A DNA stretch of 64,000 nucleotides from Candidatus Aminicenantes bacterium (GTDB lineage: Bacteria; Acidobacteriota; Aminicenantia; Aminicenantales; Saccharicenantaceae): NCBI GenBank assembly GCA_963805045.1, contig CAWDTC010000014.1:76359-140358 (forward strand), written 5' to 3'. Positions 1 to 64,000 of the stretch are shown in pieces. The translations under genes were made by a program, and so were the position numbers. The notes below the pieces were generated by a model. The model was not told where the DNA came from. It made no database searches and was given only the letters and a program-made list of their open reading frames with translations. Positions within the stretch are counted from its first letter, which is position 1. The number at the start of each line of letters is the position of its first letter.

Positions 1-1301
1 GTCCTGCGCCGGCTGGCCAACCCCGATTCGTACACGTACAACGAGTACATGAGAACGAAGCGCACGACCGGCGGGGTGACGGGGACGGTCGACCTCGGTT
101 CGGGTTTCGACCTGGCCGTGGCGGCCTATTACCGTCACACGCAAGTACACGGAGTCCGTGCCGTCGGACGTCGACCACCGCGGACTACGACCTGCCGGGG
201 TTCCGGTTCCAGGTCAACAACAAGGCCGGCGAGGGGTGGCTCAAGAACCACCTGAGCGTCGGGACGGACATGGCCTGGCAGTCGTTCGACGAGACCAAGT
301 ACCCGAACCTCGGCGGCGCCGTCGAGGGACCGGATCTCCTGGCCGACCAGAACGTGCTGCAGACGGGCGCGGGTGTCTTCGTCCTCGACCGGGTCGAGCT
401 CGGCCCCGCGTGGGGCGTCTCAGGGAGCGTCCGGTACGACCGCGTCACGGACAAGCTGACCGACAATCTCCAGGCCGACGGGATCGACCTCTCGAGCCGG
501 GTCGCCTATCATCGGGCGACCGGCCGGCTCGGCGTGACTTGGAACCCGCTCTCCGACTTCGGCCTCTACGCCAGCTGGGGAACGGGATTCCTGCCGCCCG
601 GGACCGAGGAGCTCGTCGAGAATCCCTATTCGCTCGGCGGCTTCAACACCCACCTCGTCGCCGCGACGTCCATGGGCGAGGAGATCGGGGCGCGGGGCTC
701 GATCACCAAGGCCTTCACCTACGACCTCGCCCTGTTCCACCTGGCCACGAAGAACGATTTCGGCCGCTACCGGATGGCCGACCGTCCTCTCGAGACCTTC
801 TACGGCAACGTCGGTCCGACCAAAAGGTACGGGGTCGAAGCGGCGCTGGCCTGGTTCCCGATCGAGCCGCTGGCCCTGAGGCTGGCCTACACCTACTCCC
901 ACTACAAGTACGGCACCGTCGAAACGCTGAACGGGGAAACGTTCGACGGCACCTGGCTCCCCAACATCCCCCAGCACCAGCTCTACCTCGACGGCGAGTA
1001 CCATATCACCCCGGCCCTGACCGTAGGAGCCGCCCTCGAGTACGTCAGCGCCTGGTACATCGACTCGACAAACGTGACCTACCCCAACGGTTACGGCCGG
1101 ACCGACCCGTACGCCCTCGTCCACGTCCGTGTCGGATACAAGTTCATGGCCGGCGGGATACCCATGGAACTGCTCCTCTCGGGCCACAACATCTTCAACG
1201 TCCTCTACTACGGGTTCACGGAGCCCGACCCGGACGGCAATTCCTACCAGCCGGCGGCGACGGCGGAATGGACGCTCGGCCTGCGTCTCGGCTTCAAATA
1301 A
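1..1301 (+). pseudogene. TonB-dependent receptor, C-terminal beta-barrel part (5' end outside window; two frame changes near 150-190)
   Basis: ORF 270..1301 shows an alternating beta-strand pattern and a terminal ...WTLGLRLGFK typical of TonB-dependent receptors. Upstream, receptor-like sequence runs in frame 1 (VLRRLANPDSYTYNEY...AAYYRH), then frame 2 (KYTESVPSDVDH), then frame 3 (DYDLPGFRFQVNNKAGEGW...). Confidence 0.75.
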
Positions 1302-1322
1302 GGGCCTGAGCGGTCGCCGGCT

Positions 1323-4300
1323 TCAGCGGACCGGGCCGAGGTCCCTGATCTCGGTCACGACGAGCCGCACCGGTCCCAGCAGGCCGGACGGGACGAGCGC
1401 GTCGCCCTTTTTCCAGAGGCGCCAGCTGGTGAAGGTGAACCGGCCCGTCGGGCTCGGCTTCCCGGCCTGGAGCCAGGCGGGCCATTCCTTGAGCGTGCCG
1501 TCCTTGTTGCGCCGGCTGTCCTCGGGGAGCGACTCGTCGCCGATCATCCGGTTCGGCCAGAGGTTCGTCACCCGGATCTCCAGAGCGTTCGGGCCGGCTT
1601 TCAAGGCGTCCGTGACGTCCACGCGGTAGGGAGGCTTCCAAAGAAGGCCGAGGTCGCGGCCGTTGACCTTGAGCTCGGCCATGACCCGGACGTCGCCGAG
1701 GTCGAGGTAGACGCGGCGGTCCTTCGCCCCCGCCGCGAAGCCCTCGGGCGCGGTCACCGTCCCAAGATACGTCGCTGTTCCCGAAAAGAACCTGACGCCC
1801 GGGTCTCCGGAATCCGTCCACGAGCCGAGCCGCTCGAACGTCGCCCGCTCCGGCGCACCGCAACCGGCCGGGAAGCGGACCTCCCACGGGCCGCCGATCT
1901 CGACCGGCGTCGGCACGGACGCGACGTCGCTCCGCAACGTCTTTCCGGACGCGGTCTTGAGCTCGTAGGCGCCCGGCCGCCACATCTCGGCCTGGAGACG
2001 GCCGTCGGCGCCGCGGCGGAGGTCGAGGACCTCTTCGGTCCGCTCGGTCGGCCTCAGGTCAACCGTCTCCGGGTCCGTGGCCGTGACCGACAGGGCTTTC
2101 CCGCCCATCCGGTAGTCGAGGGCGAGCGTCTTGACGACGTTCGCGGCCGGGTCGTCACCCTCCGCGAGCCGCGCGACGCGGAAGCTCGTCTCGCCCGAAT
2201 CGGCCAGCCGCTGGACCCTCTCGCGCACGTCGCGGGTGCGCGCGGCGTCGCCCGGGACGCCGTAGACAGCCTTATCCACGACGAGGGCCTCCGGCGTCGC
2301 AGGGGTCGTCGTCCAGAGGGATTTCCCGTCGCGCGAGGCGGCGACGATGCCCGCGTCCTTGGCCCCGGCCTCACGAAAGACGACGAAGACCGAGCCGCTC
2401 GGCCCGAGCGGGAGCATCACGCTCGTTCCACCGTCACGCCGCTCGAAGGCCGCGGCGCGCTCGACGCGCCCCGTTTCGGGCCACCAGAGCTCGGGAACTT
2501 TGCCGGCGACGCGGAACTCGGCCGCCGCCGTCACCTCGAAGGGCTCGGGATTGGAGACGAAGTAGATGTCCGCGCCGCCGTCGACGCGGTGGATATAGCG
2601 CCAGCGGGCCGCGCCCGCGAAATCGGGCCCGACACCCATGCCGGCGAGGACCTCCTCGGGCGTCTCGCCGGAGACGACCCTCCCCTGCCCGAGGCGATGC
2701 TCCTTGACCGTCTTCCCGTCGCAATCGGCCCAGAGCTCGTCCGCCAGCCGCCTGACCTCGTCGTCGCACGCCGGATAGCCGGAGAGGCTCGGCGATCGTT
2801 CCGGCCGCGGCCCGACGACCGTCGCCCCGTCCTTGACGAGGGCGACGACCTTGCGCAGGAGGGCCGGGGTCATGACCGGCGAATCGGAAAGCGCGAGGAG
2901 CCTGTAGCTCATGCCTCCAGGCGAGGACGAGCCGCCCGTCCTTCGCCGTCATCCGCTCGATGACGACCTCGGCCGAGGCCTCGTCCCAGTCGTAGCCGCG
3001 GCGCGGGTGGTCGGCGAAGCTCTGCGGCGGCGCCTCCGGCTGGAGATAACAGATGTCGGCCGCGAAGGTCCCGCGGCGGAGCATGAACTGGCAGCGGGCC
3101 AGGTATTCGTGCCAGCCCGGCGTCAGCTCCCACCAGGTGTTGGTCCGCTCGTAATGGAGACCCCACGGGCCCATGGTCATGCCGGGCCGGCGGTCGATCC
3201 AGGGCTGCATCGCATAGCGGTGGAAGACGAAGCGGTTGACGCCGTCGGTGAAGGCGCGGTCGCCGAGGGACTTGATCGAGGCCGGATGCTCCAGCCACTT
3301 CTCGCGGTCGCCCGCGGTGAACGACTCGGCGCCGAGGATGGTCTTGCCGTAGGTGTGCACGGCGGAGGCCATGCCCTTGACCGTCTCGAGCGCGCCGCCG
3401 CCCATCCAGAACTCGCACATCGGCTCGTCGGCCTCGCCGGCGTAGGGCAGGTCGTCGCAGGGGCCGCCGTAGGCCTCGATGGAGAGGCGCAGGCCGCGGG
3501 CGCGGGCCAGCTCGCCGAGGCCGCGGGCGTAATTCTCGACGACGAGCTCGGAGACCGTCCGGCGCAGGTCCCACAGGAAGCGCTCGGAGATCTCCAGGCT
3601 CCCGACGACCCGCCCCGTGAAGACCGGCAGATAGGGGTGGAGGTCGTAGCCGCGGCGCTTGGCGAATTCGGCCGCCATCGCCGCGGTCCAGTTCTGAGAG
3701 CCGTTCTCCCAGCTGTCGATGTGCGTCGAGACGAGGACCTTGCCGGCCGCCGGGCCCGCGTCGGCGATGAGCTTCTCCATCATGCCGCGGTAGTTGGCCT
3801 CGATCCCCGCTCGGGAGAGCTTGTCGCACTCGAGGCCGCGGCCGCTTTTCGGCGCCGGGGCGTTCTCGACGCCCGTCGTGGTGTGGCCGAAACGCACGAC
3901 GGTCCACTTTCCGGCCGGAACGTCCCAGGTCAGGCGGCCGTTCGCGTCCAGCCGCTCCTTGAGGTCGACGATCCGCGCCGGGTCGATGACCTCCGCGGCG
4001 GGCAGGTCGCCCCGGGCGGGCGCCCCGACGGCGCCGACCTCGTAGGCCGCCTTGGCCTTGATGCCGGCGATCCGATAGGCGCCCGGCGTCGGGAAGGCCA
4101 GGACCGCGATGTCGCGATAGAACCCGGCCGTTGCCTGGGGCTGAGGCAGGGGGCTCGGCGAACCGGCGCGGCCCCGCGACCTCGGTCTCGGTCCAGACGA
4201 CCTTCTGCATCGACTCCTCGGGCTTGATCCATGGCCCGCCGCTCCCGTTCCAGCCGGCGTCGTCGTTCATGTTGATCTCGAGCCCGAGCCGCTCCGCCTC

Positions 4301-4645
4301 GGCCACGGCGTGGTGGAAGAGCGCCCGCCAACCGTCGGACATGAAGCCGACCGGCCCGACCGGCGCGCCCTGGTCGACTTCCATGATCAGGACGCCGCCG
4401 ATGCCGGCACGTTTCATCGCCTCGAGGTCGGCGGTGATGCCTTCCTTGGTGATATTGCCGTTGAGCCAGAACCAATAGACCCAGGGCCGGGCGGAGGGAG
4501 GCGGATTGACGAAGCCGCCTTCGAGGTCCGCCGGCACGGCGGGGGCGGGCGCGGCGGCCCGGCGCCCGCACGCGGCGGAGGCCAGAAGGGTCGAAAGAGC
4601 GACGATTCCGAGGACGGCATGTCGGGAATGATGGTCGGTCTTCAT
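1323..4645 (-). pseudogene. Exported ~1100-aa glycoside hydrolase (GH106 / 'GH2 sugar-binding'-like), reading frame broken near 4140 and 2920
   Basis: ATG 4645 has an AAGGAGG SD 5 nt upstream. Signal peptide MKTDHHSRHAVLGIVALSTLLASAAC is followed by PWVYWFWLNGNITKEGITADLEAMKRAGIGG, typical of this large exported hydrolase family. The sequence continues in a second frame (ATAGFYRDIAVLAF... into ORF 2434..3897) and a third frame (ORF 1323..2912). Span length is not a multiple of 3. Confidence 0.7.
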
Positions 4646-4707
4646 GTGGACCTCCTTGTGGCGGCTTATCACGGCCCCGCGAGGACGCGCCCGTCCGAGC
4701 GCGATCC

Positions 4708-6018
4708 TCAGACGAGGGCGCCCTTCCTGACGATCGCCTCCATGACGTCGGCGAACGTATCGATCTCCCGGACCGTCAGCGAGACGTTGACGACGATGCG
4801 GATGCCGTCGACGAGGCCGTCCGGGTGCTTGATGCCCGAGACGATGATGCCGTACTTGTCGAGAAGGTGCGCGGCGAGCTTGTCCATGTCCAGACCCTCG
4901 ACGCCGATGGTGGCGATGGCGCAGGACTCGGCCGGGTCGAGGCTCGTGTAGAACCGGACCTTGGGCAGGGCGCGGAGCCGGTTGGCCCAGCGCTCCTTGA
5001 GGTAGCGGAGGCGGGCCGACTTGCGCTCGATGCCGATGCCCTCGTTGAAGGTGATGGCCTCGGCGATGGCGATGCGGTTGGCCGGGGTGCGCGTGCCGAC
5101 GTCCTCGAAGCGGCGGATGTCGTTCGGCGTGTCCGTCCAGGGCGGCGTCAGAGGCCAGAGCTTGGGGATGCGGTCCTTGGGGATGCGGACGAAGCCGTTC
5201 CCCGGCGGGGCCATCAGCCATTTGTGGAGGCTCGCCGTGTAGTAGTCGCAGCCGAGGTCGGCCAGCTTGAACGGCACGTGCATGAAGCCGTGGGCGCCGT
5301 CGACGATGACCTCGATGCCCTTGGCGTGGGCCATGTCCGAGATCCGCCGGACGGGCGACATCTGGCCCGTGTAGTGGGTCATGTGGCAGACGAGGATGGC
5401 CTTCGTCCGGGGCGTCACCTGCTCGGCGACGAGATCGTAGAACTTGTCGAGCGGCACGGGCGGGGCGGGAAGCTTGGCCATCTTGAGGACGATGCCCTCG
5501 CGTTTCTCGCGCTGCTTCCAGGTGCCGATGAGCCGCGGGTAATCCTGGTTCGTGGTGACGACCTCGTCGCCGGGCTTGAGGTCGAGGCCGAGGATGGCGA
5601 TCTGGCCCGCCTCCGAGCCGCCGCGGCAGAGGACGAGCTCCTCGGGGTCGCAGCCGAGGTGAGCCCCGAGCCGGCGCCGGCAGCTCTCGATCTCCTTGTT
5701 CAGGACGGCCATCGACTGCCAGGCGGCGCCGCTCGTGAAGTCGCTGTGCCTCTGGACCGACTCCTGGACGATGCGCAGGCCGTTCTGGACGGTGCCGTTG
5801 TTCAGGTTGATGTAGTTGCGGTCGAGGGCGAAGGCCTGCTGGACCTCGAACCAGAAGTCCTCGTCGGCCGCCACTTGTTCGGGGGTCATGTCGGCGGTGT
5901 CGCGCCCGGCGGCCAGGATGCGCTCGAGAGCGTTCGCGGGGGTCGCGGCCAGAGCGCCCACGCCGACGGCGCAGTCGCGGATGAAGTCGCGCCGGTTCAG
6001 GCTGTCCTTGGATGCCAT
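4708..6018 (-). CDS. Aminotransferase class V-fold PLP-dependent enzyme with twin-arginine (Tat) signal
   Basis: Intact 436-aa ORF. N-terminus SLNRRDFIRDCAVGVGALAATPANA is Tat-type. Class V features include VIVDGAHG and YYTASLHKWL (PLP-lysine context). It ends 62 nt upstream of the hydrolase gene on the same strand. Confidence 0.85.
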   Translation of the reverse strand: MASKDSLNRRDFIRDCAVGVGALAATPANALERILAAGRDTADMTPEQVAADEDFWFEVQQAFALDRNYINLNNGTVQNGLRIVQESVQRHSDFTSGAAWQSMAVLNKEIESCRRRLGAHLGCDPEELVLCRGGSEAGQIAILGLDLKPGDEVVTTNQDYPRLIGTWKQREKREGIVLKMAKLPAPPVPLDKFYDLVAEQVTPRTKAILVCHMTHYTGQMSPVRRISDMAHAKGIEVIVDGAHGFMHVPFKLADLGCDYYTASLHKWLMAPPGNGFVRIPKDRIPKLWPLTPPWTDTPNDIRRFEDVGTRTPANRIAIAEAITFNEGIGIERKSARLRYLKERWANRLRALPKVRFYTSLDPAESCAIATIGVEGLDMDKLAAHLLDKYGIIVSGIKHPDGLVDGIRIVVNVSLTVREIDTFADVMEAIVRKGALV

Positions 6019-6251
6019 GTCGCCTCCTCGTTCGCGCTTTGGTGAGACGGACCGCCTGCGCGGCCCCGCTCAATTTAACCCAGGTCGAGAGCGGTTTTCA
6101 AGGACATCGCCCCGCCGGCCGGAGGGCGGGAGTCCCGCGCGGCGAACATCGGTCCCGTCCGGGAAGATGACGGGCAGGAAATCGGCGTGCCGCGAACGGC
6201 CGGCCCGACCGCCGCCGCCTGGAAAAGCGATAACGGATGGTCGCCCCGACT

Positions 6252-6267
6252 TGGCACGCTCTTTGCA
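6252..6267 (+). promoter_or_regulatory. Sigma-54 (RpoN) -24/-12 promoter
   Basis: TGGCAC-GCTCT-TTGCA matches the TGGCAC-N5-TTGCW consensus exactly. Same strand as the CsgG-like ATG (6446) and about 180 nt upstream of it. Confidence 0.6.
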
Positions 6268-6445
6268 TTTTCACCGGCTTAGAGCAGACGGTGATGCGCC
6301 TGCTTGGGGGCCGCCGGCAGGGACGGAGATGGGCTCGGAGAAATCGACCCTACCTCCCGCCGGGGCCCCCGCATATCTTAATTCGGGGCAGGCCGGGAAT
6401 GAGAACGAGGGTCGTTCCGGCCCGGGGCCTCCAGGAGGGGAGATC

Positions 6446-7390
6446 ATGAAAAACCGCCGGGCGAAATCCGTCCTCAAGTTCTGCGCGCTCCTCGGGTTGA
6501 CGGGGCTCCTGCTGGGCCCGAGAGCGTGGGGCGACCAGAAGACCCTGGCCGTCATGAAGTTCACCACGACCGCCGGCGGAGGCCGGAGCTACTGGTACAA
6601 CGCGAGCTGGGACCTCGGCGAGGGCATGGCCGAGATGCTCACGACGGCCCTCGTCGGGACCGGAAAGTACAGGATCGTGGAGCGCCAACAGCTCCATGAT
6701 GTCCTCGGCGAGCAGGACCTCGGGGCGAGCGGCCGGGTCGACCCCGAAACGGCCACGAAGATCGGCAAGATCCTCGGCGCCCGCTATCTCGTGTACGGGA
6801 CGGTCAACGAGTTCGAATACTCCCGGGCCGGCGAGGGCGGCGGCGTCCGGATCGGCGGATTCCGCGTCGGCGCGAGCGAGGCGAAGGCCCACATCGGCAT
6901 GGACATCCGCATCGTCGACGGGCTCACGAGCGAGATCCTCTTCTCCACGCGCTCGACCGCCGATGCGACGAGGACGGGGTTCAAGGTCGGCTACTCCGCC
7001 GCGGACTTCGGCACGAGCCTGGGGGCCTTCCAGCAGACGCCTCTCGGCGAGGCCACCCGGAAGGCCATCGAATACGCCGTCGCGAAGATCGTCAACGAAT
7101 TCGGGACGGAGGCTCCTCCGGCGCCGGCCGTGAAGTGGTCGGGGACGCTCATCGTCGCCGACGACGGGACGCTCGTCATCAAGGCCGGAAGCCAGGCGGG
7201 ACTGAAGTCCGGCGACATCCTGACCGTGTTCAGGGCGAGGACGGCCAAGGCCGGGAACGAGGTCCTGACGGTCGGGGAAGATCAGATCGGGAAGGTCCGG
7301 CTGACCTCGGTCGGCGACTCGGCCTCTTCTGCGGCCGTCGTGGAGGGCAGCGGTTTCAAGACTGGGGATATCGTCAGGAGCGGCGTCTGA
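6446..7390 (+). CDS. CsgG-family (curli-type secretion/assembly component-like) periplasmic/OM protein with extra C-terminal domain
   Basis: ATG 6446 follows a GGAGGGGAG SD. Signal peptide MKNRRAKSVLKFCALLGLTGLLLGPRAWG. Core TLAVMKF...GEGMAEMLTTALVGTGKYRIVERQQLHDVLGEQDLGASGRVDPETATKIGKILGARYLVYGTVNEF matches the CsgG family signature. An extra ~100 aa lies at the C-terminus (VKWSGTLIV...GDIVRSGV). Listed ORF 5816..7390 is coding only from 6446. Confidence 0.75.
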   Translation: MKNRRAKSVLKFCALLGLTGLLLGPRAWGDQKTLAVMKFTTTAGGGRSYWYNASWDLGEGMAEMLTTALVGTGKYRIVERQQLHDVLGEQDLGASGRVDPETATKIGKILGARYLVYGTVNEFEYSRAGEGGGVRIGGFRVGASEAKAHIGMDIRIVDGLTSEILFSTRSTADATRTGFKVGYSAADFGTSLGAFQQTPLGEATRKAIEYAVAKIVNEFGTEAPPAPAVKWSGTLIVADDGTLVIKAGSQAGLKSGDILTVFRARTAKAGNEVLTVGEDQIGKVRLTSVGDSASSAAVVEGSGFKTGDIVRSGV

Positions 7391-7517
7391 GGGCGGCCGA
7401 GTTTACGCAGGGACGCCCATCGCTCTAGGTTCCACGTCGGAGTACTCGGCGAAATCCATCGCCAAGGGGCAGGCCAGGTACAGGATCCTCGACCCGCGCT
7501 GACCCAGTGCCTGAGGC

Positions 7518-7934
7518 TTACTTCTTGGTCGGCGCTTTGCCCTCGTCGTGGGATTCGGTCGGTGGATGGCCCTGGCCGCCCTCCGCGGGCTTCGGCGCGG
7601 CGGCCTTCTTCTCGGGCTTTGGCTTCTTTTCCTTGGCCTCCGCGGAACCCTTCTTCGGCTTCTCGGGCTTGCCGCCTTCCTCTTCCTTCGCGGGGGCCGC
7701 CGCTTTGGCCGCTTTCCTCTTCACCAACTCCTCGGCCAGCTTTTCCTGGGCGGCGATGGCCCTCAGCCGGCGGTTCACGGTCCTGATCTCCGCTTTCAGG
7801 TTCCTGACGAGGGGGTCCTTGTCAACCTTGGCGGGTTCGACGCCCTTGACCGAGAGCGATTTCAGCCGGTCCTTCAGCTTTTGCTCGAAATAGGCCTTGT
7901 GCCTCAGATGGATTTCTTTCCTTTTCGACGCCAT
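7518..7934 (-). CDS. Hypothetical basic protein with Lys/Ala/Pro/Glu-rich low-complexity tail
   Basis: 138-aa ORF with a GAGGAGGAG SD directly upstream. Ordered N-terminal ~70 aa, then AAKAAAPAKEEEGGKPEKPKKGSAEAKEKKPKPEKKAAAPKPAEG. No family recognised. Confidence 0.6.
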   Translation of the reverse strand: MASKRKEIHLRHKAYFEQKLKDRLKSLSVKGVEPAKVDKDPLVRNLKAEIRTVNRRLRAIAAQEKLAEELVKRKAAKAAAPAKEEEGGKPEKPKKGSAEAKEKKPKPEKKAAAPKPAEGGQGHPPTESHDEGKAPTKK

Positions 7935-8137
7935 TCTCTCCTCCTCATCGATTCCGCTCGTTATTCCGGCGGGAACGGGCCGCTCAGCGTTCCTTCTTGC
8001 CCGCCGGGCCGATCAGTGTAAGCCGTATATTTATATCAGGGTTCCGGCCAAAAAGCCATCCCTGGGCCTTAACAAAGGCCTTGAAAACCCGCGTCCGCCC
8101 GCGCTATAGTGAGGCAAAGCGAAAGGGGTATCGGGAC

Positions 8138-11100
8138 ATGAAGTGTCCTGCCTGCCACTCTGAAAACCCTGCCGACAGCCAATTCTGCCATAAGTGCGGA
8201 TCGTCCATCGAGATCTCCACCTCCCCGACCCTCTCCTACTCGCCCGCCCAGGAGACCGCGCGTCGGCGAGAGCCTCAAGTTCAACCCCGGGGATAAGTTC
8301 GGCGACCGCTATACGATCATCGAGGAGATCGGCCGCGGAGGGATGGGCAGGGTCTATAAGGCCAAGGACCAGGAATTGGGGATCACGGTCGTTCTCAAGA
8401 TGATCCGCCCCGATCTCACGTTGCGGCCGGGCATGGTCGACCAGTTCAGGAAGGAAACCCTGCTCGGCAGGTCGGTCTCTCACGAGAACGTGGTCAGAAT
8501 CCATGACATTGGGGCGGTGAACGACATCCGGTACATCTCCATGGATTTCATCAAGGGGGAGAACCTCTTCGAACTCATGGAGACGTCGGGCACCCTGACG
8601 CTTTCGACTTGCATGGGCATCGCTCTCCAGGTTTGCCGGGCGCTGAAGGCGGCCCACGAGAAGGGGATCGTCCACCAGGACCTCAAGCCCCAGAACATCA
8701 TGATCGACAATTCCGGGAAGGTCTATGTCACGGACTTCGGCCTGGCCAAGTCCGTCTCCGCGCCCCCCGCGCATCGCCTGGGCAAGGTCTCTGGCACGCC
8801 GAAGTATTTCTCGCCGGAGCAGGCCCGGGGCGATGAGTCGGACCGGAGGTCGGACATCTATTCCCTGGGGGTCATCCTGTACGAAATGGTGGCGGGGACT
8901 CCCCCGTTCAAGGCCGATTCGGTTGAGGGCTACATCAAGAAGCACGCGTCCGAGAAGCCGCCCCTGCCCTCCAAGTTCAATGCGGATATCCCACCCGCCT
9001 GCGAGAAGATCATCCTCAAGTGTTTAGAGAAGAAAAAGGAAGACAGGTATCAGAGTATCGATGATCTCATCAGGGACCTCGAAGCCCAAAAGGCGCATGT
9101 CACGGGGGCTGGGAGCAATTGGCAGGTTGAGAAGGTGGCAGAAGGCCGTGGTCGTCTCCGCTCTGGTCCTCGTCGCCGGGGTCGGCATCTACGAACTCGC
9201 TAAAGGTCATCTTCCCGCCGAAGCCAGCACCTTCGCCTGGGCGTCATCGCCGTCATGTACGCCGTTAACAACTCCGGCGACAAGAGCCTGGACGACCGGC
9301 TCCGGTGGGTGATCCCTTACTACCTGGCCATGGCCCTCACGCAGTCCAAGTATCTCAGCGTGCTCCCCCAGGACCGGCTGATGCAGATCCTATCGGACAT
9401 GAAGCAAATGAACGAGGACCGCCCGCTCTCCAGGACGCTGGACAGGGTTTCAGACCAAGCGAACGTCGGCTATTTCGTCCTGCCCAGTTTCACAAAAGCC
9501 GGCGCCGATATCGCGGTCAGCTTCACGGTCAGGAGGGCCAAGAGCGACCAGACGGTCGGAGAGTCTGGCACGGTCAGGGGAAGGGGCCTCGAGGACGTCC
9601 CGTCAATGGCGGAAGAGATGAGCCAGAAGGTGAAATCCCAACTCAGCCTCTCCCCCGCCGAGATCGCCGGGGATGCGAATCAACGCCTGGACAAGATCAC
9701 GACGGTCTCTCCCGAAGCGGTTCGTTATTACGTGGAATCCCAGAAGTTCTTATGCCGAGGGAGACTTCAGGGCCAGCGTTCAGGCCCTGAAAGAGGCCGT
9801 CAAGGCGGATCCCAATTATGCGCTGGCCTACGAGCAAATGGCCGTCGATTACGGGTACCTTGGAGAATATGGGAACCTGCGGAAGGCGCTGCAAAAGGCC
9901 TTGGACCTCTCCGACCGGGTTTCCGAGAGGGATCGGTATTTTATCCAGGCCTACGCCGCCACGAGTTGAACGATTCTCCTCTGCCGGCGATCGAGATCTA
10001 TAAGAAGATCATCGGCCTTTACCCGGCGGATGAGGAAGCCTATGCCTCTCTGGGCGCGACTACCGGAATCTCGAGCAATGGGACCTCGCGATGAACCAGT
10101 ATGAGAAGGTTGCCGCCCTCAACCCGAAGTATCCGTTCCTGGCCGAGAACAAAGCTTATATCTATGCGGCTACGGGACGGTACAAGGAAGCCCTCGAGCT
10201 GAGCGAAGGCGGCGCGGCAGGCTCCTTCAACGTGAACTTTTTCCTCAGATACCTCCCCCTCCTGCATCTCATCCAAGGCCAATACGAAAGCGCGGCCGCG
10301 GAACTAAGAAGATCGCTCGAGCGCAGGCCCGACAGTCCCCGTCTCATCGAGCTCGAGGGAATCCTCGACCTCCTCAAGGGCGATTTCGGGAGTGCCGGGA
10401 AGGTCTTCGAGGAACTTCGACGGAAGGGCGAGGCGATCCCCGAAGCGCCTAATCAGTGTGGCCGGCGCCAGCTGGTGGGCATGCACGTGTTGCATGGTGA
10501 ATACCGTCAGGCCCAGAAGGAGATTTCCGAAGGGATCGAAATGGCCAGAAGATCCGACCTGGCTTGGGACGAGATGGACTATCGATTGTTGCTCGCGTAT
10601 ACGGAACTCCAGCTCAAGCGGTATTCGAGGGTCGTGGAAGCTTCAAAGCCGGCCCTCGAGATCGCCAGGAAGACCTTCGAATCTGAGAATCAAAAGTTTG
10701 CTCTCCATCTCCTTGGGTCTCGCGTCCCTCGGCCAGGGCCGCGTCCAAGAAGCGGCGGCCATCGCCGGGCAGCTTCATCAGCTCATCGAGCGAACAGCCT
10801 TCCCGAAGAGCATGAGGCATTACGAGCACTTGATGGGACATGTGGCCCTGAAAGAGGGGCATCCCGACGAGGCCGTGCGTCATTTTGAACAGGCCGTTTC
10901 ATTGTTGCCCTGCCAAGACGGAAATTTATGACGAGCAGGCCTTCTATTATGACGGCCTCGCCGCGGCCTACTACTCAGAGCGGCGATTGGCCCAAAGCCA
11001 TCGAAACCTACAAGTCCATCATCTCCATGACTACAGGAAGGCTCCGCTGGGGCGACATTTATGCCCGAAGCTACTACTGGCTCGGAAAATGCTATCAAAG

Positions 11101-11230
11101 AAGCGGGAACAGCATCGAGGCGAGGGCCAATTACCTGAAATTCCTCGAGCTCTGGCAGAACGCCGACGAGGGATTGCCGGAAGTTGCCGACGCCAAGAAG
11201 GAGCTCGCGGCCCTGGGCAGGGTCCCTTAA
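8138..11230 (+). pseudogene. Ser/Thr protein kinase with N-terminal zinc ribbon, TM helix, periplasmic domain and TPR repeats; about nine frame changes
   Basis: Zinc ribbon MKCPACHSENPADSQFCHKCG starts at ATG 8138. Hanks kinase motifs GRGGMGRVYKA, HQDLKPQNIMID, DFGLAK and GTPKYFSPE lie in ORF 8343..9203. TM helix AVVVSALVLVAGVGIYEL is in ORF 9061..9312. TPR-like repeats run to 11230. Homologous sequence hops frames 2>3>1>3>1>3>2>3>1>2. One junction (about 9960) looks like a missing C in gccgcc(c)acgag. Confidence 0.8.
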
Positions 11231-11263
11231 TCGGACGACTTTCTCAGGTCGCCTGGGCTGTCC

Positions 11264-12305
11264 TTATCCAACCGGTCCCAAAAGAGCCGCGTTTCTCTTC
11301 CTCAGGAACTGCGCGACCTGGCAGGTCCACGAGGGGATCCGGCCCATTTCGCCCGTCGTCAAAGCCGCTACGACAGGACACACGCGACAGTATTCAACTT
11401 CCCGGCACATCAGGCACGACCGGTCGGGCGTCGAAAAGCGGTCCATTCGGAGTTCAGAGTAATTCGCCATGACCCGGGCATAGATGTCTTGAGCGTTCTT
11501 GATGAACGAGTCAACATCGCCGAAACAATACTTCCGGTGCTCTTCCCTCCGGTCCTCCTCCCCGAAAAATTGAGGGAAGAGGACGCAGCCCCAGAGCGTT
11601 CCTCGTGCGGACAGCGCCAACTGGTCTGCTCCCGCCGAACAGCGGAACACTCCCCGCTCCGGCTCTTCACGAAAACCGACCCACGGGACGTCCTGCAGGA
11701 TTCTCGTAACAGGAATCGAAATATTCCCCGACTCGAGCGACCTCCCTTTTCAGGCGCTCGAGAGACGCGGGAGTCCATGTCGGCACGTGCGCGAAATTGA
11801 CGTAGAACTTCCGGACCCCCATCTGAACGATGGCCCGGATCGAATCCGAAAGATAGCCAACCGTCTCCGAGCTGAAGACGCTATTGGTTTCCAAGAGGAT
11901 CCCGGGCTTTGCCAAGATCTTGGGAATGAGGGACGTTAAGAGGTCAAAAGTCCCTTTTTTTCTCGATATATCCTGGGCTTGGCCGTCGAAGCTCAGCATC
12001 AGAGTAAACTCGTGTTCCTCGAGAAAACCGAGAATCTCCTCGTCGAGGAGACTGCCGTTCGTGGTCAGAGCATATCGGACCTCTCGGTCATTCTTCTTCG
12101 ACAGTTTCTCCACATATTCGACAGCTCGCTTGAGCTCATTAAAGGCCAGGAGCGGTTCGCCGCCATAAAAGCTGACGTAGCATCCGGGACCGAAAAAGGG
12201 ACGGAAGAAATCTATCGCTTTGGCGAGGGTCGAGAACCCCAATCGCTGTCTTCGTCTCGTCTGAGAACAGTAAGCGCAACGAAAGTTGCACTCTTCCGTC
12301 AGCAT
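11264..12305 (-). pseudogene. Radical SAM enzyme with C-terminal SPASM-type auxiliary cluster domain (one frame change near 11680-11695; start possibly upstream of 12305)
   Basis: ORF 11667..12305 begins MLTEECNFRCAYC (CxxxCxxC) and contains FYGGEPLL. ORF 11264..11650 carries CSAGADQLALSARGTLWGC (Cx12Gx4C) and CLMCREVEYCRVC (Cx2Cx5Cx2C), i.e. SPASM-like. The frame stays open upstream to about 12404 and an AAGGAGA SD sits at 12382-12388, with no canonical start codon after it. Confidence 0.8.
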
Positions 12306-12422
12306 GACGGTAAAGCCGTGGAGTTCAAGGCAGCCCAGAGACGGCTCGTCCCTAAGCGCAACCCGGATAGGTAGGATTAGCTCTCCTTGAGACGACTTCC
12401 CCTATTCAGACGTATATCAGGC

Positions 12423-12644
12423 TCAAGGCTGAGGGAATGGGGCAGCCACCGGCGGTGCGACCTTGCAATGGCCAGGGCCTACGCCATAAATCGCTTCAAT
12501 AATAGTATCCAACGCCTCTTGTGCTGAAACAAGATCCGCCGCAGTTGCGCTTGCCGGATTCCTCAGATAGTTTCCGATTTGATTGAGTAGAAGGACGAAA
12601 TTCGGCAAATCTCGATGCTGCTTTGTAAATTTTTCCATTTTCAC
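12423..12644 (-). CDS. 73-aa peptide, candidate precursor/partner of the adjacent radical SAM/SPASM enzyme
   Basis: MKMEKFTKQHRDLPNFVLLLNQIGNYLRNPASATAADLVSAQEALDTIIEAIYGVGPGHCKVAPPVAAPFPQP. AAGGAGG SD lies 7 nt before ATG 12644, with a TATAAT box about 15 nt upstream of the SD. Co-directional with the radical SAM gene and 117 nt upstream of it. Confidence 0.55.
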   Translation of the reverse strand: MKMEKFTKQHRDLPNFVLLLNQIGNYLRNPASATAADLVSAQEALDTIIEAIYGVGPGHCKVAPPVAAPFPQP

Positions 12645-12667
12645 CCCTCCTTGAAAATAGACCTGAG

Positions 12668-12699
12668 ATTATACTAAGTAACCCCGAGATAATAGTCAA
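12668..12699 (-). promoter_or_regulatory. Putative sigma-70-type promoter for the 73-aa peptide gene
   Basis: On the minus strand: TTGACT (12699-12694), a 20-nt spacer (long), then a perfect TATAAT (12673-12668). Immediately upstream of the SD and ATG of the peptide ORF. Confidence 0.4.
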
Positions 12700-12750
12700 G
12701 CCCATCTTTGCTCCGAATCATGACCTCCAGACGCGCCTTAACCGACCTTG

Positions 12751-13509
12751 CTACTTGGACGGCGACGACATCGGGAGGGCGTCGAGCGCGAACGTGAGTC
12801 CGACGTAGAAACGCCACTGCAACCCCGCTTGAGTGTGCAGGTTAGCCGCCGCAGCAACGTCGGCCCCTTCCGTTAGCCCGTTGCCAAGGCGAGTAATGGC
12901 CTGGCATGTCGCGCCAATGCCGAGGCGTACAAAACGATGGAATTCGATACTCGGTCCTACGAACAGAGCCGTCTTCCTTAGAGAATTAAGGCCAAAACCG
13001 AATTCCAGACCGAGTTCGAGCGGTTTCTGCTGCGCGTTGCTACAGAACAACGGGCGCGCCCGCAAGAACACCATAGCCACGATTGTGCCCCAGTGGGAGT
13101 CTTCTGTCGTACGCACAATTTCCACCTGGCCACCAGGATTGGTAGGATCCGCCGGGATCGTTCCGAACGATGGGTCAGTAATCCCCTTAAAGGCGGTAAT
13201 TCCGATACCAAAGCCGAGGAATGATTCCCGGTGGCTAACGAAGAGGAATTTCTTCTCGATCCCCGTCGGCTTAAGACAAGGACATTCCGGGGAGACCGAC
13301 GAATCTGCCTTGATGGAGAGGATCCCAGGGTTATCCTGGAGCCAAATCTGGCTAGGAAACGGCGGCGCCACAACCGCGATTTTCCCGGCCAATGGCCAAG
13401 TCCAACCGTAGCCCATCAGGGGGAGGAGCGCCTGTGTTCTCCCGAGTTGGACAAACTTCTTGAGCTGAGCCGCGGCGGCAGTAAAGTCTTTCTTCGCTGC
13501 GAAGCACAT
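12751..13509 (-). CDS. Hypothetical beta-strand-rich protein (possible outer-membrane beta-barrel; may be the C-terminal part of the upstream ORF)
   Basis: 252-aa ORF with alternating hydrophobic strands (LELGLEFGFGLN, ALFVGPSIEFH, VRLGIGATC, LQWRFYVGLTFAL). It overlaps the 3' end of ORF 13352..14665 by about 158 nt in another frame. Weak SD. Lower GC than flanks. Confidence 0.5.
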   Translation of the reverse strand: MCFAAKKDFTAAAAQLKKFVQLGRTQALLPLMGYGWTWPLAGKIAVVAPPFPSQIWLQDNPGILSIKADSSVSPECPCLKPTGIEKKFLFVSHRESFLGFGIGITAFKGITDPSFGTIPADPTNPGGQVEIVRTTEDSHWGTIVAMVFLRARPLFCSNAQQKPLELGLEFGFGLNSLRKTALFVGPSIEFHRFVRLGIGATCQAITRLGNGLTEGADVAAAANLHTQAGLQWRFYVGLTFALDALPMSSPSK

Positions 13510-14617
13510 TATTCGATATGAGGGCGACCCTTATTAGCCAATCGTTCTGAAACTCACGGAAGACGGCCTTTTGTTCATCGCTCTCGGCAGAGGAAACGAC
13601 AGGCTCCTTTCTAAGCGTCTCTTCCAATTTCTCCAGTGCGATGAACGCGTCCTTCACCATCTCTTCACACCGATAATCGCCTTGGGCATTGATCTTGAGC
13701 ATTTCAGCTCGGGCAGCTGCTAGGTCGTCTTCTTCGACATTGGGAAGAGCGGCAAGCCGTGCCAACGGCCCCCATACCTGATAACAGGAGCGGGGCTTTG
13801 GCAGGTTCGCAGCTATCCGTTCAAATTCGTCGAGAGCGACGAGACCATTTTGAGCCATACCCGCCACGAACTCGAGGCTCGGCGGCCATGGCGTGTCGTC
13901 GCCAGTCTCGAGTCGCCTTACTAGGCTTTGAATGAGCTCGCGCTCTGTTACCATGTCATTAAGGGCATAGAGAGCTTTGCAGACCACACCTTCGACCTCA
14001 ATCCTCTTCTGTGCATCTTCTTTCGCTTTTCGTTCTTCTTGAGAAAGCTCCGCCCCTTTTTTAAGAAGACGATCGAGCCTCTTTTTGGCCTGCCTCCTGT
14101 CATCGACCATGACCAAGTTCGCGGCACCGATCGCGCTTAGAGCCGCCCCCATCGTCGCAGCGTCTGGGCTGTATTGAGGGGGAGAGACTGTGGCTTCGTA
14201 CGAGTAGCGAAAAGGGTTTGTCCTTACGACAACCAAAACCGGCTTTTCATCTCGCGCACGCACAACTCGGGGATTCCCATCCGGCCCCGGGAGAACAGCC
14301 TGTTTGTCCTCCGATACGGAGATGGCCGATCCCCGACTGTGAGAATGATACACGCTCCAGCTGAGCGTTTCATGATTGAGCACAAGGTAGACGATCCGCG
14401 TATTGCTGGGATCTATCCCTTTCGAAACATTCAATGCCTGCTGGAACTTCGCATCCGCGAGCATTGCCTGGACAGAATCTATAGGCCTGTTTTCTGAGCA
14501 ATCTGTGGGGGCGGCATAGATGCTCCCAAGAATCAACACGACGGACAGGAGCACGGCGTGACTGCATCGGACAACCACGCCTGACCATTTTGTCTGATAG
14601 TTTGCCCGTAAAAGCAT
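13352..14617 (-). CDS. Hypothetical secreted protein with coiled-coil/helical region (3' end uncertain)
   Basis: AGGAGG SD lies 7 nt before ATG 14617 (MLLRANYQTKWSGVVVRCSHAVLLSVVLILGSIYAAP, signal-like). Charged helical stretch RRQAKKRLDRLLKKGAELSQEERKAKEDAQKRIE. The last ~50 aa (…RGSAQEVCPTRENTGAPPPDGLRLDLAIGRENRGCGAAVS) look out of frame. No family recognised. Confidence 0.55.
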   Translation of the reverse strand: MLLRANYQTKWSGVVVRCSHAVLLSVVLILGSIYAAPTDCSENRPIDSVQAMLADAKFQQALNVSKGIDPSNTRIVYLVLNHETLSWSVYHSHSRGSAISVSEDKQAVLPGPDGNPRVVRARDEKPVLVVVRTNPFRYSYEATVSPPQYSPDAATMGAALSAIGAANLVMVDDRRQAKKRLDRLLKKGAELSQEERKAKEDAQKRIEVEGVVCKALYALNDMVTERELIQSLVRRLETGDDTPWPPSLEFVAGMAQNGLVALDEFERIAANLPKPRSCYQVWGPLARLAALPNVEEDDLAAARAEMLKINAQGDYRCEEMVKDAFIALEKLEETLRKEPVVSSAESDEQKAVFREFQNDWLIRVALISNNVLRSEERLYCRRGSAQEVCPTRENTGAPPPDGLRLDLAIGRENRGCGAAVS

Positions 14618-14709
14618 AGAAAACCTCCTACCCAGAAGAAATGGAAGGAATAGAGCCCAAACCAAGGACTCACGGTCCCCCCGCCATCTCGATTGCCCGA
14701 CCCGACTGT

Positions 14710-14738
14710 CATATAGGCCTTTTTCCGCTGCCTGTCAA
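14710..14738 (-). promoter_or_regulatory. Putative sigma-70-type promoter for the island operon
   Basis: Minus strand: TTGACA (14738-14733), 17-nt spacer, TATATG (14715-14710). About 90 nt upstream of ATG 14617. Confidence 0.45.
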
Positions 14739-14865
14739 TACTGATCGGCCCTAGGAAGCATTACAAGAGGATTATGCCTGCGCGGACGGAGAGAGTGGGG
14801 TCAAATGGATCAGGGGTCGAAGAAAAGCGTAAGCTAAGTGAGTGATTCGTCGGGAAAAAAAGAAA

Positions 14866-14938
14866 TGACCCGTGTAGGACTCGAACCTACAACCCGCGGA
14901 TTAAGAGTCCGCTGCTCTACCGATTGAGCTAACGGGCC
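14866..14938 (-). tRNA. tRNA-Lys (anticodon CUU)
   Basis: Reverse complement GGCCCGTTAGCTCAATCGGTAGAGCAGCGGACTCTTAATCCGCGGGTTGTAGGTTCGAGTCCTACACGGGTCA folds as a cloverleaf. It has a 7-bp acceptor stem (one G-U), anticodon loop CTCTTAA (anticodon CTT), T-arm GTAGG-TTCGAGT-CCTAC and discriminator A. CCA is not encoded. Confidence 0.93.
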
Positions 14939-14951
14939 AAAAAGCGCCTCT

Positions 14952-14980
14952 AGTTTAGATGAGTTGATGCCGCTTGTCAA
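14952..14980 (-). promoter_or_regulatory. Sigma-70-type promoter of tRNA-Lys
   Basis: Minus strand: TTGACA (14980-14975), 17-nt spacer, TAAACT (14957-14952). It ends about 13 nt upstream of the tRNA 5' end. A near-identical copy (TTGACA, 18 nt, TAAACT) sits at 15079-15108. Confidence 0.6.
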
Positions 14981-15006
14981 ACCTCCGCGCATATGGGGAA
15001 AACGTG

Positions 15007-15065
15007 CTCGAACCTACAACCCGCGGATTAAGAGTCCGCTGCTCTACCGATTGAGCTAACGGGCC
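15007..15065 (-). pseudogene. Truncated tRNA-Lys(CUU) copy lacking the 3' T-stem strand and 3' acceptor strand
   Basis: Identical to positions 1-59 of the intact tRNA. The 3' 14 nt (CCTACACGGGTCA region) are replaced by the promoter of copy 1. It has its own promoter copy at 15079-15108. Confidence 0.8.
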
Positions 15066-15162
15066 AAAAAGCGCCTCTAGTTTAGATGAGTCTCGGCCCG
15101 CTTGTCAAACCCCGGCGCATATGGGGGAAACATGCTAAGATAGGGCCGGAGCCCGCGCCGCG

Positions 15163-15441
15163 ATGCCCGAAGACGACCCCGTGAAGATCCCCATCGACGG
15201 TGTCCTCGACCTCCACACCTTCGCCCCGAAGGACGTCAAGGACCTGGTGCCGGAGTATCTCGAGGAGTGCCTGCGGCGCGGCATCACCGAGGTCCGCATC
15301 ATCCACGGCAAGGGGACGGGGACGCTCAAGGCGATCGTTCACGGAATCCTGAGGAAGAACCCGAACGTCGCCTCTTTCGAGGACGCCGACCCGATGGCCG
15401 GGGGCTGGGGCGCGACGCTCGTCCGGCTCCGCCTCCCCTGA
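15163..15441 (+). CDS. Smr domain protein
   Basis: 92-aa ORF with IDGVLDLHTF...EVRIIHGKGTGTLK...VASFEDADPMAGGWGATLVRL, the Smr/MutS2 C-terminal domain pattern. Confidence 0.8.
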   Translation: MPEDDPVKIPIDGVLDLHTFAPKDVKDLVPEYLEECLRRGITEVRIIHGKGTGTLKAIVHGILRKNPNVASFEDADPMAGGWGATLVRLRLP

Positions 15442-15465
15442 TCAGGAGCCGTCTGCCGCGCGACG

Positions 15466-15858
15466 CTAGCGCCGGAAGCGGATGGCGACGCCGACGATCT
15501 GCCGCTCGTAATAGGTCGCCGGGCCCCTCCAGTAGTTATAGGCGACGCCTTCGCGGAAGTAGCGGTCGGCAACGATGACGATGGCCTCGGCGCCCATGGC
15601 CGCGGCCTGCTCCCGCAGCATCCCCTCGACGTAGCCGCGGCTCATCCCGGGATCCGGCCGGATCCAGACCTCGCCCAGCTGAATGTGATCACGCTTGGGC
15701 TCCCGCCTCAGGAGCTCGACCATGCCGGGATTGGTCGGGGCGAACCGCGGCGTGCCGGGGTAGAAGCGGTATCCGTAGGGGTGGTAGCAGGAAACCAGCC
15801 CGGCCATGAGGGCGACCAGGGCCAGAATCGGCAACCCTTTCTTCAGCGTCCTTTTCAT
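15466..15858 (-). CDS. Hypothetical lipoprotein
   Basis: MKRTLKKGLPILALVALMAGLVSC carries a lipobox (LVSC). Start chosen at the internal Met of ORF 15466..15891. No family recognised. Confidence 0.6.
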   Translation of the reverse strand: MKRTLKKGLPILALVALMAGLVSCYHPYGYRFYPGTPRFAPTNPGMVELLRREPKRDHIQLGEVWIRPDPGMSRGYVEGMLREQAAAMGAEAIVIVADRYFREGVAYNYWRGPATYYERQIVGVAIRFRR

Positions 15859-16090
15859 CGTCCTTCCTCCTTGTCTTCGTTCGTCGGTCACACGCTCCAG
15901 GTCGAATTATAAAGCAAATTTCATACCAGCGCCGCGGCCGGACAGAGCGGGCTTCTCCATCAGATTGATTTATAATGATTTATGCCGGAGTTCGAGACCT
16001 TTGACGGCGCCGTGACGCCGGCAAAAGCCGGGCCAGCTCACCATACGGATGTCCTAATTCGTGGACGCTTCGGCCAGATCGAAGGCGCCC

Positions 16091-17413
16091 TCAGATCTTC
16101 GGTTCCCATCCTTTTTCGTACTCGCGGCCCCACATCCCCATGGCCGCGTCGTCGCCCACGATGTGCCCCGTCTTCCGGTCGAGATGCAGGGCCCGGCCGA
16201 CCTTCCAGGCGATATTCGAAAGCTGGAGCATGGTGACGGTGACGTTCCCCTCCTCGACCGGCGACCGCAGCCGCTCGCCCTTGCGGATGCCGTCGATGAG
16301 GTTCTGGAAGTGCCGCGTCGTCATGTCGTCGATGCTCTGGAGGTCCTGGGTCGTCGTTCGCTTCTGACGCGTGTCGAACTCGCTCAACAGCTTGTCGTCC
16401 AAACTGAAAACCTGGTAGCCCTCCCGGTCGACGAGGACCGTGCCCTCCGTGCCGTGGATGGTGACACCGCGGCTCCGGCCGTAATACTGCTTGCCCTGGC
16501 AGGACATGCCCTCCCAGGTGATCATCCGGTCGCCGTAGTCGAAGCTCGTGACGAGCGTGTCGTAGAACTCCCAGTCGTCCTTGAAATGGTAGCGGCCGCC
16601 CGAGGCCGTGACCGAGTCCGGGTAATCGGCGCCGAGGGCCCAGCGGCAGACGTCGACCTCGTGGGTGCCGTTGTTGAGCGTCTCGCCCGTCCCCCAATTC
16701 CAGAACCAGTGCCAGTTGTAGGGGTGGATATTGTCCTTGTAGGGCCGCCGCGGCGCCGGGCCCTGCCAGAGCTCCCAGTCGAGGGCCTCGGGCACGGGGA
16801 CCACCTGGCCGACCCCGATCGCCGCCCGCGTGTTGCTGTACCAGGCCTTGCCGAAGTACGGCCGGCCGATGAGCCCGTCGCGGATCTTGCCGACGATCTC
16901 GGCCGTGTGCTCGGAGGAGCGCTGCTGGTTCCCCATCTGGACGAGCTTGCCGTATTTCTTCTGGGCCGCGACGAGGAGCTCCCCTTCCCGCGGGTTGTGG
17001 CTGCAGGGCTTCTCGACGTAGACGTGCTTTCCCGCCTGGAGCGCGGCGATGGCCATCGGCGCGTGCCAGTGCTCGGGTGTGGCGATGGTCACGGCGTCGA
17101 CGTCCTTCGATCCGAGGACGCGGCGGAAGTCCTTCTCCGCGACCGGGGCCCGGCCGAAGGCCTGCGCGGCCGCGGTCGCGAACTTGTCGAGCTCCCTGCG
17201 GTCGACGTCGCAGACGTGGGTGACCAGGGCGTTTCCGCACTGGCGGAGGCAGTCGAGGTGGGCGTAGCCGCGGCCGTGGAGCCCGATGATGGCGAACTGG
17301 ACGCGCTCGTTCGCGCCGAGGATGCGGGCATAGCTCCGGGCGTCCATGCCGGCGGCGGCCAGCCCGGCCGAGCCGATGGCCAGCCCCTTGAGGAATTCGC
17401 GGCGGGTCGTCAT
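16091..17413 (-). CDS. Gfo/Idh/MocA family oxidoreductase with Tat signal
   Basis: Intact 440-aa ORF. MTTRREFLKGLAIGSAGLAAAG is a Tat signal. Rossmann motif FAIIGLHGRGYAH, EKP motif VYVEKPCSHN and the family C-terminal domain are present. The start overlaps the stop of the upstream DUF1080 gene. Confidence 0.9.
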   Translation of the reverse strand: MTTRREFLKGLAIGSAGLAAAGMDARSYARILGANERVQFAIIGLHGRGYAHLDCLRQCGNALVTHVCDVDRRELDKFATAAAQAFGRAPVAEKDFRRVLGSKDVDAVTIATPEHWHAPMAIAALQAGKHVYVEKPCSHNPREGELLVAAQKKYGKLVQMGNQQRSSEHTAEIVGKIRDGLIGRPYFGKAWYSNTRAAIGVGQVVPVPEALDWELWQGPAPRRPYKDNIHPYNWHWFWNWGTGETLNNGTHEVDVCRWALGADYPDSVTASGGRYHFKDDWEFYDTLVTSFDYGDRMITWEGMSCQGKQYYGRSRGVTIHGTEGTVLVDREGYQVFSLDDKLLSEFDTRQKRTTTQDLQSIDDMTTRHFQNLIDGIRKGERLRSPVEEGNVTVTMLQLSNIAWKVGRALHLDRKTGHIVGDDAAMGMWGREYEKGWEPKI

Positions 17414-18215
17414 GGCGCCTCCTTGGTCCCGGGTTGGAGGACTCGGATCTTTATGTTCCGGAAGAAGACGCGGTTGCCGTGGTCCTGGAGGAGGATGTGG
17501 CCCGAGGGATACTCGCCGAAGCCCGGGATGTCCTTGAATTTGCTCTCGGCCTTGTGGGCGAGGAACTCCGGCCCGCCGCGCTCGTATTCGAGGACCTTGA
17601 TGCCGTCGAGCCAGTGCTCGACGTGCCTCCCCTTGACCACGATGCGCGCACGATGTTCCAGGCGCCGGGCGCGACCGGCGGCTTGTTCTCGGCCGGGAGG
17701 AGGTCGTAGAGCGAAGCGCAGGTGCGGTTTCCGGCGATGCCCAGCTTGGCGTCGGGGTGGCGGGCGTCGTCGAGGAGCTGGTATTCGAGCCCCTTGGCCG
17801 AGCCCGGCGTCCGCGGCTCCGCCTCGATGACGAAGTACTTGATGCCGCTGTTGGCGCCCTCGGTCAGCATGAAGTCCACGCGCAGGTCGAAGCTCGAGAA
17901 CTCGTCGACGGTGACAATGTCGCCGCCGAAGGCCGCCTCGCCGCCGCCCGACTCGTCGACGATGAGCATCCCGTCCCGGACCTCCCAGCCGCGCGCCGGG
18001 AGCGTCTTCATGTAGGCCCCGCGCCAGCCGTTCATCGTCTTGCCGTCGAAGAGGAGCTTCCAGCCGCCCTTGACCTCGGCCGCGGTCAGGGTGTTGGGCG
18101 CGGCGGCCTGGCCGGGAGCGGCCGCCCGGGCCGGCGTCCGAGAGGCGACGAAGAGGACGGAAACGGCGGCGCAAATGAGGACCGCGCCAATGAGGACCCG
18201 GCGGGGCGTGATCAT
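17410..18215 (-). pseudogene. DUF1080 (3-keto-disaccharide hydrolase-like) secreted protein; one frame change near 17650
   Basis: ORF 17451..18251 (from internal MITPRRVLIGAVLICAAV) gives GWKLLFDGKTMNGWRG...GANSGIKYF...EYQLLDD. The C-terminus RIVVKGRHVEHWLDGIKVLEYE...LLQDHGNRVFFRNIKI is in ORF 17410..18174. Confidence 0.8.
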
Positions 18216-18290
18216 AGCGAGATGGTATTTCGGACCGCGGGCGCCTGTCAAGAAGGCCGCGGCCCTCTCACCGCGCGCCGGTAGCCCGGC

Positions 18291-18887
18291 TCAGCGCTTC
18301 CTGAGGCATACCAGGTCGATGGCTTTGCCGCGGCCGGTCTTCGCCGACGGCCGGCCTCCCTCCGCGCTCCCGGCCTCCGGCACGGTCTCGACCGAATCGA
18401 TCTTGGCCACGACGGCGATGCCGTTGCCCGGGTCGAGGTAATCCGGGTTGGCCGCGATGAAGGCGTCCAGCAGGGCTTTCGGACAGAGGATCGATATCCG
18501 CAGGTCCGTCGTCAGGAGGGGACGCGAGAGCATCGCGGCCCAGTACATGTCGCGGTCGACGACGAGCCGGTCGTCGCCCCCCTCCGACCGGACGTCCGCG
18601 ATCTTCCCGACGAAGAGGATGGGCCTGTCGGTCAGCCAGACCTTCTCGAGCTCCATGGTCAGGACCGGCGCCTGCCGCGCGGGCTGCCCCTGGCAGAGCT
18701 CGCGGTCCCAGGAATCGTTGGCGGCGTTCTTCCGGACGAGGTCGGTGGAGATGACCTGCGTCATGGTCCTTGGGGCCGCTTCCTCCCCCTTCTTCCCCGG
18801 CACATTGAACCCGTGACGGACCAGGTAGAACACGCAGAAAGCCGCGATCGCCACGACCAACAAGCCGACCACGAAACGTCTCAACAT
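18291..18887 (-). CDS. Hypothetical membrane-anchored protein
   Basis: 198-aa ORF with an N-terminal TM helix (MLRRFVVGLLVVAIAAFCVFYLV). No family recognised. It follows the metal ABC permease gene on the same strand. Confidence 0.5.
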   Translation of the reverse strand: MLRRFVVGLLVVAIAAFCVFYLVRHGFNVPGKKGEEAAPRTMTQVISTDLVRKNAANDSWDRELCQGQPARQAPVLTMELEKVWLTDRPILFVGKIADVRSEGGDDRLVVDRDMYWAAMLSRPLLTTDLRISILCPKALLDAFIAANPDYLDPGNGIAVVAKIDSVETVPEAGSAEGGRPSAKTGRGKAIDLVCLRKR

Positions 18888-18918
18888 GCCCGTTCTCCTT
18901 TCCTCCCGTCCGTGACCA

Positions 18919-19770
18919 TCATCCGTTGCCCTTCATGTGCGGCGCCGCCGGGATGATCAACCGCCTGACCGCCACGGCCGCCAAGAGGAGGATGATCAGC
19001 GAGGCGATGACCGAAGGCCCGGCCGGCAGGTTCATCCCGACCGAGGCGGCGATCCCGATGACGCTCCCCGCGAACGCGACCGTCCAGCCGACCGCGAGCC
19101 TGAGGCCCTGGGTCCGGGTGAAGAGGAGCGCGATGACCGGGGGGATGACCAGGAAGGCGAAGACGAGCATGACGCCGGCGACATGGACCGAGGAGGTCAC
19201 AACGAGCCCGAACGACGCGTAGAACAGGAAATCCCACCAGCCGACCTTCCAGCCGGCCTTGACCGCGCCCGCCCGGTCCTGGGAGATGCGGAAGAACCGG
19301 CCCCTCAGGAGCCAGTGGAAGACACCGACCGCCGCGTAGAGCACGGCCATGGAGATCAGGTCGTGCATCTGGATCGTCAGGAGCGAGCCGGCCAGGACCG
19401 CCTCGAGTTCTTCGGACCCTCCGGCGTGCCTGGCCAGGAGCAGCATGGCCATGGTCGCAAATCCCGCGTAGATGATGCCGATGAAGGCCTCCTGGGGGAT
19501 GTGGTTGTCGCGGGTCCTGGAAACCGAGATCAGGGCCGCCGCGGCCAGGGTGAAGAACAGGCTCATGAAGTATGTCGGCCAGGAGTGCTCCCCCCAACCC
19601 AGGATGATCGCCAGGACGGAGCCGAACGCCGCCGCCTGGGCCATGGAGATATCGACGAAGATGACGCCCCGGCTGACGACGTGGAAGCCGAGGTAGGAAT
19701 GGATGCCCGCGAGCACGAGCGCGGCCAGGAGGGCGACCTGGACGAAGGAATACGAGAAGAGGTGGATCAC
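18919..19770 (-). CDS. Metal (Zn/Mn-type) ABC transporter permease (ABC-3 family)
   Basis: Intact 283-aa polytopic ORF. SYLGFHVVSRGVIFVDISMAQAAAFG and LVIPPV are typical of ZnuB/MntB-type permeases. It overlaps the stop of the upstream binding-protein gene. Confidence 0.85.
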   Translation of the reverse strand: MIHLFSYSFVQVALLAALVLAGIHSYLGFHVVSRGVIFVDISMAQAAAFGSVLAIILGWGEHSWPTYFMSLFFTLAAAALISVSRTRDNHIPQEAFIGIIYAGFATMAMLLLARHAGGSEELEAVLAGSLLTIQMHDLISMAVLYAAVGVFHWLLRGRFFRISQDRAGAVKAGWKVGWWDFLFYASFGLVVTSSVHVAGVMLVFAFLVIPPVIALLFTRTQGLRLAVGWTVAFAGSVIGIAASVGMNLPAGPSVIASLIILLLAAVAVRRLIIPAAPHMKGNG

Positions 19771-20664
19771 GGCCGACCGCCGGCCGCCGAGGACAGGCGG
19801 GCGAGGAGGACGTCAAAGAGGGAGAAATAATCTCCGGTCCCCTCGGCTCCCCCGACCGACGGCGGGAGGTCGATGATCCGGGCCCCCGTGGCCGCCGCGA
19901 TCGTCTTCGGCGCGTTAACGGAGAAATAAGGTTCCTTGCCGATGACGCGGATGCGCCGCGATCTCATGAGGTCGATGAGCTCCGCGATGTGGGAGGCCGT
20001 CGGCTCGATCCCCGGCTTGGGTTCGACGAAGCCGGCCACCCGCATGCCGAGGAACGCGCAGAGATACGGCCAGGAATCATGATAGGTCACGATCTCCAAG
20101 CTACGGAGCGGCTCGGCGGCCTTGCGCCAGGCCTCGATCCTGGCCCCGAGCGCGACCTCGAACCGCCGGAGGTTCGCTTCGTAGAGCTCCCGCGTTGGCC
20201 GGGTCGACCCGGGCCAGGGCCCGTTCGATGTTGCGGGCCATGATCAGGCCGTTCCGCGGGTCGAGCCAATAATGCGGGTTGCCCTGGGGGTGGACATCGC
20301 CCATCGACGCGTCCACCGGGCCCGAGGGCTTCTCCAGGACCTCGACGCCCTCCGAGCAGTCCGCAACGGCCAGCCGGCCGTTGCGCGAGCCGTCGATGAT
20401 CGGGTCGGCCCAAAAGTCGAGCCCCAGCCCGATCTTGAGATAAAGGGCGGCCTTCGAGACCATGATCATGTAGCTCGGCAGGGCCTCGACGAAGTGGGGA
20501 TTGTCCTTCCCCGTCGCGATGGATCTCACCGTGACCCGGTCGCCGCCGATGGACTCGGCGATGGACTTGATGTCCGTCGTCGAGGCCACGATTTGGACGG
20601 CGGCGAACGCCTGGAAATTCAGCAGGGCCGAGCCGACGAGGACGATGGCCGCTCGCGATTTCAT
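19767..20664 (-). pseudogene. Metal ABC transporter substrate-binding protein (ZnuA/TroA family); one frame change near 20205
   Basis: ORF 20101..20664 has a signal peptide and DVHPQGNPHYWLDP. After ...RVDPANA the sequence continues in the frame of ORF 19767..20099 (ELYEANLRRFEVALGARIEAWRKAAEPLRSLEIVTYHDSWPYL...). Confidence 0.8.
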
Positions 20665-20677
20665 GCCGTTCTCCTCC

Positions 20678-21757
20678 TTAGAACTGGTGGGGCTTGTGCG
20701 GCCCCAGAGACCACAGGAGCTGGACGATGACTGTTTGATAGGGCCGGGCGAGGGCGGAGCCCTGGTCCCGCCTCAGGAGGAGTCCGAGACGATAGGTCTC
20801 CTCGACGAGCGAAAAGCCGGCGAAAACGCCAAAGCCGGTCTGGGAGGTCCTTTCGAGCGCGGGGGTCTGGGAATAATCGAGGAAGGCCCCGGCGTCGAAC
20901 TGGCGCCGGAATTGAACGTCGAGGCTGGAGAACAGCCCCGCGGCGGTGACCCGGACTGGCGGCGGAGGGGCTTCGCCCCCTCCGGTGACGAGGTGCGAGC
21001 CGACCAGTGACTCGAGGACGAAGACAACCGACCGGTACATGTCCGGCTTCCACTTGTACTTGAAGTCGACGTCCCCCATCGTCGTCCGGCCTCCCGGCGC
21101 CGCCCCCTGCCGCGTGGTCAGGCCGGAAAAGCCGCATTCGATATTGGCGTGGCTCGTCAGCGGCGCGAAGAGCGAGACCCGGGCGCTCTCGGCCAGGTTA
21201 TGGAAGTTCGTGCTCTGCGGGTCTCCCCAATAGGACCCTCCGGAGAAGACGTTCCCGGAGACGGTCAGGGCCGCCCGCCCCACGCCGGCCATGCTCGAGA
21301 TGTTGACCCCGGCGGCGTCCAGGCCCTCTTCGCCGAAGAAGCGCTGGAACATCAATGGCCGTTCGACCCAGGACCATTGATGGGTATGCTGCGTGTTGAG
21401 CTTCCCGAAATCCACCCGGTACTGGCCGGCCTTGACCTGAAGGTTCAGGGGCAAGCCGCGGAGGAGTGTCGCAAAGGCCTCCTCGATATCGACCCCGCCC
21501 TTGGAAACGCCGAGGGTGACGTCGGCGCGAGCGTACGGGTTGAGGGCGCTTCCGGCCACGATCTCCAGCTCGTTGAAGTTGAAAACGAACTTGTTCTCGC
21601 CGACATCGGGAGGGGCATTGCGGAGCCCGGTGAGCCTCATATCGCCGATGAAGCTGATGGCCGGGTTCACGGTCGTCTGGGCCTGGGCGTGCCGGCCTGG
21701 GGCGAGAAGAAGGAGGAGGGACGAAAGAACGATCGGGAACTGTTTGACCCTGTCCAT
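20678..21757 (-). CDS. Outer-membrane beta-barrel (porin-like) protein, first gene of the metal-uptake operon
   Basis: Intact 359-aa ORF. Signal peptide ...LLLLAPGRHAQAQ, beta-strand-rich sequence, and a terminal aromatic residue (...LGPHKPHQF). Confidence 0.55.
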   Translation of the reverse strand: MDRVKQFPIVLSSLLLLLAPGRHAQAQTTVNPAISFIGDMRLTGLRNAPPDVGENKFVFNFNELEIVAGSALNPYARADVTLGVSKGGVDIEEAFATLLRGLPLNLQVKAGQYRVDFGKLNTQHTHQWSWVERPLMFQRFFGEEGLDAAGVNISSMAGVGRAALTVSGNVFSGGSYWGDPQSTNFHNLAESARVSLFAPLTSHANIECGFSGLTTRQGAAPGGRTTMGDVDFKYKWKPDMYRSVVFVLESLVGSHLVTGGGEAPPPPVRVTAAGLFSSLDVQFRRQFDAGAFLDYSQTPALERTSQTGFGVFAGFSLVEETYRLGLLLRRDQGSALARPYQTVIVQLLWSLGPHKPHQF

Positions 21758-21871
21758 CCCTCTTTCTCTCTGGCCCGCGATCGAGCGATTGTCCGCCGAC
21801 CCGGGCTCGAACCACTATAGCACCTCCCGCTCCGATAATCCAAACAGGCCTCCGGGGAACCCGCGGCCGGG

Positions 21872-23128
21872 TCAGGCGAGCCCGCCGCGGGACCCGACGC
21901 TGCCGGGTCTGAGGCAGGCGGCCGGGATCGCTCCCCGCTCGCCATGAGTAATAATGATCCCGACAACGGCGATGTAGAGGACGGACGGAATGAACTGGCT
22001 CCTCGGGGTCGGCGCGACGAGGAGGAAGGTGAAGGCCGCCGCCAGCAGCCCCGAAAAGAGCTCGAGCTTCGAGGCCGCCCAGACCGCCGCGGCGAGCAGG
22101 GCGACGGCGAGAAAGGGGTAAAACGTGTCCAGGCGCAGCCAGCTCATCAGGCCGGAGAGGACGTTCGGAAAGAAGGTCGTCAGCGCCGCCCTGTCCTTCA
22201 GGACAAGATTGAACAGGACCGTGTTCTTGAGGACCGGAACGACCCCGAAGGGGGCCATGAGGAAAAGGGCCGTCGCAAGAGTCGTCCCCGCCTCCAGGGC
22301 GATGTCGAGGAATCGCCGCCTCTCGCCGCCCCCGCCGCGGCCGAGCCGGTTCGCGTAGTACGCCGCGGCGAGAGGGATGACCAGGAACTTCGTCGCCAGG
22401 CCGACCCCGAAAAGGAAGGCGACGAGAAGGCGCGGGCGCCGGGTCGCCTTCTCCCGGCTGCGGACAACGGCCCCGAGGATCAGGGCGACCGCGAGCAGGG
22501 TCATGGCCGGGTTCGTATGGATCTCCTCGAACAGGAAGACGGGCACGAAGGGCAACAAGTACCGGGGCGTCACCTTAGCACACGTGAAAACGAACACGAC
22601 GCAGGCGAGCGCCTGGAGGAGGAGCATCGTTGCCGTCAGGACCCCGCTCGTCCAACGCCCCGCGATGACGGAGGCCGCCCAGTACGGGTAGATCTCCATG
22701 GGCGGATAATTGAAGTCGCCGTAGACCGGCCTCTTGAATTCGCCCTGGTGATAGATCGTCCCGCAGGCGTAGGGGTTCCGGCCCTCCTTCATGGCCTCGA
22801 AAACGGAGGCATAGTGCGGGACGAGTTCGGTCTGAGGGTCGATGGTCGCCAGCTGGTAGGTTCCCTCGCCCAGGCCGTACAGCAGGACGAGGAGCAGAAA
22901 ACCCCTGCGGAACACCCATCCGGGGACGACGCGATAGAGGAGCCAGATGATCAAGAGCCTCAAGACGAGCCCGATACAGAGATCGTACTTGTGGGCGTGG
23001 GGCAGAGGCCGTGCGACAGCCATGACGACGGAGAGCAGAAGACAGAGGACGAGGACCGACGGCGCGAGCGCCGCCTTCCAGGCGGCCGCTGCAGGCTTTT
23101 TTTCAGGTCGATGCGCGTCCATTCTCAA
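21872..23128 (-). CDS. Polytopic membrane protein (GT-C/DUF2029-like?), function unknown
   Basis: Intact 418-aa ORF with about 10 predicted hydrophobic helices. The family assignment is a weak guess. Confidence 0.45.
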   Translation of the reverse strand: MRMDAHRPEKKPAAAAWKAALAPSVLVLCLLLSVVMAVARPLPHAHKYDLCIGLVLRLLIIWLLYRVVPGWVFRRGFLLLVLLYGLGEGTYQLATIDPQTELVPHYASVFEAMKEGRNPYACGTIYHQGEFKRPVYGDFNYPPMEIYPYWAASVIAGRWTSGVLTATMLLLQALACVVFVFTCAKVTPRYLLPFVPVFLFEEIHTNPAMTLLAVALILGAVVRSREKATRRPRLLVAFLFGVGLATKFLVIPLAAAYYANRLGRGGGGERRRFLDIALEAGTTLATALFLMAPFGVVPVLKNTVLFNLVLKDRAALTTFFPNVLSGLMSWLRLDTFYPFLAVALLAAAVWAASKLELFSGLLAAAFTFLLVAPTPRSQFIPSVLYIAVVGIIITHGERGAIPAACLRPGSVGSRGGLA

Positions 23129-23226
23129 CCTTCAACCCGCGACGCGGGTCCTCCGTTGCGCTCCGCCGAGGCGGCAGTTGCCCTCGCCCCGGGCACGACG
23201 CCCCGCGGCCCATCAGGCTCAAGCCC

Positions 23227-24882
23227 TCAGGTGTTGATGGCCTCCTGGGCGCGGATGAGGTCGTGGAGGGTGATGATGCCGCGGATCGCCCCGGACTCGG
23301 GGTCGACGACGACGAGGACATTGAGCGGGGATTCGATGAACTTGTCGCCGACCTCGCGGACCGTCTGGTCCGGCAGGCACGTGACGACGTTGCGGATCTC
23401 CGGCTGCTCCTTCCTGAAGATGGCCTCGAGGATCTGCGCCCGCGTCAGGGCCCCCTTCAGCTGCCCCCCGACCTCGACGGGAAAGCAATTATAGGGATAC
23501 CGGTCCACGATCGCGTGCATCTTTCCGAGGTTCAGGTCCCGGATCACGACCGGCTTGGGATTGGCGATGGCCGAGACCGGCAGCCTCTGCCAGCTCTGGA
23601 GGTCGTGCGGAGGGTGGATCTTGTGGAGCTCGTGGCCGTCCTGGACGAGGCTCTCGTCGTAGAAATTGAGATGACCGGCGAGACGGCCGACCGCCCGGCT
23701 GACGATCATCCCGATCATGAGGCCCGGAACGAGGGCGAACTGGTGGGTCATCTCGAAAACGATCAGCAGGGACGTCAGGGGCGCCCCGACGACGGTGCCG
23801 AGGCAGGCGCTCATCCCCACCGCGGAGAGGACGATGTGGTCGGCCGGGGTCAGCGGGATCCAGGTCCCGGCCAGGCCACCGATGAAATAGCCGCTCATCC
23901 CCCCGATGAAGAGCAGGGGCGCGAAGATGCCGCCACAGCCGCCGAAGCCATAGCTGGCGATCGTCGCCAGGAGCTTGGCGACGACCATGAGCCCGGCGAT
24001 CTTCCACTCGTAGCCGTTCTTGAGGGCGTTGCTCAGGTCCTGGTAGCCCAGCCCGAAGACGCCGATCTTGCCCGCCAGCAGGAACATCGAGACGCCCAGG
24101 ACCCAGGTCGTGAAGCCGCCGAACGCCGGCTTCATCCAGGGCGGGACGGACGTCACCGTCTTCATCCGAGCCCGAAGGAGCATCGTCCCGCGCTGGAAGG
24201 CCACGCCGGCGAGCGAGGCCACCGCCGCGGCCAGCGGGACGACGGCGTAATGGAGCCAGCTGACGTTCTCGATGACGGGAAGGGAGAAGGCCGGCTGCCG
24301 GCCGATGACCGCGTAGACGGCGAAGGCGCCCAGGACGGACGACAGCACGACCCGCCCCAGGTACCGGCTGTTGAGGTCGCCCGTGATCTCCTCGATGGCA
24401 AACGTGATGGAGGCCATGGGGCTGTTGAAGGCGGCGGCCAGGCCGGCCGAGCCCCCCATCAGCGTCGGCGCCCGGCGCTCGCGCCGGGAGATGCCCATCA
24501 CGCCCGCAAGGTTGGAAGCGACGCCGGCCCCGATGAAGACGGAAGGACCCTCGCGGCCGAGGCTGTTGCCCCCGCCGATGCTGAGGACGCCGGCCGCGAA
24601 CTTGATCAGGGCCGAACGGAAGGGCAGGTAGCCGAGCTCTTTCCAGTAAGCGGATTTGACCTGGGGGATGCCGCTTCCCGCCGCGTTCGGCGCGAAGACG
24701 TTGAGCAAGAACCCGACCGCAATGGACGTGCTCATGATCAGGGCGAAGCTGGCCACGGCGAAGAACAGCTTCGACCGCGAGGCGAACTGGAGATAGGTCA
24801 GGGAGAAGAAAAGATTCGTAACGAGGAGGAAGAGGACGGAGGATAGGCCGGCGGCCAGGCTGAGAACGACCGTCTGGGTCAC
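23227..24882 (-). CDS. ClC-family chloride channel/antiporter with C-terminal CBS pair
   Basis: 551-aa ORF with a GTG start. ClC selectivity motifs GSGIPQ and GREGPSVFIGAG are present. A C-terminal tandem CBS-like region is present (…VVIRDLNLGKMHAIV…, …VLVVVDPESGAIRGIITLHDL). Confidence 0.9.
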   Translation of the reverse strand: MTQTVVLSLAAGLSSVLFLLVTNLFFSLTYLQFASRSKLFFAVASFALIMSTSIAVGFLLNVFAPNAAGSGIPQVKSAYWKELGYLPFRSALIKFAAGVLSIGGGNSLGREGPSVFIGAGVASNLAGVMGISRRERRAPTLMGGSAGLAAAFNSPMASITFAIEEITGDLNSRYLGRVVLSSVLGAFAVYAVIGRQPAFSLPVIENVSWLHYAVVPLAAAVASLAGVAFQRGTMLLRARMKTVTSVPPWMKPAFGGFTTWVLGVSMFLLAGKIGVFGLGYQDLSNALKNGYEWKIAGLMVVAKLLATIASYGFGGCGGIFAPLLFIGGMSGYFIGGLAGTWIPLTPADHIVLSAVGMSACLGTVVGAPLTSLLIVFEMTHQFALVPGLMIGMIVSRAVGRLAGHLNFYDESLVQDGHELHKIHPPHDLQSWQRLPVSAIANPKPVVIRDLNLGKMHAIVDRYPYNCFPVEVGGQLKGALTRAQILEAIFRKEQPEIRNVVTCLPDQTVREVGDKFIESPLNVLVVVDPESGAIRGIITLHDLIRAQEAINT

Positions 24883-25248
24883 CTGGCGGACGTTCTCGGG
24901 GAGGGCGCGCGAGCCGCCCGGACGACCAGGTTATCGCGAGATAAGACTTTCATGTCGAAGCCCGTGGACTCGTTGTCATCCCGCCGGGGTGAAGCCCCTC
25001 GAGGGGCTCAAGGCGGGGGATCCGCCGCCCGGAACGGCCTGGGCGACGAGTCGGGCCACATCACGACGCGACCATTTTAACTGAATCCGCGGCGCAAATC
25101 CAAAGGAACCCGTTTCTTCGGCCGGTTCTCACGCGGCCCCGTCTGTAATAGAATGGGATCGGCCGGGGAGCGGCCGACGATCCGTCCTCCCCCCGGGAGG
25201 CGGAATGCCGTGGGCCGCCGCCGGCAGAGACTCCGCCGGGAGGATCCG

Positions 25249-26037
25249 ATGAGCGCACCACGGACGATGAGCGGCCTATGGCGTGGCCTGACCCTCGGCC
25301 TGGCCGCCGCGGTCTTCCTCCCGGCGTCGCTCCGGCCGCAGGACGCCTCGGCCCGCCGCGCGGAGAGGATCGTGCGCGAGATCGACAGCCTCTACCGCAG
25401 CCGGACGAGCCAGGCCCTGGTCGAGATGGAGGTCGTCACACCGAGCTGGCGGCGCACGCTCCGGATGCGCGTCTGGAGCCGAGGGATGAAGGACACCTTC
25501 ATCCGCATCCTCGAGCCCAAGAAGGAGGAGGGCTTCGCGACCCTCCGGATCGGGAACGAGATGTGGAACTACCTGCCGAAGGCCGCCAAGGTCCTGAAGA
25601 TCCCGCCGTCCATGATGATGAGCTCATGGATGGGCTCGGATTTCACCAACGACGACCTGGTCAAGGAATTCACTTTCGCCGAATCCTATCACTTCGAGAT
25701 GACCGACCCCGAGTCGCCGCAGCCGGGCCTTCTCTACGTCAAGTGCGTCCCCAAGGAAGGGCTGCCGATCGTCTGGGGGTTCATCGTCCTGGCCGTCCGC
25801 GAAAAGGGTTATGAGCCGGTCTGGGAGAAATACTACGACGAGAAGGGCGGCCTGGCCCGCGAGATCACGTTCGGCGACGTGCGGGCCTTCGGCGGCCGGA
25901 GGATCCCGGCGACGCTCGAGCTCGTGCCCCGGAACGCGGAGGGCCACAAGACTGTTCTGCGCTACGTCGAGGCCGAGTTCGACATCCCCCTGGCCCCCGA
26001 GATCTTCACGCTCCGCAACCTCCAGGGAGGGCGCTAG
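25249..26037 (+). CDS. LolA-like outer-membrane lipoprotein-sorting protein family
   Basis: Starts at internal Met MSAPRTMSGLWRGLTLGLAAAVFLPA. WRRTLRMRVWSRGMKDTFIRILEPKKEEGFATLRIGNEMWNYLPKAAKVLKIPPSMMMSSWMGSDFTNDDLV is the hallmark of this family. Confidence 0.7.
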   Translation: MSAPRTMSGLWRGLTLGLAAAVFLPASLRPQDASARRAERIVREIDSLYRSRTSQALVEMEVVTPSWRRTLRMRVWSRGMKDTFIRILEPKKEEGFATLRIGNEMWNYLPKAAKVLKIPPSMMMSSWMGSDFTNDDLVKEFTFAESYHFEMTDPESPQPGLLYVKCVPKEGLPIVWGFIVLAVREKGYEPVWEKYYDEKGGLAREITFGDVRAFGGRRIPATLELVPRNAEGHKTVLRYVEAEFDIPLAPEIFTLRNLQGGR

Positions 26038-26038
26038 A

Positions 26039-27263
26039 GTGGTCACCTGGAAGATGGCCTTCCGGAACGTCTTCCGGCAGAGGCGCCGGACCCTGTTCAC
26101 CGGCTTGAGCGTCGTCGGCGGGTTCGCCCTGGCCGTCATCTTCATCGGCTGGTCGGACGGCAGCTACGACGCCATCATCGACCAGTTCACGCGGACGCGG
26201 CTCGGCCACATCCAGATCCACGAGAGGACCTATCTCGGCCGCCCGAGCCTGGACAAGACGATCGCCGACCCCTCGAGGATCGGGGCGATCCTGGACCGGA
26301 CGAAGGGCGTCGAGTCATGGACCCCCAGGGTCTATTCGGCCGGCCTGGCCGCCGTCGGCGACAGGAGCGCCGGGGTCCAGATCATCGGCATCGACCCGGA
26401 CCGCGAGGCCGGGCCACCGCGCTTCGACCGCAAGCTCGTCGCACGGCCGCGTTCTTCGAGAGCGCCTTGGCCCGCGAGGTCATCCTCGGCGAGGGGTTGG
26501 CCGAGGTCCTTCAAGGCCAGGCCCCGGCGACGACGTCGTCCTCCTCTCCCAGGGCGCCGACGGGTCCATCGCCGAGGACCGCTATCCCGCTGGCGGGGAT
26601 CGCCGCGACCGGCGACAGCCTGACGGACCGGACGGCCGCGTATCTCCCCTTGGCCACGGCCCAGGACTATCTCGTCCTCGGCGGCAAGGTCCACGAGATC
26701 GCCGTCATCGTCGATAAGCTCGGCCGCGCCCGGGACATGAGCCGGACGATCGCCGCGGCCATCGACGACGCGGGCCTCTCGGTCGACCCCTGGCAGGTCT
26801 TCGCCAAGTCCTTCTACGAAGCGATGCAGGCGGACAAGGCCGGGATGTGGGTCATGCTCGTCGTCATCGTCATCATCGTCGCCATGGGGGTGCTGAACAC
26901 GGTCTTGATGTCCGTGCTCGAGCGGAGGCGGGAGTACGGGTTGCTCAAGGCCCTGGGCACGAAGCCGCGCCGCATCGTCGGGCTCGTCCTCCTCGAAGTC
27001 GGTAATCCTCACGACGATCGCCATGATCGATCGGGGCCGGCCTGGGCCTCGGCGCCAATGCCTTCCTCGCCCGCCACGGCATCAAATTCGGCTCCGGGCT
27101 CACGTACGGCGGCATGGTCTTCGACACGATGAGGTCCGAGATCAACCTCCGGAGTTTCATCATCCCGGCGGTCACGGTCCTCGCCTGCGCGGTCCTCGTC
27201 AGCCTCGTCCCGGCGGTGAAGGCTTCGCGGACCGAGCCGGCCCGGACGATGAGGATGCACTAG
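26039..27263 (+). pseudogene. FtsX-like ABC transporter permease (LolE/MacB-type), at least six frame changes
   Basis: GTG 26039 follows an AGGGAGGG SD. (M)VTWKMAFRNVFRQRRRTLFTG parallels the next permease. Recognisable segments GDDVVLLSQGADGSIAEDRYP, LAGIAATGDS, MLVVIVIIVAMGVLNTVLMSVLERRREYGLLKALG and ...LVSLVPAVKASRTEPARTMRMH lie in different frames. Confidence 0.75.
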
Positions 27264-27279
27264 GGGGACGCCTTGGGAC

Positions 27280-28500
27280 TTGACGATCAAGCTCGCCTGG
27301 CGCAACCTCTTCCGCAACAAGCGCCGGACGGTCATCGCTGGCATCGCCATCGGCGTCGGCCTGGCCGCGCTGATCTTCACGGACGCCCTGATCCAGGGGA
27401 TGAAGCGGACGATGATCGAGTCGTCGACGGCCGCGTATCTCGGCGAGGGGCAGATCCACCGCCAGGGCTTCCGTCTCACCCAGGAGGTCGGCCTCACCAT
27501 CGTCCGGCCCGAGGCGGTCATGGCCGGGCTCGGCAAGGACCGGGAGGTCGAGGCTTTCGCCCCGCGCGCGGAGAGCTTCGGCATGGTCACCTCGCCGGCC
27601 GAGGTCAGCTCGGTCATGCTCGTCGGCGTCGACCCGGCCCGGGAGAAGCGCCTTTCCCGCCTCGCCGACAGCATCCGGCAGGGGACCTTCTTCGCGGGCT
27701 CGGGGGAGCGCGACATCGTCATCGGCAACGGCCTGGCCGGCCGGCTCGCTGTCGGCCTGGGTGACCGCGTCGTGGTCACGGTGTCGCAGGCCGGGACGGG
27801 CGACCTCTCCCAGGACATGTTCCGCGTCTCGGGGATCTACCGGTTCGGCATCGAGGAGATGGACGAGGGCCTGGCCTTCGTCCGGCTGGACAAGGCGCAG
27901 AAGATGCTGGGGATCGGTCAGGGCGTCCACGAGATCGCCCTCAAGTTCAGGTCCATCGCCTTCGCCTCCGAGAAGGGCAATCCCTTCTGGACCGAGTATT
28001 CGACGGATGGCAACGAGGCCGTCGGCTGGACGGTCCTCCTCCCCCAGCTCGAGGGGGTCATGAGGATGCTCTGGGTCTCGCTGGCCTTCATGGCCGTCAT
28101 CCTCTTCGGCATCGTCGCCTTCGGCATCATCAACACCCTGTTCATGTCGCTCTACGAGCGGATGTTCGAGTTCGGCGTCCTGCGGGCCGTGGGGACGCGG
28201 CCGTCGGGCGTGCGCCGGCTCATCGTCTGCGAGGCCGGGGCCCTGGCCGTCCTGAGCATCGCCATGGGCTCGGTCCTCGGCTTGGGGCTGACCCTCGCGG
28301 TCTCGAAGATCGGCATCGACTACCGGGGCATCGAGTTCGCCGGAACGACGTTCGTTGACCTCCTCTATCCCGTCCTCGACGTCCGGCAATTCCTGATCTA
28401 TCCGGCGGCGCTCTTCCTGTTCACCTTGCTCATGGGCCTCTACCCCGCCGTGGTCGCCGGGAGGATGCGCGTCGCCGACGCGCTGCGCAAGAGCCTGTGA
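27280..28500 (+). CDS. FtsX-like ABC transporter permease (LolE/MacB-type)
   Basis: Intact 406-aa ORF with a TTG start. MTIKLAWRNLFRNKRRTVIAG, a periplasmic domain, and C-terminal FtsX helices ending ...YPAVVAGRMRVADALRKSL. Confidence 0.85.
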   Translation: MTIKLAWRNLFRNKRRTVIAGIAIGVGLAALIFTDALIQGMKRTMIESSTAAYLGEGQIHRQGFRLTQEVGLTIVRPEAVMAGLGKDREVEAFAPRAESFGMVTSPAEVSSVMLVGVDPAREKRLSRLADSIRQGTFFAGSGERDIVIGNGLAGRLAVGLGDRVVVTVSQAGTGDLSQDMFRVSGIYRFGIEEMDEGLAFVRLDKAQKMLGIGQGVHEIALKFRSIAFASEKGNPFWTEYSTDGNEAVGWTVLLPQLEGVMRMLWVSLAFMAVILFGIVAFGIINTLFMSLYERMFEFGVLRAVGTRPSGVRRLIVCEAGALAVLSIAMGSVLGLGLTLAVSKIGIDYRGIEFAGTTFVDLLYPVLDVRQFLIYPAALFLFTLLMGLYPAVVAGRMRVADALRKSL

Positions 28501-28511
28501 AGGAGCACGCG

Positions 28512-29220
28512 ATGAACGATCGACAGGACGCGGTCATCGTCACCGAGGGGCTGACCAAGGACTATCGGGCGGACGGGCTCGTCGTCCCCGCCGTGCGGGG
28601 GATCGACGTCGCCGTCCGGGCCGGCGAGTTCACGGCCATCGTCGGGCCCTCGGGCTCGGGCAAGACGACGTTCCTCAACCTCATCTCCGGCCTGGACAGC
28701 CCGACGGCCGGCCGGATCTGGCTCGAAGGACAAGCTGATCTCCCGGATGAGCGGCAACGAGCTCTCGGATTTCCGGCGGGACCACATCGGCTTCATCTTC
28801 CAGGCCTACAACCTGATCCCGGTCCTCACGGCCGCGGAGAACATCGAGTACATCATGCTCCTCCAGGGCGTCCCGCACGGAGGAGCGGACGGCGCGCGTC
28901 GAGGAGATCCTCGGGGAGATGGGGCTGGACGGGTTCGAGGACCGCTTCCCGCCCAGGCTCTCGGGCGGCCAGCAGCAGCGGGTGGCCATCGCCCGGGCCA
29001 TGGTATCGCGGCCCGACATGATCCTGGCCGACGAGCCGACCGCCAACCTGGATTCCGAGACCGGCTCCGAGCTCCTCGACATGATGCGGCGGCTGAACGA
29101 GAGACGGGGATGACCTTTCTCTTCTCGACCCACGACCGGATGATCATGGAGCGCGCCGACCGTGTCATCACGCTCCATGACGGCCGGGTCGCCAAGGACG
29201 AGCGGCGGGGGACGAATTGA
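28512..29220 (+). pseudogene. ABC transporter ATP-binding protein (LolD/MacB-type), three frame changes
   Basis: GAAGGAG SD lies 6 nt before ATG 28512. Walker A GPSGSGKTT is in frame 3, Q-loop region [20 protein letters not shown] in frame 1, signature [14 protein letters not shown] plus Walker B ILADEPT in frame 2, and H-loop region FLFSTHD in frame 1. Confidence 0.85.
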
Positions 29221-30481
29221 AGAGGGGCGCCGCGGGACTCGTTCTCCTCGCCGCGCTGGCGGCCGGGGCCCCGGCCGAAGAGGCGGTCTCGTTCCGCGGC
29301 TATTTCAAGAGCTTCTCCATCCTCATCGTCCCCCCGGCCGCGGCCTCGGGCAGCGGGACGGTGAGGCGAGCCCGACATGGGCGCGGTCTCGAACCGGCTG
29401 CGGCTCATGTTCACCCTCCGGCCCTCGAAGCGGGTCGTCGTTCGACGCCGCCTACGACCTCTCGCCGCGCATCCAGGACACGCGCCTGTTCAACGAAAGC
29501 CTCCTCGGGCTCGGCCTGAACCTGCCGTCCTACAGGATCGCGGACTTCCGTAATCCCCTGGTTCCCGGCCCGGGGTCGACACCCGGAAGCTTCGGCCTCT
29601 ACCACAACCTGGACAGGTGCATGGTCACGATCCGGACCGGCGCCGCGGACATCGTCCTGGGAAGGCAGCCCATCGCCTGGGGAAGCGCCCGGGTCGTCAA
29701 CCCGACCGACATCCTCGCGCCCTTCGCCTTCAACGAGCTCGACAAGGAGGACCGGACGGGCGTCGACGCCGTCCGGGTCAGGGTCCCGTTCGGGGCGATG
29801 GACGAGCTCGACGCGGGATTCGTGTCCGGGGATAAGCTCCGGGCGGCCAATAACGCTTTCTACGTCAGGGGGAAGATCAACCGTTTAAAACCGACATCTC
29901 CGGCCTCGCCATGGCCTTCCGCCAGAACCTGCTTCTCGGCCTGGACCTGGCCCGTTCGGTCGGCGGTGCGGGCGCCTGGCTGGAAGCGGCCTACGTCATC
30001 CCGGGCGCTCCGGGCAGGCGGCCGGCTCGAGGGGGACGGGGACTACTTTCGCGCCTCGGCCGGGATGGATTACAACTTCGGCCCGAAGACCTATGGCTTC
30101 GTCGAATACCATTTCAACTCGGCCGGAGGGGCGAGGCCCGCGGATTACGCCTCCCTCGCGGGAACCGTCGCCTACCGGGACGGCGCGACCTATCTTCTGG
30201 GCCGGCATTACCTGAGCGTCGGCTCGACCTACCGGGTCACGGCGCTGACGCCCTTCACGGGTTTGCTCATCATCAACCTGACCGACCCGTCGGCCGTCCT
30301 CTCGCCCTCGCTCGCGTACAATGTCGCCGAGAACGTCGACCTGGCCGCCGGCGCCTACGTCCGGGTCGGGCGGTGTCCCGTGCTCCTGCCGACGATGTCG
30401 CCTCTGCCGACGCGCGCGCTACGCTCGGAATTCGGCACCTATCCCGACGTGGTCTACGTCTCCTTTCGCGTCTATTTCTAG
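29217..30481 (+). pseudogene. Putative outer-membrane beta-barrel protein of the LolA-like/FtsX cluster (several frame changes)
   Basis: Signal peptide [22 protein letters not shown] is in ORF 29217..29519. The body is in ORF 29162..30481 (…IVLGRQPIAWGSARVVNPTDILAPF…) with off-frame stretches, and ends ...VVYVSFRVYF (terminal Phe). Confidence 0.5.
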
Positions 30482-30644
30482 CCCGCGGGCCGTTCTCGAC
30501 GGGTCCACGCCCGCCCTCGCCTCGAGGCGAACTTCCGCGCCTCGAGGACCGTCAGCTTTGCCGACTGCTTCAAGGTTTCTCAGGAATCCAGCGATCGGCG
30601 CGGTTCCGCCGCGCGCCGTGTGAGCCGCAATCCAGGCCCGGGCG

Positions 30645-31880
30645 TCAGTCGTGCCGGAGGGCCTCGATGGGGTCCAGGCGCGAGGCCTTGAGCGCGGGGT
30701 AGATCCCCGAGGCCAGGCCGATGACGGTGCAGACGAAGAAGGAGAGGAGCACGGCCGTGATGGTCCAGCCGACGGGCCAGCCGGTGAAGGCCGAGATGAG
30801 GACGGACAGGGCGAAGCCGAAGAGGATGCCGGCCGTGCCGCCGATGGCCGAGATGGAGACGGTCTCGGCGATGAACTGGCTCCGGATGTCCTTCTGCCTC
30901 GCGCCGACGGCCCGCCGCAGCCCGATCTCACGCGTCCGCTCGAGCACGGTGGCGAGCATGATGTTCATGATGCCGATGCCGCCGACGAGGAGCGAGATGC
31001 CGGCGATGCAGGCCATGACGATGGTGAAGATGTTCTGGGTCTTGCGGTGCTGCTCGAGGAGGGCCTCGGGCACGATCATCTCGTAGTCGTCGATCTCCTT
31101 GTGGCGGCGCTTCATGAGGTGGGCCAGCGTCGCCGCGGCCGCGGCGCTCGAGATCTCCGACTTGAGCTGGACCCGGAACTCGTCGAGCTCCGACTCGTAG
31201 TTCCCGAAGCGGAAGACCTTCAGGGCCGTCTCGAGCGGGACGTAGATGTTGTTCTGCTCGCCCTTGAGGGCGATCCCCTGGAACTCGTCCTTGAGGAGGT
31301 TCTTGTCCTTGAGGACGCCGACGACGGTCATCCAGACGTGGTTGATCTTGACCGGCCGGCCGAGGGGCGACTCGCCGGGGAAGAGGACCTGGGCGACGCG
31401 CGACCCGATGACGCACACGTGGGCGTAGAGAAGGTCGTCGATGGCGAGGAGGAAGCGGCCGGCGCTCATGCTGAGGTTGGCCATCTCGAGGTGCGTCGGC
31501 GTCACCCCCCAGACCTCGGCGTCGCTCTCCCGGTCGCGGCTGACGACAGCGTAGGCCTTGATCTGCTTCGTCGCGCTGTAGGTGCTCAGGAAGGGCAGCG
31601 TCTCCCGGGCCGCGTTGAGGTCCTGGAGCGTGAGCCCGGCGCAGTTCTCCCGGATCTCCTTGAGCTTGCTCTCCTCGAAGGTCTTGGCCTTGACGATGAT
31701 GTTCCGCAGGCCCATGGTGTCGATGAGCTGCAGGGCCTCCCGCTCGGCGCCGCGGCCGATGCTCAGCATGGCGATGACCGCCCCGACGCCGAAGATCATG
31801 CCCAGCAGCGTGAGCAGGGTCCGGAGCTTGTGGTGGAGGAGCGACTCGACCGACTCCGCGAACTCGAACTTCATCTTCAT
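30645..31880 (-). CDS. MacB-type (FtsX) ABC transporter permease
   Basis: Intact 411-aa ORF. HHKLRTLLTLLGMIFGVGAVIAMLSIG, a large periplasmic domain, and a C-terminal FtsX domain ending ...YPALKASRLDPIEALRHD. Confidence 0.85.
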   Translation of the reverse strand: MKMKFEFAESVESLLHHKLRTLLTLLGMIFGVGAVIAMLSIGRGAEREALQLIDTMGLRNIIVKAKTFEESKLKEIRENCAGLTLQDLNAARETLPFLSTYSATKQIKAYAVVSRDRESDAEVWGVTPTHLEMANLSMSAGRFLLAIDDLLYAHVCVIGSRVAQVLFPGESPLGRPVKINHVWMTVVGVLKDKNLLKDEFQGIALKGEQNNIYVPLETALKVFRFGNYESELDEFRVQLKSEISSAAAAATLAHLMKRRHKEIDDYEMIVPEALLEQHRKTQNIFTIVMACIAGISLLVGGIGIMNIMLATVLERTREIGLRRAVGARQKDIRSQFIAETVSISAIGGTAGILFGFALSVLISAFTGWPVGWTITAVLLSFFVCTVIGLASGIYPALKASRLDPIEALRHD

Positions 31881-33100
31881 GAGGGCTTCCCCGCCTTGGT
31901 CGCGCTCTCCGCGCCGCCGAGGAGGATGACCTCGCCGGGCTTGAGGCCCTTGGTGACGACCGTCAGGGTCAGGCTCCGGGCGCCCGCCTCGACCGGCCGC
32001 TTCTCGACCCGCGAGCCGCGCTTGACCATGACGAACGCCTTGTCCTGCTCGTAGACGAGGGCCTGGTTCGGCACGGCGACGACGTCGGCCTGCCTCTCCA
32101 CGAAGATCGTCGCCTTGACCTGGATCCCCGGCTTCATCAGCCGCGGGTCGGTCGCGTCGAGGGCGACCCTCGTCTCGAAGTACTTGAGGGGGCTGTCCTC
32201 GTTGAGGGGCTTGGCGATGGTGTCGAGCCCGGCGATCTTGCCGGTGAAGAGGCGCCCCGGCTCATAGTCGAGGCTGAGCGAGACCGGGAGGTTCTCCTTG
32301 AGCCCCGAGGCCTCGGATTCGAGGACGAAGACCTTGGCCTCCATGACGCTCAGGTCGGGCAGGGCGGCCAGCTTCATGCCGCTGTAGGCGTTCATGCCGA
32401 CGCGGTACTTATCGCCGTTCCACTGCTTGTTGATGATGAACATGCCGTCGTGCGGCGCCCGGATGTCGAGGTTGGCGAGCTGGTCCTCGAACTGCTTGAT
32501 CTTCACCTGGTGGGCCCGGGCCTTGGACTGGAGGAGCTGAAGCTCCGCCTTGGTCCGCTTCTCGAGCTGGGCCCGCTCGTCCTCGAAGTGGCGCTCCCGG
32601 ATGGTCTGGTAGTTGAGGTCGATGGCGTCCTCGATGATCTTGTTCCGCGGGAAGATCGTCTCGTCCCGCGCCGCGTAGACGTCGGCGAGCTCCCTCTGGA
32701 CGGCCGTGACCGTGATCTGGCCGGTCAGGTCGTTCTTCTCCTTCTCGAGCTGCTTTTCCTTCTGTGCGATCTCGAGGTCGACCTTGGCCAGCTCGGCCCG
32801 CTCGGACCGCAGCTGGTCCGGCAGGTCCGTGCTGGCCAGCCGGATGACGACGTCGCCGCTCTTGACCGTGGTGTACTCGGGCGCCATCCAGCCGATCGTC
32901 AGCAGCGAGAAGCGGCTCTCGGGCGAGACGACGATCGGCGTCGACTTGGCCGCCTGGAGCTCCCCGAAGGCGGGCAGGGCGATCTCGAAGGGGCCTTTCC
33001 GGACCTTGAGCGTGGCCACGGTCGCGGCGCCCGGCCGGCCGCAGGCCGCGGCGAGGACCGCGGCGAGGAGAAAAGCGGCGGCCCGGGACATCGCTCTCAT
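31877..33100 (-). CDS. HlyD-family periplasmic adaptor (membrane fusion protein), paralogue 3
   Basis: Start MRAMSRAAAFLLAAVLAAAC at 33100 (ATGA overlap with the upstream stop). It has a long coiled-coil segment, a lipoyl-like motif (IRAPHDGMF) and beta-barrel segments. Listed ORF 31877..33925 is coding only from 33100. Confidence 0.8.
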   Translation of the reverse strand: MRAMSRAAAFLLAAVLAAACGRPGAATVATLKVRKGPFEIALPAFGELQAAKSTPIVVSPESRFSLLTIGWMAPEYTTVKSGDVVIRLASTDLPDQLRSERAELAKVDLEIAQKEKQLEKEKNDLTGQITVTAVQRELADVYAARDETIFPRNKIIEDAIDLNYQTIRERHFEDERAQLEKRTKAELQLLQSKARAHQVKIKQFEDQLANLDIRAPHDGMFIINKQWNGDKYRVGMNAYSGMKLAALPDLSVMEAKVFVLESEASGLKENLPVSLSLDYEPGRLFTGKIAGLDTIAKPLNEDSPLKYFETRVALDATDPRLMKPGIQVKATIFVERQADVVAVPNQALVYEQDKAFVMVKRGSRVEKRPVEAGARSLTLTVVTKGLKPGEVILLGGAESATKAGKPS

Positions 33101-34320
33101 CGCCCGGCCCCCGCGGCGGCCGAGCGGACGACGACCGCGTCGTTCTCGGCGAGCCCGCTCAGGATCTCCACCATCCCGGAGGACCGGGCGCCGGTCGTGA
33201 CGGGCGTCAATTCCTGGGAGAGGAGGCTCTTCCGCCACACCGCCGCGCCCTTCTCGCTGTAAACGATGGCCGCCTCCGGCAGCTGCAGGACGTCCTTCTT
33301 CGAAGAGACGGTGATGTTGACGCTCGCCGCCATTCCCGGCCGCATCAGCCCGGGGTCCGATTCCGAAAGGTCGATGACGGCGTCGAAAACGATGGCCGGC
33401 TGGCTGTCCGACTTGACTCGGAAGACGCGGCCCAGGGAGCTGACGACGCCCTTGTAAACGCGGTCCGGATTGGAGTCGAGCCGGACCTCGGCCGGCTGGC
33501 CGGCCGCGACCCGGCCCGCCTGGACTTCGAGGACGACGGCCTTCATCTGCATCCGGGCGAGGTCGGGCAGCTCGAGGATCGTCTCGCCGAACCAGCAGGT
33601 ATCGCCGACGACATGCTTCTTGCCGTCCCAGTTGGGCGTGTAGACGACGAGCCCCGGCTTGGGGGCGAGGACGTTCATCTTCTGGATGTCGCGCATGAGC
33701 CGGTCGACCTCGGCCTGGAGCAGCCGGACCTTGGATTCCTGGACCTGGAGCCGGCTGGCCATGCCCGAGACCTGGTTCACGAGGCGCTTGTCGGCGAGCT
33801 GCTCCTGGAGGTCGGCCAGCTCGAGCTCCATCTTCCGCTTCTGGAGGTCCATCGGCGCGATCAGGCCCTCCGGGTAATCGGCCTTGCGGACGGCCTTCTG
33901 CTTGTTGACCTTCTCCTCCTCGCACTTCAGGGCCAGGTCCTCCTTGGTCTGCTCCTCCTGGAGCCGCATCCGGCTGAGCTCCTTGAGGCCCGTGTCGAGG
34001 TCCGACTGCTTGAGCTGGAGCCGCTGCATGAGCTCCCGGGCGTCAAAGGAGAGGATCATGTCCCCCTCCTTGACCGCCTTGCCCTCCGGGGCCATGAAGG
34101 AGATCGTGTATTGCCAGAGGCGCTCGACCGACGGGCAGCCGACGTAATAGGACGCCGCCGACTGCAGCTGCCCCGTGGCGCGGGCCTTGATGTCGAAGGG
34201 GGCCTTGACCACCCTGACCGTCCGGGCCTTGGCCGAGTGCGAGCAGGAGGCGAGGGCGAGAGCGCACGCGCACGCGAGCGCCACCGCCGCCGCCTTGCGG
34301 GCTCCCCTACTTCTTTTCAT
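33097..34320 (-). CDS. HlyD-family periplasmic adaptor, paralogue 2
   Basis: ORF 33097..34353. Likely start MKRSRGARKAAAVALACACALALASC. Coiled coil, then VLAPKPGLVVY and LMRPGMAASVNI, typical of MFPs. Confidence 0.8.
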   Translation of the reverse strand: MKRSRGARKAAAVALACACALALASCSHSAKARTVRVVKAPFDIKARATGQLQSAASYYVGCPSVERLWQYTISFMAPEGKAVKEGDMILSFDARELMQRLQLKQSDLDTGLKELSRMRLQEEQTKEDLALKCEEEKVNKQKAVRKADYPEGLIAPMDLQKRKMELELADLQEQLADKRLVNQVSGMASRLQVQESKVRLLQAEVDRLMRDIQKMNVLAPKPGLVVYTPNWDGKKHVVGDTCWFGETILELPDLARMQMKAVVLEVQAGRVAAGQPAEVRLDSNPDRVYKGVVSSLGRVFRVKSDSQPAIVFDAVIDLSESDPGLMRPGMAASVNITVSSKKDVLQLPEAAIVYSEKGAAVWRKSLLSQELTPVTTGARSSGMVEILSGLAENDAVVVRSAAAGAGR

Positions 34321-35608
34321 TGGCTTTCGTCTCCGCCGGTTTCGGCTCCGCAACGGTCTTCGGGAGCGCGCCGACCGGGGCCAGGGCCTGGCCCGGCTTG
34401 AGGCCGGGGTTGTCCAGGGGGGCGGCGGCCACCGCGAACTCGTCGTAGTCCAGGGCCGAGAGCCTGAGGGGACCGCCGCCGGCGGGCCTGACCCAGAAGG
34501 ACTGCCCGTCGAACGCGGTCCTCTCGAGCGGCACGAGCAGGACGTCCGCGTACTCCGGGCCGCGGACCTCGCAGCGGACGCTCATGCCGGGTTTCATGAT
34601 CTCCGGCTCGAGTCTCTCCATCTCGACCTCGACCCGGAAATAGCTCGACTTGCCCCAGCGCCTGACGGGGTCGGCGCTCTTCGAGATCTCGCGGATGACG
34701 CCCTTGTACGGCCGGTCCGGGTAGGCGTCGAGGGCGAGGTCCACGCTCTGCCCGACCTTGATGCGCTGGATGTGGGTCTCGCTGATCCAGGCCTGGACGA
34801 TGAGCGACCGCAGGTCGGGGATGGTGGCCACGGTGGACGTGGCGAAGACCGTGTCGCCCACCTGGACCTTCCGGCCGCTCCAGTCGTCGACGGCGTAGAT
34901 CACGGCGCCCTCGCTCTTGGCGACGAGGGTCAGCCCGGTCAGGCTGTCCTTCTGTGTCCGGAGCTTGGCCTCGAGCTCCCGGACCTCGATGGTCAGGGTC
35001 TGGATCTGGCTCTCGAGCTCGGCCCGCTTGACGGTCCTGTTCCTCCGGGCGCTCTCCAGGGCGTTGTCGCTGATCCGCTTCTCGAGCTGCTTGCGGTCGT
35101 ACTCGTAACGGGCCTCGAGGCCGGGCGGGATCGAGGCGTCGAGCGATTTCTGACGGTTGTCGTTCTCGGCCTTCTTGACCTCGACGTCGAGCTCGAACTT
35201 CTGATTCTCGTACTCGGCCTCCTTCTGGGCCTTCTCCTCCCATTTCGCCTTCAGGGCATCCTGGGCCGCCTCGATCGACGAGGCGAGGCTCGCCGTATCG
35301 AACCGGACCACGGGGTCGCCCGCTTTCACGGGATCGCCCTCCTTGACCATCCACTTGATCTGGACCCGGTAGTTCTCCGTGATCGGGACTTTGAGTTCCT
35401 CCGACCGGAGGGCGGTCAAGCTGCCGGTGAGGACGATGGTCGAGCGGAAGCGGCCCTGGCTCACGCGCGGGTCGGCCCCCCCGGGGCCGGCGGGCGCGCT
35501 GCCCTTGCGGGACGGGAGAAGGGCCAGGGACAGCGCCGCGGCGACGACGAGGACCGCGGCGGCGAGGAGGGCCCTCCGGGCTCGCGGGTCAAGGATTCGG
35601 AGCGTCAC
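34307..35608 (-). CDS. HlyD-family periplasmic adaptor, paralogue 1
   Basis: Intact 433-aa ORF. N-terminal TM helix, GDPVKAGDPVVRFD lipoyl motif, long coiled coil, and IMKPGMSVRCEV. It overlaps the ATPase gene end by 20 nt. Confidence 0.8.
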   Translation of the reverse strand: MTLRILDPRARRALLAAAVLVVAAALSLALLPSRKGSAPAGPGGADPRVSQGRFRSTIVLTGSLTALRSEELKVPITENYRVQIKWMVKEGDPVKAGDPVVRFDTASLASSIEAAQDALKAKWEEKAQKEAEYENQKFELDVEVKKAENDNRQKSLDASIPPGLEARYEYDRKQLEKRISDNALESARRNRTVKRAELESQIQTLTIEVRELEAKLRTQKDSLTGLTLVAKSEGAVIYAVDDWSGRKVQVGDTVFATSTVATIPDLRSLIVQAWISETHIQRIKVGQSVDLALDAYPDRPYKGVIREISKSADPVRRWGKSSYFRVEVEMERLEPEIMKPGMSVRCEVRGPEYADVLLVPLERTAFDGQSFWVRPAGGGPLRLSALDYDEFAVAAAPLDNPGLKPGQALAPVGALPKTVAEPKPAETKANEKK

Positions 35609-36266
35609 TGATGATCCTCCCGTCTTTCAGCACGATGATCCGGCCGGCGTAGGCGGCGATGTCGTTCTCGTGGGTGACCATGACGATGGTCTGGCCGCGG
35701 CCGTGGAGCTCGCGCATCAGGGCCATGATCTCGTGGGCCGTCTTGGAATCGAGGTTCCCGGTCGGCTCGTCGGCCAGGATGATGTCGGGGTCGTTGACGA
35801 GGGCCCGGGCGATGGCCACCCGCTGGCACTCTCCGCCCGAGAGCTGGGCCGGCCGGTGGTCCATGCGGCCGGCGAGGCCGGCCAATTCGAGCATCCGGGC
35901 GGCTTTCTCCATGCCGTCGGCCGCGCGGACCGACGAGTACTTCAAGGGGAGGTACGTGTTCCTGAGGGCGGTGTAGCGCGGCAGCAGGTTGAAGTTCTGG
36001 AAGACGAAGCCGAGGTGCCTGTTACGGGTGAAGGAGAGCTCGTCGTCGTTGAGACGGCTGACCTCCCGGCCGTTGAGGACGTAGGAACCCTCGCTCGGCT
36101 TGTCCAGGCATCCCAGGATGTTCATCAGGGTCGACTTGCCCGACCCGGACGGGCCCATGACGGCCACGAACTCGTTCCGCCGGACGTGGAGGTCGACGCC
36201 GTCGAGGGCGCGGACCTGCGTCTCGCCCATCTGGTAATACTTTTTGAGAGCCGTCAGTTTGAGCAT
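35589..36266 (-). CDS. ABC transporter ATP-binding protein (MacB/LolD-type)
   Basis: Intact 225-aa ORF. Walker [11 protein letters not shown]-loop [10 protein letters not shown], signature [15 protein letters not shown], Walker [13 protein letters not shown] and H-loop MVTHE. Confidence 0.9.
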
Positions 36267-36333
36267 GGCCCGGTCGGCGTGGCTGAGGAGCGGCTAGGGC
36301 ACCCCGTATAAACCCCTTTCTGATAAATAGTTA

Positions 36334-36349
36334 GGCATAAATCGTGCCA
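36334..36349 (-). promoter_or_regulatory. Possible sigma-54 -24/-12 promoter for the MacB-type operon
   Basis: Minus strand TGGCAC-GATTT-ATGCC has correct GG/GC spacing, but the -12 element is ATGC rather than TTGC. About 68 nt upstream of ATG 36266, in an AT-rich intergenic region. Confidence 0.35.
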
Positions 36350-36464
36350 GAATTCAATGCCACCTTCGTCTTGGCGGAGGGCATGGCATGCCGCCTGATA
36401 AGTAAACTAGGTAAGGAACTTTACATAAATATATACGCCGCTGCCCCACAAGATGTTACATTAC

Positions 36465-36480
36465 GTCAACGGCCGTTGAC
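36465..36480. promoter_or_regulatory. Perfect 16-bp palindrome GTCAACGGCCGTTGAC (candidate activator/repressor site or hairpin)
   Basis: Perfect inverted repeat about 125 bp upstream of the sigma-54-like element and 48 nt downstream of the tricorn-like gene stop. A second small palindrome, ATGTTACAT, lies at 36453-36461. Confidence 0.3.
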
Positions 36481-36527
36481 CGGACCCGCCGCTCCCCGGC
36501 AAGCCGCGTTGGCGCGGCCCGCCTCCG

Positions 36528-39500
36528 CTATTTCTTGTGATAGTTCGGGTACGGCGGATGGTCCGGGATGACGACGGGGTTCTTCTTGAGCGCCTCCATC
36601 GTCACTTCCACGGCTTTCTCGAGCTGGCGGTCGTGCCCGGCCGCGACCGAGGCCGGGTCGTTCTCGACCTCGATGTCGGGCGGGATGCCGCGGTTCTCGA
36701 CCTCCCACTCGCCCTTCAGGCCGTAGATGGCCCCGCGCGGCGCCGTGACCGAGCCGCCGTCCATGAGCGGCGGATAGTTCCAGATGCCGACCAGGCCGCC
36801 CCAGGTGCGCGTGCCGACGAGCGGCCCGACCTTGTCCTGGCGGAACATCCAGGGCAGGGCGTCGCCGCCCGACCCGGACATCTCATTGATGATCATCGTC
36901 TTGGGCCCGTAGATCTGGGCCGAGGGCGAGGCGAACTTCTCTCCCTCGCGAGCGACGGCGGCGTTCCGCAGCGGGCGCTTCAGCATGTCGATGATGTAGT
37001 CGGCGATCGCGCCGCCGTGGTTGTAGCGCTCGTCGATGACGGCGCCCTGCTTGTCCGTCTGGGCGAAGTAGTAGCGGTTGAAGTTCACCCAGCCGCCGAC
37101 GGCGGTGTCCGGGACGTGGACGTAAGCAAGCTTCCCGCCGCTGAGCTCGTCGACCTTGCGGCGGTTGTCCTCTTCCCAGGCCCGGTTGCGCAGGGCGAAT
37201 TCGCTCCCGACGGGCACGACGACGAGGTCGCGCGCCCCCTTGCCGTCCGCGGACGGCCCGACCTTGATCTTGACCTGCTTGCCCGGCCGTGTTCTCGAAG
37301 TAGCTCGAGAGGTCGGCCGGCGGCCGGACGTCGCGGCCTTCGACCTCGAGCAGGTACTCGCCCGCCTTCACGTCGACGCCCGGCTGGGTCAGGGGCGCCC
37401 GCAGCTCGGGGTTCCAGTTCTCGCCGTTATAGACCCTGGCGAAACGGTACCGGCCGTTCTCGACCTTGTAGTCCGCGCCGAGCAAGCCGCCGCTGACCTG
37501 GCTCGGCTCCGGGATGTCGCCGCCGCCGATGAACATGTGCCCGACGCGTGATCTCCCCGAGCATCTCCTCGAAGAGGTAGTTCAGGTCGCCGCGGCCGCC
37601 GAGGCCCCGGAGATAGGGCGCGTACTTCGCTTCGGCCGCGCGGAGGTCGAGGCCGTGATGGTTCGGGTCATAGAGGAAGTCGCGCTCGATCCGCCAGACC
37701 TCGTGGTAGATCTGGTTCCACTCGGCGCGCGGGATCGACATAGACCTCGAGCTGGCCCAGTTGAGCGCGCCCTCGCCCGGCTTCGCCGGCCCGGCCGTGG
37801 CCGCGATGGCCCAGGACCGGCCCTGGCGGTAAAGGGCCTTCTCGCCGTTCGCGGAGACGGCGAAGGCGCCCGACGCCGCCCACGAAGGGCTCCGTCTTGC
37901 GCGAGGCCAGGTCGAACTTCGACACAGAGACGAAGGTCGGCGCGTCGAAGCGCGGCACGTCCGGGATCTCGGCGAGGAAGAGGACGCCCGGCTTGCCGCG
38001 CTCGAGGCCGACGTAATTGGCTGCCCTGATGGGCAGGGCGACGATCCGCTGGCCGATGCCGTCGAGATCGATGACGACCTTTTCCTCGGCCTTGGCGGCT
38101 TCGTCCTTGGGCTTCTCCGGCGCGCCCTTGGGCTGGCCGGCGGCCGCGGGCTTGTCCAGCGGCTTCTCGTCCTTTTTCGCCTCGGTCTTTTCCTCGTCGC
38201 TCTCCGGCGGCACGGGGGAGGCATCTCCCTTCTTCAGGACGGCCGCGTAGACGCTCCGCAGCACGGGGTGCTGGAAGCTCGAGAGGTCGAGCCAGCCGGA
38301 GGACAGCCCGAAGTCCGTGCTGGCGGCGAAGAAGAGGTACTTCCCGCCCTTGTCGAAGACGGGATAGCGTGCGTCGCTGATGCTGTCCGTGATCTGCGAC
38401 TCCTTGGCGCTCTCGAGCGCGTAGACGAAGACGGCATGGAAGTGGTTCCCGAGCTCCTTCGTATAGGTCAACCACCGGCTGTCATGGGACCAGCCGGGGT
38501 TCATGGCCGACGATGGGTCGTCGAAGCGGTCGCTGGCGACCTTGACCGGAGTCCCCTTCTCGACGTCCACGTACCAGAGGTTGAGCCGCTTGTCGGTGTA
38601 GGCGATCTTCTTGCTGTCCGGCGACCAGAGGGGGGCGTAGAAAAAGGACGGCGGCTCGCCCAGATTGATCTTCTTCACCGGGCCGATCCCGGACTGGTCG
38701 GCGATGTGGAGGGCGTATTCCCCGGACTCGTCCGAGAAGAAGGCGATGGACTTGCCGTCGGGCGACCAGGCCGGGTCGCGCTCGCACACGGTCGTCGTCC
38801 GCGTCAGGTCGCGGACATCCCCTTTCTCGGCCGGGACGGTCAGGATCTCGCCGCGCGCCTCGAACACGGCCCGCGCGCCCGTCGGCGAGATGCCGGCGTT
38901 CTGGATCATGCCCGCGGCCTTCTCGAAATGGGCCCGCGTCGCCGGCAGGTCGCCGGCGATCTCGATCCGCACTTGCCTGGATCTCCCGGCGGCCGGGTCG
39001 AAGACGTAGATCCCGCCGAACTGCTCGTAGACGAGCGCGTCGGGCCCGGCGGAGACCCATTTGAGGTCCAGTCCCGTGTTCTCGAGGACCTGTTTGACGG
39101 CCTTGGTCTTCGTGTCGTAGGCAAAGAGCGTGACGGGGCCCTTGCGGTCCGACAGGAAGTAGATTGTGTCGCCGAACCAAGCCGGGCTCGAGTCGTTCGA
39201 ATTCTCGCGCGGCAGCTTCTCGAGCGCGAGGTCGCTCAGCCGGATGACATAGACGGGTGTCGTCTGCCCGCCGCGGTAGCGCTTCCAGGCCGTCTGCCAT
39301 TTCATGTTCGGGACGTAGGCCAGGCGCGTCCCGTCCGGCGAGAACGAGGCGTCCTCGCCGCGCCACATTGGCAGCGGCTCAGCGACGCCGCCCTCGAGCG
39401 GCACGGTGTAGAGGCGGTCGAAGTCCGCGTAGGAGTCGCGCGAGGACCGGAAGAGGACTTTCTTGCCGTCCGGCGTCCAGCCGGCAGCGACGTCGGGCGA

Positions 39501-39823
39501 GGGATGCCAGGTCAGGCGCTTCGGCGTGCCGCCCTCGGCGGGCATGACGAAGACGTCAAGGTTGCCGTCGTACATGCCCGAGAACGCGACCCACTTCCCG
39601 TCCGGAGAGAAGAAGGGCATCCCTTCGTGTCCGCCGGTCGTGAGCTGCCGCGCCGCGCCCCCCGTCGCGCGGGACGCTCCAGAGATAGCCCGCCGTATTC
39701 GAAAACGACGGCGGTCCGGCTGAGCGTCGGCGTCTTGGCTAGGACGGGGGCCTCCCCCGCCGCCAGCAACGCACCCGCCGCCAGAAGGACCATCGCCAGA
39801 AGGACCGCTATTTGTCGCCGCAT
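36528..39823 (-). pseudogene. Tricorn protease homologue (TolB-like beta-propellers + PDZ + S41 peptidase domain), at least five frame changes
   Basis: GAGGGAGG SD precedes ATG 39823 (signal MRRQIAVLLAMVLLAAGALLAAG). ORF 37668..39620 carries FSPDGKWVAFSG...WSPDGKSIAF...WSPDSKKIAY propeller repeats. ORF 36528..37217 carries the S41-type C-terminus (IINEMSGSGGDALPWMF...GTRTWGGLVG). The intermediate parts lie in ORFs 37427..38224 and 36883..37536. Confidence 0.85.
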
Positions 39824-39982
39824 GTGACCTCCCTCGAACGCTTAGACGAGATGAATCCCAAGGCCGGATTCGTGAGGGAAGGATAGCCCGGGCGGCGGAC
39901 CGGTGTCAAGGACGACCTCCGCGGCTCTCGGACCAGCCGCCCCAAGTTTCGCCCGGACCGGCGCGATCCCGCGCCCTGCCAA

Positions 39983-40645
39983 TCAATCGCCGCGTCGCCC
40001 GAACAGGAGGACCCCCATGGCGAATCCCCAAACGGCAAAACTGCCTGTTTGCACGAGGGCAAGCACGGGGGTCTGATAGACGGCCAGCGTCAGCATCCCC
40101 GAGGCGCCGCCGAACATGCCCACGACCGCCAGCCAATTCGGCAACGCGCCGCTCTTCCAGGCCAACCACCCGAACAAGAACTGCCCGAATCCCCAGGCCA
40201 TGAGCCCGGGGTCGGTGAGATAGTAGCCGAGGCTCGCCCAGATCGAAGCCTGATAGAGGGCCTCCCCGCTTCCCGCGGGCTGGCCCGCGGCCGCAATGGA
40301 CAGCAAGGCTCCGACGTGGGTGAAGATGCCGAAAGCGAGAAGAAGGATGCCGGCCGCCGAGAGGATGACGGCCGTTTGCGCCAAGAGTCGCCCCTTGCGG
40401 CCAAGGACCGCCCCTTGCGCCACGACGAAGGGGATGGAAAAGACCGCCCACACCAGGATCGCGACGGCCATCCCGACGTATGACGCCCGTCTGCCCAGGA
40501 CGAGCGACAATTCCCCTGCCGGTCCGCCTTGCGCCATCCGGAGGCTGCCCAGGAGGAGGAGCAGCGACAAGACCCCCGAGACGAACGAAAAGACCCCGAA
40601 CGTTGAGCTCCGCTCGACGGTCGCGAGACTTGGCTCATGGCTCAT
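39983..40645 (-). CDS. Hypothetical polytopic membrane protein (DUF4386-like?)
   Basis: Intact 220-aa ORF with about 6 hydrophobic helices. The family guess is weak. Confidence 0.45.
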   Translation of the reverse strand: MSHEPSLATVERSSTFGVFSFVSGVLSLLLLLGSLRMAQGGPAGELSLVLGRRASYVGMAVAILVWAVFSIPFVVAQGAVLGRKGRLLAQTAVILSAAGILLLAFGIFTHVGALLSIAAAGQPAGSGEALYQASIWASLGYYLTDPGLMAWGFGQFLFGWLAWKSGALPNWLAVVGMFGGASGMLTLAVYQTPVLALVQTGSFAVWGFAMGVLLFGRRGD

Positions 40646-40696
40646 GGTTCACCTCCCGGAAAAGATTCGCGTCGCAGCGCCGCCCCCGACAGTTGC

Positions 40697-42056
40697 CTAT
40701 TGCTCCAGGGGGCCCTGGCCCTCGGCGAACTCTCCGGACTCGATCAGGTGCTCGATCTTGAAGGTCCCGAGCTTGCGCCCCTTGAGAAAGCCGTCCCAGG
40801 CCGCCTCGGCCAGCCGCCCGCTCTCCCGGAGGTCGAAGAGCCATTCCCCGCAGGCTTCGACCGGCCCGGCCGGGCTGAGCCCGGCATGGATCTCCCGCAG
40901 CCAGCGCTTGTTGAGCTCCTCGTGGGCGCCGATCGGGTCGGCCATCAGGATGGGCAGCCCCAGGCCGCAGTAGAAGACGAGCTCGCTCGGCTTCGTCCAC
41001 AGGACGTCCGTCCGGCGGAGCTCGGCGTTGAACCGTTCGAGGTAGCGAAAGACATCCTGCTCGTAGATGACCTGAAGGCCGCGGCCGACTGGCCTCGCGA
41101 AGGCCGGCCTCGTTGAGATATCTCAGGACGCGCTCGAAGACCTTCCTCTGGATGCCGCACGAGAGCGTCAGGCGGACCTCGCCCGCCCGGATGCGGGGCC
41201 GAGGCTCCGCAGGATCTTCCGGACCATCTCGACCTGGGCGCCGGCCCCGCCGATGGCGAACATGACGTTGAACGGCCCGCCGCGGGCCTCCGGGACGGAC
41301 CTCGCGGCCGAGCCAGCCGAGGACGGACTTCTTGTGATAGGAGAAGAACTTCCCGGCCGGGTCGAGCCGGAGCAAGCCGTTGCCAGAGGTCGGCCTTCAG
41401 CGTCTCGAGCCCCGTTTCCGAGCCGATGTTCTCCTTGGGCAGAGGGAAGCCCGTCATGAGGATGGCTTCTTCGGGGACGCCGTAGGCCAGGAGCCGCCGG
41501 CGGACCTGGGTGCACGGGCGCGAGATAGCGGATCCGGCTCTTCCTCGGGGTCTTCGGGCACCCAGACCCGGTTGAAGTCCGCGTCGCAGATGAGGAGGTA
41601 TTGGTCCGCGCGGCGGGCCGGTCCCCGGCGGCCCGAGCGCCTCCAGGGCGATGGCCGTGGCATAGAACGTATGGATGACCGGATAGGGCGGGCCGCGGCC
41701 AGCTTATCCCGGAGGCCCCGGCAGAGCCCCCGCTTCTCGACCAGGCGCTTGAGGTACTTCACGGCGAGGTTGGGCTTGGACTGGTCCTTCTCGGATAATA
41801 CGGCGGGATGCGCTGGACGGCCAGCATCAGGCGGACCAGGAACTTGCCGACGAGGGGGAACGGCGCCCGCCTTCGACGAGGCGTAATAGAGGCGGCGGAG
41901 GCGCCGCCAGATCCTGTATTCGGCCGGCGGGGTCGTCCGCCGCGAGCCGTAGATGATGACGCCCTCGTGGGTCAGGTCGCGGAGGGGATGGGCCGCCCGG
42001 AGATGGCCCAGGCCCATCAGGACGGTGACGACCCAGGCCTTGTCATGCGCCTTCAT
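40697..42056 (-). pseudogene. Hypothetical protein, possibly glycosyltransferase-like; heavily frame-shifted
   Basis: The N-terminus MKAHDKAWVVTVLMGLGHLRAAHPLRDL... (ORF 41454..42056) and the C-terminus ...LPILMADPIGAHEELNKRWLREIHAG... (ORF 40697..40945) look protein-like. Internal segments (FNVMFAIGGAGAQVEMVRKILRSLG, VRLTLSCGIQRKVFERVLRYLNEAGL) sit in other frames. Confidence 0.4.
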
Positions 42057-42064
42057 AGACGAGA

Positions 42065-43226
42065 TTATCCATGTTGGCGGGGACTTGGATCAAGCGTGTT
42101 CTTGCCGATGGCGATCCGGCCGCCGCGCCATTCGACCTAGCGGCTGAAGAAGGGGGAGAAATAGACGGCCGAAGAAGAATGAGGTCTTTGGCGATGACGG
42201 CGGCGGGGAACAGGAGATGGTTCCTGAGCCGGCGGCGGTCCTCGGCGTTGACGAAGAGGAAGTTCACGTATTCGAGGCCGATCTTGGCCGCGGCCGTGAC
42301 GGCCAGGACGATCCAGCCCCGGCGCCCGAAGGCGGCCAGGCGGCCAGGGCGAGGACGAACGGGTTGAGCAGGATCTCGAGAAGATAGACGGGCCGGCGGA
42401 GGCGGAAGCGGAGCTTGGCCCAGCGCGACATCCGCTTGTAGAAACTCCGCGGCGAGGCCGTCCGGCTGACGTTGGTGACCCAGGTGAAGTTGGTCGGCGA
42501 CCCGGAAGCCGCTCCTGACGAACGCGTCGCCGAGGAGGAAGTCCTCGGCCAGGTGATCCTTGAAGTAGCCGAAGCCCCCGAAGGTCTCGAGGGCGGCGCG
42601 CTCGATGAGGATGGATTTCCCGACGAGGATGGGCTGCCGCCCCAGGAGCCAGGCCGCGATGATGCTGCCCGAGGTGAAGAAATTGAGGCTCGCGTTCTCC
42701 ATGAGGCTGCCGAAGCTGCGGCTCGACGAGCCCCGGATCGGCGAGAACACGGCCTTGGCGTCGTGGTCGAGGTATTCGTCGACCAGACGGCGGAGGGCGT
42801 CCGGGAGCGACACGGACGTTGGAGTCCGTCGTCCAGAAGAGCTTGCCGCGGCTCCGGGCTTCGAGGCGGGCCAGCTTGTGGACCTTGGGGTTTTCGGCCC
42901 GCGGGTGGCCCGTGGCGATGATGGTCGTGGCGGATCCCCGGATGCGCGGCCTTGAGGTCCGCGAGGAGCCCGACGCAGGGGTCCGAGAGGTCGTCGACGG
43001 CGAAGAGGACCTCATAGGCGGGGTAATCGAGCCGATAAAAGGACTCGAGGTTCTCGGCCATGCCGTCGTCGATGTTCTTGACCGGCTTGAGAAGGCTGAC
43101 GAAAGGGTACTCGCGGAGGCGGCTCCCGGCGCTTTTCGGGCCGCGCCGGAAGGCGATGGGGAGGGCCGCGAACATGACCGCCGCGAGGCCGGAGAGCGAC
43201 AGGACGGCGATCAGCAATGTTTTCAT
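42065..43226 (-). pseudogene. GT2-family glycosyltransferase of the ceramide glucosyltransferase/HpnI-like (GT21) type; several frame changes plus an in-frame TAG
   Basis: AAGGAAGGG SD precedes ATG 43226. MKTLLIAVLSLSGLAAVMF...YPFVSLLKPVKNIDDGMAENLESFYRLDYPAYEVLFAVDD, NPKVHKLARL, WTTDSNV and RWAKLRFR lie in alternating frames. The final segment reads ...YFSPFFSR-TAG(42137-42139)-VEWRGGRIAIGKNTLDPSPRQHG-TAA(42065). Confidence 0.7.
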
Positions 43227-43459
43227 CCCTTCCTTTATAGAGGAGGACGGTGAACTTTTAATGAAGGAACGGTCAATTTTCCGTTCAGGCGTCCCGGGAG
43301 GAGCCGCCGTCCCGCCTGGACCTTGGGTTCGAGGCGCGGGGGGCGCGTCTTCATCGAGAATTGACGTCCCCTTCATCGTCCCTTAACGGGGCCGTGCGAT
43401 CCTGTAACGTGGACCAAAAGAGTATCTCTCCATCGTCAGCCGAACGGCGCGGGTCCTGG

Positions 43460-44438
43460 ATGGTGAATTCCGGGGAGGCGCGCATCCTGATGGACAGGGG
43501 CTGGCGGGCCGCCGACCTCCATGTCCACACGCTCTATTCGCACGACGTCATCCCCACCGCCTCCGTCGACCCGCTGGCCCTCTATCTCAAGGCCCGCCGG
43601 GACGGCATGGCCTTCGTCGCCTTCACGGACCACGACACCATGGCCGCGTACGACAACATCGGCTGGACGCGCGAGGGGCTCGTGCCGGCGGTCGAGGTCA
43701 AGATCCTCGACCCGAAGAACGTCGGCCACACGGTCCATATCAATGTCTACACCCTGGACCGCGCGCAGTTCGACGAGATCGAGAGGATCGCCGGGGCGGC
43801 CCGGGACATCGTCCTGCTCGCCGCCTATCTCCGGGACGAGCGGCTGCCCTTTGTCTTCAATCATCCGTTCTGGCACGAGCCGGGGGAGAAGCCCAATCTC
43901 CGCGCCGTCGTCGAGATCGCGGAGCTCTTCCCGGTCCTCGAATACAACATGGGCCGCGTCGGCCGCATCAATGCCCAGGCGCTTCGGCTGGCCGACGCCC
44001 TCGGCAAGGGTCTCGTGGCCGCGACCGATACCCACGTCGGCGAGATCGGCCGGGCCTTCACACTGGCCCGGGGCGGCACGTTCCGCGAGTTCTTCGACGA
44101 TATTGCGGCCCGCCGGTCCCGCATCTGCCCGGCCGACCTGACCCTCCCCCGCCTCAAGGAGGAGACCTCCGTGCGCGTCCGGAGCCTGTTCGATAAGGCG
44201 GGCTGGCTGCACGCCAAGGAATCGCTCTCCATCGACACGGGAAGCGCCATCCTGGACGCGGATCGTCAGGCGGGTGGCGCGGGAGAGGGCCGACGATCCG
44301 GGACTGTCGCTCCGGCTCCTGCGGAGGGCCATCGAGGCCTTCTCGGGCTCGGGCATCCCCGGGTCCCTCTATCTCCGCTCCCAGAACAGCCTGGCCGACC
44401 GGGTCAGCCGATTCCTCGAAAGCGCGGAAACCGTCTGA
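43460..44438 (+). pseudogene. PHP-domain metal-dependent phosphoesterase; one frame change near 44255
   Basis: From the internal Met of ORF 43361..44479: ADLHVHTLYSHD...AFTDHDT...ATDTHVG (PHP His/Asp motifs). The tail ...RVARERADDPGLSLRLLRRAIEAFSGSGIPGSLYLRSQNSLADRVSRFLESAETV ends at TGA 44436-44438 in another frame. Confidence 0.7.
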
Positions 44439-44525
44439 CGACCGTCCGGGCCGTCCGGGAGGCCTGTCCGCTCATCTGATATCCCGAAGATCGACGGAAT
44501 GTCGGCGACGGCCGGGCGATGCGCG

Positions 44526-45026
44526 TCAGAGGTCCTGGTCCTTCCAGGCCCCGTCGTAGGTCGCCGTGCCCAGGCATTCCTGGAGGACGACGTGGCAGAT
44601 CCTCATCCCCGGCGTCAACCGGATCTTGTTGCGCCCGGCGTTGTAGATCTCCAGGATCTGCCGGTTCGAAATGCCCGGCGCCAGGAAGGGGGCCGCGATG
44701 TGGCTCATGAGCCCGATGCGGGCGAACCTCGAGCGCGAGTTCAGCCAGCCGCAGACGTTCCCGGGGAGAGTGAGCCTCTCCCTGGTGATGCCGAGGACGA
44801 GCTCGCCCGGCGCCAGCAGATAGCCCTTACTGATGTCGATGAGCTTGGCCAGGGTCTTGTAATCGACGTCGGGCCGGGTGATGTGCTCGTCGGTGTCGAA
44901 GATCCGCAACTTGTCGTCCAGCGTCAGGTCGACCGAGGCGGGCCCGACCGCGTCCTCGTCGTAGGGCTCGATCCTGATCCTGCCGTCGTGGATCCGCCGG
45001 AGAATTTCGGGTTTGGTCAGGACCAT
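44526..45026 (-). CDS. dcd: dCTP deaminase family protein
   Basis: Intact 166-aa ORF. MVLTKPEILRRI...GPASVDLTL...GWLNSRSRFARIGL...APGISNRQILEI is the dCTP deaminase/dUTPase-fold pattern. Confidence 0.8.
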   Translation of the reverse strand: MVLTKPEILRRIHDGRIRIEPYDEDAVGPASVDLTLDDKLRIFDTDEHITRPDVDYKTLAKLIDISKGYLLAPGELVLGITRERLTLPGNVCGWLNSRSRFARIGLMSHIAAPFLAPGISNRQILEIYNAGRNKIRLTPGMRICHVVLQECLGTATYDGAWKDQDL

Positions 45027-45150
45027 GGGGGCATCATAAGCGAAACGGGAAGGGTTTTCAACGACCCTTTCAATTTCGCTCCGACTCGCATAAAATCATC
45101 GGGACACCGGCGGCGCGCGTCGAGACGGGCCGCCGCGAAAGGAGCGAACG

Positions 45151-46755
45151 ATGAGAAAGAGCACGACCCTTCGGGTCATCTTGGTCATCGCCCTGGTCGC
45201 GGTCGGGGCGGCCGGCCTCGGCCTGGCCCAGCAGGCCGCGCCGCCGGCGAAGGGGCAGCAGGAAGCCAAGCCCTTCCCCGCGGCCGACCTCGCCCCGGCC
45301 CGCGAGGAATCCTCCGTCACCGACCACGTCCTCCGCGTCAAGGGTCAGGTCATCCCCTACCGGGCCACGGCCGGGACGACTCTCCTCCGCGACGACAAGG
45401 GCGAGCCGACCGGCCTGATGTACGCCGTGGCCTACACCCGGACAGACGTCAAGGACCTGAGCGCGAGGCCCATCGCCTTCTTCTACAACGGCGGGCCCGG
45501 CTCGGCCTCGATGTGGCTGCACATGGGCGCCTTCGGACCGCGCCGCGTGTTCACCGTGGACGGCGCCTTCACCCCGCCCGCGCCCTACGCCCTCGTCGAC
45601 AACGCCGAGAGCCTCATCGACAAGACCGACATGGTCTTCATCGACGCCATGGGCACGGGCTACAGCCACGCCGTGGGCAAGGCCCAGAACAAGGACTTCT
45701 ACGGCATCGACGAGGACGTCCAGGCCTTCGCCCAGTTCATCCGCACTTACCTCAGCCGGAACGACCGCTGGAACTCGCCCAAGTTCCTGATGGGCGAGAG
45801 CTACGGAACGTTCCGCTCGGCCGCGCTCGGGCAACTATCTCCAGTCCCGCGACGGCATCCACCTCAACGGCATCGTCCTCATCTCCTCCGTCCTCGACAT
45901 GGCCACCATCACCTTCGGCCAGGGCGACGACCGGCCATACATCTTCTACCTTCCGAGCTACGCCGCCGTGGCCTGGTATCACCAGGCGCTCAAGAACCGG
46001 CCGGCGGACCTCGAGAGTTTCCTGGCCGAGGTGCGCCGCTACGCCCAGGGCGACTACGCCGCGGCCCTGTTCAAGGGCGCTTCGCTCCCGGCCGCGGAGA
46101 AGCAGGCCGTCGCCGCCAAGCTGTCCGAACTCACCGGCCTCGCCGCGGACTATTGGCTGCGGGCCAACCTCCGGGTGACGCTGGGCCAGTTCAACGTCGA
46201 GCTCGAGCGCGGGCGCGGGCTGACCACGGGCCGCATCGACGCCCGTTTCACGGGCTTCACCCGCGACCTCCTGGCCGAGAACGCCCAGGGCGACCCCGAG
46301 GGCCCGGCCGTCGGCGGGGCTTACACGGCTCTCCTCAACACCTACAACCACCAGGAGCTCAAGTTCGGGCAGGACAAGACCTACAACACCTCGAGCGGCG
46401 GGGCGCGGGAGTGGAAATGGCAGCGCCAGCCCCAGACGGGCGGCTTTCCCGGCGCGCCCGCCACGAGAGCGGCGGTTTCTTCCCCGGCGCGCCCAACGTG
46501 GAGTCGGACCTGGCCCAGGCCATGATCACCAACCCGCGGCTCCTCGTCCAGGTCGAGAACGGGTACTACGACATGGCGACGCCCTTCTTCGCCACCGAGT
46601 TCACCATGGGCCACCTCGGCCTGCCCGCCGAGCTCCAGGCCAACATCAAGCTCGATTATTACGCCGCCGGGCACATGATGTACCTCCACGACGAAAGCCG
46701 GGTGAAGCTCCACGACAACATCGCCGCCTTCATCGACCGGGCGACGCAGAAATAG
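45151..46755 (+). pseudogene. Peptidase S10 (serine carboxypeptidase) family, secreted; internal out-of-frame stretch about 45835-46450
   Basis: The ORF is open end to end. The S10 motifs FFYNGGPGSAS and LMGESYG and the C-terminus YYAAGHMMY are in frame. The middle part of the homologous sequence (IHLNGIVLISSVLDMATITFG...WYHQALKN...) is in ORF 45899..46525. Confidence 0.8.
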
Positions 46756-46760
46756 CCGCC

Positions 46761-47327
46761 ATGTTCCGGGCTTCCGACCTCAAGAAGGGCGACGTCGTCA
46801 GGATCGACGGCGACCCGCACATCGTCGAGACGGTCAAGGTCCAGACGCCGTCCGCCCGCGGCGCGGTGACGCTCTACAAGGTCCGCTTCCGCAACCTGAA
46901 GACGAAGAGGATCGTCGACCAGTCCCTCCACGGCGACGACGTCCTGCCCGAGGCCGATTTCGAGCGGCGGCCCGTCCAGTACCTCTACGGCGACGCGGCG
47001 GCCGTCACCTTCATGGACCTCCAGGATTACAGCCAGTTCACGCTGACGAAGGAGGAGATCGAGGACGAATGGCCGTACCTCACCGAGGGCGTCGAGGGGC
47101 TCATCGCCATCTCGTCGGAGGGCCGCGTCCTGGGCCTCCAGGTCCCGACCTTCATCAACCTGACCATCGTCGAGACCAGGCCGTCCGTGAAGGGCGGCTC
47201 GGTCACGTCGCGGACGAAGCCGGCCACGCTCTCCACCGGGCTCGTCGTGCAGGTCCCCGAGTACATGGCCGCCGGGGAGGTCATCCGCGTCGACACCCGC
47301 ACCGGCGAATACGCCTCCAAGGCCTGA
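46761..47327 (+). CDS. efp: Elongation factor P family protein (EfpL/YeiP-like loop with Arg tip)
   Basis: Intact 188-aa ORF. The beta3-beta4 loop VQTPSARGAVTLYKVRF carries Arg rather than Lys. KPATLSTGLVVQVPEY and EVIRVDTRTGEYASKA are EF-P family hallmarks. Confidence 0.85.
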   Translation: MFRASDLKKGDVVRIDGDPHIVETVKVQTPSARGAVTLYKVRFRNLKTKRIVDQSLHGDDVLPEADFERRPVQYLYGDAAAVTFMDLQDYSQFTLTKEEIEDEWPYLTEGVEGLIAISSEGRVLGLQVPTFINLTIVETRPSVKGGSVTSRTKPATLSTGLVVQVPEYMAAGEVIRVDTRTGEYASKA

Positions 47328-47345
47328 GCGGAAGGTCGCGAGGGC

Positions 47346-48273
47346 ATGAAGAACCAGGGGTACACCTACGCCGACCGCGTCGGCGCGCCGGACGAAGGCG
47401 CATCCGTCGCCGCCTTCTATGCCCTTCACTATCCCCACTCGAGCGAGGGAACGTGGCGGGAGCGGATCGCGGCCGGCCAGGTCCTGCTCAACGGCCGGAC
47501 GGCGTCGCCGGACGAACCGCTGGCCCGCGGCGACCGCCTGAGCTACGATCGGCCGCCCTGGGAGGAGCCGGAGGCGCCGCGGGATTTCGGCACCCTGCTC
47601 GAGGACGGGGACGTCCTGGCCCTGGACAAGCCCTCGGGCCTGCCCGTGCTTCCGGGCGGCATGTTCCTGGAGAATACCCTCCTCTATCTCGTGCGGCGGC
47701 GCTACGGGACCGGCTGCTCGCCCGTCCACCGGCTCGGGCGCGGCACCTCCGGGGCCATCCTCTTCAGCCGCAACGCCGGAGCGGCGAGGTCGCTGGCCGC
47801 GGCCATGCGCGAGAGGCGGGTCCTCAAGGTCTACCTGGCCCTGGCCTCGGGGACGGCGATGCCGGACGCCTTCACGGTCGAGGCGCCCATCGGGCCTGTG
47901 CCGCACCGTCAGCCGGCCGCCGTCAACGCCTATCGCCCGGACGGCCGGCCATCGGAGAGCCGCGTCCGCGTCGTCCGCCGCTTCCCCGAGCGAAAGGCGA
48001 CGCTCCTCGAGGTGACCATCCCCACGGGACGCCCCCACCAGATCCGCATCCACCTGAGCTACGCGGGGTATCCGCTTGTCGGAGACCCCCTCTATCTTCC
48101 GGGCGGTATCCCCAGGCCGGAGGCGGAGGACAACGGGTGCCGCGACGCCCGGCGCCACGGGCTATCTCCTCCATTCCTGGCGGGTCCGCTTCCCCCATCC
48201 GGCGACCGGCGCGGAAGTGGAGGTCGTCGCCCCTCCCCCGCCCGCTCTCGACCCGGACGCGCGGCCGGCGTGA
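47346..48273 (+). pseudogene. RluA-family pseudouridine synthase; one frame change near 48130
   Basis: LALDKPSGLPV, HRLGRGTSGAILFSR and TGRPHQIRIHL motifs are in ORF 47346..48374. The expected C-terminus GYLLHSWRVRFPHPATGAEVEVVAPPP is in ORF 48076..48273. Confidence 0.8.
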
Positions 48274-48294
48274 GCCACGGCGGGCGGCCGGCCT

Positions 48295-49620
48295 TCACTC
48301 CGTGGCCGGGTCGCCCACGGCCCGATGCAGGCCGAGCCGGCTCACGACGAATTGGTAGAGCGCATGGATCCTGAGCAGTTCCGCCTGCGCATAGGCGTCC
48401 TCGGTGTCCAGGAGGTCGAGGTTCGTGATCGTCCCGGCCGCGTAGCGCGAGCGAGCAAAATCCAGCGCCTTCCTGGCCCGGGTGACGTTGACCTCGACGG
48501 ACTCGAGCTTCCGGCCGGCCGCCCGGACGTCGGCCACGGCCTGGAGCACCTCCGTCCGGACCATGCCCTCGACGTCCCGGCTCCGGTCCTGAAGGGCCCG
48601 GATGCTGGCCTCGGCCTCGGCCTTCATCGACCGCGTCTTGTTGCCGTTGAAGATGGGGACGTCGGCGGCCAGCGCGGCCACGTAATTGAGCTTCCAGGTG
48701 TTGAGGTTGGGGAGATAGCCGTTCTTCCAGCCCGTCAGGAAGTTCAGGCTAAGCGAAGGCCGGTCGGAGAGCCCGGCCAGGCGGAATTGGAGGTCCGCCG
48801 AGCGGATCATATCCTGGACGGCCTTGGTCTCCGGCCGCTTCTGCTCGGCCTGCCGGACGAGGCCTTCGTCGTCGAGCGCCGCCGGCTCGTACTTGAACCC
48901 GCCCTCGAGCTCGAGCGGGGCCCGGTCCTCGAGCCCCATCAGCCGCCGCAGGGCGAGCATCTCCTTCTCGCGGGCGGCGTCAAGGTCCACGACCTGGTTC
49001 TGGGCGGTGACGAGACGGACCTGGGTGTTGAGGATGTCGAGCTCGGTCGCCGTCCCGGCCTCGAACTTCTTCCTGGCCACGGCCAGATGGTCGTCGAGCG
49101 TCTTGACCGTCTCCGTCTGGACGTGGAGGCTGTCCTGGAGGAAAAGGATCGAATAGAAAAGCTGGACCGTCTCGAAGGAGAGGTCGCGCTTGAGGACCTC
49201 CCAGCGGTCCCCGGCGCTCGTGACCTCTGAGCGCGACAGGGCGACGGCCTCCTTCGTCCGGTTGAAATCGTAGACGAGCTGGCTCACGCCGGCGTGAAGG
49301 TCGTAATTGTTGGCGGGAAAGAGCTGGAAGACGCCGAAGCCCGGGATGGCGATCTCCTCGGTCGGGCCGAGCCGCGTGTAGCCCAGGTCCGCCCGGGCCT
49401 GAGGCAGCAGGCGGGAGCGGCTCTCCGCAACGCGCGCCTCGAAGACGGCCACGGCGTCCTCGGCCTCTTTGAGCGAGTGGTTGCGCTCGAGGACGGCCCT
49501 CACGGCTTCTTTCACGGTCAGAGCGCGCGCCGGCGCCCGGTTCGGCGCCTCCTCTGCGGCCGCCGCCGCGGCGGCGGCCAGGCCGAGGATCAGTCCCAAG
49601 CAGACAATGCGTGTTCTCAT
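48295..49620 (-). CDS. TolC-family outer membrane efflux protein
   Basis: Intact 441-aa ORF. Signal peptide MRTRIVCLGLILGLAAAAAAAAE. Two-repeat helical/beta structure with typical LTVKEAVRAVLERNHSLKEAE and LDLLDTEDAYAQAE segments. Confidence 0.85.
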   Translation of the reverse strand: MRTRIVCLGLILGLAAAAAAAAEEAPNRAPARALTVKEAVRAVLERNHSLKEAEDAVAVFEARVAESRSRLLPQARADLGYTRLGPTEEIAIPGFGVFQLFPANNYDLHAGVSQLVYDFNRTKEAVALSRSEVTSAGDRWEVLKRDLSFETVQLFYSILFLQDSLHVQTETVKTLDDHLAVARKKFEAGTATELDILNTQVRLVTAQNQVVDLDAAREKEMLALRRLMGLEDRAPLELEGGFKYEPAALDDEGLVRQAEQKRPETKAVQDMIRSADLQFRLAGLSDRPSLSLNFLTGWKNGYLPNLNTWKLNYVAALAADVPIFNGNKTRSMKAEAEASIRALQDRSRDVEGMVRTEVLQAVADVRAAGRKLESVEVNVTRARKALDFARSRYAAGTITNLDLLDTEDAYAQAELLRIHALYQFVVSRLGLHRAVGDPATE

Positions 49621-49643
49621 GGTCGTTCACCTTTCGAGGCGGT

Positions 49644-51264
49644 TCAGTCGACGCCCGCCGCCCGCTCGCGCCGGCCCCGGCGCGGCGGCCTCAGCAGAAA
49701 CAGGAACAGGACGCATAGGATCGTGACGCAGGCGGCGATCAGGAAATCGTCGTCGATGGCGGCCACGGTGGCCTGGTCCGCGACGTGGCTCAAGAGGAGG
49801 GCCTTGGCGCGCGAGGCCGCTTCCGCCGCGGTGCCGCCGACGGCCCGCTGGGCGAAACCCTGGAGCCCCAGGGCCGTGGTCCGGAAGACCGGCGAGTAGG
49901 CGTCGATGCCGGAGCCGAAATTCGCCAGATGCAGGATGACCCGCCGCGTCATCAGCGTCCCGAAGATCGCGACGCCGAAGCTGCCGCCGATCTGGCGGAC
50001 GACGTTGAAGATGCCCGAGGCCTGGGCCATGCGCTCCCTCGGGATGCCGGCCAGGGCGAGCGTGTTGAGCGGCGTGAAGAGAAGCCCCATGCCGATGCCG
50101 CGGAAGACGAGGGACGCGGCGATCTCCGAGTGCCCGGAGTACAGCGACAGCTGATGGTTCAGGAAGAAGCTGTAGGCCATCAGGGTGATGCCGATGAACC
50201 CCGGGATCTTGGGGTTGATCCGGTCGGTCAGAGATCCCGGAAACGGGCGCAAAAAAGCCCTGAAGAAGGCCGACCGGAAGGAAGAACAGGCCGGCCTGGA
50301 ACGCCGTGTAGCCGAGCGAGTTCTGCAGGTAGAGCGGCAGGAGGAACGTGCTGCCGAACATGCCGAGGCCGAAGACGAGGACGGCCAGGTTGGCCAAGCC
50401 GAAGTTGAAGTCCCTGAGCAGCCGGAGGTCGATCAGGGGATGCTTGACCGTGAACTCCGTGATGAGGAAGACGACGAGTCCGAGGGCCGAGAGGGCGAAG
50501 CAGGTGAGGATATAGGTCGAGGTCCAGCCGCCCGTGTTCCACGAGGAGTTGCCGTTGGTCAGGGCGAGCAGGAGGAAGCCCAGGAAGGCGGCGACGGAGA
50601 GGAACCCGACGAGGTCGAACGAGCGGACCCTCTCGGACTTGTACTCCCGCTGGATGAGGATGGTCGCCGCGATCCCGACGATGCCGACGGGGACGTTGAC
50701 GTCGAAGATCGTGTGCCAGGAGAAGTGGTCGACCAGGTAGCCGCCGATCATGGGGCCGAGGGACACGGAGGCGGCCGAGGCGATGGCCCAGAAGCCCAGG
50801 GCCATGCCGCGCTGTTCGAGCGGGAACTCGCGGGTGACGATGGCCATGCCGACCGGCATGAGGAAGCCCGCGCCGGCGCCCTGGAGGACGCGGAAGGTGA
50901 TCAGGCTGTCCAGGTTCCAGGACAGGGAGCAGGGCAGCGACCCGACCGTGAACAGCACGAGCCCTAGCAGGTAGGTCCGCTTGTAGCCGAGGTGGTCGGC
51001 CACCCAGCCCGAGGTCGGGAGCATGACGGCGAAGATCAGCATGTAGGCCGTGACGACCCATTCCACGCGGTCGACGGTCACGCCGAAGACGCCCATGATC
51101 TTGGGCAGGGCGACGTTGACGATGGTCGCGTCGAGGACGGCCATGAACGTCCCGATCATGACGTTGGCCAGGACCCACCAGCGATAGAACGCGTGCTCGT
51201 GGTGGAGGGACGGGATCTGGACGACGGCCTGGCGCCGGAGCGAGCGGGCGGCTTTGAGGACCAT
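49644..51264 (-). pseudogene. MFS transporter, DHA2 (EmrB/QacA) family; one frame change near 50240
   Basis: The N-terminal ~340 aa are in ORF 49627..51264 (LDATIVNVALPKI, GWVADHLGYKR, RVLQGAGAGFLMP). The C-terminal ~200 aa are in ORF 49644..50252 (GIGMGLLFTPLNTLAL..., FNVVRQIGGSFGVAIFG). Confidence 0.85.
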
Positions 51265-51273
51265 GGCCGCCCC

Positions 51274-52275
51274 CTATCTGACGCGGATCTTGATCTCGAC
51301 CGACATGCCGGGCCGGAGCGGCTCGGACGCCCGCTCCCCCAGGGCCTTCTCGTCCAGGTAGATCTTCAGCGGCACCCGCTGCGTGACCTTGGTGAAGTTG
51401 CCCGAGGCGTTGTTCGGCGGGATCAGGGAGAACTGGGCCGCGGTGTAGTCGCCGATGAGCCCGACGCTCCCCCGGAAGGGACGGCCGGGGTAGGTGTCGA
51501 CGTTGATCTCCACCCGGTCGTTGAGCTTAACCCGACCGAGCTTGGTCTCCTCGAGGTTGGCCGTCACCCAGATCAGGCGCGTGTCGTAGATGGTCAGGAT
51601 CGGCTGGCCGGGCTGGGCGACGTCGCCCGGCAGCAGCCAGCGCTTGGCGACGATCCCGTCGAAGGGGGCGGTGAGGGTCATGTTCTCGAGCTGGGTCTCG
51701 ACGACGCCCAGTTGGGCCTTGGCCACGGCGATCCGGGAGACGGCGATGGCGTACTCGGCCTTGGCGGCGTCCAGCGCCTGCTGGGCATGGGCGTACTGCT
51801 CCTTGGTGATGACCGCGCCCTTGAACTGGAGGTCGGCCCGGGCGAAATCGTCCGAGGCCCGCCCGACGTTGACCTTGGCCAGGGGCAGGCTGTCCTGGGC
51901 GAAGGCGAGGTTCGCCTTGGCCTGTTCCACCTGCGACCGGAGGTCGGTCTCGTCCAGTCGGACGAGGAGGTCGCCCTGCTTGACCTGGTCGCCCTCGTCG
52001 ACCGTCAGGACGACGATGCGGCCGAGGACCTTGGGGCTGATGGCGACCTTGTTGGCGTCGATGTACGCGTCGTCCGTCGAGACGAAATTGCGGAGGTTCG
52101 TGTACCAGTACCAGACCCCGAAGGCGATGGCCGCGATCAGGACGAAGAACGGGATGAGGACGCGCTTCTTGCGGTAGAGGGGGACCTGGTCGATGTCCTC
52201 GTCGCCCTTGTCGTTTCCCGCGCCGGCCGCGGGCGACGGGACCCGGTCTTCGACTTTAGAAGAGTCCTGGGGCAT
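51274..52275 (-). CDS. HlyD/EmrA-family efflux adaptor
   Basis: Intact 333-aa ORF. N-terminal TM helix (VLIPFFVLIAAIAFGVWYW), FVSTDDAYIDANKVAISPKV and TAPFDGIVAKR are typical of EmrA. Confidence 0.85.
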   Translation of the reverse strand: MPQDSSKVEDRVPSPAAGAGNDKGDEDIDQVPLYRKKRVLIPFFVLIAAIAFGVWYWYTNLRNFVSTDDAYIDANKVAISPKVLGRIVVLTVDEGDQVKQGDLLVRLDETDLRSQVEQAKANLAFAQDSLPLAKVNVGRASDDFARADLQFKGAVITKEQYAHAQQALDAAKAEYAIAVSRIAVAKAQLGVVETQLENMTLTAPFDGIVAKRWLLPGDVAQPGQPILTIYDTRLIWVTANLEETKLGRVKLNDRVEINVDTYPGRPFRGSVGLIGDYTAAQFSLIPPNNASGNFTKVTQRVPLKIYLDEKALGERASEPLRPGMSVEIKIRVR

Positions 52276-52506
52276 GCTCCGATCTCCTTCCCAAGGCCCG
52301 GCCGCGGCATCCCTCCGGCGGCTCTGCCCCTCCCCGGCGCGGGCGATGACATCACGAAGACTTCAGGACAACTAGTATGGCGGGAAAGGCGACGACGGTC
52401 AAGGGCGCGAGCCCGGGGAGCGGCAGGGGCGCCTTGATAATCCAAACTTAGAGGCGTACATTGGCCGCGGGCGGGACGGGATGGGAAATGCGTTAGGAGG
52501 ATGGGC

Positions 52507-53493
<987 letters not shown>

Positions 53494-53647
53494 GGCCGCG
53501 GCGCGGCGGCCGCCTCCTCCTCTTGGCGGGTCGGACGCCCGCGCCAATTCGCCCCGCAATCCACCCCTAAAGGCGATTCCCTAGGGACCGAAGCCGATGG
53601 TACAAGGACCAAAGGCGGGGAAGGCCTCGCCCCTAAGGAGAAAGCCC

Positions 53648-54592
53648 ATGAAAAACAGGTTCCTGGCCAGTTTGGCGGTCTCTTTGGTCATGTCCGCGGC
53701 ACTTGCGAATGCGGGTGACCAGGACAAGGACAAGACGAAGCCCACGACTCCTCCCAAGCAGGCGGCGGCCGTCCATCCGAAGCCGCAGGCCAACGTTTCG
53801 CGCGCCGCCGCGCCCGTGACGCACGCGGCTCCGGCCGCGACGGTGCACGCGGCACCGGCCGCCACGCCACACGCCGCCGCGCCCGCGGACCAACACGCGA
53901 CGACGCAGGTCGTCCGGCCGAAGCCCGCGGTCACGGCGGTACGCCAAACGGCCGTGACGCAACATCAGACCGTCGGCCACGCGACACAGGCCAACGGGAG
54001 GGGGCCGGACCGCGCCGTCGTGCGCCACGTGAGCACGCAGGAGCTCCATCAGAGAATGAACGCCCCCGTCGGCAGGGAAGTCCTGATCAGGGACCGCGAC
54101 CACTATCACCAGGTGGAGCTGGCCCGGTACAGGGTGCACCCGGCCCCCTTCAGGTTCGAGCCGCGCCAAAGGGTCGTGCTCGTCAACCTCAGGATCGTTC
54201 CGGCCACGTACTATCATCGGCGAGCCGTCTTCTACGGGGCCTACGGCTTCGTCCCCCCCGTCTACATTTACAATTTCAGGCCGTCGTACGGGCTCTGGTG
54301 CGCGACCTTCCTGGCCTTCATGCTGGACCGCATCGCCCTCGCCCATCAGTATGAGTACTCGCTCATGTACTACGATCACATGAACGAGCCGGAGTTCATG
54401 GAGTGGCGCCAGGAAATGAACGGCCTGGCCGCCGAAAACGCAGATTTGCGGGAGAAGCTGGCGGCCCTGGACGCGAGGGTTTCGGAGCTCGAGGGGACGC
54501 AGCGCAATGCCGCGTATGTCCCTCAGGAAGCGGGCGACGTCGCGCTGTCGCCGCAGGCCATCGACAAGCTCACGGCCGCTCCCGAAAAGTAG
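53648..54592 (+). CDS. Hypothetical secreted/membrane protein with His-phased octapeptide repeats and C-terminal coiled coil
   Basis: Signal MKNRFLASLAVSLVMSAALANA. Four 8-aa (24-nt) repeats HAAPAATV/HAAPAATP/HAAAPADQ/HATTQVVR lie at 53822-53917. One hydrophobic helix (LWCATFLAFMLDRIALA) and the coiled coil NADLREKLAALDARVSELE follow. No family recognised. Confidence 0.5.
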   Translation: MKNRFLASLAVSLVMSAALANAGDQDKDKTKPTTPPKQAAAVHPKPQANVSRAAAPVTHAAPAATVHAAPAATPHAAAPADQHATTQVVRPKPAVTAVRQTAVTQHQTVGHATQANGRGPDRAVVRHVSTQELHQRMNAPVGREVLIRDRDHYHQVELARYRVHPAPFRFEPRQRVVLVNLRIVPATYYHRRAVFYGAYGFVPPVYIYNFRPSYGLWCATFLAFMLDRIALAHQYEYSLMYYDHMNEPEFMEWRQEMNGLAAENADLREKLAALDARVSELEGTQRNAAYVPQEAGDVALSPQAIDKLTAAPEK

Positions 54593-54605
54593 CCGTTTCC
54601 ATTCG

Positions 54606-54890
54606 TCAGGCGTGCTCGCCGGGGCTCTCGCCGGCCTTCTGCCCGGCGCGGATCTTCCTCCCCGAGAGCGGGCCGCCTAGCACGGCGCTGATGTAACAAA
54701 TGTCGAACGCCCCGGCGCTCAGCGGGAAAATGCTCCACACCATCGAGACGACGCCGAGCGCGTGGCCCCGGTAGGCGTAGCCGACCCCCAGGAAAACGAG
54801 GCCGGCGGCAAAGCGGAAGACGCGGCCCGCCGGACTGTTGATGAAGCGCGAGAAACCCGACCGGTTGAAGCGTTCGCCGAGCTTGCTCAT
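54606..54890 (-). CDS. Small two-TM membrane protein (DUF2892/YgaP-like?)
   Basis: 94-aa ORF with two hydrophobic helices (VFRFAAGLVFLGVGYAY, VVSMVWSIFPLSAGAFDICYI). Family guess only. Confidence 0.45.
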   Translation of the reverse strand: MSKLGERFNRSGFSRFINSPAGRVFRFAAGLVFLGVGYAYRGHALGVVSMVWSIFPLSAGAFDICYISAVLGGPLSGRKIRAGQKAGESPGEHA

Positions 54891-55075
54891 GGAAACCCTC
54901 CTTCCCAGACTGGATCCGTCGCAAAATCGAACTATCGCTTACTATGATAGAGGATTCGCGGTCGCAGGTCACTAGGCCGCCCGGGCGGGCGCGCCGCCCC
55001 TTCGTCTTGACAGCCGTTCGGACGGGGCGATATAGTCGAGTCAACTCGCCTATCGGAACGAAAGAGAGGATGCCC

Positions 55076-56533
55076 ATGAGCACGCGTTTTCCCAAAGCCG
55101 CGGTCCTCGCCGCCGGCCTGCTCGTCGTGCCGCAGCTCGCCTCCGCCGCTTCCCCCGCCGTCAAGGACCTTAAGAAGAAGGAGGCCGCCGTCGCCTCGGT
55201 CGAGCGGCACAAGGATGAGATCGTCGCCTTGAGCGACCAGGTCTGGGGCTTCGCCGAAACGGCCCTGCTCGAGACCCGCTCGGCGGCCGCGCTCGCGGAC
55301 TACGCCGAGAAACAGGGCTTCAAGGTCGAGCGGGGCGTGGGGGGATTGCCGACGGCCTTCACGGCGCAGTACGGCGAGGGCCGGCCGATCATCGGCATCC
55401 TCGGCGAATACGACGCCCTGCCCGGCCTGTCGCAGAAGGTCCAGCCCGCCAGGGAAGCGGTCCAGCCCGGGGCGCCCGGCCACGGCTGCGGGCACAACCT
55501 CCTGGGCACGGCGGCCCTGAGCGCCGCCCTGGCCGTCAAGGACCTGATGGCCGCGGGCAAGCTCAAGGGCACGATCCGCTTCTACGGCACGCCGGCCGAG
55601 GAGTCCGTGGGCGGCAAGGTCTACATGGCCCGCGCCGGGCTCTTCAAGGACCTCGACGTCTGCGTGACCTGGCACCCCGGCGAGAAAACCCAGGTCGCCG
55701 TCGACGGCTCGCAGGCCATCGTCGAGTTCTTCGCCGAGTTCAACGGCAAGACGGCCCACGCCGCGGGCGACCCCTGGGACGGCCGGAGCGCGCTGGCCGC
55801 TCTGGAGTTCTTCACCACGGGCCTCAACCGCATGAGGGAGTTCGTCAAGCCCACGGTCCGCATGCACTACACGGTCGTCAACGGCGGCGAAGTGCCGAAC
55901 GTCGTCCCGGCCTACGCCAAGGTCTGGGTCTGGCTGCGGGACTCGAAGGGCGCCGGGGTCCAGGAGCTGCTCGCCCGCGCGCGGCACATCGCCGAGGGCG
56001 CGGCCACGATGGCCGAGGTCGGCTCGAAGGTCACCGTTCAGGGGGGCGACTGGGAGACGCTCGTCAACCTGACCGGCGAAAAGCTGATGTTCGCGAACCT
56101 CGCCTGGCTCGGCCCCATCCCCTTCACGCCGGAGGAGCAGGAGTTCGCCAAGGAGATCCAGCGCGCCGTGGGCATCCCCGCCAAGGGGCTCGACGGCTCG
56201 GTCCAGCCTTGGGTCGCGCCCAAGCCGGACCCCGAGGGCGGCTCGACGGACGTCGGCGACGTCAGCTGGCTCGTCCCCACCCTGGGCATGAACGCGACCA
56301 CGGCGCCCGTGGACGCCCCCTGGCACGCCTGGCCGGTCGTCGCCTGCGGCGGGATGTCCATCGGGCACAAGGGGCTCGTCTACGCCGCCAAGGCCATGGC
56401 CACGACCGCGGTCGACCTCTACGAGGACGCCAAGGCCGTCCAGGCCATCCAGGCCGAGTTCCGGGAGAAGACGAAGGGCGTCGTCTACAAGCCGTTCATC
56501 CCGGACGGCCCGCCTCCCCTGCCGAAGCATTGA
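55076..56533 (+). CDS. M20-family amidohydrolase (AbgB-like), secreted
   Basis: From the internal Met of ORF 54944..56533. Signal MSTRFPKAAVLAAGLLVVPQLASAA. GILGEYDALPGLSQ, GHGCGHNLLG, GTPAEE and GKTAHAAGDPWDGRSAL are M20D/AbgB-type motifs. Confidence 0.85.
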   Translation: MSTRFPKAAVLAAGLLVVPQLASAASPAVKDLKKKEAAVASVERHKDEIVALSDQVWGFAETALLETRSAAALADYAEKQGFKVERGVGGLPTAFTAQYGEGRPIIGILGEYDALPGLSQKVQPAREAVQPGAPGHGCGHNLLGTAALSAALAVKDLMAAGKLKGTIRFYGTPAEESVGGKVYMARAGLFKDLDVCVTWHPGEKTQVAVDGSQAIVEFFAEFNGKTAHAAGDPWDGRSALAALEFFTTGLNRMREFVKPTVRMHYTVVNGGEVPNVVPAYAKVWVWLRDSKGAGVQELLARARHIAEGAATMAEVGSKVTVQGGDWETLVNLTGEKLMFANLAWLGPIPFTPEEQEFAKEIQRAVGIPAKGLDGSVQPWVAPKPDPEGGSTDVGDVSWLVPTLGMNATTAPVDAPWHAWPVVACGGMSIGHKGLVYAAKAMATTAVDLYEDAKAVQAIQAEFREKTKGVVYKPFIPDGPPPLPKH

Positions 56534-56581
56534 CGGGCTGCCCGCCTCGGGCTTAAACTGAGGACGCGGGAGGTGGTGCCC

Positions 56582-56986
56582 ATGGAGAATGCCCGTTTCA
56601 TCCGCTACGGCTGGCTCAAGGCCATGTATCTTTATACCGTTGTCGGGGCCGGGGGGTTCGGACTCGCGATGCTCGTCTTTCCCCGCGCCGTCCAGTCCGC
56701 TTTCCGTTTCCCGCCCCAGGACCTGGCCGTCTTCAAGCTCTTCGGCAGTGTCCTCGTCGCCGCGGGGCTGATCGCGATCCCGGCTCTTCGCTCGCCCCTG
56801 AAGTTCGTGCCTCTGCTCCTCCTGCAGCTGGTCTATAAGCCGGTCTGGATAGCTGCGGCGGCCGTTCCGGTCTTCTTCAAAGGGCAGTTCCCCCTGTACC
56901 TCGTCGTCATCACCGTGATTTTTATCACGTACATCATCGGCGACCTCGTCGCCATACCGTTCGCCTACCTATTCTCGAAGCCCTGA
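56582..56986 (+). CDS. Hypothetical four-helix membrane protein
   Basis: GGGAGG SD lies 8 nt before ATG 56582. The protein is hydrophobic throughout. No family recognised. Confidence 0.5.
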   Translation: MENARFIRYGWLKAMYLYTVVGAGGFGLAMLVFPRAVQSAFRFPPQDLAVFKLFGSVLVAAGLIAIPALRSPLKFVPLLLLQLVYKPVWIAAAAVPVFFKGQFPLYLVVITVIFITYIIGDLVAIPFAYLFSKP

Positions 56987-57067
56987 TCCTGCCTTTCCCC
57001 AGCGCAGGGGGGCAATGACTGAGCGAGGCCGTCCCGCAGTTTGAAATAGAAAAAGGGGGGAAATGAA

Positions 57068-57364
57068 ATGGGATCGATCGGCCCGACGGAATTCATTCTT
57101 CTCATCCTGATTGTGATCCTGGTCTTTCCGATTTCATGGAGCTTCTGGTACGTCGTCAAAAAGGCCCGCGGAATACTGCAGATGAATCCAGAAGCCCTCC
57201 GTATCTGGCAGGCCGTTGCGCTGCATATCCTGTGTATTGTCGCCGCGGGGGCGTTGGCGTTCTTTCTGCTGCCTGAACCGGTCCAGGACTTCTTTGCGTG
57301 GCTAGGCCTCGTGATCATGCCGGTCTATCTCAATAGGAAGTCCAGAGCTCTGAAGCTCAATTAG
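57068..57364 (+). CDS. Hypothetical small membrane protein
   Basis: 98-aa ORF with a purine-rich SD (AAAAGGGGGGA), three hydrophobic helices and locally lower GC. Confidence 0.45.
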   Translation: MGSIGPTEFILLILIVILVFPISWSFWYVVKKARGILQMNPEALRIWQAVALHILCIVAAGALAFFLLPEPVQDFFAWLGLVIMPVYLNRKSRALKLN

Positions 57365-57528
57365 CGCATGATCCGGCGGGACGAAACCTTCTCTTTCTCG
57401 TGAGCCGGCGGAGATCCCGGGCTTGAAAATCCCGGCTACGCGGTGGTAGAGTGGCCGAGGTCCGCCCGGACGATCCATCAGCCGAACGATTCATCATGAG
57501 GAGTGCCGCCGGACCCAGGAGGAGGATC

Positions 57529-58731
57529 ATGACCACGCGACGCGCCTTCTTCCGTCAGACCATCGCCGCCCTCGCAGGCTTCGGCCTCGGCGTGCGGGAG
57601 TTCATGGCCCATCCGGCGGCCGCCATCAAGCGCTACCTGATGCAGGGCCCGCCCGGGACCGAGACCGTCATCAACGGCCGCCGCTGCCTCTACTTCGGCG
57701 GGACGAGCTACTACACCCTCCAGTCGAACCCCGAAGTCCTCAAGGCGGCCCACGCGGCCATCGACCTCTACGGGATGCACTCCTCGACGAGCCGGGCGAG
57801 CGGCGGCTACGGCAACACGCCGCTCTACGAGGAGGTCGAGCGCGCCGCGGCCAGGTTCTTCGCGACCGAGGACGCGGCCTACATGGCCTCCGGCTACCTG
57901 ACGAACGTCGCCGCCCTGCAGGTGCTCCGCGCGCAACCGGGCTTCGACGTCATCTTCCAGGACGCCATGGGCCATTATTCGATCGTCGATTTCTCGCAGT
58001 CGTTCGGGCTCCCCGTCGTCACCTTCGCCCACCGCGACCCCGAGGACCTCGCCCGCAAGCTCAAGGCCAACCTCAAGCCCGGCCAGAAGCCCCTCGTCAT
58101 GAGCGACGGCATTTTCCCGGTGCCGGGCGAGATCGCCCCCGTGCCCGAATACGTCAAGGTCCTCGAGCCCTACGACGGCCTCCTTTGGCTCGACGACTGC
58201 CACGCCATCGGCGTCATCGGGCCGAACGGCCGGGGCACGTACGACCATTTCGGCGTCAAGGGCGACCGCCTCTTCTTCGGAGGCACGATGAGCAAGGCCT
58301 TCGGCGGCTACGGCGGCATCGTGCCGTCGACGACGGCCCTGGCCTCCGGGATCCGAGGAGGCCACATCATGTCCGGGGCGACCATGCCGCCCTCGGCCGC
58401 GGCGGGCGCCGCGGTCAAGGGCCTCGAGCTCCTCGGCGCGCACCCGGAATGGCGCGCCAAGCTCTGGGCGAACGCCAAGCGCCTCAAGGCCGGGATCAAG
58501 GGGCTGGGCTTCCCGGTGAACGACACCGTCGTGCCCGTCGTTTCGTTCGCCCTGCCCAAGGCCGAGGACATGCAGCGCGTCCATGCCGCGCTCATGGACC
58601 GGGGCATCGTCGTCCAGCTCTCGCACTACGTCGGAGCGGGTCCGGCCGGCGTCCTGCGCATGGTCACGTTCGCGACTCACACGGACGAGCAGATCGACCG
58701 GCTGCTCGCGGCGCTGAAGGCGGTCATCTAG
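57529..58731 (+). CDS. Alpha-oxoamine synthase family PLP enzyme (AONS/KBL/SPT-like) with Tat-type signal
   Basis: From the internal Met of ORF 57451..58731. MTTRRAFFRQTIAALAGFGLGV is the signal. DAAYMASGYLTN, LWLDDCHAIGVIG and GGTMSKAFGGYGG (PLP-lysine) are family motifs. Confidence 0.8.
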   Translation: MTTRRAFFRQTIAALAGFGLGVREFMAHPAAAIKRYLMQGPPGTETVINGRRCLYFGGTSYYTLQSNPEVLKAAHAAIDLYGMHSSTSRASGGYGNTPLYEEVERAAARFFATEDAAYMASGYLTNVAALQVLRAQPGFDVIFQDAMGHYSIVDFSQSFGLPVVTFAHRDPEDLARKLKANLKPGQKPLVMSDGIFPVPGEIAPVPEYVKVLEPYDGLLWLDDCHAIGVIGPNGRGTYDHFGVKGDRLFFGGTMSKAFGGYGGIVPSTTALASGIRGGHIMSGATMPPSAAAGAAVKGLELLGAHPEWRAKLWANAKRLKAGIKGLGFPVNDTVVPVVSFALPKAEDMQRVHAALMDRGIVVQLSHYVGAGPAGVLRMVTFATHTDEQIDRLLAALKAVI

Positions 58732-58764
58732 AGAGCCGCGGCCCTCGCTCGACGCTCGGGCCGG

Positions 58765-59751
58765 CTATTCGCCGTCACCCGGCATGCCCACGGTGATGAC
58801 CACCTTTCCCCGGGCGTGTCCGTCCTCGAGATAACGGAGCGCGGCGGGGGTCTCGCTCAAGGGATAGCGCCGGTCGATGACGGGCACGATCGCGCGGGAC
58901 TCCAGAAGCTCTCGCAGGAAGGCCAGGTCTTTCTTGTTCCTGTGGGCGAGCATGGAGAGCATCTTCTTGCCCCTTGACGTCCAGCGCCCCCGCAGCGCGA
59001 TTTGGAGCATCAGGAGCGGGGAATATCCGATCGAGACGTAGATCCCCCTGGGAGCCAGGGCACGCTTATAATCCGAGAACGAACGGCTCGCCGCGCTGTC
59101 GATGATCAGGTCGTACTGCCGTCCGCTCCTCGCGAAATCCTCCTGCGTATAGTCGATGACGCGGTCGGCGCCGATCGAGCGCACGAGGTCCAGATTCCTC
59201 GTGCTGCACACTCCCGTCACATCGGCCCCGAGGTGCTTGGCGATCTCGACCGCGAACGTCCCGACTCCGCCCGATGCGCCGTTGACCAGGACCTTTTGCC
59301 CCGGCCGGACCTGCCCCTTGTCGCGGAGAGCCTGAAGTGCCGTGAAGGCCGCGATGGGCACGGCCGCGGCCTCCTCGAATGTCGTCCCGGCCGGTTTCAT
59401 TTCCAACGCATCCTCGGTCGCGCGCGCGTACTCGGCGAGAGCCCCATCCTTCGTCGTCCCGAAGACCTCGTCGCCCGGCCGGAACTGCGTGACGTTCCTG
59501 CCGACCGCTTCGACCCGTCCCGCCATGTCGACCCCGGGGATCGTCTTTTTCGGCCTGAGCAGCCCGAACCCGGGAGCGAGGCGGGCCAGGAACGGCTTGC
59601 CCCTCAGAAGATGCCAGTCGAGAGGATTCAAGGATGCGGCGACGACCTTGACGAGGACTTCGTCGTCCCCGGGAGCGGGTTTGTCCACGTCCTTGAGCTG
59701 AAGAACATCCGGCGACCCGAACTTCGGGGCGATAATGGCTTTCATCGGCAT
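58765..59751 (-). CDS. Zinc-type/MDR NAD(P)-dependent oxidoreductase (quinone oxidoreductase-like)
   Basis: Intact 328-aa ORF with a GroES-like N-terminal domain and the Rossmann motif VLVNGASGGVGTFAVEIAK. Confidence 0.85.
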   Translation of the reverse strand: MPMKAIIAPKFGSPDVLQLKDVDKPAPGDDEVLVKVVAASLNPLDWHLLRGKPFLARLAPGFGLLRPKKTIPGVDMAGRVEAVGRNVTQFRPGDEVFGTTKDGALAEYARATEDALEMKPAGTTFEEAAAVPIAAFTALQALRDKGQVRPGQKVLVNGASGGVGTFAVEIAKHLGADVTGVCSTRNLDLVRSIGADRVIDYTQEDFARSGRQYDLIIDSAASRSFSDYKRALAPRGIYVSIGYSPLLMLQIALRGRWTSRGKKMLSMLAHRNKKDLAFLRELLESRAIVPVIDRRYPLSETPAALRYLEDGHARGKVVITVGMPGDGE

Positions 59752-59950
59752 TCCTCCCGTATGGCCATGACCCGGCAGTCCGCTGCCCTGTTCACGGCGG
59801 TCCGTCCCCTAAGGTTGTAACACGTGACCGGGCCTAGTCAAGCGGAAGCCGAAAGGGGTCGAGCCCGAGGCTGGCGCGTTCTTGACGACGGCCTGCGGCC
59901 GGCGATATCATCCAAAGAGCGATTCCTGAGCCTTCCAAGGGAGGACCGCC

Positions 59951-60076
59951 ATGAGCCGCACGTCTTTCGGGATCATTGTCTTGCTCTTCTGCCTCGGGCC
60001 CTGTCTTGAGGCCCGGCAGGATCCGCCCAAGGTCACGCTCCTCCCGGCGGCCGGCGGGAAGGGCGCGGGCAGATGA
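59951..60076 (+). CDS. Possible 41-aa upstream ORF with signal-peptide-like sequence, translationally coupled to the next gene
   Basis: AAGGGAGG SD lies 6 nt before ATG 59951. MSRTSFGIIVLLFCLGPCLEARQDPPKVTLLPAAGGKGAGR. Its TGA (60074-60076) overlaps ATG 60073 as ATGA. It is below the ORF-track length cutoff. Confidence 0.35.
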   Translation: MSRTSFGIIVLLFCLGPCLEARQDPPKVTLLPAAGGKGAGR

Positions 60077-61947
60077 GCCTGTCGAGGCGGGATTTCATCG
60101 GGCGTTCGCTTTCGGCAGCCGTCTACGGGGCCGTCGCGCCGTTCGGCCGAACACCCGGCCTTCGCCCGCGGGCCTCCGAAGAGGACGCGAAGTCCGGAAC
60201 GCCGCCCCCCTCCTTCGCGCTCGAGGCCTATGCTGCGAATTCGATCAACTACTTCGAGCGCCTCGTCGACGCCCAGGGACTTCCGTATTTCAACGTCTTC
60301 TGGACCCGGCCCGCCGAAGCGGCGCACGACTGGCCGGATTTCGGCGACGTGATGAGCCGGCAGTGGCAGGGCGCCGTGATGCTCCGGCGGATGACGGGCC
60401 GGGCCGCGGCCACGGAGAAAGTCTGGCGCCGCAACTGCCTCTCGCTGATCGACGCCTCCGACGGCCTGCTCCATCGTCCGGCCACTTCCTATTGCCAGCC
60501 CGGCGCGGATTGGGGCGACGCCTCTTTGACCCTCTACGCCCTGACCACGGCGGCCCTGGACGGCGGGGACGACACGGCGCGGCGAGCGGCCGTCAAGATG
60601 TCCGAGTCGATGCTCGCCGGCCTGCGCTCCGGCCGTTTCCCGGGAGACGGCTTCGCCATCAAGGGCCTGATGGTCGCCGCCCGCCTCCTCGGATGCGACC
60701 CGGCCTTGGAGGCGGCCCGCATCCTGGTTGACCGCTGTGTCGTCCGGGGCCGCGCCTTTACGCCCGACAACACCTTCGGCCCGTCGGGGCACATGCATGG
60801 GAATCTGAGGACGATGGCCGGCGCGGCCGACTACGCGTTGGCGGCCGGGGACCCGGTCCTCTTCAGCCGCATGGACGCCCTTTACCGCTACGTCAAATCG
60901 ACCGGCGCCGACTTCGGTTTTCTCCCGGAAGTCGTCGGACGGAAGGGAGACATCATCGCCTGCGAGACCTGCGCGCTGATGGACTTCGCCGGCATCGGGG
61001 TCACGCTCGCCAACCACGGCCACCCGGAGTACTGGGCCGACATGGAGCGCCTGGCCAGGAACCACTATGTCGAAAGCCAGGTGCGCGATGTCTCCTGGCT
61101 GGAGTCCGACGACGCCAAGCCGGACACGGCGCAATTCACCTTCCGCGACATCGGCGGGCGCATCGTGGGCGCCTGGGCGGGCTGGAGCTCGCCCAATCAC
61201 ATCCTCGCCTGCCGGGAGACCTTGAACGCCCATTGGGGCGGGCCGGAGCTGAAGAACAAGACGCGGGCCCTGCAGAACTGCTGCGGCGGCTCGGGCGTCC
61301 ACGGCCTCTTCACGCTCTGGAAGAACGCCGCGCGGTTCGACGCCGGCACCCTGTCCGTGAACATGCACATCGACAAGAAGCTGCCGCAGGCGGAGATCCG
61401 CTGCGACCAGCCCTACCGCGGCCGGCTGCGGATCAACTTGGCGAAGGACTGCGCCGTCGAGAGTCCGCATCCCGGATTTCACATCGGCCGCGGAGATGCG
61501 CGTCCTGGTGAACGGCGCGGAGCTCCCGAACGCCGCGGACTCCGGGACCGGGAATGCCGCCGCCGACCAGGCCGGCCGGACATTGGCCCCGCCGCGCCCG
61601 TTCGGGAACTATCTCGAGATCGGCCCGGCTGCGAGCCGGAGACCGAATCGAAGTGGGCTACCCCCTGCCCGATCAGGACCGAGGACGTGGCCGTCGGCAA
61701 TCCGGGATTCCGGCAATGGCGGTACCGGGTGACCTGGAAGGGCGACACCGTCGTCCGCATGGAGCCGTTGGGGAACGACGCGAGATCCGCGTACTCCGAT
61801 TTCGAAAAAGCCCAAACGGAGGTCTTTTACGGCGAGGACGGCCCCGGGCGGCTCTATCAGCGCGACGAAATGCTCAAGGATGTCCAACCCGGGGCCTCAG
61901 AACTCCATCAGGATGACGGCGGCTTGGATTTCTGGAAGATCGGGTAG
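60073..61947 (+). pseudogene. Tat-signal protein, possibly DUF1680/GH127-like six-hairpin glycosidase; compensated frame changes about 61470-61650
   Basis: MSLSRRDFIGRSLSAAVYGAV is a Tat signal, and an ACETCALMDF motif is present. The ORF is open end to end, but residues ~470-525 are Arg/Gly-rich nonsense. Plausible sequence there (MRVLVNGAELPNA..., LRAGDRIEVGYPLP) lies in ORFs 61496..61732 and 61554..61916. Confidence 0.45.
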
Positions 61948-62040
61948 AGCGCGGCGCGGCCTCAAGGGTCACTTTCAAGGCGCCAGCGGCCATTTGATTC
62001 TTTCCTGCCCCTGTGCTAAAAGGCTCCTATCGGTTCCGCC

Positions 62041-62934
62041 TTGGACGAGACAAAGGGCCTTTGGGTGGTCGTCGCGGCGCTGGCCGCCGGCCTCGTCATG
62101 TCCGCCCACGGCCAACAGAAGCCGGCCGTCGCCGCCGGGCCTTCCTACATGGAGGACGCTCCCTGGGGCCTTCGCCGGCCCGGCGTGGACACCGACGTAT
62201 CCCTTTATATCAACCACTGGCGGAACTCGCCGCCCCGCGAGGGACACGGCGGACTCGTCGAACGCGATATCCTGACGCGGGGCGACCCTTTCCATCCCTC
62301 GAAAAAGGGCGCCGTCCTGCGTTATCTCAAGGCCTATCTTCGGGCCGAGCTCCCTCCTCAGGCCGGCACGCGGGAATACAAGGACGCCCATGAACAGGTC
62401 TTTCTTTACGTCATGAGCGGGCAGGGGAAGATCGACGCGGACGGCCGAGCGGTCGAGCTCGAGGAAGGGACGGCCGTCGTCATCCCCGCCGGGCTCCCCT
62501 ACCGCTTGTCCAACCCCGCCGGCCGGCCGCTCGAGCTCTTCCTGGCCGCGGAGGAGACGCCGGCCGATTTCGTCCCGCAGCGGGAGCTCTCGGTCGGCTG
62601 TTATCGCGATTCCCTGCCGCTCGTCGGCGCCCATTGGGCCCATATCGCCCGGCCGTTCGTCTACGACCACGAGCCGAAGTTCTCGAACCCGATGGGCTTC
62701 GTCGTCGTGTCCATGGACGCCTCCGACATCGCCCAGCCGCACACGCATCCGGCGGCCACCGAGGAGGTCTGGCTGCAGCTCAAGGGCACGAGCCTCCTTT
62801 TCTTCGGCAACCGGCTCCTGCGCCAGGAGCCGGGCGAGGCTTTTCTGGTCCCGCCGACGAACGGGGTCCCGCACAGCTCGATCAATCCCGACGGTGAACG
62901 CCAGCAGTGGCTGTTCTTCGGTTGCCGGAAGTGA
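62041..62934 (+). CDS. Secreted bicupin-like protein
   Basis: Intact 297-aa ORF with a signal-like N-terminus. Two cupin-like modules: EQVFLYVMSGQGKIDADGRAVELEEGTAVVIPAG, and HTHPAATEEVWLQLKGTSLLFFGNRLLRQEPGEAFLVPP. Confidence 0.65.
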   Translation: MDETKGLWVVVAALAAGLVMSAHGQQKPAVAAGPSYMEDAPWGLRRPGVDTDVSLYINHWRNSPPREGHGGLVERDILTRGDPFHPSKKGAVLRYLKAYLRAELPPQAGTREYKDAHEQVFLYVMSGQGKIDADGRAVELEEGTAVVIPAGLPYRLSNPAGRPLELFLAAEETPADFVPQRELSVGCYRDSLPLVGAHWAHIARPFVYDHEPKFSNPMGFVVVSMDASDIAQPHTHPAATEEVWLQLKGTSLLFFGNRLLRQEPGEAFLVPPTNGVPHSSINPDGERQQWLFFGCRK

Positions 62935-62944
62935 GGAATGGACC

Positions 62945-63925
62945 ATGACGCCGACTGACCGCGAAAAGAGGGACAGTCCCCTACGGGGACAGTCCCTGGG
63001 AAGGCCCGTCGACGCGATCTCCCGCCTCAGCCTCGTCCGGGGGACCGACCGCCGCGAGATCGTCCGCCGGTCGCTGGAGCTCATCGCGGACGACGTCTGG
63101 GCCGCGGTCGACCGGAAGAAACGGGTCCTCATCAAGCCCAACATGGCCGTCGACAAGAACCCCCTGGCCGTCACCCACGTCGACGCGGCGCGGGCCGTCC
63201 TGGATTTTCTCCGGCCCCGCTGCCGGAAGCCCATCGTCGTCGCCGAGTCCGGGGTGCTGAACACGGCCGACGGCTTCCGCAACAACGGCTACTTCGCCCT
63301 GGAAAAGGAATACGGGGTCAAGGTCGTCGACCTCAACGCGGCGCCCGACTTCCGGTGGTCGTATGTCGTCGACACGAACCACGTCCCGAGGATGGTCAGG
63401 GTCTACCGCGCGCTTCGTCGACCCCGACGTCTGCGTCATCTCGCTCGCCCGGATGAAGACGCACGACACGGTGCTCGTGACGCTCGCTCTCAAGAACGTC
63501 CTGATGGCCGCGCCGGTCAACGATTACAAGAAGAGCGACAAGGGGCATCCTCCACGGCGCGACGAAGTCGGTCGACGACGTCATGCATTACAACCTGTTC
63601 CACCTGGCCGAACAGGGCGTCTGGCCCGACCTGGCGGTCATCGACGGCGTTCGAGTCGATGGAGGGTCACGGCCCGGCCTGGGGGACGCCCCTCGCGACC
63701 CGCCTGGCCCTGGCCAGCCGCGACCCGCTCGCGGCGGACGTCGTCGGCACGACGATCATGGGCTTCGACCCCGGCCGCATCCTCTACCTCAAGGCCATGA
63801 CCGAGGCCGGGATGGGGCAGGGCGACCTGGCCAAGATCCAGGTCCTCGGCGCCCCGCTCGACGAGTGCCGCTTCAAGTTCAAGGTCGGCGAGACCATGGC
63901 CAAGGTCTATCAGCTGAGCACATGA
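62945..63925 (+). pseudogene. DUF362 domain protein; compensated frame changes about 63410-63650
   Basis: From the internal Met of ORF 62894..63925. KRVLIKPNM and the C-terminal segment GTTIMGFDPGRILYLKAMTEAGMG are in frame. The middle of the homologous sequence (FVDPDVCVISLARMKTHDTVLVTLALKNVLMAAP) is in ORF 63363..63800. Confidence 0.7.
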
Positions 63926-63957
63926 GCCGGGGCCGCCCCCGGACAGGAGGAGAGACC

Positions 63958-64000
63958 ATGAAAATGACCGTTCTCGTTGTCGCCGGGCTGGCCCTGGCGG
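63958..64000 (+). CDS. Start of a secreted/membrane protein (3' end outside window)
   Basis: AGGAGGAGAG SD lies 3 nt before ATG 63958. MKMTVLVVAGLALA is signal-peptide-like. Confidence 0.4.
   Translation, partial: MKMTVLVVAGLALA

Follow-up and report, generated by a model that had tools for sequence, protein, structure and literature searches.

A candidate peptide-modification pair of a small peptide and a radical SAM/SPASM enzyme in uncultured Aminicenantes

The radical SAM enzyme gene and the small gene upstream of it

The window, a 64,000-nucleotide stretch of DNA from a Candidatus Aminicenantes bacterium, carries on its minus strand a gene for a radical SAM/SPASM enzyme (12305-11264) and, upstream of it, a small peptide gene (12423..12638). 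The pair is flanked by a convergent receptor Ser/Thr kinase gene on one side and by a large gene of the same strand on the other.

The original prediction had described a radical SAM protein with a CNFRCAYC motif 6 residues from the first ATG, and this is what we found on the minus strand. The motif (nt 12290-12267) begins at enzyme residue 6, supplies the CxxxCxxC cysteines C6, C10, and C13, and is invariant among the aligned homologues. The N-terminal part of the enzyme (11693..12305) is the radical SAM core; against Pfam Radical_SAM (PF04055), the enzyme scored 47.7 bits as compared to a gathering score of 29.5 (E 2.6e-12; alignments A1 and A2) and thus belongs to the superfamily. The C-terminal part (11264..11692) carries the predicted SPASM-type motif set, C222-x12-G235-x4-C240 ... 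C297-x2-C300-x5-C306-x2-C309 ... C328, which was invariant in alignments of 14 and of 24 homologues. The auxiliary-cluster cysteines of this domain are residues 222, 240, 260, 297, 300, 306, 309, and 328, of which seven to eight are invariant across the homologues, and they follow the SPASM pattern CX9-15GX4C ... CX2CX5CX3C ... C, with a last spacing of x2 and not x3. The Pfam SPASM model (PF13186) matched weakly (13.5 bits, cutoff 21.5, E 0.088), and the fold matched CteB and anSME over its full length. In the SPASM subfamily (PF13186/TIGR04085), the C-terminal cysteine set binds two auxiliary [4Fe-4S] clusters.

As assembled, the enzyme consists of two ORFs (12305..11667, 212 aa; 11650..11264, 128 aa), in line with the single frame change reported earlier. 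DNA alignment with the homologous loci L161, L001, and L166 placed it as one extra base within CCTGCAGG (11692..11699, minus strand), between the codons for YENP and QDVPW. The repaired product of 346 aa aligned end to end with homologues of ~360 aa. Upstream of the ATG, the reading frame is open as far as 12401, and the stretch LELHGFTV, which precedes the ATG, is conserved with the homologues. Because of this conservation, the true N terminus is probably 10 to 25 residues longer than that given by the ATG at 12305. Direct reading of the open stretch found no ATG, GTG, or TTG; it contains an SD-like AAGGAGAG (12388-12381) and an in-frame CTA ATC (together 12372..12388, minus strand). The ATC, 24 codons before the ATG, may represent the start of the enzyme, either non-canonical or damaged. 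The enzyme had been predicted to have no N-terminal RRE domain unless its start lay upstream. The start itself probably does lie there, but an RRE would not fit into any aligned homologue, the N-terminal extensions reaching ~40 aa at most, and the RRE-less architecture is the rule across the whole enzyme family.

The small gene had been described as a 73-aa ORF with an AAGGAGG Shine-Dalgarno sequence at 7-nt spacing. The ORF (12644..12423), the Shine-Dalgarno sequence (12646..12652, minus strand, read directly), and the 117-nt spacer that separates the stop of the peptide from the ATG of the enzyme are all present; however, the 73 aa are counted from a GTG at 12644. The 7-nt spacing from AAGGAGG belongs to the ATG at 12638, so that the likely product is the 71-aa peptide MEKFTKQHRDLPNFVLLLNQIGNYLRNPASATAADLVSAQEALDTIIEAIYGVGPGHCKVAPPVAAPFPQP. 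This form begins with MEKF, and its homologues begin with MEKA, MEKY, or MEKP. The perfect TATAAT box that had been pointed out does occur (12673-12668), 20 nt from a TTGACT (12699-12694), the only one upstream of it (12668..12699, minus strand, consensus match only), and an alternative -10 hexamer, TAGTAT, lies at 17-nt spacing from the same TTGACT. A consensus scan found 1 promoter-like site in 2 kb as compared to 0.7 expected by chance, and thus the promoter carries no weight. RNA structure in the intergenic spacer was not significant (z -0.2), which gives no evidence of an attenuator.

Conservation of the pairing and the form of the precursors

The peptide homologues surfaced through tblastn on loci fetched with the enzyme, where ORFs upstream of the enzyme matched with E values of 1e-11 and 1e-9, then through a profile search, and then through an exhaustive phmmer search, which gave only 6 hits in 1.84 billion representative proteins. 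A word-index search with the peptide alone as query returned nothing. A small ORF was found directly upstream of the enzyme in 8 of the 8 closest relatives looked up and in ~27 of 32 family loci. A similar one is present in each of the close relatives that we examined (L001, L002, L003, L082, L161, L163, and L166-L171), and most of the distant relatives also have an upstream small ORF, with diverged leaders. In other genomes, too, a conserved counterpart of the peptide ORF precedes the enzyme, and the pairing is thus more than chance.

Alignment of eight peptide sequences (alignment A3) identified L11, P12, F14, L17, I21, A42, Y51, and C58 as invariant, and pN was below pS in 10 of 10 peptide pairs tested. 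Residues 1-51, ending at the invariant Tyr51, form a helix-prone leader (12486..12638, minus strand) with the conserved motif L-P-x-F-x-x-L-x-x-x-I. It is followed by the 20-residue core GVGPGHCKVAPPVAAPFPQP (12426..12485, minus strand), in which the single Cys58 (nt 12467-12465) precedes x3-P-P and a tail of 13 residues extends beyond the Cys. We rejected the +2 frame of the core, which ends in GGCPIPSALSLIYV before its stop and likewise contains a Cys, with an 11-residue tail. Frame 0 was chosen because its C-x3-P-P is shared with L161, L167, and L001, and because it gives a Tyr-to-Cys distance of 7, the family range being 6-11. The bipartite form of the peptide, a helical leader and a short core with a single Cys, thus came out as first described.

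Across the family, the position of Cys58 is invariant in 33 aligned precursors, and in the 35 that we tabulated, the stretch from the last Cys to the C terminus is 7-17 residues long. After this Cys, Gly occupies position +2 in 15 of the 35, and Pro is commonest at +4 (11) and +5 (14). Position +3 is D/E in the closest relatives and Ala in the window, +4 is variable, and the 35 precursors share no conserved acceptor residue after the Cys. Aromatic residues are likewise not conserved in the tabulated cores, with W-P-R present in some. Repeated cores occur at three loci: six copies of GCEGGKPVIK in L008, two of EPGCLGRPIADR in L013, and two of PCxG in L003/P0129/P0131. Within groups, the leaders are conserved and the cores are variable; between groups, the leaders are unrelated, and the precursors range from 53 to 164 aa. 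None of the 33 precursors scanned matched a Pfam or NCBIfam model, so that the peptide is unclassified and, as predicted, unlike the known precursor families. It also lacks the C/S-x-P-x-R sulfatase motif, again in agreement with the earlier reading.

RiPPs are ribosomally made, enzymatically modified peptides. An adjoining small gene, its conservation across genomes, and a conserved leader with a variable core, all seen here, are the general marks of a RiPP precursor with its maturase, and they support the predicted maturase and substrate. The original prediction had named findings that would speak against it. Close homologues without the small ORF were not encountered, and the peptide is both conserved and under constraint. 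Clustering with sulfatase maturases beside sulfatases was not seen either: no sulfatase Pfam was found among the called neighbours in the window or in 8 homologous loci, and the sulfatase-maturase model reached only 47 bits.

The small ORF could instead encode an accessory or regulatory protein, with the enzyme modifying something else, for example, the neighbouring kinase. Modification of the peptide is something that we infer, the enzyme has no RRE, and the kinase is its most constant neighbour, all of which would suit such a role. However, the sole invariant residue in the short, otherwise variable C-terminal tail is a Cys, and three loci carry tandem copies of just this tail, a pattern that characterises substrates rather than folded partners. 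The range of lengths and the unrelated leaders speak in the same direction, and the C-terminal stretch of the window kinase that we inspected contains no Cys. We therefore consider a non-substrate role very improbable. In uncultured Aminicenantes, the small peptide and the radical SAM enzyme thus appear to form a conserved peptide-modification pair that has yet to be named.

Affiliation of the enzyme and its candidate chemistry

Next, we compared the enzyme with curated maturase families, as had been proposed. No NCBIfam maturase model reached its cutoff, and none of these families claims the enzyme. The best match was the PapB ranthipeptide maturase (NF047865; 128.1 bits, cutoff 340), to which the enzyme aligned over its full length (residues 1-319 to profile positions 8-326 of 330). 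It was followed by CcpM, the SCIFF maturase, QhpD, and RumMC, so that nearly all of the top matches are Cys-directed peptide maturases. The SCIFF/CteB model (TIGR03974) gave 67.6 bits (cutoff 425), and its RRE has no counterpart here. A profile search of the PDB placed CteB on top (4.5e-22), and the AF2 model of the enzyme (pLDDT 75.9) superposed on CteB (TMq 0.72, E 2.5e-13), anSME (TMq 0.72), and ChlB (TMq 0.70). The enzyme has about 1400 or more homologues, and its family, when clustered at 90% identity, amounts to at least 120 clusters with E values under 1e-102; it is a family with neither a curated model nor a characterised member. Scanning metagenomes with the enzyme sequence by itself gave no relatives, a second scan with the alignment as query gave only 5 family loci, and our literature search found no paper connecting Aminicenantes with radical SAM peptides.

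PapB and the CXXX-repeat maturases (NF047865, TIGR04115) are thus the best-scoring curated relatives, and the whole enzyme aligns with them. In the PapB reaction, the sulfur of a Cys is linked to a residue that follows it by a few positions; the intervening sequence matters little, and even the C-terminal residue can serve (PMC12373016). The precursors of the present family recall this arrangement by having a single Cys with a short tail and, in the closest relatives, D/E at +3. However, PapA has six CX3D repeats, while the precursors here mostly contain one Cys, have D/E at +3 only in some relatives, and lack a conserved acidic acceptor; the window core, with its one Cys, has no acidic residue at all, and the repeated C-x3-D/E pattern is absent from it. 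In addition, leader binding by PapB has been ascribed to an RRE (PMC12373016), for which the present family has no space. CteB (PDB 5WGG/5WHY), the SCIFF ranthipeptide maturase, is the closest solved structure by both profile and fold, and it is likewise a SPASM enzyme that makes a thioether from a precursor Cys. It differs by an N-terminal RRE of ~100 residues, and SCIFF precursors contain six Cys in ~45 residues.

Thioethers formed from a Cys sulfur define ranthipeptides when the partner is a non-alpha carbon and sactipeptides when it is the alpha carbon. Given the invariant Cys and the nearest enzyme families, an intramolecular thioether at the Cys would be the likeliest chemistry. The same pair might nevertheless perform a different reaction, converting the Cys to formylglycine or making a sactionine (S to C-alpha), a C-C cyclophane, or an epimer in place of the non-alpha thioether, and we regard this as improbable, though not negligibly so. 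Anaerobic sulfatase-maturating enzymes oxidise Cys to formylglycine (about -18 Da), and the enzyme shares with anSME (PDB 4K36-4K39; TIGR03942) its size (~360-370 aa), domain order, lack of an RRE, Cys triad at the extreme N terminus, and a TMq of 0.72; JGI labels many members of the family 'AslB'. A Pro lies a few residues beyond the Cys, in many cases with an Arg behind it, and this bears a loose resemblance to the sulfatase C-x-P-x-R; an acceptor side chain that is not conserved suits Cys-only or backbone C-alpha chemistry. However, the spacing is C-x3-4-P, and the anSME models matched only the N-terminal 125 residues (TIGR03942, 47.1 bits, cutoff 349; NF010321, 34.4 bits, cutoff 441), in contrast to the full-length match of PapB. 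With scores this far below cutoff, no sulfatase nearby, and no C/S-x-P-x-R in the peptide, we rejected a sulfatase maturase identity.

A cyclophane is suggested by the W-P-R of some cores, which resembles cyclophane motifs, and by the fold similarity to ChlB (PDB 9GM3), a radical SAM/SPASM peptide maturase of ~375 aa that lacks an RRE and was crystallised with the leader of its precursor. ChlB, however, makes C-C cyclophanes at aromatic-x-x, while the cores here conserve the Cys and not the aromatic residues, and the cyclophane models YhhB and AmcB (NF041707 and NF041718) scored only 36.3 (cutoff 445) and 33.3 bits (cutoff 425).

The receptor kinase neighbour and the proposed module

The plus strand carries the gene of a receptor Ser/Thr kinase (8138..11230), recognised by the Pfam Pkinase and TPR models and by tblastn with the intact 1030-aa orthologue of L163. 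The protein consists of a zinc ribbon, a kinase domain followed by a single TM helix, an ectodomain, and TPR repeats. Its gene is convergent with that of the enzyme, tail to tail, and is therefore not co-transcribed with it. Of the 33 distinct loci that could be assessed, 24 have a kinase-TPR gene (~1030 aa) in this arrangement, with identities as low as 34-45%; L003 and L017, two paralogous modules of one MAG, are both counted among them. Of the loci that lack it, L013 has a Reg_prop/Y_Y_Y histidine kinase with an AraC domain, L018 a Reg_prop-AraC protein, L021 a Reg_prop-kinase, and L019 and L022 TPR proteins. Thus, the kinase-TPR gene, which the original prediction did not include, is a conserved partner of the pair. 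The adjacency could in part reflect inherited gene order within one bacterial class.

Large kinase/cyclase sensors also occur in other RiPP clusters, such as those with the TIGR03903 TOMM fusion or TIGR04510 and the NHLP-Burk clusters, and a large Ser/Thr kinase accompanies precursor genes there (PMC2887384). In the present family, however, the modifying enzyme is a radical SAM protein and not a cyclodehydratase, and the kinase is convergent and lacks a cyclase domain. The intact L163 orthologue scored far under the cutoffs, with 114.9 bits against TIGR04510 (cutoff 400), through the ectodomain and TPR, and 133.7 bits against TIGR03903 (cutoff 705.75), through the kinase domain. These two models describe the 'putative peptide modification system cyclase' and the TOMM system kinase/cyclase fusion, respectively. 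PADLOC gave only generic viperin-like and kinase-domain matches. We rejected a defence system in view of the TM receptor form and TPR repeats of the kinase, and of the SPASM domain and cognate peptide of the enzyme.

Together, these data are best accounted for, in our judgement with somewhat better than even confidence, by a RiPP-type module with a leader-core precursor, an RRE-less radical SAM enzyme, a thioether at the Cys, and a sensor-linked product. In this module, 12638-12423 would encode the 71-aa precursor, of which ~51 residues make up the helical leader and 20 the core, and the enzyme would be a ~360-aa radical SAM protein with a SPASM-type domain for two auxiliary Fe-S clusters. We infer that the enzyme would bind the leader directly, which is conceivable because ChlB, likewise RRE-less and crystallised with the leader of its own precursor, sets a precedent. 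It would then cleave SAM, and the resulting 5'-deoxyadenosyl radical would remove a hydrogen from the core, at a residue that follows the single conserved Cys by a few positions. Joining of the acceptor carbon to the Cys sulfur would close one small thioether ring near the C terminus, with a net change of -2 Da.

Genetic linkage connects the module to a receptor Ser/Thr kinase with a TPR-rich part outside the cytoplasm and, in other lineages, to a different large sensor. For the product, a role as a signal, or production under the control of a sensor, is therefore more likely than a role as a stand-alone antibiotic, and the conserved sensor-kinase neighbour suggests a modified signalling peptide. 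More speculatively, and with a probability that we consider low, the Cys-modified peptide could be the extracellular signal perceived by the ectodomain and TPR part of the adjacent receptor kinase and, elsewhere, by the Reg_prop/Y_Y_Y sensor. Such a pheromone might carry a crosslink of a kind not yet described, which is conceivable because no acceptor residue is conserved. If true, this would represent an undescribed peptide-pheromone/receptor-kinase system, a duplicating three-gene unit spread through uncultured Aminicenantes. A periplasmic sensor would require an exported ligand, and an exporter is missing from the conserved module; no protease or exporter belongs to it, with only L009 having an HlyD-type neighbour.

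Radical SAM/SPASM peptide maturases have been a productive source of new peptide chemistry and macrocyclisation tools. Here, the simple precursors, with one Cys and a short tail, and the small RRE-less enzyme should make for easy testing and potential engineering use. The phylum is known only through metagenomes, and the consistent association with receptor-type sensors gives a concrete starting point for tests of peptide signalling in it. Should the sensor link be real, one family of TPR-type receptor Ser/Thr kinases in bacteria would gain a ligand.

Upstream of the peptide, the minus-strand gene at 12751..14665 shows 41-47% identity (tblastn) to a 616-aa protein of L161, which has no known domain and matches no Pfam, NCBIfam, or PADLOC family. 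Because it adjoins the module only in L161/L162, its membership is doubtful, and we rejected it as a conserved component.

The enzyme gene of the window is, as assembled, not intact, with a 1-nt insertion and no canonical start; this copy may be inactive, or the assembly may carry indel errors. The copy might be a decaying remnant that yields no product, in a lower-GC segment that carries pseudogenes (~7.5-15 kb, beside tRNA-Lys), with the family being functional elsewhere, and we consider this possible but rather unlikely. In its favour, the enzyme lacks a canonical start before the conserved N-terminal strand, and its frame change is one among many in that stretch of the assembly: tblastn with the L163 orthologue revealed at least 9 frame changes within the 3.1 kb of the kinase gene, and the 12751..14665 gene is split by one between 13503 and 13622. 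In addition, GC3 is 0.64-0.77 inside the segment as compared to 0.85-0.95 in the flanks, and the core has Ala at the position where the closest relatives have D/E. At the far boundary of the segment, we found neither a repeat of the tRNA 3' end nor an integrase, so that an integrated island stays a guess. However, between its frame changes the kinase is ~60% identical to the orthologue, with no large deletions and one or two in-frame stops. The GH106 gene (1326-4266) in the high-GC flank is likewise split, which points to general assembly indel errors, and the peptide ORF, its Shine-Dalgarno sequence, and the C-x3-P-P motif are intact.

A small ORF paired with a radical SAM/SPASM gene

The original prediction placed a 73-aa ORF directly upstream of a radical SAM/SPASM gene, and we found it on the minus strand, running from GTG 12644 or ATG 12638 to 12423. 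Because a Shine-Dalgarno AAGGAGG (12652-12646) lies at the predicted spacing of 7 nt ahead of the ATG, and because homologues begin with MEK, the product as read from the sequence is most likely 71 aa long, MEKFTKQHRDLPNFVLLLNQIGNYLRNPASATAADLVSAQEALDTIIEAIYGVGPGHCKVAPPVAAPFPQP. The perfect TATAAT (12673-12668, minus strand) is also present, but it did not hold up as a promoter signal: the closest -35-like hexamer lies 20 nt off, and promoter-like sites occurred in the scan at the chance rate, so the promoter was given no weight. The +2 frame over the core region (12423-12490, minus strand) is open as well and ends in GGCPIPSALSLIYV before a stop, with a Cys and an 11-residue tail; we judged this reading coincidental, although the assembly is indel-prone.

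The enzyme gene (12305-11264, minus strand) follows the peptide ORF after the expected 117 nt on the same strand, with CNFRCAYC at residues 6-13, close to the first ATG. The single frame change noticed earlier corresponds to one extra base at 11692-11699 as compared to three homologues, and the repaired protein of 346 aa aligns gaplessly over the junction (YENP/QDVPW) with homologues of ~360 aa. Because the frame is open upstream of ATG 12305, to 12401, and LELHGFTV in this stretch is conserved in homologues, the true N terminus is probably longer. There is no canonical start codon for the extended enzyme between ATG 12305 and 12401; an SD-like AAGGAGAG (12388-12381, minus strand) is followed by an in-frame ATC.

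Loci were fetched from genomes (80), metagenomes (80), and by exact protein look-up (11). In tblastn, the window peptide matched directly upstream of the enzyme in two of these loci, L002 (E 1e-11) and L001 (E 1e-9); a third, L003, gave a weaker match there. A 60-78-aa ORF occupied this position in every close relative examined, and pN was below pS in all 10 precursor pairs tested. Thus, the conserved neighborhood supports the proposed maturase/substrate pair. L11, P12, F14, L17, I21, A42, Y51, and C58 were invariant in an alignment of eight precursors. Upstream ORFs of more distant enzyme relatives (35-46% identity) encoded unrelated helical leaders with an ending of the same kind. Exhaustive phmmer with the peptide returned only six matches among 1.84 billion representative proteins, and a precursor profile search added five small proteins, all labeled hypothetical. 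None of the 33 precursors scanned matched a Pfam or NCBIfam family, in agreement with the earlier remark that the peptide resembles no familiar precursor family.

Enzyme family and precursor cores

HMM searches with the enzyme placed Pfam Radical_SAM above and SPASM below threshold (E 0.088), and no NCBIfam equivalog cutoff was reached. The predicted SPASM-type C-terminal cysteine set was borne out by C222, C240, C260, C297, C300, C306, C309, and C328, which, like G235, vary little or not at all among 24 sequences. The best NCBIfam match was the PapB-family ranthipeptide maturase (128 bits versus a cutoff of 340, full-length alignment), followed by other Cys-directed peptide maturases; the anSME model aligned with the N-terminal part only (47 bits versus 349). 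PDB sequence profiles ranked CteB (4.5e-22) ahead of TigE (1.6e-19), ChlB (4e-12), and anSME (1.7e-11), and the AF2 model (pLDDT 75.9, pTM 0.78) matched the folds of CteB and anSME (TMq 0.72 each) and ChlB (0.70). Among 1457 database relatives, the best 120 had E < 1e-102 and came mostly from Aminicenantes MAGs.

In membership tests, the system fell outside the PapB, SCIFF/CteB, anSME, and triceptide maturase families. It is best regarded as a new, uncurated addition to the radical SAM/SPASM class of RiPPs, distinguished by a precursor that typically has a single core Cys, by the lack of an RRE (the N-terminal leader-recognition domain), and by a conserved receptor-sensor neighbor. We found no paper on radical SAM RiPPs or ranthipeptides in connection with Aminicenantes. 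Because no homologue has more than ~40 residues ahead of the Cys triad, the family leaves no room for an RRE, even with an upstream start. ChlB, a cyclophane synthase of similar size, was crystallized with the leader of its substrate, so enzymes this small can bind leaders directly.

The peptide paired with the enzyme is bipartite, with a leader and a short C-terminal tail. In 33 aligned precursors, Cys58, which lies in this tail, was the sole invariant residue apart from the initiator Met. The last Cys lies 7-17 residues from the C terminus in the 35 tabulated precursors and is mostly preceded by Gly or Pro; Gly occupies +2 in 15 of 35, and Pro is more frequent than any other residue at +4 (11/35) and +5 (14/35). 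Repeated cores, which are typical of substrates, were found in three cases: GCEGGKPVIK occurs six times, with spacers that vary, in L008 (214-708), EPGCLGRPIADR occurs twice in L013 (5612-5863), and L003 (3945-4328), like the proteins P0129 and P0131, has two PCxG units. Single genomes can carry at least two paralogous enzymes of the family, as seen in locus pairs from one MAG (L003/L017, L008/L018, and L013/L014), and the precursors differ where both loci have one upstream (L003/L017 and L008/L018).

The pair probably works as RiPP pairs of the ranthipeptide or sactipeptide type do; its nearest enzyme families form thioethers. The enzyme would dock onto the leader and make a 5'-deoxyadenosyl radical, and may then join the Cys sulfur to a carbon in a residue lying about 3-5 places further toward the C terminus, giving a product with one small ring (-2 Da). 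Asp or Glu at +3 in the closest relatives (C-N-M-D-P-P, C-H-F-D-P-P, C-V-S-E-P-P, and C-S-V-E-H-P) recalls the Cys-Asp/Glu links of PapB; however, the window core has Ala at this position, and no acceptor residue is conserved family-wide. For PapB, nearly any sequence may lie between donor and acceptor, and even the C-terminal residue can be used (PMC12373016); by analogy, the constrained tail length here would be compatible with this.

Sensor neighbors of the pair

Downstream of the enzyme gene and convergent with it lies a receptor Ser/Thr kinase gene (8138-11230, plus strand), whose product has, in order, a zinc ribbon, a kinase domain, a single TM helix, an ectodomain, and numerous TPR repeats. 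The tail-to-tail arrangement recurs in 24 of the 33 distinct loci that could be assessed, where identity for both genes goes down to 34-45%, and one MAG has it twice, in the paralogous modules L003 and L017. The kinase domain resembles the TOMM kinase/cyclase fusion family at a score below the cutoff, and the ectodomain with the first TPR part (residues 377-632 of the orthologue in L163, 7086-10175, minus strand) likewise fell short of the threshold for TIGR04510, "putative peptide modification system cyclase" (114.9 bits versus a cutoff of 400). A large Ser/Thr kinase adjoining RiPP precursors was noted earlier for NHLP-Burk clusters (PMC2887384).

At loci without the kinase-TPR gene, other large sensor proteins adjoin the pair: a Reg_prop/Y_Y_Y hybrid histidine kinase that also has an AraC domain (L013, 289-4494), a Reg_prop/Y_Y_Y-AraC protein (L018, 1668-4454), and a Reg_prop/Y_Y_Y-kinase (Ser/Thr; L021, 2407-5595). 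TPR proteins of ~620 aa are the neighbors in L019 (3729-5591) and L022 (3907-5766). The persistence of a sensor neighbor suggests a signaling role for the module. This idea is weakened by the lack of an exporter: the conserved module includes neither a transporter nor a sulfatase or protease, in line with the earlier remark that none of these is adjacent to the pair. A signaling link or a new crosslink type, if demonstrated, would give the system greater significance. Upstream of the peptide, a gene (14665-12751, minus strand) encodes a ~616-aa protein with no known domain, and its homologue adjoins the module only in L161 (345-2195) and L162.

State of the window copy

The kinase gene carries at least nine frame changes relative to the intact 1030-aa orthologue in L163, with ~60% identity kept between shifts; the enzyme gene, which lacks a canonical start, and the gene upstream of the peptide carry one each. 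The whole module lies within a low-GC segment of about 7.5-15 kb (7500-15000; GC 52-60%, GC3 0.64-0.77) between flanks of 65-70% GC and GC3 0.85-0.95. A tRNA-Lys(CTT) gene (14865-14939, minus strand) marks one end of the segment, and neither an integrase nor a repeat of the tRNA 3' end was found at the far boundary. The density of frame changes is higher in this segment than elsewhere in the window, and those within it may reflect either gene decay or assembly error. In the high-GC flank, a gene for a GH106 alpha-L-rhamnosidase (1326-4266, minus strand) is also split into two frames near 2940, with Pfam profile positions 185-587 and 585-738 on different ORFs. Thus, frame errors are not confined to the low-GC segment, and the window as a whole is likely to contain assembly indel errors.

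A tandem duplication of ~127 nt (14880-15008 and 15007-15136) comprises the 5' 60 nt of the tRNA-Lys and its upstream region, with an 85-nt block at 100% and a 39-nt block at 90% identity; the tRNA is complete in the first copy only. The low-GC segment is flanked by genes for a 524-aa CsgG-family protein (5816-7390, plus strand) and a small Smr-domain protein (15163-15441, plus strand).
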